Assembly (NCBI GenBank): GCA_951406725.2
Contig: OX597819.1
Span: forward strand, 92,256,001-92,320,000
Reading direction: 5' to 3'
DNA length: 64,000 nucleotides
From: Octopus vulgaris
Taxonomy: Eukaryota
How positions within the stretch are numbered: the first letter of the stretch is position 1; each line of letters opens with the position of its first letter. Both the position numbers and the translations under genes were made by a program. Under the pieces are notes generated by a model. It worked only from the letters and a program-made list of their open reading frames with translations. It had not been told where the DNA came from and did not search any database. Of the stretch, positions 1 through 64,000 are shown piece after piece.

Positions 1-844
1 AAAAATAAAAACATATGTAGGATACTCACACACAGAAACACACACAAACACATACACAAACACACACACACACATGTATACTTAAATGTAGATTTGTTGG
101 AACAAAATATTTTGCGTCGATTTGAAAAGCCATCGTATATCGTTCATATCGAATCATATCGTTCATATCGTCAGCGGGGAGATGAATCTCCACCAACTAC
201 AGCGCCGAGACGACCATTTCACGTGATTTCGGTCTTCCTTGATCTTTCCGGAAATGGACTCTCGACCGCTAGAGATAACAGCTACTCATCTCTTCACTAG
301 CGATGTTTAGACAATCAGTACTAGAACAGGGCCTGGTGTCGCGATTAGCCAATTATCTAGTTGAAATTATATATATCAGCGACGGATTCAGTGTTAATAC
401 CAAGAAGTAATATTTATTCCCACCTAAACGATGTTCTGTTAGAACAAACTTTATTGCAGCAGAGACCTTAAAATAAATTCTCAAATATGTGCTCCAAATT
501 TCTAAAAATACTTGTTCTAGGCTAATTGGAAAAAAGGAAGGTGCTTTACTATACGTCTATATTAATGAAATTTCCACATCCTTTTATCTATGAAAAAGAC
601 AAAACAGAGTTTGCTTCCATAACATTCTGGTTTCTTCAGCGTGGCAATTTGATTGTTTTCTATTCAATCGTCACACCTTCCTATCACAATGAGAAACATT
701 AGCTTAGGGCTTCTCAAACAACATGAGGAAAGAGATTGAATGAGGAGGTTCACCGCGAATTAATCCTCAGGAAATTCTCCACGCATGACATTTCGTTACT
801 TCCATGAATTCATCCTACTTGAGCAGAGCTGACAGGCGTAAGCT

Positions 845-1000
845 AGTCGATGTAATCGACCCCATTTCTCAATTGATTCTTATTTCATCAACTTCGAAAA
901 GAGGAAAGTTAAATCGAGCTGCGTGGAATTTGAACTGAGAATGTAAAGACGGACAAAATGCCGATATGCATTTTGTCCGACCTGCTATCGATTCTGCCAG
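845..1000 (-). mobile_element. Diverged SINE family B
   Basis: gtcgatgtaatcgacccc...ggaatttgaactgagaa...gattctgccag. Confidence 0.7.
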
Positions 1001-1546
1001 GTTGATCAACGATAGTAACAACACAAACAAGCAAACACATAAACAAACAAACAAACAAATGAAAAACAAGTAAAAGTGTCGTCACATTTTGGTCACATAA
1101 CTTCATAGACCTCGCAGCTGAAATGTCACTTTAATATCACTCTACCTTTTAAAAAGGAATACAGGAAGGACGCCTTATAGAATGTCGTCCTGCACCCGCC
1201 CTCAATAAAATCAATATAACAATACTGGAATGCATTTGACCGTAGGCCTGCTTAACTAAAACTGAATTGTGTGCGAAAAGACAACAACAATGACAATTAC
1301 TCTATCAGCAGTACTCAAAACAACCAGAAAAACAGTATTACCAACAATGCCGCTGTCTTAACACTGGTTACAATCATGTGTCAAAATCATCAATAATACA
1401 GTCAGTGCCTGTGTTATATGCACTAACTGCCAATGTTCCACATCCTATCATATCCTCTAATACTTCCTGCTTTCATCTTTACATCGTCACCTTTCACACT
1501 GTCGTTGTTGTCACTTCCTATTCTGTTCCAGGCCTCACATACTATG

Positions 1547-1840
1547 ATGGATTTTAGCCTTGATAAGTGTGCTAAAGCAACTTTTGTAAGAGGCAAGAAT
1601 TTCCAGTAAATTAGATACCGACACTACCACCAAGGAGCTTGACCCACAAGAAAGCTATAAATACATGGGGATAAACGAAGGAGATGGTATACAACGTGCT
1701 ACAATGAAGGAAAAAAAACGAAAGGAGTATCATAGGAGAATATGGCTCATACTAAAAACTGAACACAACGCCAAATATCGTATCGAAGCCATTAACACTC
1801 TGGCACCTCAAGTAATCCAATACAGTTTTAACATTTTTAA
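1547..1840 (+). pseudogene. R4/Dong-clade RT fragment
   Basis: MDFSLDKCAK...ESYKYMGI...KEYHRRIWLILKTEHNAKYRIEAINTLA. Confidence 0.8.
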
Positions 1841-3449
1841 CGATTTTGCTAGCTCATCACCGCCACCTAACAGCAACAACATCAACAATATGGAGTGGAC
1901 GTGTTAACGGGTGTCTTTATATTGGTTGTTGCGATTGCTGGAATTACCAGACAAATTTCTCTCGGTAGCAACGAAACTACAAACGGTGAACTATTTCGTT
2001 GTCGTAGAGTGATACTCCGATAACGACTGCTCTTGAGATCCAAGATTCATGGATCATCACCCCACCACCATTACTTCCCCTGCCTCAACATGGGAGGTGG
2101 GATAGACTGAAAGAAACAACTCCAGGGAATCATTCTTGATATTAAACACAAATGCTAAATAAAAATAGAGCTGGGTAATATGGTGAAGTGTAAAAACCGA
2201 GTAATTGAATTTATCAAAACAATGAGTAGATAGGCGCTTCCATTAGAGGTACCTAAAAACCTAACAATAAATAAATAAATAGATAAATAACTTATTTAGC
2301 CAAAAAAGATAACTCCTATACAATCAGTTTTTAGAAATTTTGGGCGCTCTATAAGAATTGTAAATACTATCTGACGGGCGTTTTTGCCGACTAATTGACA
2401 GGATAATCTCATTTGGCCGATTTTTTGTAAAACTCAACCACAAGCATATGCACAAACACCACGATAATTCTGATGCCCTTAACATCCGCACTCGTAACGA
2501 CAACGACCGAAGGCACACACCACCACCACCACCACAACCACCACCACCACCACCATACAATCATTACCATCACTAGTACCATCGTGGCTCCACCCCACTC
2601 TCATCGTTATAGCCGCTATTTCCATCTCCGTCGCCACGGTCATGAAAGTAACTAACACCACAATATTTCGACCACACCATTATTATCGCCATCACTTCTA
2701 CTAGCACCAATACGCCCCGCCCACTCTACCATCAGATAGGCTATCAGCTCCTTCAATACAACATGCAACGCCGGTTCCTATTATATTTTACTGATAAGTA
2801 CCTCTGCTGTAATTGTTTATTGCTAGCAATCACACCAGACATTAAAAGTACAGTTTATCTCCAGTTTTGTATCTAACAACATTCCAACACCCCATCCCTT
2901 ACAAACATATATATTTCCCCCAGCTCACTAATCACAATTCCAGCATTGCCACTAAACACCATTCTTCCAATAGACAACAATGTAAACAACAAAAGAAACA
3001 ACAAGAGCAACAACCCCAATAACACCGCCATTGCTAACACTGCCGCTGCTGATACTATCAATATCAATAAAACAACGCCATCTTTAGATACATTTTAGCC
3101 AATGAACCAATGAGGGAGCTCCTATGTGGCTGCTAGACTTGCTAAAAATAGCTCGCATTTCTCTTTCTCTCTCTCTCTCTTTTTACTATCTTAATAAAAC
3201 GAACACATTTGTATATTGTAGTCGATACATTATTCCCGAGAAAAAATAATAAAAGTCGAGATTGTGAAGGCAGGAATGCCTTTGACTCATTGCCTTTGTC
3301 GGCAGGGTTGACGTGTGGCAGAACAACAATAACAACATCAATCGTTAACATAAAAACAAATTCTACCATCATAGTACTAAACTGTACTAACCAACATTAA
3401 TATCGCTGCAGGAAGCATTACTAATATAAAAAAAAAACTGTACCATCGG

Positions 3450-4170
3450 TTCTAACATCTCAGTTAATATTACTCATTACATCTAAGTCATCACAGTCGC
3501 TGGAAACTTAGAGTGCATCATTCCGGGAACATCAGAAAGATCTGGACATAACCATCCGTCATTTCTCCTGTTAGACATCTGACCCTAGTCGAAGTTTTTC
3601 TCATTAAAGAAGAGCCAAAGCATGTCATGTTCGTGAGGGTTTTTAACGTTGCTAAGTAACTGATTGACACGGACCAAATAGACAGAAATTGGTCTCTTCA
3701 TTAGACTTGTACATTAGACATTAGACTTGTATCGAATGTTCTCATCCACTGTAGTTCTGACTGTCCACTCCGGCACCTGATATTCGCTGGTGATGGCTTT
3801 CATTGATTATCTAGGATCATCAGCGATAAGATTTTGGACGCGTTGGACGAATTGCGAGTCTTTTCTATAGTGTGCGAACATTTAGGGTTCTTTTTGTGTG
3901 TTGTTGATACAGATGAAACGCTTCTGCTAGAGACTTCCAATTCCATCTGAACCTTTATGTACAAAAGGTCTTGCATCATTTAGAAAGTTGGCAATATCTA
4001 AATTGCAGTATTCTCCACATAGAGTGACAATGATTGCATGTCTTTTCATTTCTTGTGTTAGCATTTTATCTACTTTGGCGGATTTGAAACAAGTTTTAAA
4101 AATCCTAATTATTTAGAAGAGAGTAATATGCTTATAATTAAATGTCCTCAAATACCCCTTGCAATCTGTA
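3450..4170 (-). pseudogene. Tc1/mariner-superfamily transposase, N-terminal half
   Basis: MKRHAII...FVQRVQNLIADDP...LWLFFNEKNF...NRRNDGWLC...HSKFPATVM. Confidence 0.7.
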
Positions 4171-4189
4171 TATATATATACATATATCT

Positions 4190-4574
4190 GCAGTAAGGCA
4201 TTATTTTCCAAATACGCCAGCTAAGCTAAGTTGAATTGTCTAAAGTCGTAAGACACCTGTTGTTGTTGTTGTTTTTGTCCTGTTATTATTATTGTTTTTT
4301 GTATTTATATTCGTGTGACATCGACCGTTTTTCTGTCTTTGTTTCGTATACATTCAATCCTTTTTCCAAGAGATCTAATGCTCGTAGCTTAGTTTTTCTT
4401 TGGAGCTGGCCGGATCGGAGCGATCTCACGATTAATCGGCCGAAATTGCGAGGATGATCCGGTTCTTGACTGAAGATTAGTGGCTTCGAATGACCCGTCC
4501 GTTTTTTGTGTTGTCTATGTGAATGTTTTGCGTTCTTGTCCAATTTTGTATTATTATTATTTGTTATTATGTAT

Positions 4575-4577
<3 letters not shown>
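4190..4577. mobile_element. (TA)n-embedded non-coding repeat, family shared with 26730-27420 and 34390-35003
   Basis: Shared blocks: tacgccagct, agacac(c/t)tgttg, atctaatgctc-tagcttagtttttctttgg, ggccgaaattgc, gaatgacc. Confidence 0.7.
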
Positions 4578-4629
<52 letters not shown>

Positions 4630-5686
4630 AATGGCTGAATACCTTTGATTATAAGTCGGTTTGATCAGAAATGAGACACAAAACCAAATAACAACTACAG
4701 TAAGAAAACTGAAGAACACATTCTGTCTATTTTATGGCTTAACCAGAGGAGGAAGGATATTCACATACAGCTCCTTTGTAGGAACTTGAAGACTTATGGA
4801 AACAGAGCATAAAAAAACACGTGCCATGTTTGCTGCTGTAGGCATCATGGTGTTAAGGTGTCATGTTATTTTTTTAGACCGTGGTATCTTACAACAGAAA
4901 AGATTGCCCTAAAGACAACCAAGAGACAGATGACGGTTTTATAACAGCATTTAACAGGATGCCACTAACAACAAAGAGAACAGACCATGAATATTTACCG
5001 TGTTAATACAAATTTTGATGTGAAAATAATGAAACTGATAGAAATACATATGCAGCGAGAAACATGTTAGTTAGTGATATGTAAAATTCTCACTTTTCTG
5101 GTAAATAGGGGAGACAACTTTAGTTAACTTTCGGTCTTGTTTGACTTCAGCAGTAAACTATAGCCTTACACCGTTCTGGCGAGGGGTGGGGAGAAGAAAA
5201 GAGAGGAAACAAGCGAAAACAAGATTGTGCATTGGTTGGTTGGTGTAGAAAAATAGAAAAATAGAGCGGTTTAAAATAATAATTCGAAAACACCCAAATA
5301 ATAATAATGTTTTTTTGCAAAATATTTTTTAGTTATTCCGTTAACTTAAAAATAATGAAAGGTAAGGAGACTGAGTGAAAAAGAAAGAGACACACACACA
5401 CACACAAAATGGGAAACATAATTAGTTAGAAAATCAGATAGACAGACAAACAGACAGACAGGGTGTTGAAAGAAAAGCCATATCGTAAATCCATTATACG
5501 ATAAATAAATAGATTTTGCAGATTGAAAAAAAAAAGTAATAACGAATAAATAAAAAGCACAGAAAAAAATGGAAAATAAAAAATAACAATAAAAGAATTA
5601 CCATTCGCTTGTTGTTCGATTATCGTTTGTACATTGGAGGTGATAATGATCCAGTACTGGACGTGCACGTGAGTGCATGCGTTATC

Positions 5687-5751
<65 letters not shown>

Positions 5752-5831
5752 GTATATATATATATATGTATGTATATATATATATGTATGTATATATATA
5801 TATATGTATGTATGTGTATATATATATATAC

Positions 5832-5904
<73 letters not shown>

Positions 5905-7115
5905 CATATACATATATATATGCATATATATATATATTGTATATACATATATATGCATATGTGTGTGTGAGTGTGTGTGTGTATGTATATGCGTGAATGT
6001 ATGTAAATGTGCTTAGATATTTATGCGTATATGTGTGCGCGTATGCTGTGAAAGGATTAAGGTCAATAATGGTTCCGTTCTGAAGTGCTTGTCGAATGTT
6101 ATTTTTCCTTCAGGCATCAATGGAATTATCGGACGGGGTTGTGGGGGTAGAAAAATTATATTTATAGATATGTTTACGTTCAAAAAACATCGCCCCCACG
6201 ACCGTCGTCGTCGTTGCCGTCATCACCATCGTGAACAAGAATATAAATAGCAAAGAAAACAAACCCGTTAAATATGTCAAAAACAGCGGTAACTTCCTTC
6301 AACAATAACAACAACAATGAGCTTTAAGTGGACCTATGAATGAGCCTCTACGTGGCCACTTGAATTGCAAGAAATGGTAGCCATAGGCAAAAACCAACAC
6401 TCGTGATAAAACATGCTTGTTGGATAACATTGATCGGGGTTTATGATTGCTACGAAAATGATGGGGGGATCACTTCTCAAAAATCTTAAACTTTAGATTT
6501 GGTTGATCAGGGGTTGGCCAAGGGCTAAACAGCAATAAAATACTGGTATCAGCATGAACATGAAACAATGACGATGTCACAAAATGTCGATTTCACTATT
6601 GCCCGCAAAACACATTCTAGCATTTAGAAAAGTCAAGTGGGACGTGTAGTCCCAAGTCACTCATGCCAAATTGAAAACAGGATAGTCGCGATCGGAATGC
6701 TATTAATCTTAAGCCAACTCGATCAAGAACAGCATCAGCAATACGTACCAATGATGGAGCTAGAAATAGCAGGCGCGCTTCCCTCAAATTCCCCCCTTCT
6801 GCCACTCCCTTCTATCTCATATACAATACTGTAGGCAAAATATATCAGAAAAATCCAGATGGGACGGCTGTGGTTAGAACGCCTGTGAACGTAGCTTTGC
6901 TCGATTCGGGCTAAACAACAACAAGCGGCCACACCCACATATCTACCAACACTACGGACATCGCAAATGTAAATCGCGAGGAACATTGCTACTAGTATTG
7001 ATTTAGTAAGTATGGCTGACTCACAGTTCGTTCTCACTGGAAAGACAAAAGGCAACGTCGAACATTGAACTCAGAAATAACAGGAGAGTAGCTGACAGCC
7101 TCTGCTGATCGTTTG

Positions 7116-7184
<69 letters not shown>

Positions 7185-7779
7185 GTTACTACTACTAGTG
7201 AATAGACCGGCGGTCAGTTACCGCCTATACATTCATCGGGGATAACACGGTACGCTCACAATGAACTGTGTTACGCTTATCACGAATTGATCTGTGATAA
7301 CACGGATCTGCACCCAGTCAACGATTCTACTTGGGCCACAAAAGCGCGTCACAACGACAATCTACAATGCTCAGTACAACTTGGGGTCTCGGAAGGAAAA
7401 CTACTTTTCTCATATTTTCTATTATTCACATATCACTGATTCATGTAAGACAGATTTTTTTTTAATGAACGTTCGTTATTTACGAGGCTAAATCTAAAAA
7501 ATTAGTGTTCCTGTTATCAAAAATCGGAAGAAGAAGCGGCAAAGTATAACTGAGCGAAATTTGGACTAAGTACATAAAAGAACCAAATACAAACGTAGGG
7601 CAATTTATTACAACCAACAACGGAAGTATCAACACAAGCAATAACAACAATAACAATAACAAAAACAATAATGATGATAAAATACAAGTTATGTCAATCA
7701 AATCTAATTCTAAGGGAAATAAGTTATTAGTAATAATTTCTTTTGGAGACATCCTATTCCGTTCAAGATGTGACAACTA

Positions 7780-8190
7780 GCTATGTTGGACATTATGCAA
7801 ATAACTTCGCCTGATATCGCTAAGTGACAGAGTTATCTGTGAAAAAAGCGAGATATTTGTAACGATAAAATAATTTGTTAATATTCAACAGTGTTAAATT
7901 TTGCTGGAAATATTCAATCGAAGTGTCACAGTTCGCAATGCTCAACCTTAGCAGAACACATTATTGTGCTAGCGCTAAATGACTTTGGAATTATCTGTGA
8001 AGAAAGTAGGATATTTGCGAAGATAAAAATAATCTGTTAATATTCAAGGGGTTTAATTCCTGTTGTAAACATCAAATTCTAATGTGATACATTGCTATGT
8101 TCGATATTAATAAACTGAATTATCTTTCTGGTGAAATGTGGTTTATGAATTATCTCTGAAATAAGTGAGGAAATTGTGAGTATAATATCG
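7780..8190. repeat. Diverged tandem repeat, ~157-bp unit, ~2.6 copies
   Basis: gc(t/a)atg(t/c)t at 7780, 7935 and 8094. ttatct(g/c)tgaa and gttaatattcaa also recur. Confidence 0.7.
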
Positions 8191-8894
8191 TTTATCTTTT
8201 AGTTTTTCCAGTCATTGGACGTCGGCCATGCTTGAGCAACGAAATAAACGTTATAGTCGAAGAAATCGAGTCGAGTATACTCTGTTTAATTCTGGTATTT
8301 AAGCGTTAAGTTACAGAGACGTTAACAAACCAACAGCAGTTCTCAAACGCTGGTAGGGAACAAACACAAACACAGACATATATACATAGATATATATACA
8401 TATATGTATGCATACGCACACAAACACACGCACAACATACATACACGCAAACACACACACACATATGTATATATAACGACTTTCAGTTTCCGTCTACTCA
8501 ATGACTTTACAAAGCTTTGGTCGGCTCGGGGCTATAGTAGGAGACACTCTCCCAAGGTGCTACGCATTGGAATTGGACCCTTAACTAAATTCATTTGGTG
8601 CCACCGTGTCACAATATATTACACAAGTCATAAACATTTAGAAACTATATAAGGAAACATGAAACACTGTCTATTAATACTTTTTGTTTGTTGGTTTCTA
8701 CTCTGAGCATAGGATTTGCTGCTATGCCCATCTTTTAATTTTATATACTACTGGATCAACACTCTACAATGTGTCATTCTTTGTTAGAGAATAATTTGAG
8801 TGAGATCTGGCTGCTATTTCTGGCAAGTTGAGTGAACATCCCTTAGTGGCACGTGACTCTCGTTGACTCAGTAGGTTACCCTGAGCATCTTGTA

Positions 8895-8939
<45 letters not shown>

Positions 8940-8974
8940 CAATGTATATATATATATATATACACACACATATG

Positions 8975-9092
8975 TGGAGGCGCAACCGCCCAGTGGTTTG
9001 GGCAGCGGACTCACGGTCGTAGGATCGCGGTTTCGATTCCAAGACTGGGCGTTGTGAGTGTTTATTGAGCGAAAACACCTAAAGCTCCACGC
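8975..9092 (+). mobile_element. 3'-truncated SINE family A
   Basis: ggaggcgcaa...gattccaagactgggcgttgtgagtg...aaagctccacg. Confidence 0.8.
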
Positions 9093-9258
9093 GTCCCCGC
9101 ACGCATAAATGAATCCTTCTTTTAAAGAGAGTAGAAAGTGATTTGAGGGAGATCTGGTTGCTGTTTCTTGCTAGTTTATCATGCTCAGAGAAGAACTCTC
9201 ACGGTGCTGCTTGACTCTCTCATTGTTTTGAGATGGTTGTAAGAAAACTGTCACTGAA

Positions 9259-9703
9259 TCAACATGGCAAGCCACAAAGTGGGGGGTGTTACTGTAGCTA
9301 TTTAGCCCCAGGAGATAGACGTCTCCAGCTTGCTTTAGACACACCTTATGTGCCCTTCAGGTATTTGCAAAGGGAAGCCATCCCTTCCTCGTAAGCCTTA
9401 GTGATACGCACCGGACCGCGGTTTCGAGATTATTGTCTTTTATCAACGGGCGGTAACCACCAGGTCACGATGAAAGGCAAGGTTTGCTTTGCAAATATAT
9501 AAGAGTTTTTCTAGTGACGTCTGCCACTGATTTCGAAAAACTGACTGTAAGCATTATTAAATCACAGAGCGAGATGTAAACAGTAGCCGATCAACAACGT
9601 AAAGTATAAAAGCCATCTCAACATGGCCAACCACAAAGAGGGGGTGTTACTGTAGCTATTTAGCCCCAGGAGATCGACGTCTCCATCTGGCTTTAGACAC
9701 ACT
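9259..9703 (-). mobile_element. ~1.25-unit tandem of a 359-nt hammerhead-bearing element
   Basis: ~85-bp direct repeat tcaacatgg...ctttagacacac at 9259 and 9618, with a hammerhead-like motif between the copies. Confidence 0.75.
9407..9452 (-). ncRNA. Minimal type I hammerhead with U3/A8 core variant
   Basis: Minus strand: cgcccg-TTGATAA-aagacaataatctc-GAAA-ccgcgg-TC-cggtgcg. The stem II closing pair is mismatched. Confidence 0.6.
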
Positions 9704-10224
9704 TTCTGTATATCAAATAAGATGAAAACAACAACAACAAAAATAACAACAATAACAACAACAACAACAGCAGCAGCAACAATAAAAATAGATGGAAAAG
9801 TAACCTAGACTAAAACTCAGCGGAACCCCAAGAAATATGTTGCTCGGTTCTAAACGAGTACCTTACCGAACGGGAAGTAATTCGTTCGCTTTTTAAATAA
9901 ATCACACTTTTTATTGCAGTAATGCCAAGAGAAATGCTTCGAAAGAATCAAGGGGGAAGAGATACGTTCGTATCACAACATTTAGAATAAAGGAAAAATG
10001 TCATTGTTCTGGTGCCAAAGTAGGAGTTAACAAAATTATTTTCTGCTTTGATTTTTGCTTCTTTATTTCTTATCTTTTTCTTTGTGTAAAGGAATGAAAT
10101 TTGTTATTTTAGACATTAGAATAACTATGAAGTTTGGTGCCGGAAAACTAATAAATCAGTTGCTACATTTTGGTTATGTTTAGAGTACATTTTGCTGGAA
10201 GAAATATGTTTGCGTTTGCATATT

Positions 10225-10344
<120 letters not shown>

Positions 10345-13300
10345 ATGTTCATATATATATAAATATATATGCTGGTATGTTTATACATACATGCGTGCTT
10401 GTGTGTGTGTGTGTGTACGTGTGTGTGTGTTTGTTCTTCCGATATCTGTCTTGTTGAATTTACTTCATGTACCACCCGATAAATGTGTTATCGTAATTCT
10501 TTTAAAATCTTATTTTGTCTAACGGTGTTTTATGGTTATTAGTCCAGTTTCTCATAAGCGATATTAATTTTACTTCTTTTGAAACACTTCCCATAATTAT
10601 TGGTTGCTTCAGGCCTGTTTTACCGTTGGTAGCTTGCCATCCTTTTAAGATTGGTCCTAAAAGTCACTCTACTGAAACAAGCATAATACGTTGATAGGGA
10701 ATGCGGGTACTTTAAAAGTACCTTACGGAGTGACTGCTCTACCCTGCATAGTTACGCCTGCCCTTTGGCAAGGCATAGTCCCTGATCAGCCACTCTGCGA
10801 AGTCATCCGACTGCAGCTGGGCGGATTGTGAAAGGCAGGTTAAGAGCCCAGGGTAATTGGGCCAACGGTGCTTCACATAATGATGCTGGACAAAGAAATC
10901 CTACACCAAAAGTCAGGATCACAAAGCTCTATTACGGAGTATAACTGCAACACATATGAAGGAGCGGCGTTCATGGTTGCGTAATCAGCTAATGAAATAC
11001 TCAGAACTAAAGCTCCCAATTCAATTATAAATAAAGTTATGTGGCGACAAAAAATCATGGAAAACCGAGCAAGTACCGCAACCGGATATATATATATATG
11101 TATATACGTATATGTATATATATATATATGTAAATATATATATATTTCATATTCGTCTATTTTCAAATAAAAGAAGCAAAAAATAATACATGCGTTATGT
11201 TTTTCAAAGAGTTAAGTTAGAGATCACTAAAGAGAACTGATGAAAAAGAGAGAAATTAAGGAAAAAAGAGTCTGGGATAACAAGCATAAGAGAGATACAG
11301 AGTGGAAAGAGAGAATACATAAAAAAGTGCAAGAAAGGATATAATAAAAGATGAATGAATATATACGTTTAAGTTCACCTTAGACCACTAACTCTGTGTG
11401 TGCGTGTGTGTGTGTATATACAGATAGATAAATAGATAGAGAGATATACATATAGATAGATAGACAGATAAACAGACAGATATATAGATAGATAAAGTAA
11501 GTTCAAGGAAACTAGTGTTGGTCAGTGACAATATTAAATGCAAAGGTGACAGAAATTGAAAAGCAAAGTTGTGTAGTTTCAGTGCCCAACTTTTAAAACT
11601 TCAGGTTTTAAAATATCAGTGTGAACAAAGAGGAAAAGTGCAGAGTTGTAAAACTTCTATGTTTGAACGACTGGCTGCAACTGAATGGGAACGCTAATCA
11701 TTTCGACCGCCTATACATATGAAGAAGTGGGAAAGAAAATTTTCACCAAGTCTTTCTTTCTTAATACTTCCCTACCTACGATCGTACGCATACACACAAA
11801 CGCATACGCACATATAGATGTAGATATATGCAGGTACATGTAAACCCAGAAACTCATACGTACCCAGGCACAGACATACACCTCATATATGTGAAATTTA
11901 TTATAGTGTATGGCTGCACAAATGTTTTATTTCTCACTTGTTTCTGTTGAAATATGAGATACATCTATTAGTTTTTAACGATTCATGTGTTTATGAGATA
12001 AGATCATAGAATCACTAGTGATTAGTATATATCATCTTGATCTCGATAACTACTTTACTTATTCTTAAATAGTTTGAGAGGCAAGTGAACTAAATTGTGA
12101 GTTTCAAATACGCAACTGCATCACCTAGGAAAATTAATATACATATATTAGCTTTCAAACGAAAGTTAAACTCATATTAACAGATTTCAGACTCCTAAAT
12201 CTCCGAATTTAAAATGCCACAAGAAGAAACCAGAATTAATGATATGCATATGTAAATAAGGACAATGTTATAGAACAAATATATCAAGGTAGACATCTAG
12301 GTGCACTAAACTGATTTATTTTCATACACGTATATCTTTTAGTATGTGTAAAGCTCCATCCACTTGCATAAACATATACATATATATATATACATATATA
12401 TATTATAAATGTTCTGTTACTACACAGCCATTACACCTTTCAACCCACTTTATTCTTAAGTTTCGCAGCATCACTACCAATGTATTAGTAATTTATAATT
12501 TAAGACATAATTTTATCTCCTGACGAACGCAATCTAAAATTGCCTTCCGCAGAAACCTAAATCATTGCCCAATTTTTCAGTGCACCAAGGAACATTAATA
12601 TATTAGAACTTCTCTTTAATTCAACGGGCCATTAGACAGTATGTGTAATTCTATTTAGCTTCAGTTATTTCTCATACACTTTAGAAATCAATTCCTAGGA
12701 TAAAATATATATAAAGAATACACATTATTACAAATTACAGAAGGTAGATGTTACAGAATTATATATAAGGAAATGTAGCGATGCTTCTATCATGGAACAT
12801 ATTTTCCTTGGTCTGAGTGATCACATCTCTTTGGGAGAATCTATTGAAAGAGCAAACACATTTCCTCGCCGATGCTTCAATTCGGTCCTAACGTCTTCAA
12901 TTTGAAGCCCTGTCACGAGTCACAAGCACCGCCATTTTAGCAAGTTGGCAAATGTTAATGTTAGATATTTCTGACGACGGCAATCTTGCATCGATATTCT
13001 GCCATAAAAATCTAACAACGAGCGACTTATACCAGAGTGTAATGCATATAAAATCAATATAATTAAAGTTATCTGGAATATATCAAGTGGAAATGTTAGC
13101 ATTAAGTTTACGTGATAGCAGAAAATCTAAATAATGTTTGTTTTAAGCAAGAATGTTCCAAGATTTTCTTTATGTATCTCTGTTGTTAGTTGTTAGTGAT
13201 AGAAAAGAAAAGAAAAAAGGACAGTTTCTATTAATAGATATTTCTGTGACCACTCTGCAATATGTGAAAAATCTTTTAAAAATATACATCACTGACAATA

Positions 13301-13844
13301 CTTCGTATGATCGGTCTGGAGCTAGAAAATGAAATTAACTGCTGCTGCTGATGGTTCTACTATTTTTAAAACCACATTAGGCATTTCTGAACAATGTTTG
13401 CCAATCTTCTATCACAAGATAATAGAAGCAACCACCAATCAACAGCAATTCTACCAGTATCAACTAAACAGTGATGAGAGCAAAATAACGCGAACACACG
13501 AAGAAGAATAAAACACTCACAAAACAAAGAACAAAAGAATAAACCAAATTAAAACCGACGAATCAAATACTGCCGAATCATTGTTAAGTACAAGAGCAAT
13601 AAACGTATGAAAATTATTTATCAAGAAAACCCGTTAATGAAATGTTCCTAATTAATCACATTGTGGCACTGGAGATGACTAAATGTTCTTGTTTAGGAAT
13701 TGATTTATTTCCCTCTAGAAATTATTTGTCAGAAATTAAAAACGTCACTAACTGCAGTAGGTCGCACAAATACAAAGGTGGCGATGCTCTAGCAATATAC
13801 TGGTCTCAAATTTTGGTACAAGGCCAGATATTTCGAAGAAAGGG

Positions 13845-14010
13845 TTAATTCAATTACATCGACCCCACTGCGAAACTTGTACCTATTTTGTCGACTCCGG
13901 AAGGATGAAAGGCAAAGTCTACCTCAACGGAATTTGAACTCAGAACGTAAAGACGGACAAAATACTGCTAAGCATTTTTCCCAGTGTGCTAACGATTCTG
14001 CCAGCTCATA
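13845..14010 (-). mobile_element. Diverged SINE family B
   Basis: ggaaggatgaaaggcaaagtc...ggaatttgaactcagaacg...gattctgccagctc. Confidence 0.8.
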
Positions 14011-15784
14011 GCCTTGCACTCCAATAATATTAAAACTTTGTTTCTTCTGCTTCCGTTACTGAAGCCTGTGGGACGTCACTAATCTAACCGTTTGATGGCG
14101 CATATCAATTTGATATGTAATTTTTTCTTGAGCGTTTTTGTGTGGTGAATTTTCATTATTCTCCACTGGCACATCAGATTCAAGGTTACTTTATCCTGTA
14201 TAGTCAATCATGTTTAGGACAGTAGAGAGAAATTAGAGAGACTGATCGCATTATCTTAGCACACCGGAAAGACCTCACGTTTGTTGTTTTGAGAGACTTT
14301 TAGGTTTACTCAATAATTTTCTTAACTAGCAACAGAAGGAAGCAACAATAATGTAAAACAATAGTTAGGTCCTTCATGGATTATGTCAGGCCTATCAGAT
14401 CACAAATACATATTTAAAAAAAATGAAAAAAAAAAACATAGTTAAAAAGAAGACAGAAGTTAGCATCTCATCATCGCAGTGTGCGAACAGGACGCAAAAA
14501 CAGACTACCGAATCGACGGAAATATAATGAATTTGCTAAGAACACAGTTTGTTGCTACAGAAAACAACCCCAATTTTTGACACTACATGCACGATTATCG
14601 ACGAAAATAACATACCATATCACAGATATTAAAATGCAGATTTAAATCTACACAATATATTAAAGTTACACTCTATTTTAAACATCGATATTTTAAATAC
14701 GATATTCACGTACTTTAACGTAGGCACTGGTTTAATATAGACACAATTTTCAACTTACTGTTTTAAATATAGACGATCTTCTTAAGATACACAAAATGTC
14801 AAACAAACTAGCTATGTATTCTCTTTCAAACTTAGTGTTTTGAACATACGTTGAGTTTTAAACCCGCACACAATTTAAACAAGCGTAATGTTTTAATATA
14901 TGTATTGTATGTATACATTCCTTTTCTCTTCTATATTCTGAGATATTTTACTCTGAATGTGTTTTAAATTCGAGTTAATATTACATTAAGTACCTCTGTT
15001 TGATATACATTCACCTCCAGGCAACCACAATTTTCTTGCCTGTGTAAAGAAAAAGAAAAATTAAAGCAATTTCAGTCATTTTTAATAATGAAGTTTATGG
15101 CGTCATTTGAATCAATGTTATTTTCCCACTGGGTTTGTGGCCTCATGTCACAGTTAAAAATCGTTAGTAATTATTATATAAATTAAAAACAATTTAGCCG
15201 TATATTCATTATATTTACAATGTTCTGAAGTAGTCTTCCAGTCAACTGGTGTACAGTCTATTTTTAGCAATATATACTTGTTTGTTTCGACTTAACTACA
15301 AGAAAACTAAAAGGGAAATGCCGATCGCCATGTTATGTTATTTTATTTTCCATGTAAATACTTTCTTCAGTCATTAGCTTGACAAATTATATTTTAGTCT
15401 TCCTGCATAAACTAGCCTCTGTAAGAAAGAGGATATTTTAGAATTATTGATTAAATACTTCCACTATTGTTGGTCATCTTTATTAACAGGATCGATTCTT
15501 CAAGTCATTTTTTTACCCATTTCCGATGATTATATTGAGCGGCAGAATCGGTGGAGCGCGGTGTATCACTTACCGTTTCATTCTAACTCTTCACATTCTA
15601 TGTCCAAATCTTGTCGATATGATGAAGTACTAATAAAGATATTTCTGGTACAAAACACCAGAGTCAATAAAATGCCGGAGATGATGTAATCGCTTAAACA
15701 CTCTCTGCTTCATTTCATGTCTTGTCTTTTTTAAGAATATATAATTATTATCATCACCCCACCCCCACCATCATCATCACTCAT

Positions 15785-15835
<51 letters not shown>

Positions 15836-15975
15836 GTGCATGTAACGCAGGCAAAATGGATACAAGTCGGACAAAATGCTTTGCGGGATTTCGTCCATCT
15901 TTACGTTTGAATTCCGACGTGGTCGATTTTGCCTTTCATCGTTTCGGGCTCGATAAAATAAGTATATATATATAT

Positions 15976-16163
15976 ACTCTTTTACCTGTTTCAGTCATTT
16001 GACTGCGGCCATGCTGGAGCACCGCCTTTAGTCGAGCAAATAGACCCCGGGACTTATTATTGTAAGCCCAGTACTTATTCTATCGGTCTCTTTTGCTGAA
16101 CCGCTAAGTGACGGGGACATAAACACACCAGCATCGGTTGTCAAGCAATGCTAGGGGGGACAA

Positions 16164-16196
<33 letters not shown>

Positions 16197-16256
16197 CATA
16201 TATATACATATATACGACAGGCTTCTTTCAGTTTCCGTCTACCAAATCCACTCATA
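15976..16256 (-). mobile_element. SINE family C, 5'-truncated
   Basis: Reverse complement of the tail and middle of 54405-55155. Confidence 0.85.
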
Positions 16257-17596
16257 CGGCACACACACATACACACACACACACACACACATACACACGC
16301 ATACATATATATAGATATGCACGTACACACACATATTTAGCCATAAAGTTACTGCACAATGAATTATACGCCGGAAATAGGAAAAAAAACAAGTAGATTG
16401 CTGTGTATATTATCGAAGAAGAGCAACAGTTAACGTAGAGCTAGCAAGAAAAGAAATAAAGACGACACATGTTAAAAGCACATGCGTATCTTTGGTTACG
16501 CTTATATTGTAATCGGTTGCAAAGCACGTAAGCGACAGAAATGCAATGGAGTTTCTTGCAATGCACTTACGAAACTTATATAACCATATAGATAATGTTC
16601 ATCTATCTTTTACTTGATCGTATTAGTGTGTTGAATCTTCGTTATTCGATAGGCATTGTTGCCGTAACAATCACACCTTCTTTGCTCCACGCCTTCTCTT
16701 CGTACTTCTCAATACAAACACAGTGTTGTTGCGTTACTTTAACTGATAAATGAAAAATGCTTGAAGAAACGACGTAACGCATACTGAATGTAAAAATGAA
16801 CGGGAGACAAACAAGTTAAGATTCGCACCTTTAACGATAAGACTAAGTGCTTCCCAACAGTTTTCTGACGTAGAATTAGGGATAAGAGCAAGCAAAACAA
16901 TACAAAACAAGCAAAATGATACGTAGTGTGATTTAGGCCAGTGGACGAGGAAGAACAGTTGAGCAAAAACGGTTTCGGGACCAAGGAGACGAAAATAGTG
17001 GGTAACGGTCAGAAATTGTTTGGAGAGATGGAAAACGGAGAGACATAATATACGACTAGTCAGCTAAAGGACCAGTCTAAGAAAGGCAGAAAAATAGTAT
17101 ATACATATATATATATATATATGTATATAGATATGCATACATATATATATATATGTATATAGATACACACATACACACACAAACACATATATATATATAT
17201 ATATATATACATACATATATAGATCTCTGCATGTATATTTACATATGTGTATTTATATATATTTGTGTGTATGTATGAACATGCATGTATGTATATTTGT
17301 ATATGTGGTTATATATTTAAACTTGCATACATTCGCATCAAATCGCAGGAAGAACATTGAGTTGTTCGTGCCTATAAACGTATGCAACCAAAGAGAAATA
17401 TGATAGAAAAATATACCATGTATGCATATTTAGATTTTTATACTGCTGTATTTCCCAGGACAACCAAACAACACATCCACGCACACATACACTTATACAA
17501 ACGTCGCAAGCCCACAAATACACGCACTCACAATCACACACATACAAACACGCACACACAAACACCCCAACAAACATACACACACACACGCGCGCA

Positions 17597-17630
<34 letters not shown>

Positions 17631-18840
17631 TATATATACCTATATTCCTAATTGCGACTTTACATGCTCACATAAAAGTATTTTTCAAAATATTTGTAAC
17701 CACCAAAGACAAATTCTCAAACTGATACCAAGCAACACTCACATCCTCAGTTATTAAGAAAACAAAGCGGAAAGACAGATTTACTTTGCATTTATGACAC
17801 TATATTTAATGCACTTTAGACTTTATATACAGGAAATGCATTTTATATCGTTACGCGTAAAATATGCATTAAGTCTAAAAAGCAGGAATAAATTGAGCTT
17901 GTGTAACATAACAATATTATCTATCTACTTAATTATAAACAGAACTCCATGTATGAAATTAGCATTTTTTTCAATCTATACGAAATTATTTACTTTCCCA
18001 GTTTAGTAATTAATATTGAAAATCCCGTTTAGATAAAGACTGATGCCTCCCTCTCCCTTCCCTGCCTACGCATGTTAATACATTTCTAACACCACAAACA
18101 CACATATATGCGCATACATACACACGTGCATACACAGCATAATTTGGAGAAAGACTAAAAATTAAAGAAAAAAATCAAAATTCTAATCAAGAACGTATTA
18201 TTTCTGACATGCAGCGGATGGCAAGTTGTAGCATCCTCTCATAAAGCACTATAATGTAGTGCAATTTGTAACATTTCCATATTTAATTATAAACGTACAT
18301 ACATGCATACATACATGGATAAATACATGTGGTAAGAAACTTGCTTTCAATCCACATGATTTCTGGTATTCACTTGAAAATAATTAAAAAAAAAATATTA
18401 AGATATCGTCTGTTTAAAGAAAGCTAAAATATAAATGCTTACTGTGCAAACAGCTTACATTTTTGAAATCACATTCACTCAAAAATATTTCTTAATGGTT
18501 AAAATATGTTGTTTAACAAAAGCAAAAATAGAAACATTTACTGTCAAAAACTCGTATTTTTTCGTTGTCAAGTCACTGCATCTAATCGAAAGATAAAAGT
18601 TTCTTCCCTGTCAGGATTAAGATTATTTTCGGAATACTTTCCCATTATGCTCCGTTTGGGTATTTATACCAGAAATCCTATAATATCTCTAAAACTACTT
18701 GCCCGATTTACGCGAAACTTGTATTATTCCGTTCGTATTAACATTTCAGGGTAAACTTAATTCAGAGTATTTTCCCATTATGCGCCAGTTTGGTTGGGTA
18801 ACATTGCAAGCAAGCAAAATTCAAACTTACTTTTAATGCA

Positions 18841-18884
<44 letters not shown>

Positions 18885-19166
18885 GATAATGGTGTCACTG
18901 AGACCCAAAGGTGTCAGGTAATGCTGAATAAGTGCTATAGACAGCATTACCTAACACCTTAAATTAAATCATAGTGCAAAGAAACAACCTACTACATGCA
19001 ACATACAGCGCTCAAGTATTTCCAACATTTTCCATTAAGTACTAAACAGAAATAGACGGGTGATTTGTAGAATGCCTATGTAGTACATTATATATGCATA
19101 CATATGCATCTATATCTCTATCGCTAGCCACTAAAGCTCTTTTTATTATCTCTCTGTTTATTTTCC

Positions 19167-19200
19167 TTTCTGTTGAAGAGCGTAGGCTCGAAACGTAAAA
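19167..19200 (+). ncRNA. Minimal hammerhead variant (CUGUUGA), same family as 54051
   Basis: ttt-CTGTTGA-agagcgtaggctc-GAAA-cg-TA-aaa. The 3' flank is homologous to 54090-54220. Confidence 0.6.
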
Positions 19201-19307
19201 TACTTTCTCACCTTCATGAGCGTTAAACTAATACACCCGTTTGTTGTTTACACACCTGTCTTCGTCTTTTGCTTTTTGTAAATTCCAACTATAATATACA
19301 CACACAC

Positions 19308-19413
<106 letters not shown>

Positions 19414-20072
19414 ATCTATTTGCATGTACGTGTGTATGTGTGTGTGTGTATGTGTGCATTTGTATATCCGAGCACTTGTATCTATACATATACTCACACC
19501 CATATACATGTAGTATAAATGAATATAATATACTGCGCAGTAAGTATAATATAGTCGTTACTCGTGTACAAATATAGATTATCGACATGGAACCTGTTCT
19601 CGCAGGCTGTCTCTACGTGTCAACATACTCGTGAGATTGCATGATCTCGGTTTTGATACTCTTCATTCAACATGAAGTGAATAGCCTTGTTTCTGTTAAA
19701 GGAAATAACACCCAAAAACTGAACACAGATCTTACGCTTGTTCTTTAATGCAACAACTGGCCTTTCTCAAATTCTGAAAGCTACTTACTTCTTACTGTGG
19801 TTATAAACTCCCCAGAAGAAAAGAAAAATAATTCCGTTTAGTATGAACAAACAATTATTAAAGTGTTATCAAAGGGTTAACGGAAAAACTACTCGCTTAG
19901 GGATTAGAAATTTTAGAAAAATTGCTTTAGTTCAAAGGTGTTTTAACATGTGATCGTATATTTTTGCGACACTAATAAATAAACAAGAACATTCAGAGTG
20001 CGCAAACCTCCGCCAATGCAACACCAACGTCCTCCCAACGATTATCCGGAGATGATTTTTAAAATGAGAATA

Positions 20073-21739
20073 TCTATATATATAAACGTGAAGTTGTGTG
20101 AGTGTCTGTCTCCTACGATTTAGATTCCTAACTACTCCCATATTTTGCGGTGCAGTTTAACCAAATTCGGGTATCTTATAGTCGGGATTCATATTGAGCC
20201 CGTCTGGGTATTAGCGCTCGTCTACAATGAGTCTACAATTTAAAAAATAATTTACCATAATTTTTTTTCCATTTTAACGAATATTTTTTAAATAAAGGGA
20301 AGGTGGCGGAGTTGGCATCCATGCTCACACCTGCACCTGCGTTGCTTCTCCCCCTTCTTCCCTCCCTCGTGAAGCTGTGGGGAAGGGAGTGTAAGTAAAT
20401 CAACGTCGTAAAGCGTTGTCAAGGAGACCAGCGTTCTTTTAGAACAACGACTTCATGGCTTGAAGACACCAAAACAGAAATGGCTAAGAAAGCCCGAAAG
20501 CAAATTCTACAAAATCGGGAAACATGCCACACAGGGAAGGTTTCCCGTGCAAATAATTTGCACAACCGAATGTTATAGTTGTTGCACAACTTTTACTTAA
20601 AAAATATTATCCAAACACAAACTTTTGAAGGCAATATTGTATGGCGATGGTACTTGTGAAATATGGTAATGGATTTAGTAGCCAAAAGGAGAGAGCAGAG
20701 GCATAGTATGGTGGTGGTGGAGGCGGTGGTAGTGGCAGCGGTGGTGGCGGTGGTGCTGGTAGTGGTGATGGTGGTCGTGGTCGTGGTGGTCGTCGTGTTT
20801 GTTGTGGTGGTGGTGGTGTTGTTGTTGTTGTTGTTGTTGGTGGTGGTGGTCGTGGTGGTGGGGGTGGTGATGATGGTGGTGATGGTGGTCGTGGTGATGA
20901 TGGTGGTGGTGGTGGTCGTCGTGGTGGTCTTCGTGATGGTGGTGGTGATGGTCATGGACGTAGTGGTGGTGGTGGTCATGGTGGTAGTGGTGATTCTGTT
21001 GGTCGTGGTGGTCGTGGTGGTGGTGACTGAAGCTGTCGTCTGGGTTCTTCCAATTTTTTCGTGTGTCGGTGGCGGCGTTGGAGTTCATGCTCGCACCTGC
21101 ACCTGTGTAGCTCCTCCCCTTCTTCCCTCCCTCGTGAAGCTGTGGGGAAGGCAGGGTAGGGAAATCAACGTCGTAAAGCGTTGTCAAGGAGACCAGCGTT
21201 CTTTTAGAACAACGACTTCATGGCTTGAAGTCGCCAAAACAGAAATCGCTAAAAAAGCTGAAACAGATCCACAAAAACGGCAAAAACCGCCACACAGGGC
21301 AGGTTTCCTGTGCAGACAATTTGCACAACCGAATGTTTTAGTTGTTGCACAAATCTTTATATATAAAAGTGAAGTTGTGTGTCTCCTACGATTTAGATTT
21401 CTAACTACTCCCAAATTTTGCGGTGCAGTTTAACCAAAACCGGGTATCTTATAGTCGTGATTCATATCGAGGTCTTCTGGGTATTAGCGCGCGTCTACGA
21501 TGAGTCTACGATTTAAAAAATAATTTACCATAATTTTTTTCCATTTTAAAGCATATTTTTAAATAAAGGGAAGTAACTCTCTAAAAATGTCTACGATGAG
21601 TCAACGATTTAAAAAAAAATTACCATAATTATTTTTCCATTTTTAATGCATTTTTCGCTGTATTTTGGCTATAACTCTCTAAAAATGCTTTATAGTTATT
21701 TCCCTTACATTACCGAGCAACGCCGGGCGATACTGCTAG
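20073..21739 (+). mobile_element. Non-autonomous Helitron with internal duplication and (GTG)n tract
   Basis: A|TC start at 20073, GC-rich subterminal sequence and CTAG|T end at 21739. Blocks 20073-20590 are repeated at 21066-21570. Confidence 0.8.
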
Positions 21740-22936
21740 TCATAAATAAACTCGATTGCCCATACAAAGGAGAATACTAAAAATGAACCCAGCTGCTCTC
21801 AAAAATTAAAAACATCGGGAAAAATAATCCAGAAACCTCGTCTGGTACCAGATCTATCTCTAAATCTAATCAGTTCATGCCACCAGTCACGAGGCCAAAC
21901 ATCCCTGAAAGTTTCATCCGAATCCACCAAGCAAACGAACAAACAAACATGACTGAGAAAGAATACCTCCGCTTTCCCTAAGGCAAATGTAATAAAGTGT
22001 AAATAAAAGTAATAGATAAAATATGCTTAGCTCAATAAATCAGGAACTGACACTCAGGGAAGTTCCCTCATATGTGTAGTATATCAATTCTTAACATTTT
22101 TCATAAAAGTGCAACATATTTTCCTCATATGTTCATAACTAACTTGATATTATAACATATGCGCCGTGTTGTATTATATTACATTCCTTAGTTTCTGTAC
22201 TACTAATCTCAAACATTATATAAGTACACAATTTTCCTGTACATATTTATTAAACAGACTCAATCTTATATTTTTTCAAAGTTAATTCATTTTTGGTTTA
22301 TTTGTGGCGTACACCAATCAGTCCTATTTTTTGGGACATAATCTCTTTTGATCATTAATTGTATCTCATAATTTTAAGACGGTAGGACAACATATTATTT
22401 CAAACTAACCGTGTATGTAGAGGCTTCTCTCGTTGGCACGCTTTTATTGGTGAATTCACTAAAAAGTTTGATTTCAACAGATAAAATGAATTCGCATTTC
22501 CGTAATGTTAATGCATTTGTGCGACATATACGTGTTGTATATTCCAAAACGACATTTCTTTTGTATCTCAGTCCTTGAGACGTTATGTTGAAGAACGTTT
22601 GGTTGACGACATTGCTCTTTGCTAACATTTTCAGTGTCCTTCTGAAAATTACTGATCTCACTCTGCCTAAGAATGAAGGAAAGAAGACAGGAACGATATT
22701 ATATAAATATAGAGGAGCTATATTTCTATATTTATCGAGCAATATACAATTACAAGCACTGAATTACATACATATGCAATGTAGAGATTGAAATACTGTT
22801 GCATATACAGAGATACGCACATACATACATACATACATACATACATACATACATGCAAACATACATATGCACATAGATGCACATACACTTACATAGAGAT
22901 ACCTGTACATATATACATTCAAACATGTAAAAGAAC

Positions 22937-22974
<38 letters not shown>

Positions 22975-23222
22975 AGGCGCAATGGCCTTGTGGTTAGGGC
23001 AGAGGACTCGCGGTCGTAGGATCACGGTTTCGATTCCCAGACCGGGCGTTGTGAGTCTTTATTGAGCGAAAACACCTAAAAGCTCCATGATGCTCCGGCA
23101 GGGGGTGGTGATCCCTGCTGTACTCTTTCATCACTCTTTCTATCACTCTTCTGTTGGCCTGCTCGCTTAGCCAGCGATGTGTAAAACATCTGATGGTCTG
23201 GTCGGTCACGTGATCACGTGAT
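22975..23222 (+). mobile_element. SINE family A, tcacgtga tail, internally deleted
   Basis: Homologous to 56270-56590. Confidence 0.85.
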
Positions 23223-24089
23223 ATATATATATATATATATTTTTTTTTTTTTCATGTATGCATACACACAAATATATACATTCAAACATACATATCTACC
23301 ATAGATATATTCCCGTTTACATATAAGTGAAAGACCGAAAAAAAAAAATTCATAATTAAAAGAAACAACGTACTGAGTGAAACATTTGGAGCACAAGAAT
23401 TTTTAACATTCTATCATGAAGCGCTATAGAATATGGTGCAATTTGAAAAATATCTGTCTGTCAATGTATGTATGTATGTATGTATGTATGTATGTATGTA
23501 TGTATGTATGTATGTATGTATGTATGTATGTATGTATGTACGTATCTATCTATCTATCTATCTATTTATATATCTGTCTATCTATCTATTTACATACACA
23601 AACACAGACGCACACACACTCACACGCGCGTGCACACACAAACTTGGTGTATGTGCATATGTATGTGCATATATATATGTGTGAGTGTGTGTGTGTTGCA
23701 AAACTTGCTTCTTAACCATATGGTTCCGAATTCAGTCCGCCTGCTTGGAATCTGGAGCAGCTATCTTCTATTACAGCCCCGGACCAACCAAAGTCTTGTG
23801 AGTAGATTTGACATCTATACATACATATATATGTGTGTGTGTGTGTGCGTATGAGTGCGTGTGTATGTGTATGTGTGGTATACACCCGTCGGGAATTTTA
23901 CAGTTTCCGTTTATCAAGTTCTGTCACAAATCTTAGGTTAATCCGGAGTTATTGTTGTCGACACTTGTCCAAATCAGAAACCAATTGGTTGGGGAGCGAG
24001 CTTCTTACTACACACACAAACACATATACAGACACAAACACGCAATTACACACACAACACACACACACACACACACACATACAAACAAA

Positions 24090-24520
24090 CATTACCCCTA
24101 TTATATGGCACTGGGATTTGGAACACTTACCAGCTCATATAAAAGAACTCGATTCATTTCAGATTCAATGTCTTCGCACATTTTGCGTTATTTCGCAAGA
24201 GAAAGCTTTTTCTAATTAAGATACAGTTGAGATGAACAGTGCACTTTGTTCGGATGAAAGATGATAGGCCCCCAGAACAGCTCTCTATGGTTAGCTTTGG
24301 AATGACAAGGCACCAGTGGGTCGTCTTCAAGTATAAATAAGATTTATATAATTCTAAGCGTTGTAATATTGATCGCGACTCTTTGGAAAACCTTGCTGGA
24401 AATTGTTAGGAATGGATAACGTGTTTCACTTGTATAAAACAGTTTGAATTAATTAGACAGAATCCACGTTACCAATTTCGTGCGAATCTTAAGCAGAAGC
24501 ACCGGCAAGAACATGCTTTA
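24090..24520 (+). pseudogene. RTE LINE 3' fragment
   Basis: LLYG...HIKELDSFQIQCLR...FVRMKDDR. Confidence 0.7.
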
Positions 24521-24630
24521 ATTGATTTTGTTTGTGGTATGTGTTGATTCGTAACACACATGGGCGCTTCCCACAATAGAGAGCATACACTTATATGTGT
24601 TTATATTTGTATACATACATACATATACAT

Positions 24631-24675
<45 letters not shown>

Positions 24676-24774
24676 ATCCAAACATGAAAACACAAAGAGA
24701 AAACACAACAACGCGAGGACGTGGAACAAGTAGAGTATTATTGGACGCTCAGGAAAAAAAAGAAAGAAGGAGGA

Positions 24775-24807
24775 TTTAACGTTTCGAGCGGAGCTCTTCG
24801 TCAGAAA
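24775..24807 (-). ncRNA. Minimal Penelope-type hammerhead in a ~200-bp (TA)n-embedded element (24671-24872)
   Basis: Minus strand: ttt-CTGACGA-agagctccgctc-GAAA-cg-TT-aaa. Confidence 0.7.
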
Positions 24808-24946
24808 CATAGGAAAAAGAAAGATCTAAAGAAGGGAAGACGGACGAAAAAAAATCAGCAACGGTACACATGTATATATATATGTGTGTGTGTGTGCGTG
24901 TGTGTGTATACATATATAAATATAAATAAATAAATATATGCATACA

Positions 24947-25108
24947 TATATGCAAGAAGAAAATGGAGGCAAAATAACAGGAAGAATTTGGTCGTTTGCG
25001 CTAGGAAGCTATAAATTTAATTAATTAATAAAGAAAAGTGATAATGGCTTGCTATCGCAAACGACCTGCTTCTTCCTGTTATTTTCCTCCATTTTCTTCT
25101 TGCATATA
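24947..25108. repeat. Inverted repeat, ~60-bp arms
   Basis: tatatgcaagaagaaaatggaggcaaaataacaggaaga pairs with tcttcctgttattttcctccattttcttcttgcatata. Confidence 0.8.
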
Positions 25109-25359
25109 ATTTAAACTACGGTTTACCCGCTGAATTACCTGCTACAGTATAGCTTTTAACAAGGACAGTACCTACGCAGGTAATCACCTGGAGCGCATTT
25201 GGATTTAACCATCCGTTAGAGGTTTAAAGAACTTTAACTTTTACCTATGTACACATATATAAACATGCATACATTATACATACATACATACATGCATTTG
25301 TCCCTTTTTTATCCAAACTGTTTGGATGTTTTGCGTTCTTCTTTCATTTTGTGTGTGTA

Positions 25360-25441
<82 letters not shown>

Positions 25442-25443
25442 CC

Positions 25444-26157
25444 TATAACTAATGTAGGATAACATTCTTTTCGGGAAAATTTTTTTATCAATGGCCGGCA
25501 TATTAAAAAATACCTTTAAAGGTTAAATTTATAAATAATTTACAAAATTAGGGCGAAAGAAAAATTCTAATGCCAAATATGCTGAAAAAAAGACAAAAAT
25601 TGTCAATAACCATTATAATTTATGCGTCTCGAAACAAACCGATAGAAATTTCTAAAAAATCCGGTATTACCGTATTGGTCCCAATTTCGGGGTTAATTCA
25701 TAAGAATTTTCCCTTCTTCAGCGATAAATACGTGAGATATAAGCGAAATACTTACTCATACCCATGGAAAAAGCAAGCACTAAGTCCTGAGCAGACCTAA
25801 GTACCCCAAATATATCCAAAATAGAAAAACTTCGGCACATCTCGAGACACGTGTGATTCGAACTAGAAACTTTCACAGAGTGAGAGAATCCGCAAGTGAA
25901 CACTATTCAATTTATAACTAATGTAGGATGAAATTTTTTTCGGGAAAAAAATTTTATCAATGGCCGGCATATCAAAAAATACCTTTAAAGTTTAAATTTA
26001 TAAACAATTTACAAAATTAGGGTGAAAGAAAAATTCTAATGCCAAATATGCCGAAAAAAAAAGACAAAAATTGTCAATAACCATTATAATTTATGTGTCT
26101 CGAAACAAACCGATAGAAATTTCTAAAAAATCTTTCGCCCTAACTTTGTAAATTATT
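25444..26157 (-). mobile_element. ~1.5-unit tandem of a 469-nt hammerhead-bearing element with a short 5' inversion
   Basis: tataactaatgtagga occurs at 25444 and 25913. 26131-26157 is the reverse complement of 25534-25560 (1 mismatch). Flanked by (TATC)n and (TA)n. Confidence 0.85.
25667..25727 (-). ncRNA. Type I hammerhead ribozyme
   Basis: Minus strand: ttatcg-CTGAAGA-agggaaaattcttatgaattaacccc-GAAA-ttgggaccaa-TA-cggtaa. Confidence 0.8.
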
Positions 26158-26190
26158 AACTATCTATCTATATATATATGTACATTTCAG

Positions 26191-26285
<95 letters not shown>

Positions 26286-26379
26286 ATGTATATCTATATA
26301 TATATAAGTATGTAAATGTGTGTGTATTTTTTTAAAATTTTATATTTATGTTTATTTATAACTTAAAATTATGTACTTT

Positions 26380-26509
26380 ATAATCCCTGACGAAGCCTAG
26401 AGAAACATCCAAGTACCTCAATTTCATCTAGCTATTATTTCAGTCTACTTGAGTTATAAAGGTAGAATGAGGTATTTTTACCCCTTGGCTGAAACAGCTG
26501 TAATTTATT
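26380..26509 (+). ncRNA. Hammerhead remnant with intact core but broken stem I
   Basis: CTGACGA(26387)-agcc...tacctca/tgaggta...ggct-GAAA(26491)-cagctg-TA. The 3' strand of stem I no longer pairs. Confidence 0.65.
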
Positions 26510-26729
26510 TTCCCAATTTATATTAATGTATGTTATTTGGTAATAATTTCTGGTATCCTTATATATTAATATATTTTATATCTTATATGTAAATCATAAT
26601 ATGTTATACATGTATGTATATTCTTGTAATTGTCAGTTTAGTAAATAAATAAATAATTTAACATAATATAAGGTCTAAAAGTTGATGAACCACCTATTGA
26701 TGCCCTCCATATTCTTATTGCTATACATA

Positions 26730-27416
26730 TAGCGGCGTACGTACACTTTGGTCTCTTCTATGTAAATATATAATCTTCTCAATCTTGTACAGCTCTATTC
26801 TTACTTTCTATCAGCCCTTCTACGCTTATTCGTTCATTCCACTCTTCGTTCTTTCGTTCCCCCTCTCTTACATTTCCCTGCCTTCTCTCCTTGCTTACTT
26901 TCCCTCCTCTTTTCACTTCACTGTGTCCCTGTCATTTTTTCTCGCCTCTCCTTAATTCTTCTGTCCCTCTGCCTCTACCTCCCTCTCTTCTCTTCCCACG
27001 TGACCAGTGTTCGGCCAAGCCTGATCTTTCTTTCTTTGTTCGACCGTCATCCGTGCAATATCTATAGTCATCCCTGTGCCTGTGAAATCTTGTATCTTTG
27101 CCGTAAGGCTTTCATACGCCAGCTTAATTTAATTCGTCCTTAGTCGAAAGACACTTGTTGTTATGTCCTGTTATTTGTATTTATCTCGTCCTTGTTTTCG
27201 TATACATTCGCTGCTTCCTTTCAAGGAATCTAATGCTCTTAGCTTAGTTTTTCTTTGGGGCTGGCCGAAATTGCTAAGATAATCTGGAACTCGACTGAGG
27301 AAAGAAAACTCCGAATGACCTGTAATTGTTTTCTTTCTATCGTCTATCTGGATTTTGTGTTGTCCATTTTTGTATCACCTAACTGTATGGATATATTGCG
27401 TTCTTGTCCCATTTTG

Positions 27417-27502
<86 letters not shown>

Positions 27503-27535
27503 AGCGGCGTACGTACACTTTGGTCTCTTACATAT
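26730..27535. mobile_element. (TA)n-embedded repeat with ~28-bp terminal redundancy
   Basis: tagcggcgtacgtacactttggtctctt at 26730 and 27502. Homologous to 4190-4577. Confidence 0.7.
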
Positions 27536-27589
27536 ACGCTTACGTTACATTATCCTGTTTAAATTTTTTTCCATTTAGTTGTGTAGCAA

Positions 27590-30500
27590 AGACCAGTTCT
27601 GACGTCCTGCACCAAACTGAACATTTTCTTCTGCTATAGTGTGCTTTAAATATACAGTGTACCTTCTTTCTCATATTAAAACTGTAGAATGTATCGATGT
27701 TGCCAGTTTCGGGAACATGTACCGGCTTCTGCCATTGACATATTTTCGATTCTTTTCTGTTATAGGTGAGCTGAAATAAAAAATTGTTTTAAGTAGGTAC
27801 TTCAAATCATGTTAATTACTGGTGGTTGCTAATGCTCTGGGGAGAAATGTGAGCGTAATATACTCTAAAGATATATTTCCTTTATATTTTTGTTCTTGAG
27901 GTCAGCAAAAATTGGATAGCATATTCTTGGCGAATTAACCGGTTGACCGTTTGGTGATATTGCTTTGCGCAAACACATTTTGGAGTTCAGAAAATTACCA
28001 ATGTCACGCTACCTCAAGAACACAGGAAAAGGTACAGATGAAATTATATTACGATGAAAACAGATATATTCATATATTTGGCATTCACATAACCTTAAGC
28101 ATTGTAGCTAATGTTTCATGAACGAATAATCTATGCTTCTATTGTTGACTGCTTCTAGATAAGACATTTTGGTTATGCTGTTCTCTCATTTGATGTTTAA
28201 GATGATGCAAAGGTTTTATTGAGGGAAACGCTGAAGCCTTTTGATATCCGATCGGTATCAAGGTGATGATTACTTGATGAACCATCAGTTTTACTGCTTT
28301 GAATAGATTTTGTTCGCAAAAATCAATTTTGCCAGTTTTCCAAATTCTGAATAGGTTGATCCTATTCTGTGTTCCACATTCTTTTAGAAAATACATTCGT
28401 TGAAAAAGAGGCTTCTAAGGTTTAGCAGTGATCAATTTGTAAGGAATCAAAGAGATTGATCTTTGTAGCAGGTTGGACAAGGAGTTCGATTTTCTTAGTT
28501 TTCAGTGAGAGGTCGAAACACTTTTGGCGTTGTTAAACGATTTCTGGAGTTGGTGTTATGTATAACAAAGAATATTGTCATTGCTGTATTCAAATGCTGA
28601 GCTTTGACTATCGGTAATTCAATGAGATCGAAATATGTCCACCATCAAAGTAGCACTTGGTGTAGATCAATACCTGTATGTCTGGTGAATGTACAAACTG
28701 AAAAAATAAAAAAAATAATCGCATACAAGTATAAGGTGACTGCAACCTGCTTCATTCCGCATGCTATCGAGAACTATTAAGAAAGTGACATGCTGTCATG
28801 CAGTACTTCAACCACTGAAGTGAAGTGTTTTGTGCAGCATACATAGAAATGCATTTTCTCGTTTGCGGAAAACAAGAAAGGGTAGTTTTTGTCGTATTCT
28901 ACTTCACGTTGGCATCACATTGCACAGAAAATCATCTTCATTGTGTCAGAAGCGCGAAAACCGTATTACGCTTCCGGAAGAACATTGTTTGTGATGAAGT
29001 TGAGATGACTTAGAAGAATATTTGCGAACATTTCTCTTGAGATAGAGAACAATAATATTCCCTATACTTCCTCACAAAATTTTCAGTTTCTTTTATGGTT
29101 ATAAGTTCATTAAATTCATTGTGAACTCAAAAGTTTTTCTATGTTTTAAGGTAGATTGTAAAAAGCCCGGTTTTGAGCGGAAAGGTGTATTTTCTGGACG
29201 TGAAGACTTTCGCGGTTTCCTGCACTACCTAGCATTTTCATACTCATGGAATGATGATTATACATTCTTCTATGTTTATTTAAAACGATATAGGATATGT
29301 TTCAAGAAATCATCTGATGTTGATGACTTCTGACACAAGAATAAGGGGAAAATTTGCTTGCTTACGTTTGCAGATATCTTGTAGATTCTACAGCGAGTAG
29401 GTTGCCCGTTATGTTCGTACCGAATCAAATATTTGCTTCGTTCCAGTAACCTTTCTGTTATCACGTTCATCGGCATAATTCTGAAGCTCTATTGTTTCAT
29501 TTTTTTCTGTCACCTTTTCTTTATTTCTGTGAGGTTTGGTTGATATTCAACATTTTGATAGCGAGTCCTTTTAAGTCGTGGTCTAGGATCGCTTTCAATC
29601 GAGGATGTGGTTCATTTCATAGCTGTTGTCAAACCAAATTCGGCTTTTATATTTGATGAAACTAATGACGCTTCTTTCTGCACCCGATATTATATTTCGA
29701 ACTGATGACCACTTTCCATCAAGAAAGCGAGCGTTGGTTGTTCTGGAATTGAGCTGCAAACGAATAGCAGTTTGAAACTTTTTCCTTGATGATAGGCTTA
29801 TCAAGCTTTCAAAGGTCGTATTTTCTTTGAGAGCGTAATGACTATTCTAAACGGTGATCTTCATATATATAATGGCATAACAATTGTCTGTCCAATAACC
29901 ATCAACACTGTTTTGATGAAAAGGATATCTTCTTTATCACGTTTTCAATCGATGATATAGAGCAGGTGGTGCCAGTCTCTGGATCTATGTGGCCTTATGT
30001 CAGTTATGGAGTAGGAAATGCGTATTGGAGATGGTGATAGTATTTCGAATAGAAGAAATCTGAGATTATAGATTCCGACGTCTTCTTTCCAATGACATTC
30101 TTCCAATATCCGATGTTATCTCTTAAGTAGAGAATTCTATTATTTATACTTGTAGAATGGCGTTCTTCAGCTGTTGTGAGAAAGAATTTTTTAATATAAT
30201 AATTGGTTTGATGAATTGGAACATAAGCCGAGATAAGTGTAAAATATTTACCTTAGGGTGATGGCATATTAAGAGACACATGGAGTCATAAGTTGTTTGA
30301 TGACAACAGTTGGAGTTAGTTAATGTTTTTCAACGATCTTGATCTTAATGTCAAAAGGAACTCCATTGATTCTTATGTGTTCTTTTACTTAACTTTTCCA
30401 AAAGTGAGTATAACTCGAATCCATCACGCCAAGTTTTAGAGAATCGTGTTTTACAGGAACAGAGATATCCTACTGAGACAAAGACGTAGTTTTGTTCTTT

Positions 30501-31440
30501 GAATATTATATAGAGGAAGAAGGCGGCGAGTTGGCAGAATCATGAGCGGCACTTTATCCGTTTTTAGGTTCTGAGTTCAAATTCCGCCGGGGTTAACTTC
30601 GTCTTTCATCGTTTCGAGGTTGATAAAACAAGTACCAGTTGAGCACAGCAACCGATGTATTCGGCTTATCACCTCACCCCAAATTGGTAGCCTTTTTTTC
30701 AAAATTTAAAACCATTATCGCGTAAAGAGGAAGAGTGGTTCTTACTTTGTAGATTTCAAAGATAAGGTTGCTTGATCCGTATTCAATTTTTTGGAGAGTT
30801 CAATCACATGTAAAGAAATCCATCAGGTATTGTTGCTCAGTCAGGTCGAGGGTGGTGGGTTCCGATTTTTCGCCCGCATTTTCAACGGTATTCTACACTG
30901 AAGGCAAGCAAATTCATTCCGAAATATGAGTGCATACACAGAAGTAGTACTAGAACTTCTAAGTATCCACGACATCTTGAGTAGATGACTATCATACAGA
31001 TATAATCAACACTCAGGTAAAGGCTAGTAGTTTCAAGCAACATCAATCCCCATCCAATCGTTCTTAACTATCAAAGTATTCAATTAAGATAAAACAAGAT
31101 GAAAATGCTACAGGAATTACCAGTAGATATAAATGCTAGTGACCAGGATTAGTGTACAGTGGATCTTAACTTGTCCTGGAGTAACATAAACAGTATAATT
31201 GCACATGCTGAGTAAGAGAGGCAGTATCAGGTAATGTATATGTAAAGATTGACTGTGACATAGGTGTAATTTCCCAAGGTGCTGTCTTAAACCATATACT
31301 TAGTGGTTTTCCCTGCGCTAGTTAAGGGTTATTATTTTGCTGTTGAGGATTTGAAGTGGCATTGGTGGTGTTCATTTTGGAACCTCCTTTGTTACATTTC
31401 TACCGATGATGGACTTGCCAGACGCATGAAGCTCCCGAAG
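27590..31440 (-). pseudogene. Decayed RTE-clade LINE (APE endonuclease + RT)
   Basis: Minus-strand remnants of an endonuclease N-terminus (~30350-30470) and of the RT thumb NVEHRIGSTYSEFGKL (~28330-28380). Many stops and frameshifts. Confidence 0.7.
30521..30718 (+). mobile_element. SINE family B inserted in the RTE relic (other fragments at ~15848, ~52310, ~62487)
   Basis: aggcggcgagttggcagaatc...gttctgagttcaaattccgccg...ctttcatc. Confidence 0.8.
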
Positions 31441-31478
31441 AAATCACTTTCAGAATCATCCAAAAGTTCTAATGCCCA

Positions 31479-31568
<90 letters not shown>

Positions 31569-31650
31569 TCATACATCTCCATCCATATGTATATCTGTGC
31601 AGGTCCGCGCACACACATACACACATTTATAGATGAATCCTATTATATAT

Positions 31651-31749
<99 letters not shown>

Positions 31750-32437
31750 GCATTTATATATGAATATATATGTGTTGTGTGTGTAGCATATAATATGCTT
31801 GTATTTACGTATACACGTGTAAATATACTTTTGTATATTTGATTCAAAACGATAGCTTAAGCTTAAGATAAATATCTTTTGGCATGTTGAAACAGGAACT
31901 GCATCTCATGTTAGTCACAAGACAAGAACATAAATGTTACATTAAGTCTCATAAGATGTTTATAGAAAATAAGCATTAAAAAGAATATTAAACCATTATG
32001 AATATTAAGCCATGAATAGGACTACATCATATACAAATACACAATGTATATCTTACTGATCTGACAATAACAATGGCGGAAGGAAAACTATAATAATGAT
32101 TATAAAGAATTATATAGCCATACTAAATTTTTGATGTAGCTATTATACATATATATATATATATATGTATGTATACATACATTCATTCATATACACATGC
32201 ATATATACATACACACGTACATCCACACATACATATATACACAGGCAGGCACACATATATAAATGTATATATATATACATACATTTATATTATGTGGTTG
32301 TTTATAAAAGTGTATATAAGAATATATGTACAAATGTAATATTAAAATCTACATTTGTATTTGCATGTGTATATGTATGTATTTGTGTATGTAGCTATCA
32401 TACGTGAAATACGCTGCATTATATCAACAATTCCTCA

Positions 32438-32481
32438 TTACAATCTGATGATTCAATAGAAGAAATTACAATAAATTGTAA
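32438..32481 (+). ncRNA. Minimal type I hammerhead-like motif
   Basis: ttacaat-CTGATGA-ttc-aata-gaa-GAAA-ttacaa-TA-(a)attgtaa. There is one extra A before the 3' strand of stem I. Confidence 0.6.
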
Positions 32482-33499
32482 TTCCAACTTTTCGGCTTCA
32501 ATAAATATCTATAGTTCTCTGCTTTCTATATTGAGTTCTTTGTATTCGATGATGTTTGTAACGGACTACAATATATATATATATATATTATTGGTAAACT
32601 TGTGTGTGTATCTATTTATAACTAGCAACGAATACAAAGTACTTAATACGGAAAGCAGATAAACCTCGGCATTGAATTTATCACATTTCATTTGTTGAAT
32701 CATCGAATTTTAAGGAGGAACTCGTGATAGCAATATGTGATATGAGGGGAATTTGGTTGCAATATCTAGCAGATCGCAGAACTACATAGAGAACATTTTA
32801 CAGTTTCTAAGATTTATTTATTGTTAAACTTACAATGATACAATGTCTTGTGCCTCAAGATTAACTTTGATTGCACACCTATTTTAACAATTTTTGCATC
32901 AATAAACCTACCGTTAGATTGATTAGTGAGATCTTCTGCAAAAGTAAGTGCGTAGGCCAGCTGTCTGACTAACAAGGTGTCAACAATTCACCAAATAAAA
33001 TCCTGTGTATTAAGCAACTATCTAACCCAGCCGTATACAATTTAATAATAATCTAGTGTGCCGACCAACGAAGCAAACACCCAACCAACGAAATGGCCTG
33101 AGGCATGATCCACTGTATCTTTCAAATGTATACATTCCTACTGTATAGCATAGGAATCATCCTTACATACTGTATATCAATTATAGCTGAATTTATTAAT
33201 TTACAACATCTGCATTCTGCGTTACACTATTCGTCTATTACATCCTGTTTAACAAGTGAATGATTGTGGCAAATTTCTTCTCCAAATAACTTTGAACCGT
33301 TTCATGAACACAAATACAGATAACTGATCATTGGTTCTCAAGTAACACTAAATAACAGATCACATAGAAATAATTCTCTTCAAATTAGAAAAACCTATTA
33401 ACAAATTCGTACACATATATTACTCATATGCACTCCACATAGCACAACACGCCCGTGAAAGCACTAACATGCGTACGTATATATAAACAAATACTTGAT

Positions 33500-33580
<81 letters not shown>

Positions 33581-33627
33581 CTACCTATCTATCTATCTAC
33601 CTATCTATATATCTATCGATTTTTAAA

Positions 33628-33677
<50 letters not shown>

Positions 33678-33777
33678 TTATCTATCTATCTCTTTACATA
33701 TACACGCGCATACACAAGCACACACACACGCACGTATCCCTCCACATATGTAGATTAAAATAGAAACTAAATAAGCA

Positions 33778-34032
33778 AAACATTTGACATCATTCCAAAA
33801 CACTTAATATAAATAGAAAATATAACATAGTGCAGAATAGATATGATAAATAAGTAATTGACTCTTACAACCGTTTCTGGAATAGCTAAGCATGTTGAAT
33901 CATGATAGATCATGATAGATGACTATTCTAGAAACAGGTGTCAAATACTTAAACCTATTTATCACAATTGCTCTGTTCTATTTTCATAATCTCTATTTAA
34001 ATTGAATGCTTTTGAAGTGATATTAAATGTTT
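33778..34032. repeat. Imperfect foldback (~125-bp arms) carrying hammerhead 3' halves on both strands
   Basis: aaacatttgacatca...tttctggaatag pairs with ctattctagaaa...tgatattaaatgttt. Confidence 0.65.
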
Positions 34033-34237
34033 TCTTTTTTCCTTTTCTGTTTTAATCTATATCTACCACTCAAGGAGAAACCACTTCTAGTCACCTTTGA
34101 TAGGTGATTTCAGCATCACATTCTCCAGTGGCTGTTCAAACCGGAGGTTTAATGGTAAATCAATCAGAGCACTCATAGTACATACCTATTACAATCGACG
34201 AAAATTCTTGCATATTATATATATATATATATACATG

Positions 34238-34297
<60 letters not shown>

Positions 34298-34316
34298 ATA
34301 TATATATATATATGTG

Positions 34317-34389
<73 letters not shown>

Positions 34390-34391
<2 letters not shown>

Positions 34392-35003
34392 ATAAACCTT
34401 TACATAAATAAATAACGTGAAATACACGAAGGGACGAACAAAAAGACAAACGGGTCATTCAAAGCCTTCATTCTTCAGTCAGAAACTGATCCCTCATCGC
34501 AGATTTCGGCTGTTTAATTCTGAGATCCGCCAGCCACAGAAGGAAAGAATGCAACGCAACAGAGACGAACATGAAACGAAAAATCTTTTTTGGAGACAGT
34601 AACGGTTAAAAACATGGATGACACAGGCGCCCTACGGCTTTGAGACAAAAAGAGAGAAACAAAAACAATATCAGCAAGCGTGGAAAAATAATTACCTTTT
34701 CGGTGATAAGACACATGTTGAACAAGCGGCCGATGGAAACAGAATGGCTGAGGCAGCAAGTCGCAAGCGGGTAAGAGAGAGAAGGGGGTAAGAGAGAGAG
34801 GGGACCAAGGAAGGTGGAAGGCGAGGATAGAAGCAGTGACCGAGAGAGAGAGGGAGAGAAGGAATCAGAGAAGAAGCAGTGACCAAGAGAGAGAGGGTGA
34901 GAAGGAATCAGAGAGGCTGGGAGAAAAAGGCGCCAAAACAATTTGGCAACGAAGCAATGGCGAAGGAAAGAAAATAGTTTAAAGACATCGTGCAGGGGTT
35001 TTG
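34390..35003. mobile_element. (TA)n-embedded repeat, opposite orientation to 4190-4577
   Basis: acgggtcattc...tcttcagtca...atttcggc, followed by a GA-rich tract, flanked by long (TA)n. Confidence 0.6.
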
Positions 35004-35508
<505 letters not shown>

Positions 35509-35612
35509 TGGAAAAAAAGTCCAGGTAGAAAGTGCAAAAATAATTTTATAAAAGTATTTCTGGTTTCAGTAATTAAAACTTTTTCAAATGTAAATATGGA
35601 AAACAATTAAAT

Positions 35613-35760
35613 TTTGGAAAAATTAACACAAAAGATTTTTAAAAGAATATTTGCATATTATTCAAATACAAGGGGCATCTTCCCTGTTCCTGCCTGTCTC
35701 TGTCTCTCTTGAGGCTATGCAAATATTCTTTTAAAAACTTTTCTTCTAATTTTTCCCAAA
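35613..35760. repeat. Inverted repeat with a 22-bp perfect core
   Basis: 35636-35657 pairs with 35716-35737 and extends imperfectly outward. Confidence 0.75.
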
Positions 35761-36186
35761 TGTGAATTTATCTAAGGCATTAGAGCATTTTAGCTCTTCT
35801 AGCAATGTGTTTTTTAACACCTTAGTCACATTTTGTGACAATTACAATTCATCGTTTTGGTGAAACATTACAACACTATGAAAAATATAATATATATAAA
35901 AGGTAGATAATAGACACAGATTGGTGATATAAATATTACGTAATAGTACATAACTGGATAAGCAATAGAATGTCATCAGTCGAGATTAGAGCCATTATTT
36001 ACAAGTACCGCAGAAACTGGGGTATTTTCAAATTTGATTCGTATACAAATATACGATCTGTGTAGGTATCTTGGACAGCCTCAAGGTCAGTGCTTCTCTG
36101 CCTATAGAATTTTTCTCGAACAAATAATGCCTACCATCTTGTAGCACTGCGATGACACGAGGACAACAGCAGCAATAATAATAATA

Positions 36187-36258
<72 letters not shown>

Positions 36259-36261
36259 GTA

Positions 36262-36335
<74 letters not shown>

Positions 36336-36723
36336 CAGCAAAATGTGGAAGCTGAACACTAAAACAATACCTGTTGTCATAGGTGCCCTGGGAATGATAG
36401 CGAAAGGGACTGATTGCTACCTAAATCAGATACCAGGAAACCCCAAAATGGCAGAAATTCAAAAGATAGTGCTCATGGGAACTGCTCATATCCTACGCAA
36501 AATACTCTCTATGTAATCCCAAGGTTTAAAACAAAAGTTTTTTTAAAAAATTTATTATTTTTTTATGTATCAGACATTCACTAGTTCAACACAAAAAACC
36601 CCCAAATATATGGCACACTAGGCATAACAACAACGTGAACTTCCAACCTGTTGTCTCTTGAGGTCTCTGGGTGAGACTTGGAGCCAACTTGTACAGACAT
36701 AAAGCAAAAGTCAAACATGGAAC
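36336..36723 (+). mobile_element. 5'-truncated R4/Dong-clade LINE 3' end inserted in (TAA)n
   Basis: KMWKLNTKTIPVVIGALG...EIQKIVLMGTAHILRKIL* (stop 36514-36516), then a 3' UTR. (TAA)n on both sides. Confidence 0.85.
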
Positions 36724-36796
<73 letters not shown>

Positions 36797-37142
36797 TCAA
36801 CGAAATCATGGAGAAGGAAATGAAAGAACAACTGAAGAAAGAATATTTCCGGAGACTAAGATTGGTGTTACGCTCAAAATTAACATGATGGAATAAAATC
36901 CCAGCTGTAAATATATGGGCGATAACATTACTTCGGTATGGAGTTGGAATCATAAGTTGGTAAAAGGAAGAACTGATGAGGGTGGATAGGAAGTCACAGA
37001 AAATATACTCTGTGCACGAGAATTCCATTCCGAGAGTGACATTGATAAGTTATAATTGTTCAGAAGAAATGGTGGGAGAGGTTTGATCACTTGCCAGGAT
37101 TGTGTAGAAGCAGAGGAAAACAATTTAGGGTGGTATGCAAAA
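36797..37142 (+). pseudogene. R4/Dong-clade RT thumb fragment
   Basis: MKEQLKKEYFRRLRLVLRSKL...LRYGVGIISW...GGRGL. Confidence 0.8.
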
Positions 37143-38714
37143 ACTCATTCACATGACCGAACACTCGTACTCGGCTGCAAACATTCATATTTGACTGATG
37201 TAATAATATTTCACATGATTCGAATATGTTAGATTCAGCTGTATCCTAACGTCATTTAAGAAACAGAACAACAATTGCAACTAACCAATCATTTTGAAAC
37301 TAATCTCTTATATAATTATCTGAGATTTTTGTGGGTAATATGTTGTATCTTTTTTAACTTTTACCATTGGCAGTGCTCAAGATGATTTATCGCAAGCATT
37401 TTTCTGAGTTTAAAATCCACGGTGGGCGAGAATGAATAAAATATTTATCAGGTCCCCATGTTCGGAGCAGCTATTGTTGTGAGATTAAGAATGTAAGGTT
37501 GCATTGCAATCACGTATTCTCTCATTCCATCCAGCTTCTGCCATAGCGCGGGCCGACCTAAGGCTGGTGAGGGGAACATGTTCTGGGAATAAAGTAAATG
37601 AAATCAAATAGAACGATTCTTTCTAGTCTTGAGCTAATTTACTGTCCATCACATTGCCAGAATTTAGCTGTTGGTATCTATTTTGTTTGAATCATTCAGA
37701 GCAATTTTACTTTTATTATATATCCTTTTTCTGTATCCAGTCTAAGAGTTCGATAATAGGTCAGAAACACTGCACTTTCAACTCCTTCGAAGCCATAAAA
37801 AGACATTCAAAACATTTCCAGGATAAATTTAATAATATATAGAACCACTTTGAAAAATTAGCTTTCAACTTGATTTTCAAGTTAAAATAACAAAGTGTGA
37901 TCTGAAATCATAACGTGGTAGTAAGAACCCTAGTAGTGCAAGACAATCAAATCGCTTAGTGCAATTTTAACCAATTCCCTAAATGTATCAGTTAGGTCCA
38001 TCACCATAATGTTCTACGTCGATTGAAAAAAAAATCATATTATTCTTTGCTATAAATCATACAAGGACATGTGTACTAAAAGAAAATATACATGCCAATA
38101 AAATCGCCTCTACTCTAGCTTAGAGTTCTGTTCTAAAACAAACAAAGAAATTAATTATAGTCTAGAGCTACGTGTGGTTAAAGGAATGATAGAAGGAAAA
38201 GATTGATTGGAAGTGTACGTTTGTATTAGATACATGTATGTATGCATACATGTATGTCGTATTTGTATGTGTTTGTGTATACATATGCACATAGATACAT
38301 ATATGGATATGTGTGTATGTGTGTACATATATATATATATTGAGAGTGTTGTGTGAGGGAGAGAAGTTTGGGGAGGGAGTAATGGGATGAGAGAAGAAAA
38401 GAAGTTAAGAAAGCATGAAAAGAAACAGAGGGATACAGTAAGGACATAAAGAAGGATCGATACATTTGCGATAGGAAGAAAAGGAAAAGTGGGAAGAAAC
38501 AACAGAAGCGGGAAAAACAATGAATACGAAGAAAATTAGGTAATAAGAGGATAAGTGGAAAAACAGGAGACAAAAAGGTAATAAAAATAATAACACAAAA
38601 AGAAAATGATATGAGGGAGAATCATATTTGTTGAAAGAGGAGTGAGAAACTATGAAAAGAAAGGAGTAGAAGATAAAATGAAAGCGGACTGAGAGTCAGT
38701 GTAGGGACACTCAC

Positions 38715-38755
<41 letters not shown>

Positions 38756-39220
38756 GAGAGTAAAAGAGAGAGAAAGGAAGAGAGAGAAAGGAATAGAGAG
38801 AAAGAGAGAGAGAGAGAAACAGAGAGAAAGGAAGAGAGAGATGTGTGTATGTGAAAGAGAGAATGAGAGAGAGAGAGAGAGAAAAGAGAATGAGGGAGAA
38901 TGAGAGAGAAGGGTAGGAGAGTACAAGAAAGAGCAAAGTAAAAGGAGAAAAACATAATGAACATGGTAGTAGAATGTTCGATTAAAATTAAAATTAGTGA
39001 GTGGTAAGCAAGATTATTAGTAAGTAGAGGTGGGGGGTGGCTGGAAATGAAAGTACGACAGAAGTGGACTAATAATTGATTGAGGAAAAGAAAAGGAAAA
39101 ACAAAAACGGAACAACGGAACAGGATGAAACGAAGAATGGTTGGTGAAATCATTATAAGTAATTAATATAAGTCAATATGGTTGTCTCCCTTTCCTTCTC
39201 TTTCTCACTCACTTTCACTC

Positions 39221-39291
<71 letters not shown>

Positions 39292-39717
39292 ATATCTGTA
39301 TGTATGCATGTACGTATGTTATCTGTTTTCAATTATTTAAATTATTCCTCTAAGGAACTAACTACTTTCAACAAAGATACAAAACTCTTTCGTTGGAATG
39401 TAGATAACAAAAATAAAGTCACATTTAAAACTTGGAAAAATTCTTGCATATCTTTACTGTTCCACTTATAGATTGTATTTGTAATGTGTAAGTTACTTGG
39501 TTGATATCATTATCTGAAAATACAAGCTTCACGATTTACTGTCTTCACTCTAAGACTGTCACATAAAGATTTACTCAGATAACCATGTGCACCAACAATG
39601 ATTGACATTGATGTGAATCTATAATGTGGATATAGAAGCCGTATTTATGTATGTATGTATGTATGTATGTATGTATGTATGTATGTATGTATGTATGCAT
39701 GCATACTTGTACACGTG

Positions 39718-39748
<31 letters not shown>

Positions 39749-40142
39749 ATACACACACACACACACATACACACACAAACACACACACACATATATATAT
39801 GTTTGCGTATGTACTCTCTCTCCTTCTCTAACTCCTCTCCCTAGGTCTGTCTTTCTCTATATATATATATATTCGTAGATATATGTATGTATGTTAATAT
39901 GTAAGTATGTTTACACCGCTTGTCAAGCTGTGATGGGACAAACGCAGACAGAAGCACAAACACACACACACACATGCATGACGGTCCTCTTTTAGTTACC
40001 TTGTACCAAATCCACTCACAAGGTTTTGGTTGGTCTAAGGCTATAGTAGAACCATTTACCCGAGGTCTCATGAAGTGGGACCGAGCCTGGTACCATATGG
40101 TTGGGATGCAAACATCTTACTATGCTGCCTCGACTGCGCCTG

Positions 40143-40250
<108 letters not shown>

Positions 40251-40643
40251 CGTTTTGAATGGCTTATATGTGTGTGTGTGTTTGTGTGTGTGTATGTGTG
40301 TGTGTGTATTGAAAAGGTCGAGAAGACTCTCGACATTTCGAGCAAATTTATATCAAAAACATAAAAGTGAGAAGTGCTTTGTCTACTTCATTATAAATAG
40401 GATGAAAATATTTACAATTTATCAACATATGCTATTGTTTTCAACTGTTAAGACAAGATTCACTCATGATTTACTCATGTACTTCGAAAAGGAAAACAGT
40501 TAATTCAAATAAATTAACTTAAATTCGTACTCCAGGACAGCAGTTTTCAAATTTTGCATGTTTTCCTAACAAAATATATGATAGTGGTTGTTTGTTTACC
40601 TTTGATTTCTACTGAGTCATAATACTGATAATAACAGTATTAG

Positions 40644-41033
40644 TGGAGGCGCAATGGCCCAGTGGTTAGGGCAGCGGACTCGTGGTCATAGGATCGCGGT
40701 TTCGATTCCCAGACCGGACGTTGTGAGTGTTTATTGAGCGAAAACATCTAAAGCTCCACGAGGCTCCGGCAGGGGATGGTGGTGATCCCTGCTGCACTCT
40801 TTCACCACAACTTTCTCTCACTCTTACTTCCTGTTTCTGTTGTACCTGTATTTCAAAGGGCCGGCCTTGTCACTCTCTTGTGTCACGCTGAATATCCCCG
40901 AGAACTACGTTAAGGGTACACGTGTCTGTGGAGTGCTCAGCCACTTACACGTTAATTTCGCGATCAGGCTGTTCCGTTGATTCGGATCAACCGGAATCCT
41001 CGCCGTCGTAACCGACGGAGTGCTTCCATCCAG
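40644..41033 (+). mobile_element. tRNA-Arg-like SINE family A (resembles octopus OR-type), full length with 12-bp TSD
   Basis: A box tggcccagtgg, B box ggtttcgattcc. TSD taacagtattag at 40632-40643 and 41034-41045. Confidence 0.9.
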
Positions 41034-41554
41034 TAACAGTATTAGCTGCTATTGTGGCATTTTCTTCTTTCTTGTTGCAGCAGGGGATCATGTTATGTTG
41101 TGCCTTATTGGCAATATTAATATTACGGAGTGGTTAGTAATGTTAGAAGTCGTATGGAAGTGGCTTTTGTAGTAGCAACATTGGTAGTGGTTTTATCGCT
41201 TCTGACTATATTACCCTCTCTAACAGCTTAAGCAGTAATTGTATTAATTGACATGGTGAAATGATGAAAGCCGTAGGTGTAGTGGCATTATTTTGATCTC
41301 TAACTTCAGCATCAGGAGTGGAGTAACAACACTATTAGATGTAGTAGCAACAACAGCTATAGCATTTATAGTAGTCCTATTAAACAGTATTAATTTTTAC
41401 TTTCCTTCAGAGGTTAAGAATTTGTCAGTACTGCATTATAAGCGGGGTTACTTTTTTGAGGCATTGCATTTATGCTGTACCATCGGCGATTTTATTCAAA
41501 TAAATACACATATATTTAAAATGGCCTACATATACGTAGAATGAATTTGCGTGA

Positions 41555-41887
41555 AGGCGCATGGCTCAATGATTAGAGGGTGAGATTCGCAATCCTGAGG
41601 TAGTGCGTTTGATTCTCGGTCCGGTCTGTGTTGTGTTCTTGAGGAAAACACATTATTTTACATTGCTGCTGTTCACTCAGCTGCAGAAATGAGTTGCGAC
41701 GTCACTGGTGCCAAGCTGAATCGGCCTTTGCCTTTCCCTCGGATAACGTCTTTAGTGTGGAGAAGGGAAGACTGGTACGCATTGGTGACTGCTGGTCTTC
41801 CATAAACAGCTTTGCCCGGACTTGTGCATCGGAGGGTAAATTTCTAGGTGCAATCCCACAGTCATTTATGACCGAAGCGGGGGCCTT
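41555..41887 (+). mobile_element. tRNA-headed SINE family D (related minus-strand fragment ~55190-55370)
   Basis: A-box-like tggctcaatg, B-box-like gtttgattctc, and core gctgttcactcagctgcagaaatgag. Confidence 0.6.
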
Positions 41888-43735
41888 GTTTCTTTGTTTG
41901 TTCGTATGTGTATATGTATGTCTTTAATCAGTTTATTTGAAGATTTCTCGCCAATAGAGAAAGAAACGGTTTCTCTCCTAGATCCAAGGTTTCTTCATTG
42001 GAATTTCAACATCAACAACGTGGTAATCTTGCTTGCTTGTATGTATGTATGTACTACGTTTTAAACTGGTTCTCACTAAGAGACTTAAATCCTATACTAA
42101 ACTCCTATTTTAGCGCACATTTCGCTTTTATTTACATTTCTTAATAGTCATTTTCATTTAAAGAAAAAGAAAATCAAACAATAGGCTAACAAACAAATCT
42201 TTGCTTCCATTAAATATATCTTATATATTCAATTTACTTCGAAATCTTCTAATGATCTCCTCCATGCTCGATTGCTTCCGATCCTCTTAAGATACTTGTT
42301 TGGATAAATCTACGTTTGAGCAAGATTTTGTTCTCATACTTAATTGGCTCAAAGAATTAGCAAAGCAACGCGATATCTGTCACAAATGAGTACTACCACC
42401 ACCATCATCATCGCTGCTTTCACAACGAACAACACTAATAACTTCTCTAATATAACACTTTTTAAAAATATATTTTAAAGGTCATGTTCTGCTAATCTTG
42501 TTAAGATGAACGCTCTCTTTCATTTACATTTCATCGGCAGTAATAAATAGGGGCGATTCAAAGATTGATCTGACTTTGATGTTAGCACGCTGGAACACGT
42601 ACACGTGAGTATTTGTGTGTATGTACACATATATACATACTTGCATGAATACATTCATACACAAGCACGTGCACGCAGACACGTATTTGTTTACGGATGC
42701 ACATACACACACACATATAGATGTGTGTATGTGTGTGTATATATATGGGTGTGTAAGTGCGTACGTGTATGCTATATATATATCTTTTATGTATATATAC
42801 GCAAAAATATACCATTTATATGTATATATATATATATATATACACATATACTCATGCACACACACATATGTATATATGTATGTATATATATATGCATGTA
42901 CGTGTGTGTATATATACATATATGTGAGTATATGTATATATATATACATACATGTGTGTGAGTGTGTGTGTATGTGTGTGTGTATACATAAATCGAAAAT
43001 GAGTGATAGAAGTGAAAAGTTATAGAATGGGTAGAGGGATGGGAAAAGAGAGAAGGAAAAGAGAGAAAGGAGAGAGAGAGAGAAACAAAAATACAGTAAA
43101 AGAAGGATAGAAAAAGAAAAGCTAGTAGAAATTAAACGAGATATTTTTATGGTACTTGCTCCAGAAAAAAAAAATCAAAATGGAAAGTTCGTCGCTACCA
43201 CCACCGCTCCAACATTACAGAAACAACAGCAACAACGACGGTGTCAACAACTATAGCTAGCAATAAACCACAAGAAAGGTCATTGAACAACTACTAAATA
43301 GGCTTAAGTACTTTAACTAAAGAATATATTTGAACACGACTATCAATCGGAATAAGGCTTGAAGAAGATGCTATCAGAAAGAAGAAAAAAAAATAAAACA
43401 CCTCTCTAGAGGTGGATGGTGCTGGCATTCACTTCGTGTCGAGTGTGAGTATTAATTCAAATGCTGGTTAATACATAATACATTGCAACGAAAGCCACCA
43501 GTTATTGTTTGAAAATACACCGAAAAACTTGCCTGTAGTGCACTTTAATCATTAGTTTGTTCGGCTAAGGTTAATCTGAAGTCAAACGAGAGAAAAAAAA
43601 ATATATTAATTTTGTTTACTTATCGCAGATGAGCCAGCATTTCGACAGTGCTCTCTCTTCTGCACTCTATCCTTTGTTTATACCTCTCCCTTTCTTCTAT
43701 TCCTCCCCCACTTCCTTGCCTTTCACTGTGTGTTG

Positions 43736-43964
<229 letters not shown>

Positions 43965-44698
43965 TATGTATATATCTATACATTTATCTATCTAGCTAGC
44001 TAGCTGTCTGTCTCTTTGTCTATCTATTTATATATATGTATGTATGTATATATACCGTATTTGTAGTGTGCATTTATGTGTATTTGGCTGTGTACATGTT
44101 TCTGTTTGTGAGAGTAAGAGAGAGAGAGAGAGAGAAAAACAGAGAGTGTGAGGAGGGATGTCTGTTAGTCTACTTCATACCAACTCTCCATTGTGAGAGA
44201 AACGATAAAGGTTTTAAGTGTTCTGAAGAAGTAAATCCACATTCAAGCATACGCACGCGCGCGTGCACATACAGACATATATACACATATATATATACAT
44301 ATGTGTGTGTGTGCGTGAGTTTATGTATATATATGCATGTGTGTATATGTATATATAAATATATAGATAAATACGCAAATGCACACATGCATATACATAT
44401 ATGTATATGGATGTATATGCCTGTATACATAATTGTACATACACACACGCACTTATATATGTGTGTGTATGTGTGTGTGTGTGCATGAGTGTATGTTAGA
44501 TGTCTATAAGTTAAACGTTGTTTCGTACATGTAATTATCTCATATACACTCATACACATACATATACTTATATAAACATACACAACACACAAATACATAT
44601 ACTCACAAATAAATAAGCCTACGCCTATATGAACATTCATTTTTGTTTGTGTGCATAAATGCACGCATGTATGTAATGTATGTATGTATGTATGTATG

Positions 44699-44729
<31 letters not shown>

Positions 44730-46114
44730 TGTATGTATGTAATGTATGTATGTATGTATGTATGTATGTATGTATGGGTGGATGGATGCTGTGTGTAGAC
44801 TGGTAGGTGCGACCAGTACTTGAAGTTAAGGAACGTAAAATCTAAGAGGCTTATATTTAACTTACATTTAAGAACTCAATACACGCAGACAAAAAAAAAT
44901 ATTCGATAAGAGCTTTTTATAGAATTGCCAAACAAAATAAAAGTAAAGAATGAAAAGCCATTTCTACCTCTAAGCACCCACTCATCCTTTTAATCAGTCA
45001 CATATATCCAAGTACACAGATGTAACTCTGCTCTGTATGCACAAACATTTAAGTGCAATTACACATGGGCATACGGGAAACACTGTCATCCTCTTACACT
45101 TATACAAATGAAGTGTTTAATAAAAATGATTATATTAGATTGGAACAGTGTTGTTGATAATGCTCCAAGGCATTCGAGAAGACTATGATGGTTCTTACAA
45201 ATTTTTTTATATCTTTAGATTTGGAAACACTAGCGATAAGTACAGTAATTACTTGACCCTACTAGAAAACCATTACGTAGTTACTTGTGTTGTTAAAAAT
45301 AACAAACAAAGGTATGAATTTGGCTGGAGTGTTTTAATGATAAGTAGTCTCAATTAGGATTCATCTGGGTGTTAAAAGAACTACGTTAACAACATTAATG
45401 AATTAAGCACCGTTGAAGATGTTTGACTTTGGGCATGCCTTAATGAGTTATACGTTGGATCACAATTTGCAGTAGTGTGTGTGTCAAGGGTTACTTTTTT
45501 GGTGTGGACCTTTGATTTCAAGCGATATCAAATCGCATGACAGGAAACTGAACGTCCATCGTTGTCTTCTCTTGTCACTGTTTTAGAAAGATTCTGCCAA
45601 TGTATGTAAGCATACATGTATGTATTGATGTTTTCCCGTCTAGTTATATTAGAAATTGTTTTACATTAAGCAGTAAGAATATTCAATCATTCTTAAGTAA
45701 TCATTTATTGAAGACCAAGCAGGTTGAAACTTCTAAGTCACAGTCAAATGTCATCACAATTCTTGCAAAAGAATTATCAATATGTATATGCGTATGTATA
45801 TATGTATATATATACTTTCTACTCATATAAATGATAACGATAGTCACTGTGATTTGAATAATTAGCTTTACGTCCACCCCACTTCAATAGCGAAATTCTT
45901 TCCTAAGCCTTCGAACATTCTTTCAATCAACGCACCCTTCCCTCTCCACTTGTTCCCTACATATTATTCCTTTAACCCTTCTCTTCCTACTATCTATCTT
46001 TGACGTCAATTCTTCTAACGGTTTTTTAAAAAAAAACACTCATTATCGTTTTGTTTACCATGTAGGCAGTCATCGAAATTTTTGTTTGTCTTGTTGTCGA
46101 GAGAGGCTCCCTTT

Positions 46115-46196
46115 CTTTCGTGATGAGAAGATTGCATAATGCACCCTTTATTCCTTTGGAATGAAAACATGTTGTCTTCGAAACATATGTCGAGAG
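46115..46196 (+). ncRNA. Type I hammerhead with C3 mutated (probably decayed)
   Basis: ctttc-GTGATGA-gaagat...gtcttc-GAAA-catatg-TC-gagag. It lies in a microsatellite-flanked block (~45830-46390). Confidence 0.7.
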
Positions 46197-46388
46197 TAAA
46201 GGAATTTTGTTAACATCTTCGTTCGACTCCATTCTTTCATTTATTCATATACAACACACAAATTTCTGCACATGAACCCGGAGTTTCTACCCTTGGACAG
46301 GTCGCTTCAACCGTGTTTCTGACGTGGATTTGCTACCCAGGTTTCGGTTAAACGAATTTTCCATGCTGACGACAAACATAGGATAATT

Positions 46389-46473
<85 letters not shown>

Positions 46474-46582
46474 TTATCTGTAAATGTAATATGTGACAAT
46501 TATTCGGTTACATTTACACATAAATTCCTCTATTTACATTACATCGAGGTCTCTTTCTTTTGTTGTCTTACCATTTTTATCA

Positions 46583-46622
<40 letters not shown>

Positions 46623-47214
46623 GTGCACACATACATACACAAATATATATATATACGACATTGAACTTTCCTAACTATCGAAATCTTGATTGGAGCAAAT
46701 TCCTCTCGTGTTTCGAAATGCCTTTGGCGAAACTGGACGTTGGGATCCATAGCTACATAATATATGTTTACATCAATAATTCGGATATGAGTTAGGCACC
46801 AGTAGACTAGTTTGATCTTGAGTCACTAAACAATAGTGGTATTATTCAGTAGTTCTCTTTACTGACATAATGGTTTGCTCGATATTGCTATTTTTAGTTA
46901 AAAATAGGATTCAAGAAGCAGCAATTGTTGTTGCAATCTGTAGGGAGACCGACAATAAGATTTATGTTGTATGGTTCAGTGCTATACTATTCCGAGTTCA
47001 AATTCCACAGATCAATAAAACTTTGTCTTTCTCACTTCTAATATCAATAAAATAAATTTCCCATAGTATATTGTGTTTGTGTCATTATTTTAGCTGCAGA
47101 AAGACTAAACCAGTAACGTGGCGTTTGTTTTATAAAGTAGCATCAGATTTAATTGTATTGAAAGTCTCTCTTACATGAGAGATTTCACTTTGCCACCACA
47201 TAATCTCAATTCGG

Positions 47215-47251
<37 letters not shown>

Positions 47252-47289
47252 CATATGTATGTATGTATAGAATATTTTATGGTATAGAA

Positions 47290-48800
47290 TATTTATTCCA
47301 TATTAGTTTGGCCTGAAAATAGGAAGTGTGTCCATGGTCTTCCGGGACTTGGTAGACCAATATTGCTATCGTTTCGCTTACAGTGTTGCAGGTCGACGAC
47401 AGCAAGAATTACAAGTACAGGAGATGTAGTGAGTCGTATTTCAGAGGGCCATCGCCATGTGGTAGGGATTGTTATATGATATAAGGGATGAGATGAAGAA
47501 TGAGGGCCTGAGAGGAAATAGTACGAACTCCCCAGTTCCATGTAGCAGATAGCAATTGCAGTTGCTGTAAGAAAGACATATATAAGCGCGCGCATTCACA
47601 CATAAAAACAAAGAAGCAAACACACACATAATGTGAGACACTTACACGCACACACACATAATGTGAGGCACTTACACACACACACTATCATTCTCTCTCA
47701 CTGTCCTCGAGAGGTGGATAGTCTTTGTGGTTGACATCATGCCAATACGTCAAATCGTCTGTCTCTAAATATCGTCTACGAAAAGTATTGCAGCAGTACA
47801 TTCCCAGATTTTGAAGCAGTACTCCATTGTCGAACTGAAATGAGTTGTATAGAGGGACAGTAGTTATCAGGGACTGAAGCAGATAGTGGCTCTGAAGAAA
47901 AAGCACCGCTTTTGTGATCTTTGCTAAGAAAAATATATGCATGCACTACTAGAGATAGAGGGGCCTCACATTTGCAGTGATAGAGTGGACTCTATTTTTG
48001 CTGTACTTTAGCGACGTGAGGTGCGATATACCTTTCTTTCTATATACAGTATTTGCATCGTTTGTGAAGGGGACATGAATGGCCGGTTCACTATTAAATG
48101 TCTCTATCCGTGAGGTCGGTGAAAACTTGTATGTATTAAGGTCCCGGAAGCATAGATAATACGTAGATGTACAGGGAGTACTTGAATACGGTAACTGTTA
48201 GCGGACAATTCGATTAATGCAAAGTCAATGCTTGAGTTTGGAGGTAACAAAGTGAGAAAAGTATCAAGGGAGTTTAGAGCAATGATGTATCGGTCAGGTA
48301 ATTGTACATAAAATGATATTCATTAACGTAGTGAGGAACTAGCCAGCGAAATTCGGTTTCTGTACCGGCTACATCAGTATGGTGTTTGTGTCAGAGACAA
48401 GAAGAGCTTCGCCCATTGAATCAGCGACGATAATAGATTCGCAGAGAGGTGAGATAGATAATTGAATGCAGAAAAAATGTTTCGAGATAAGTAAAAGAAG
48501 TAGATATACTTGGGGAAGTATGAAAGAGAATTGTTGTACCATAGTATCTGGAAGTATTTAATGCTGATATCCAGATGAGAGCTGGATAACAAGGTAAGTA
48601 CAAGCTGTGTATGTGCAGATGTACTTTTCTGGGGAATTTTGACCAAAGAGTGTAGCCTGGTTCATAGATTAGATAGTTTTGAGTCTCAGAGAGCAATAGC
48701 ATTTGATACCAGCGTGTTAGTAAGGCATGATGTGAAGGTCTAAGTTAGATCAAAGCCTACGGGTGCTAGAAAAGAGGCGGTAGAATTGTCTAGCGCATTT
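47290..48800 (-). pseudogene. Decayed CR1/Zenon-like LINE
   Basis: Endonuclease remnant LLLSETQ...PGY (~48650-48700) and thumb remnant TMEYCCKIW (~47800-47830). Confidence 0.6.
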
Positions 48801-49199
48801 GTATTTAGTTTTTGATATCTAAGTTACCTTTAAAATGTGTCTATGCGTCCCGAGGTGACAATAAAGAACTCGTTGGGGCCTAGTATGAATAAGATTATGT
48901 AGTTCTGTTAAATCAAGTAGCATGATGGGTTTGACCGCTAGTATTGACCACTATATACAATAAGTTTACAACTGATGAATAGTGACCCAGCTTCAACAAA
49001 TTGTGTGTCTGTGAATGACAGGTGTGCGTGTGATGGGCGTGCGTGTGTGTGTGTGCATCCACAAATACTCTAAGTATTTAGTTACGATATTCAGTAAATA
49101 GTCAAGTATCAATTTGGTGAGCTGGAGGACATATTACTTTATACATTTTCGAAAAGTAATTTACGAAGAAAGAGAAATAAAATAGAAAGTAGAAAAACG

Positions 49200-49500
49200 T
49201 AAAGCGACTGTTGGACTCAATCCCAGATTATTTTTACAGATTTTTAATTTCATGAAAGAAGTAAGACAAAATGTCAATAGGAGTCAGTTAAAGAACAAAA
49301 GACGAGAATATGTGATGCTTTATCGATATCACTCCATTCGAAATAATATATAATATGGGTGGTATATATTTGGTATTTCAACTGGAAAAATGTTCACTTG
49401 AAGAGAATAACAAGTTGCATAATGCAAAATTTTTACTTTTCAAAAATCCCAATTCTAAAGGGTTGAAACAAACTCAAGCAACACCGGGTGATACTGCTAG
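49200..49500 (+). mobile_element. Helitron 3' end (a further 5'-like fragment follows at ~49590-49730)
   Basis: agcaacaccgggtgatactgctag|t matches the end at 21739. The start is uncertain. Confidence 0.6.
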
Positions 49501-50430
49501 TTAGAAATAAACATAAACAATTATTTATAAAAAAACCGTCTCGCTTATGTCGAAGACAATCTTTCGCTATTACAATAACATGCAACAATTTATATGTATA
49601 GAACTGAGAATGTGTGCCTATCTGTCTGTCTCTCTGTCTGTGTGAATACCTAAAACTTAAGAACTACACAACCAATTTCATTCAAATTTTACACATGCCT
49701 TACTTAGGGTCCTTGTAGTGTCATGAGCTCGCTCTGGGCGCTATTGGGCTCACTGTCCACGGCTACGAGACCACAGCGAGCGCTATGGCTCGGCTCGGCT
49801 CGGCTCGTTACTATAATTTATAAGTTTCTTTTGCATATTCCTAGTTTATGCATGTGTATGCAAATATAGTATTGGTTTATCCCATTTATGTTCACTAGAA
49901 ATTAAATAAAAATAGAATTTTGACATGTAGGAATATCCCCACCCCACTGTATAATACGAAAATTTTAATAGAGATAAAGCTTCAGTATATTAGCTAAAGA
50001 TTAATAAATTTGATATCTGAGAAAAATTTCAGATATCTGTCTTAAAGTATTCAGAAAAGCAAATTCAGATTACAGATGTAAGACGTGAGGTATTATTCCA
50101 TTTGAATATCCACATATTTATATTAAGAGTCTGATGATAAGCATATAGAAATATAAACCTGAAATATATAAAGGCAAATTCAAAGAGGCAATTGAGAATA
50201 TTATTCCATACCTGCAGCTGCGTCAGAAAAGTTTCAACGGGTTGTTGGGGTTCCTTTCTCCAGGTAAAATCCAGTAACGCGGCGTAACATGATGACAATT
50301 TGAACGCCACTTTTCTTTATTACCAACTAGGGGCTACATAGAGGGGACGCTACATACATTGGGGACATAGAACAACACGATTACATAAAAATGGAAGATG
50401 AATTTTGAAAATGATATTATGAATGTGATG

Positions 50431-51288
50431 CTAACGGCCCCATCTGCTAGCATCACTTACCTGTCCTTTAGTTATTAATCCCAAACAAATATGCTTTCCT
50501 CTCTCGAACGATTCTTCTAACTCCTTCACTGTCTCTTCATCCAGGTTCACCTTAGATATTCCCCAGTCCTTCTCTTTGCACCTTTCCACAAATTCCTCTA
50601 TTTGTTCCTTTGGGATTATTGCACATCTTTTCAGTCCCCTATCACACCATTGGTAGTCCGTTAAAGTCTCTTTTATTTCCTCTTTCCCTGAAATACATAG
50701 GGTGTAGGGCCTAGGTATATTTTTAGTATCTTGTTCGTATGCTTCTCTTTTTTGTTTTCTTGTTGGTGGGGAGTGGGTGGGTTCACTGTCTGCAGGGGAG
50801 GGGTGGGTCTCTGAGGGTGCGGGTGGTGTTGGGGTGGGCTGGGGTTCAACACTGCTTGGTTTTCTTCTTTTTCTTTTCCTCTTTTCCTTGACTTCATTCC
50901 ATTCTTTTGAATCCTCCTCCTCTTCTGTTGTCTCATTCTCCTCTGGTTTCCGCTCCTCTTCCACCTCTCTTTGAGGTTCTCTATCCATTTCTTTTGGTGG
51001 GGGAGGGCAGTTAGCTTTTATGTGGCCTCTCAGGCCACACTTGTAGCAACGAGGAGCTCTGCCCTCCACACACTTCTCCTCTGGTTTCTGCTCCTTTTCC
51101 GCCTCTCTTTGTGGTTCCGCATCCATATCCTTCTCTGGGAGAGGGCAGTTAGCTCTTATGTGGCCTCTCATGCCACACTTGTAGCAACGCGGAGCTCTGT
51201 CCTCCACCCACACTCTCATGATCACGCCTCCCATTCTGATATTCTCAGTTAGATTCTCTAGTACTGCATCCTCCGCTTGTACATTCAA
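50431..51288 (-). CDS. Retroelement ORF1/Gag-like protein with two CCHC zinc knuckles (N-terminus disrupted)
   Basis: CYKCGMRGHIRANC and CYKCGLRGHIKANC lie in a 46-aa (138-bp) duplication. They are followed by acidic, basic and Pro-rich tracts. Confidence 0.8.
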   Translation of the reverse strand: MNVQAEDAVLENLTENIRMGGVIMRVWVEDRAPRCYKCGMRGHIRANCPLPEKDMDAEPQREAEKEQKPEEKCVEGRAPRCYKCGLRGHIKANCPPPPKEMDREPQREVEEERKPEENETTEEEEDSKEWNEVKEKRKRKRRKPSSVEPQPTPTPPAPSETHPSPADSEPTHSPPTRKQKREAYEQDTKNIPRPYTLCISGKEEIKETLTDYQWCDRGLKRCAIIPKEQIEEFVERCKEKDWGISKVNLDEETVKELEESFERGKHICLGLITKGQVSDASRWGR

Positions 51289-51509
51289 GTCTAGCGTTGC
51301 GCCTCTCCAGCCTTCGATTTTTACGAAAAAAAAAAAAAAATTCGTCTCACCGCTCTGCTGCCAATTTCTACTGCCTGGTGCTTGTGCTTCGTTACTCTAC
51401 TCCCCGTTAAAAACGTCTCTGAAGGAGGTACGTTTTATATTTATGAGGGTTTTCACCTCAACTCTTTAACATAAACTGACCCCAATAGCTGCTAATATTT
51501 ACTCCATTT

Positions 51510-51743
51510 TGGCGGCGAGCTGGCAGAAACGTTAGCACGCCGGGCGAAATGCGTTGCCGTATTTCGTCTGCCGTTATGTTCTAAGTTCAATTTCCGCCGA
51601 GGTCGACTTTGCCTTTCATCCTTCCGGGGTCGATAAATTAAGTACCAGTTACGCACTGGGGTCGATGTAATCGACTTAATCCCTTTGTCTGTCCTTGTTT
51701 GTCTCCTCTGTGTTTAGCCCCTTGTGGGTAGTAAAGAAATAAT
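51510..51743 (+). mobile_element. tRNA-headed SINE family B, full length with 14-bp TSD
   Basis: TSD tatttactccattt at 51496-51509 and 51744-51757. Core gcctttcatccttccggggtcgataaa. Confidence 0.9.
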
Positions 51744-53011
51744 TATTTACTCCATTTCTTTTGATGTTATACGACGATTAGGTTGAAATAATTTCTTAAC
51801 GTCTTGGTTACCTGGGTAGAGTTTTTAATATTTTTCCTATTTTCTTTTCATGTAAAAATTTTGATGCGCCTTCTCCAATATGTTTGGTTAAAAGTCTGTC
51901 TGTTTTTCCTAAGACCTACGGTTTTGTTAACTCAGAAGGTCTCCAATTATTTCTAATACGAAGGATAACGAGGACAAATGAAATCCGTTTCAAATATATG
52001 TACTACCTTAGTAGTACGATTGGAACAAAAAAATGATTATATACTGAAAGCGGTGCGATCGGGTTTAACAGTAATTGGGTACTGAAAGAAGACGGGAAAA
52101 TGGTGTGAATGGATCCCACTGTTGATTGGTGACCAAAAGCTAAGGGTCGTCGCCTGAATGCCAATTGGTTAATGAATAAGAAGTAAATAATTGTGTATTT
52201 AATACCACATTATTCTGTTCTATGTAATCTTAGTTTTCTAATATTCTTCTCCAGTGTATAAGCAAAGTGTCAGTTTTGAAGTAACATAGATGAGATAGAC
52301 AGAATTGTTTGCACAGTTGGCAGCATGCTTACCAGCTTTTAGTCCGTCATTACGTTCCGAGTTCAAATTCAGTCGTCGCGTGTGTAGAAATGTGATTATA
52401 TTAGCAACCTTCTTAATAAAATATCATTTGAAGGTAAAAGCGTAAATAATTATTAACAAGAGAGAGGCTTGAAATTTAGTGGGTAATAACTGATTATGAA
52501 AGTTGTGTGTGTGTATGTCGGGGGGGGGGGGGGTGCTTGTGGGTGCGCGTGTGTATTTGTGTGTATGTGCCTTTAGGTGTGAATGTGTACGTGTATATGT
52601 CAGCATATGTGTGCGTGAGCGTGTGTATATGTATGCGTGTGTATAGAAAGGTCTGAGTCACAATTTCCGACCATGAATTTTCAGTTGATTAATTGATTAA
52701 ACTACGAGTCATTAAATTGTAATGGAAATATTTGAGTTTTCTCCAGACACATATCATCTTAACGTAATGCTCCTGAAGCTGAATCAGCATGCTAATGTAT
52801 GAAAAAAAAATTGAATCTTTGACGTAAAAATTCAGCCTATTGGACAGACTTCCAAACATTTTCTAGCTATTCAATATTTTCACCTGCTTTGGCTGATCAA
52901 GAGCCAGAAAAAAAAAGTCTTTCACTTCTGCTGCTAGGCATTGCGTTCGAAACCGGTACTTCGTACTTGAGAACCGTATTCCTTAAGAACTCTGCCGTAC
53001 AGTGTCTTCAT

Positions 53012-53042
<31 letters not shown>

Positions 53043-53104
53043 CATACATACATACATACATTCATATATACATACATACATACATACCATACATACATAC
53101 ATAT

Positions 53105-53980
53105 ACGTATGTATGTTTATCGTAGGCATTTATGGCATTTAGAACGATATCATCAATATTGTCTTAGGAAAATTCTTGGGATAAATTGGAAAACAGCCAT
53201 CAGTGATGTGGAGGTATTTAAGAGAAGTGGTAGAATGAAATGTAGAATCAATGAGTCTGCAAAGTCGTTTGAAGTGGGGTGGACATCTGGTAAGAATGAA
53301 TGATGAAAGAGTTCTCAAGTAACTTTTGTATGGTAGGAAACCAGCACATAAACCAGCACATGCTGGTTTCCTACCATCTCCCAGCTCACCTTACAGCTCA
53401 AAGACTACTTCAGTATTGCTCTGACACAGACAGGAATTTCAGCAATTGATTGGGAGAGGGAAGCACAAGAACGAAATGGATGAAGGGATTGTACAATGGT
53501 TGTTCGCGGTTTGAGAGAGAGAGAATGAAAACGAGAGGATTAAGAGAAAGCTTAGAAGAAATGAACCTGCGGAGAATGAGGGAGTTTTGCTACTTGTGTG
53601 TATTTGTGTGTGTGTGTGTGTGGCTTGTAGGAGGATGTACTTGAGCCATGTGGGCTTGGTCACCCATCAGAAAATTCACTGGAATCGACCTATGATAAAT
53701 TGTGATACGGCTATTGTTCACAACAGAACATGTGCAACCTGTGGAAAGGTTTGCCTCTCAATTCGGGGGTTTAAAAGGCATGTCAAAAAAAAAAAAAAAA
53801 GAAAACAGAGTTCATACCTGCTTCATCTCTAAGCCAGCAGAGCTGTGTATTATGCAATAGAATGTGCAAAACTTTCGCCGGACTGAAGAGTCATGCAGAG
53901 GCCTCACATTGCATCAACATTGACTCATTTCAATGATTCTTTCTAGCAATGGCTTTGCTCGTATACGAGAAAGCTGCTAT
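53105..53980 (+). pseudogene. RTE LINE 3' fragment
   Basis: HLERYHQYCLRKILGINW...WGGHLVRMNDER and C-terminal C2H2-like CVACRRMYLSHVGLVTHQKIH. Confidence 0.8.
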
Positions 53981-54050
53981 ATGTTGATTCGCTAGCTTTT
54001 GCACGCATTTTTTTCTCTCCTTCTTTCTATGTTTTTTTTTTCTCTGTGTA

Positions 54051-54088
54051 TCTTTCTGTTGAAGAGCGTAGGCTCGAAACGTTAAAGA
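54051..54088 (+). ncRNA. Minimal hammerhead variant (CUGUUGA) in a ~230-bp element (53985-54220)
   Basis: tcttt-CTGTTGA-agagcgtaggctc-GAAA-cg-TT-aaaga. The downstream ttcctgagcg is shared with the 24671 element. Confidence 0.6.
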
Positions 54089-54217
54089 CTTGTTTCATTT
54101 ATATTTCCTGAGCGCCATACTAATACAATTGTTTGTTTGTATTCCACCTGCCTTCGTCTTTTGTTTATTTCCGCAAACCTGCCTTCGTCTTTTGTCTATT
54201 TTCATAAAGCTTCCCGT

Positions 54218-54251
<34 letters not shown>

Positions 54252-54404
54252 TATATGCATACATACATACATATGTACATACATACACGCGCACATATAT
54301 TTAAATATATGAATATGGACTCTTCCGTCATGCACGACGTATAAAATGCTCGCAGTCCCTTGCTGAAGATCCCATACAAGTGATTTTTATGTATATAGTA
54401 ATCA

Positions 54405-54624
54405 TAGGTGTAGGAGTGGTTGTGTAGTAAGTATAGGCGTAGGAATGGCTGTGTGGTAAATTTGGCGTAAGAGTGGGTGTGTGGTAAGTAGCCTGCTTAC
54501 CAACCACACGGTTCCGGGTTCAGTCCCACTGCGTGGCACCTTGGGCAAGTGTCTTTTACTGTAGCCTCGGGCTGACCAGAGCCTTGTGAGTGGATTTGGT
54601 AGACGGAAACTGAAAGAAGCCGTC

Positions 54625-54668
<44 letters not shown>

Positions 54669-54918
54669 CTTTACTACCCACAAGGGGCTAAACATAGAGG
54701 GGACAAACAAGGACAGACAAAGGGATTAAGTCGATTACATCGACCCCAGTGCGTAACTGGTACTTAATTTATCGACCCCGAAAGGATGAAAGGCAAAGTC
54801 GACCTCGGCGGAATTTGAACCCAGAACACTTAACGGCAGACGAAATACGGCTACGCATTTCGCCCGACGTGCTAACGTTTCTATCAGCTCGCCGCCTTAT
54901 ATATATGTGTATGTGTGT

Positions 54919-54954
<36 letters not shown>

Positions 54955-55155
54955 TTGTGTGCCTGTGTTTGTCCCCTAACATCGCTTGACAACCGATGCT
55001 GGTGTATTTATGTCCCCGTAACTTAGCGGTTCGACAAAAGAGACTGAGAGAATAAGTACTAGGCTTACAAAGAATAAGTCCTGCGTTCAATTTGCTCGAC
55101 TAGAGGCAATGCTCCAGCATGGCCACAGTCAAATGACTGAAACAAGTAAAAGAGT
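54405..55155 (+). mobile_element. tRNA-headed SINE family C (CORE-like gcaccttgggcaagt; resembles octopus OK-type) with internal microsatellite
   Basis: B-box-like gggttcagtccc, CORE-like block, and tail aaatgactgaaacaagtaaaagagta. Confidence 0.85.
54666..54897 (-). mobile_element. SINE family B nested in the internal (TA)n of a family C SINE
   Basis: Close reverse complement of 51510-51743. Confidence 0.9.
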
Positions 55156-56233
55156 AAATTTCTGTGCTGTACAATAGCTCACTTCCTCTAACCATGAAAG
55201 CGACACAGCCTGTAGAGGTGCATTGTGTGCCACACGTCAGAAGTCGAATTGGTTGCCGACCAAACAAAATAAAATGTTTTGGACAAGAACAAATCAGACC
55301 GGCCCGTCTAGGAATCGAAACCACGATCTTTTGATCGTTAGTGGAACACTCTGACCACTAAGTCACATCCCTCTATATTTATATATGAATTAATAAAGTG
55401 GGAGAAGGTTGTAGTTATCTATATGGTATTTTGTATGTTTGCTTGAGATGATTAAACGTGACTGAGACTCGAAACAGGTAAAACAGGAATTACCAGAAAT
55501 TAAGTACAAAAACTAGAGATACGAAATTCTCTCGTAGTAATTGTAAGACGATAGAAAGCTGGTCACGTATGTAAGTAATATAAGCGCTAAGTTTGATTTT
55601 TCAATAAATTACACAATTCATATACAACTAAACTTTAAGTGTGGTTCTCTAGCAAATTTTTCGTACCCGATTTCCTTTAAGAAAATTGTTACTTATCGAG
55701 ATAAGTAGAATTAAATGTATAACATAATTCGTGCAGGACAATGTACTAAATTATAGCTCCGATGAACTCATGTGTCTGCACCTAGTCCACCCATGACATT
55801 TAGACATATAATTTATTTAGTGTCGTATCGGTAATGACTTTGTGAGGTTAATTACACTTTCAACAAAATATCATAGAGGAATTTTTGCAAGACGTTTCTA
55901 AAACCAGACATAAAATTCATTAGACATTTTGTTCATTATAATGATTTTTAATGCAAGTATTAGACTAAATAAATGTTGTATCAGAAATGTTATTAATATA
56001 AAATTGGCTTTAATTTTAGACTAGATTTTCAAAACAATAGGAAAACGAAGTAACGCATAGAAAAACGGAAGATTAGAAATATCTTGCAAATGTTCTAATA
56101 CAAAGAGAAATCAAATGAAGATCGTTCACTCTGCAGATCAGAGTCAACACATGAAAGATACGTATCTATGTCATTATTTCCTCAGTCTCTAGCATGTTTA
56201 CACATACAAATATATATATATATATATATATAT

Positions 56234-56269
<36 letters not shown>

Positions 56270-56271
<2 letters not shown>

Positions 56272-56590
56272 AGGCGCAATGGCCCAGTGGTTAGGGTAGC
56301 GGACTCGCGGACGTAGGATCGCGGTTTCGATTCCCAGACCGGGCATTGTGAGTGTTTATTGAGCGAAAACACCTAAAGCTCCACGAAGCTCCGGTAGGGG
56401 GGTGGTGGCGATCCCTGCTGTACTCTTTCGCAACAACTTTCGCTCACTCTTTCTTCTGTTGGCCTGCTCGCTTAGCCAGCGAGGTGGCGTCATTTGAAGG
56501 CTAAAACAATGCGAAGCGCATTGTGACCAGCGATGTGTAGCAACATCTGATAACCCGGTCGGTCACGTGATCACGTGATATCACGTGGAT
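56270..56590 (+). mobile_element. SINE family A, alternative tail ending in tcacgtga repeats
   Basis: Same head as 40644 but a different 3' half, shared with 22975-23222. Confidence 0.85.
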
Positions 56591-56689
56591 ACGTGATATA
56601 TATATATATATATATACATATAAAAGCATATATATATACATATGTATATACATACACACACACACACACATATATATATATATGCGTAT

Positions 56690-57294
56690 ATGGGTACAGG
56701 ACGTCACCAACAGTAAAGAAAATGCAATACAAAAACAAAGGATTTCAATACTCAAACAACGAGAGAAACAAATCGAAAGCAGGACAAGTAACACAAAGGA
56801 CGACCCTTCATCAGTTGTCAGCTGTCTATCTACTCATTTCGAGCATTGCACGAAAATATGAGTCTTCGAAGACAGTTTCTCCCATAAGTACCAAAATAAA
56901 ATTTGGGACTCATGGTATGTCAAAGCTGGGAACAAAAACAAGACAGTGAAATCATAGAGTGAAACAGAACGAAAGCAAACATGGAGGGTCGTTAGACCAG
57001 AACAAGGGTAAAATAGCGAACGCTGGAGATATATTTTCTTTCACGAGAGAAAATATAGAAGAGAGAGATAGGATACGTCCACTCCTTAGGACAGTCTTCA
57101 AGGAAGAGGAAGATGATCCCGTGATGAAAAGAAAGATGGAAGATGGTCACGTGTGAGCAACGAGAGGGAGAAAGGGAGAAAGAGGGAGAGAGAGACAGAT
57201 GGAAAACGGTGAAGTGGAGAAAAGGGGAATTAGAGAAAAGGATGAGAGAGAAAACAGTATAGAGTAGAGTCGCATCAAAAATATTAAGATAAAT

Positions 57295-57295
<1 letters not shown>
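56690..57295. mobile_element. ~600-bp (TA)n-embedded repeat, copy 1
   Basis: Diverged direct repeat of 58481-59030 (tacaggacgtcaccaa, cccttcatcagttgtcagctg, aaacatggagggtc). Confidence 0.8.
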
Positions 57296-57338
<43 letters not shown>

Positions 57339-57560
57339 TCAATATAGGGTGGCAAAAAAAATTTTGTAGAATTCTTTTGCCACCAGCGGCCTAGTGGGAA
57401 AAATTAAATAGTCATAAACCATTTTTAAGTTCAACATCACAATCAAGGAACGGCCATAATAGGCCATTCACCCACTAGAAATAACAGCCAAAAAGCTTTA
57501 ACCGCAAAATAACGTCAATTCCGTAAACCAGGAGAAAATTAAAAAACATTTACCCTGTAA

Positions 57561-57665
57561 TTTCTTAGACGATGCACCGTTTCATCTACTGTTTAATGGA
57601 AAACTAACCTGATTAAATTAAATCAAGCCAATCTACCATAGGCCCTTAGATTCATCAGTAAGAAA
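57561..57665 (-). ncRNA. Type I hammerhead ribozyme (inverted copy of 58199-58303)
   Basis: Reverse complement of the + strand motif; tcatcag at 57652-57658. Confidence 0.9.
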
Positions 57666-58198
57666 TAGCCAAGCCGGAACAGATATTTTTCACGAGGCAT
57701 TCTCGTTGCTACCTCGTCAATATCTGACCTAAAATTTTCAAATCGTCGCACTCGCGCCAAATTTATCGGCAGCAAATAAATATAAGCCGCCGATTCCATT
57801 ACGGAATTAACCAGAAAATTCATAATTAATCAATATAGGGTGGCAAAAAAAATTTTGTAGAATTTTGCCAGCTGTTATTTGGCTGTTAGCGGCCTAGTGG
57901 GTGAATGGCCTATTATGGCCGTTCCTTGATTGTGATGTTGAACTTAAAAATGGTTTATGACTATTTAATTTTTTCCCACTAGGCCGCTGGTGGCAAAAGA
58001 ATTCTACAAAATTTTTTTTGCCACCCTATATTGATTAATTATGAATTTTCTGGTTAATTCCGTAATGGAATCGGCGGCTTATATTTATTTGCTGCCGATA
58101 AATTTGGCGCGAGTGCGACGATTTGAAAATTTTAGGTCAGATATTGACGAGGTAGCAACGAGAATGCCTCGTGAAAAATATCTGTTCCGGCTTGGCTA

Positions 58199-58303
58199 TT
58201 TCTTACTGATGAATCTAAGGGCCTATGGTAGATTGGCTTGATTTAATTTAATCAGGTTAGTTTTCCATTAAACAGTAGATGAAACGGTGCATCGTCTAAG
58301 AAA
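58199..58303 (+). ncRNA. Type I hammerhead ribozyme with long stem II
   Basis: tttctta-CTGATGA(58206)-atcta...tagat-GAAA(58281)-cggtgcatcg-TC-taagaaa. Perfect 7-bp stem I, intact core, GUC cleavage triplet. Confidence 0.9.
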
Positions 58304-58427
58304 TTACAGGGTAAATGTTTTTTAATTTTCTCCTGGTTTACGGAATTGACGTTATTTTGCGGTTAAAGCTTTTTGGCTGTTATTTCTAGTGGGTGAATGG
58401 CCTATTATGGCCATTCCTTGATTGTGA

Positions 58428-58476
<49 letters not shown>

Positions 58477-58480
58477 TATA

Positions 58481-59030
58481 TGGATACAGGACGTCACCAA
58501 TAGTAAAAAGCATAAAATACGAAAAAAAAAGGAGTTCAATACGCAAACGAGTGAAACAAATCGAAAACAAGACAAGTAACATAAATGAAAACCCTTCATC
58601 AGTTGTCAGCTGTCTATCTACTCCTCATTTTTGGCTTTCAACGAGAATATGAGTCTTCGAAGACAGTTGCTCCCATAAATATCAAAATAAAATTTGAGAC
58701 TTATGGAGGCTAAAATTTGGGAACAAAAACAGGACAGTGGAGATGTACAAGAAAACCGAACGAAAACAAACATGGAGGGTCTTTAGAGGAGGAGGGGAAA
58801 ATAGTGAATGCTGCAGAAATATTTTCTTTGACAAGAGAAAAGATAGAAGAGAGAGATAGGATACGCCCAGTCCTTGGGACAGTCCTGAAAGAAAAGATAG
58901 ATGATCACGTGAGGAAAAAAATGATGGACGATAGTCACGTGTGAGCAACACGAGAGAGAGAGAGAGAGAGGAAGAAAGAGAGGAGAGAGAGATAGAAAAT
59001 TGTGAAGGCGAGAAAAAGGAATTAGAGAAA
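58481..59030. mobile_element. ~550-bp (TA)n-embedded repeat, copy 2
   Basis: Homologous to 56690-57295. Confidence 0.8.
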
Positions 59031-59289
59031 TATACATATATATATGTATATATATATATTTGAATACAAGCAAATATACGCACAAACACACACATACACA
59101 CACAACACACACAGCACACATACACACACAGGTACAAACACGCAAACATTTATATTCACACGCACACTATTTTAAGAAAAAAATTGACACCTTATATGAA
59201 AAGAGAAAAAAACAATATCTCCTCCAAAAATAATCTTTAAAATATCGAAAAATATCAGCTAGATTATGGCTGCGAGATAAGACTTTATT

Positions 59290-59730
59290 GAAAGTAGACG
59301 CTCTCATCTTTCATTATCAAGAAAATTGGTGCATGTGTTTCTCACGGTATCCTTGTTAAAATTTTTGAACACCTCAATGACCTTGGTCACCCGTCCGGTC
59401 TTGCCATTGCGTGTAGAGCAGTTGGTGCCCTTCTCAAATGCGCCTCACACATAGTAACTCATAAGATTACACTCGGAGGAATTAAGAAGCCAGAAATTGG
59501 GGTTGGTGAAGTCGTAGAAATTCTCCGACAACCGCTTCTGACTTTTTCTGGAGGTGCCGAAACGTGCTGCGACACATATGACTTCCCCCAGCAGCAACCA
59601 TCTTCAGACAGAATCTGGCCACAGTCTGCAGCAGTTTCCCACAGCCCTCCTTGTCACCCATGAACAACATTACACTTTATGGTATCCAACGCCGTTGAAT
59701 CTTGTCTAACACATCAGGCTGTCCATAAGA
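59290..59730 (-). pseudogene. Tc1/mariner-superfamily transposase, C-terminal half
   Basis: TSRKSQKRLSENFYDFTNPNFWLLNSSECNLMSYYV, a decayed WPPNSPDxNPxDY motif. Confidence 0.7.
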
Positions 59731-59912
59731 AAAGGACACGTAAAAATCGTCAAGTGTAGCCCAAACGCCCCCCACTACACAGACACTATATCTATGTCTA
59801 TACCTATCTATATATACACGAGGGGGCGCTGAAAAGTCCCTGCCTTCAAGGGTCTAGCGAAAGGCCTGGTTGGAGTTCTTGTATAGGGCTTCGGAAAACT
59901 GAAGGACAGCTG

Positions 59913-59950
<38 letters not shown>

Positions 59951-60139
59951 GAGAAAAAAGCAACAAGAACTGACTTGAATCTTAATTGCTTTTACTGTAT
60001 ATATATATATATATATATACTTCTTAAATTCGATTAAATGTTGCGTGTGTTAAACTCATGAAGGGTTAGTTTCATCCGAGGTAATACGCGTTCAATACCT
60101 AGTACTTGGAGGGAATTAATTTCGTTAAAATAATAGGTA

Positions 60140-60590
60140 TATATATAAAAACATCTAGTTTATATTCATAAAAAAAGAAGACGAAAATGGAAATCGGGTG
60201 GTTAATAATTATTTATTATTAACCACTGATATAACTGTTTTAATTAATAATCAGTAAATATTAAGTAAGTAAAATTAAATTTATATGTCTTGACCATAAT
60301 ATCTTCAGACGGAAAACATATTCCCTTGGACGTTTTAAAACAATATCTTAAGAGGGGAAAAAAGTATACACTTGAATGTTTAGGACATACAGGGGTATAT
60401 TTTTCCCTTTGTAGATATTATGCTCAGGTTATATAAATTGAATTTTACTTAACATTTACTGAGTGTGAATTGAAACAGCAGTAAGGGATGATGATTAATT
60501 TGCTGTTAATAAAAGAATATTAACTTTCCAGTCTCCATTTTCATTTTATTCTTTTATATGGATATAAAATATATATTTATATTGACATAT
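60140..60590. repeat. Old foldback of two diverged hammerhead-bearing arms
   Basis: Imperfect inverted repeat of ~200 bp. The right arm 60404-60488 (+) and the left arm ~60226-60313 (-) each keep different parts of the core. Confidence 0.7.
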
Positions 60591-60686
60591 ATGTCTGTAT
60601 TATTTTAAAGAAATTAGTTTCCCCCCAAATACTAGGTAATGAACCAGTATTTCCTTCATGAGATTAATACAATCTCTAATCCAGTT

Positions 60687-60744
<58 letters not shown>

Positions 60745-60879
60745 AGCACACACACACAAATACACATAGGTGTGTGTGAGATAAGGAAAAAACCTTATTC
60801 TTGTGTCTCATTATTGTCTTGCTCTTTATATTATATTATAGCCCTTCGCAGGTTGCACAGGAGTTTAATGTGAACCACA

Positions 60880-60977
<98 letters not shown>

Positions 60978-61856
60978 ACGTTTCTGGCATCTGTGAAATG
61001 AAGTAAAATTACCGAAATAATGTAAAACTGAACATTTTGGGAGCAATGCATGCGACATAAGAGACACGTTTCTTAGAACCTGAATCATATGTATTTAATC
61101 ACAAAACGAATAGATGCTTTTATTCTCCGACTGGTTTGGGTTTTTGAGTATGTTTTTTTCATATTGATGTGTTATGTAAACGTAGCGTAGGTCTATATTT
61201 TTAAGTCTATTTGTTTGAAAGCTTCTAGTTTTTTTTTTACAATTTTTATTTTACGTCCATTGTCATGAGAGCAATACTAGATTCTGTATAGATTTTTTTT
61301 TTATGCGAACTGAGGTGTGAAAATTTTGTGTAATAATATTTTTCAAGTCAAAACTATTGAATCTACAACGAACGATTATGCTTCATATATAAAGTAGTAA
61401 ATAAAAAAAGATAAATAAAAGTAGTATCACTACTGCAGCTACCATGAGTATGAAAAGAGATGTATATATATATATATATTTCAATATATACAAGAGATGT
61501 ATATATATATATATTTCAATCGTCCATGAAACTTTAAAGGCGGGAGTCATCTGATAATCAACTGATGAAATATATTATGATAAAAAATGTTATATAAAAT
61601 TGTTTTTTTAATAAATATTTTGTTGTGAATGAATATAAGAAGATTCCAATGTAATGTGCGTGCACACCTGAGGATGTGATATAATAATTCACAGAGTCAC
61701 GCAAGGCAATTCGCATGGGTAAACAAAAAGTATTGTCGGCAATTATGCTTAAATTCTTTTCAAGTAAAATTACAAAGCAACAAATCTTTAAAAATATTCT
61801 AATCCCTTGTATAATTTATTCAATGCATTAATTTACTTCTAAATAAATTAATTTTG

Positions 61857-62195
61857 ATTGTTTCAGTCATTTAACTTCAGAAATACTGGGGTACCACGTT
61901 GAAGCATTTTAATCAAACGAACCGGATACAATACTTGTCGGTTTCTGTTGCAGAACGGCTAAGTCTTATGGACATAAACGCACCAACACCGGTTGTCAAG
62001 TGGCAGTGGTGGGACAGATACACACACACTCATACACATACACAGTTCTTTCAGTTTCTGTCTACCAATTCTACTAACAAGGCTTTGGTTAGCCCGAAGC
62101 TATAGTAGAAGATACATGCCCAAGGTGCCACGCCGTGGAACCGAACCAAAGACCATGTGGTTAGGAAGTAAACTTCTTATCACACAGTCACACCT
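61857..62195 (-). mobile_element. Diverged SINE family C (others at ~8194-8582, 23690-23812, 23885-24010, 39915-40140)
   Basis: tgtttcagtcattt...ctatagtagaaga...cccaaggtgccacgc. Confidence 0.8.
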
Positions 62196-62815
62196 ACGTC
62201 TACATAATACGTATAAATTTATTCTTCCTCTCTTATATTAAGCTTTATAAGGATATTACATCTAAATTTCACTGTACTCTAACGGGTAATAATAAAAGCA
62301 TGCTTTGATTAGTTATTTTACTACAAATTGACTCAGGTGGAGTACTGGCAAAATCATTGGTATTGTATCGGATGGTTTTTATTATACTCTTCAGATTTTG
62401 GTGATTAAATCAGGCGCAGATCAAAAATTCTTTCGGAACTAGGATTTAAAATATCAGTACTGGAACTGGTTCTTTCCTGAGAAAGAGGGCTAGCAGAATC
62501 GTTAGCATGCCCGAAAATATGCTTAGCGGTATTTTCAGGCTTTACGTTCTGAGCTCAAATTTTACTACAGTCGGCTTTGCTTTTCATCGGTACGGGGTCG
62601 ATAAAATATATACCAGTAAAATACTGGAGTTAATGTCAATGATTTGACTTTCCTCTCAAAATTGCTGGCCATGTGTTAATATTAGAAAGAATTATTACAT
62701 GCTTCTTGAATTTCATCGGTAATTAAGAGGGCAAGGGCGAAGAAAGGCTCAACAACAGATTATTTTGATATTTATCATTGAATTATATTTGCGATTTTAT
62801 ATATATATATATATA

Positions 62816-63099
62816 TACAATAAAAGCAATTAAGATTCAAGTCAATTCTAATGAATTTACTTGAATGCGGTACTTAACTTAGATGCACCAGAAAAACTAT
62901 ATGGTGTTAACCATACAGTAATGTGGGGTGATTATAAACGAGAAAGAAGCAACAAGAATGGATTAGTTTTTAGTACAATTGTTTCGTACAAAGACAGGCT
63001 TTATTAAAAGTTGCAAATATTGCAGCAGATAAAAGTGTCCCGTACTCATCGGCTAAAACACATATGAGTTCTTCAAACATCTTAGTGGGTGAGGCTGCA

Positions 63100-63102
<3 letters not shown>
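62816..63102 (-). mobile_element. ~290-bp hammerhead-bearing element in (TA)n
   Basis: Bounded by (TA)n on both sides, contains a hammerhead, and fragments of it recur at 59949-59999. Confidence 0.75.
62968..63058 (-). ncRNA. Type I hammerhead, long stem II, CCGAUGA core
   Basis: Minus strand: ttttag-CCGATGA-gtac...gtac-GAAA-caattg-TA-ctaaaa. Confidence 0.8.
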
Positions 63103-63153
<51 letters not shown>

Positions 63154-63559
63154 GATCAGATTAAAAGAAGGATAATAACGTATATATGACGTTAACGTAT
63201 CTATAAATATAGATAACTATAAATAACCATAAATATAAGTAAAAATAAAAAATATTATACTTGGTAAACTTCACAGGTTTTTCAAAGAGTTGATCTCAGG
63301 TCCATCCAGTAATACACATTAGTGAAACAGGTCTACTTAATGATGCAACAAAACAACAAAACAAAAAAGCATAAAAATTTATATTTGCATATATGTAGGA
63401 TGCAAAAGCTTCAGAGAAAGAGGTCAAATATTCAAATTTGAAACATTCTTTGAGTTGTTCCCAGACTTAAAGTCGTCCCGAAGTTGGGAGAAAGGGGAAT
63501 GACGATTTGTCAGAAAGATGAAATTGCTGGCATTGATCGTTTCTTATAGTTTAGATTCC

Positions 63560-63990
63560 ATATTGTCCGCTTATCAATGTTGATGGTGGAAGAGAAGATG
63601 TTTAGCGATTTGCAGCTATCCCTTGATATCGGGTTTTTTATGTAGCTCTCAATGACTGGTTTTGTTTGGCATAGGGTTGACAAGGTGATGGTTTAGCTCT
63701 GCTGTCAATTTTCCGCTAAAATTCTATGGATTTTAGACACAATCTGTTTAACTTTCCTACAGTTCCTATGTAAGAGCTCTGCTTTCTGACTAAAGTAATA
63801 CTTGACAGAGCTGGTTTCACTTTGGTTTTGGAATGCCAACATATGTTTAGAAACTATACTTCCCAAAACATTACACAATTGCGCGTTTTTGATGAATAAA
63901 TTTCCAGTCATACGCTCTCCAACAATGTGTTCTTTTTGTAATTATAGGTTACACATTCCACTTATCTAAGTATAGTTATCTGCAAAGAAA
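63560..63990 (-). pseudogene. Decayed Penelope-like GIY-YIG endonuclease region
   Basis: Frameshifted minus-strand reading gives GNLFIK...TYVGI...HRN...KIDSRAKP...LCQ. This matches the motif order of Penelope GIY-YIG C-termini. Confidence 0.5.
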
Positions 63991-64000
63991 AAGAGATAAA

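Follow-up and report, generated by a model that had tools for sequence, protein, structure and literature searches.

The inverted repeat at positions 57331-58429 of the window, by which we mean the whole 64,000-nt stretch of Octopus vulgaris contig OX597819.1 that was analysed, is a real and very young insertion of a non-LTR retrozyme that behaves like a non-autonomous Penelope-type element (PLE). The reading that we favour, at a probability of roughly 70%, is that a non-coding retrozyme with a hammerhead motif was inserted at (TA)n by a PLE enzyme, through dual target-primed reverse transcription of one RNA. This kind of element is already known; what sets this variant apart are the paired fixed ends, the head-to-head multimeric arms and the signs of two template forms.

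An earlier note on this DNA had described inverted arms of one 491-nt ribozyme unit, each holding a full unit plus about 43 nt and reading through the GUC cleavage site, as well as an additional hairpin, and all of these features were found again (Table 1). The two arms lie head to head with their 3' ends outward. The left arm ends at a fixed site B, at +237 from the predicted cut, and is truncated at its 5' end near phase 195; the right arm ends at a fixed site A (+131/132) and is 5'-truncated at phase 89. The stretch between both sites forms a 'tail' that lengthens just one of the two outer ends. Over 57435-57864 and 58000-58429 the arms are complementary at 429 of 430 nt; the two arms of this locus differ by one extra homopolymer T and, at 58413, by a G>A within a CpG. 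The filler between them terminates in an 8-nt microhomology and resembles what microhomology-mediated end joining would leave. The unit has a GC content of 36% and folds as a whole at z -6.1, and no open reading frame of at least 170 aa was listed for the element of the window.

Table 1. Features of the insertion, in window coordinates.
Feature	Position	Strand	Basis or detail
(TA)n target tract, left	57301..57330		sequence
Left arm, 534 nt	57331..57864	-	491 nt + exact 43-nt repeat
'Tail', about 105 nt between sites A and B	57331..57434	-	sequence; analogy to PLE tails (PMC11167929, PMC8557442)
Type I hammerhead motif, left arm	57561..57665	-	predicted cut 57568/57567
Head-to-head junction filler, 29 nt	57865..57893		unit fragments of 7-14 nt, both orientations
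Right arm, 536 nt	57894..58429	+	492 nt + 44 nt
Stem-loop just upstream of site B in the unit	57989..58025	+	folding
Two-stem hairpin	58138..58184	+	folding, z -3.8
Type I hammerhead motif, right arm	58199..58303	+	core and stems; predicted cut 58296/58297
Stem I of the right-arm motif	58199-58205/58297-58303	+
CUGAUGA	58206-58212	+
Long stem II	58213-58280	+	about 68 nt
GAAA	58281-58284	+
GUC	58294-58296	+
Stem-loop just upstream of site A	58395..58416	+	folding
(TA)n target tract, right	58430..58474		sequence

The insertion is flanked by two same-orientation copies of an older repeat (56681-57240 and 58471-59030, 82% identical), each adjoining a TA tract and with relatives in nine other fetched loci; this repeat contains CUGAUGA on the minus strand, although no complete hammerhead was seen in it. 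Elsewhere in the window, an open frame of 321 codons on the minus strand (50434-51396) contains a CxxCxxxxHxxxxC zinc-knuckle motif, and we take it to resemble a retroelement gag/ORF1.

We searched the genome (2.8 Gb in 227 contigs) for further copies. The cut-site motif occurs in 2,944 exact copies, with none for a reversed-pattern control, and there are 435 exact (TA)n junctions of the A end and 701 of the B end, also with none in the reversed controls. A DNA search with the unit gave 1,270 candidates, 40 of which were scored. In all, 121 insertions were mapped, with positions in the unit counted from the predicted cut: 40 picked by similarity, a set biased toward long arms, 61 (in 60 regions) taken from the top of the list of A-end matches, and 20 from B-end matches that had no exact A match. 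Three unrelated matches (in L035, L096 and L147) and one array running off L098 were left out of the counts, and one arm of the similarity-picked set (L049) was clipped by the mapper. L098 holds, at 1-4564, at least nine units of a subfamily that has diverged (90% identity); this array extends beyond the fetched stretch and is separated by 300 nt from a young copy.

The outer ends of the 121 insertions lie at site A (around +131) or site B (around +237), with the 3' ends of both arms outward, and their pairing is strict: 90 loci are inverted A+B, none is A+A or B+B, eight have one odd end, and in 23 no inversion was called, although five of these have a very short second arm of complementary type. 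Likewise, of the 61 loci chosen solely by their A end, 48 carry a B end on the other side and none a second A end. Of the 121 loci, 105 have a TA tract on each side and 16 on one side only. Lengths of the 210 arms range from 23 to 5,517 nt, more than one unit in 95 of them, and the inner ends vary; arrays reach 11 units at a spacing of about 490 nt, and the copies are dispersed over many contigs. At the majority of two-arm junctions there is an overlap of 1-7 nt, and the lengths of the two arms of a locus are correlated (rho 0.53 in 60 loci and 0.28 in all 90).

These records contain the hallmarks of mobilization by a PLE, namely 5' truncation, an inverted partner copy, a one-sided tail and a microsatellite target, together with the features that define non-LTR retrozymes, which are tandem non-coding units, one type I hammerhead motif per unit and dispersed copies. 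LTR-type direct terminal repeats are absent from the mapped insertions, whose outer ends are unequal and outward and whose inner ends vary. A MITE or fold-back DNA transposon needs identical terminal inverted repeats, and the lack of any A+A or B+B pair among the 121 loci rejects that identity; an autonomous PLE was also rejected, as the arms consist of the 491-nt unit and none of the 121 insertions contains an open frame for RT and GIY-YIG. The end mapping also changes how the locus should be read. The arms had been described as different circular permutations of the unit, but variation is confined to the inner (5') ends, whereas the two outer ends have set positions in the unit, about 105 nt from each other. 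Nor is the 43-nt redundancy a signature of permutation or mechanism: both arms measure 491-560 nt in only one of the 90 A+B loci, that of the window, and the matching redundancy is thus a coincidence. Fixed ends common to all other copies, as in an LTR or MITE, had been named as evidence against the original model; they are found at the outer side, which is half of that expectation, yet they fit a Penelope-type tail and not an LTR or MITE.

The core of a type I hammerhead (CUGANGA, GAAA and NUH, with three stems) is present in the right arm, and its short stem III is capped by a palindromic UGCA loop. Rfam returned nothing at the gathering score for this motif and, by E-value, just microsatellite noise, possibly because of the long stem II. 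Among 41 distinct motifs, from 303 copies of related families, stems I to III pair in 37-41 of the 41 at 13 positions, and the alignment includes compensatory stem swaps between sister families, although this covariation comes from few families and events and from motifs selected by their core pattern. A palindromic loop III occurs in 39 of the 41 motifs and a GUC or GUA triplet in 40; as far as the predicted fold goes, such a loop fits the dimeric hammerheads described in PMC4209133. A sister family with a 470-nt unit (about 70% identical; 2,482 candidates) shows the same pairing of ends, with A+B in 14 of 27 loci read by eye and no same-end pair. At least three older sister families (L270/L271, L035:1561-2243, L233:536-786 and L147:1426-1934) keep the hairpin order, and those in which the hammerhead could be aligned have compensatory stems. 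A separate hammerhead family (L209, L217, L153 and L239), with a stem II of about 53 nt, is also arranged head to head in (TA)n, and its ends lie about 45 and 200 nt past the cut.

Open frames near the mapped loci led, with five protein queries, to five PLE-like families, four young and one decayed, to which we assign, presumably, Hydra-like and Neptune-like clade labels. For one query, the Pfam cut-off was exceeded by GIY-YIG and narrowly missed by RVT_1. Copies of the four young families lie in (TA)n, and their 3' ends fall at two fixed positions about 30-75 nt apart, an anatomy like that of the retrozyme and matching the published PLE tail; in the inverted loci of these four RT/GIY-YIG-type families a short end was paired with a long one in 14 of 14 cases, of which 12 came from a pattern search and two, of the first family, were read from the sequences. 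The young families (L150-L179, L180-L211, L245-L260 and L291-L310) consist of many near-identical copies with open frames of about 700-1,312 aa; three of them have a hammerhead-like motif of their own, and none was seen in the L150 family. In the five families compared, out of many more PLE candidates in the genome, we found no ends or pLTR homologous to the unit. An 18-nt match of the unit to the 3' region of one family was discarded (E about 5, and also present in other repeats).

Several lines of evidence indicate that both arms of a locus were copied from one RNA. Sequence difference amounts to 0.34% within arms and 0.37% between the arms of a locus, versus 3.2% between loci; diagnostic sites in 78 loci were concordant between arms in 2,314 of 2,334 cases, with 20 discordant; and 18 of 25 locus-private fixed variants were found in both arms, the other seven lying where one arm alone has coverage. 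The shared haplotype could alternatively stem from a single active source locus per cell. Passing of the first cut site is coupled between the arms (counts [[30,10],[1,19]], p = 1.7e-7, 60 loci). In the end-anchored loci, 24 of 107 arms stop on the first pass within a 45-nt window around the cut site, which was chosen after inspection of the data, against a baseline of about 8%; stops in the flanking windows are 5 of 112 and 2 of 83, and on later passes 5 of 56 arms stop in the cut-site window. For first against later passes, p is 0.033 when the end-anchored loci are tested but only 0.16 when all arms are. From these stops, together with the near absence of variants shared in register (below), we read the templates as a mixture of cleaved linear monomers and circles. 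Three elements of the mechanism in the earlier note are supported, namely a unit with a hammerhead ribozyme, copying by reverse transcriptase past the cut site and, probably, a circular template, while free permutation is not; the strand inversion during integration that it invoked is better explained by two primings, one per side of the target cut.

Worded as a model, transcripts of arrays would be cut by the predicted hammerhead into monomers, some of which would be ligated into circles. A PLE RT/endonuclease, perhaps as a dimer, would bind the structured A/B region and extend both target 3' ends inward from the (TA)n cut; it is likely that a PLE-type enzyme primes at two sites about 105 nt apart, from both broken (TA)n ends. 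The template would be one RNA, either cleaved and linear or, probably, circular. On a cleaved linear RNA both cDNAs would halt near the cut site, whereas on a circle strand displacement would let them continue for as many as 11 units; joining of the two cDNA ends by microhomology repair would then yield head-to-head arms and a one-sided tail. We put forward more tentatively, at somewhat less than even odds, the specific version in which a PLE RT dimer sits at two fixed sites of one ribozyme-made circle and primes from either end of a double-strand cut, and both subunits roll around that circle before their cDNAs are joined. If true, PLE tails, head-to-head inversions and retrozyme tandems would all follow from one mechanism, and Penelope integration could be tested on the 491-nt circle as a minimal substrate.

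Dual priming by a PLE enzyme could also operate without any circle, if long arms derived from uncleaved linear multimers or from template jumps between monomers, which we consider unlikely. Existing arrays could well be transcribed as multimers, and the Anolis PLE worked in vitro mainly on unprocessed RNA (PMC11167929). There are also periodic variants, every four units in L057 (2268-7784) and every three in L077, and 11 within-array variant columns are common to two or more units, which indicates that multimeric templates, or later DNA duplication, also occur. A mixed multimer should nevertheless leave unit-specific variants in register in both arms, and we found just one in 11,816 sites of 27 loci, where about 24 are expected if the source was as mixed as present arrays, or 6 (p = 0.02) if it was four times less mixed; this count requires at least two other copies, and a laxer one (12 in 16,625) was discarded because 11 of its 12 variants had one other copy. 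Besides, private variants are fixed across all units of a locus, and the 13 long arms that terminate near a cut site, which might be taken as ends of linear multimers, are at chance level (13 of 144, with 13.2 expected).

Still less probable is a single priming, after which the inverted arm would be copied by fold-back or self-priming and endonuclease resolution would set the second fixed end (PMC3846280, PMC8557442); head-to-head inversions have indeed been attributed to self-priming in PMC3846280. Inner ends fall within 10 nt of the same phase, often at short palindromes, in 16 of 84 two-arm junctions against 3.6 expected, but joining by microhomology likewise predicts palindromic junctions. 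Arm lengths are compatible with fold-back copying in 65 of the 90 A+B loci; in the other 25, that of the window included, the second arm cannot fit within the first, and the longer arm can be either one (A in 38, B in 52). We regard as very improbable that the family is a DNA-level repeat (a satellite, or a fold-back or MITE-like element, expanded by unequal crossing-over) or an assembly artefact. Some arrays do show higher-order periodicity, and in four public runs, covered as contigs only, the unit is represented while the bins at the window junction (57845-57884) have zero depth, so that this one junction stands without read confirmation. However, an artefact is unlikely because the same anatomy recurs in 90 of the 121 sampled loci, each with its own different junction, and a repeat of DNA origin fits poorly with copies scattered over many contigs, whose inner ends are 5'-truncated and whose outer ends are unequal and lie in (TA)n, and with ribozyme pairing conserved across families and an excess of stops at the ribozyme cut. 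Ten of the 24 runs listed, from three studies, that we guess to be RNA contain 0.49-0.77 of the words of the unit, as contigs, which show neither strand nor ends nor circles.

The favoured reading of dual target-primed insertion has precedents in PLEs. According to PMC11167929, two RT start sites define the PLE tail, and PLE proteins cut and extend both target strands in vitro, with a predicted dimer; for the Anolis PLE, hammerhead cleavage is dispensable for insertion in vitro and the start sites are alike on both strands, two points that we count against our explanation. Partial tandems, inverted 5'-truncated copies, tails of 30-40 bp and (TA)n targets are described for PLEs in PMC8557442, with their mechanism left undefined. 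Endonuclease-positive PLEs (PMC8557442, PMC11167929, PMC3846280) thus resemble the octopus family in their partial tandems, 5' truncation, inverted 5'-truncated copy, one-ended tail, microsatellite targets and a type I hammerhead upstream of the 3' end; they differ in that the octopus unit has no open frame and a longer tail (about 105 versus 30-40). The strict pairing of one site per end and the shared template are counted here, and we did not find them stated for PLEs in the accessible text of those three papers.

Metazoan non-LTR retrozymes (PMC7229834; 10.64898/2026.07.22.740005) are likewise non-coding tandems of low GC content in which every unit has a type I hammerhead; their copies are scattered over an animal genome where PLEs are present too, and circular templates and mobilization by PLEs were proposed for them. 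Retrozyme circRNAs occur in coral, mussel and axolotl, with PLEs as proposed helpers (PMC7229834), and retrozymes have been related to pLTRs (Li et al. 2026, bioRxiv 10.64898/2026.07.22.740005). The unit of 491 nt exceeds the 170-400-nt RNAs of PMC7229834, although it lies inside the 51-972 bp of the preprint; other differences are the long stem II, the head-to-head inversion of most copies with two fixed ends in (TA)n, and pLTR homology, which was not found here in the five PLE-like families. In the text available to us, the word 'inverted' does not occur in PMC7229834, nor do 'tail' and 'target-primed' in the preprint. The formation of PLE tails and of inverted and tandem copies, and the mobilizer of retrozymes, are stated as open in these sources (PMC8557442, PMC7229834, 10.64898/2026.07.22.740005). 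We found no paper on this 491-nt family or on paired A/B priming for retrozymes, in a search of mostly open main texts.

The young family offers hundreds of insertion records that combine PLE hallmarks with strict pairing of two start sites and show signs of both cleaved-linear and circular templates, and its short, defined RNA makes a model of dual priming and rolling-circle copying directly testable. In L1 twin priming, both target strands also prime cDNA on one RNA and microhomology joins the ends, but the internal position of the second primer varies and there is no overlap between the pieces; in the octopus family both sites are fixed and the arms overlap across several units. Each locus is a long perfect inverted repeat and, therefore, a potential source of double-stranded RNA.

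Two patterns of base changes were also observed. Unit-private changes in the arrays of the family include, on the sense strand, 46 G>A versus 24 C>T, though G and C are in a ratio of 107:72, an excess that possibly reflects cytosine damage on the cDNA strand. At 58041-58087 of the window, a contig of depth 6, from a presumed RNA run, carries clustered A>G changes, four of which are missing from both DNA runs, a weak hint of editing of double-stranded RNA.
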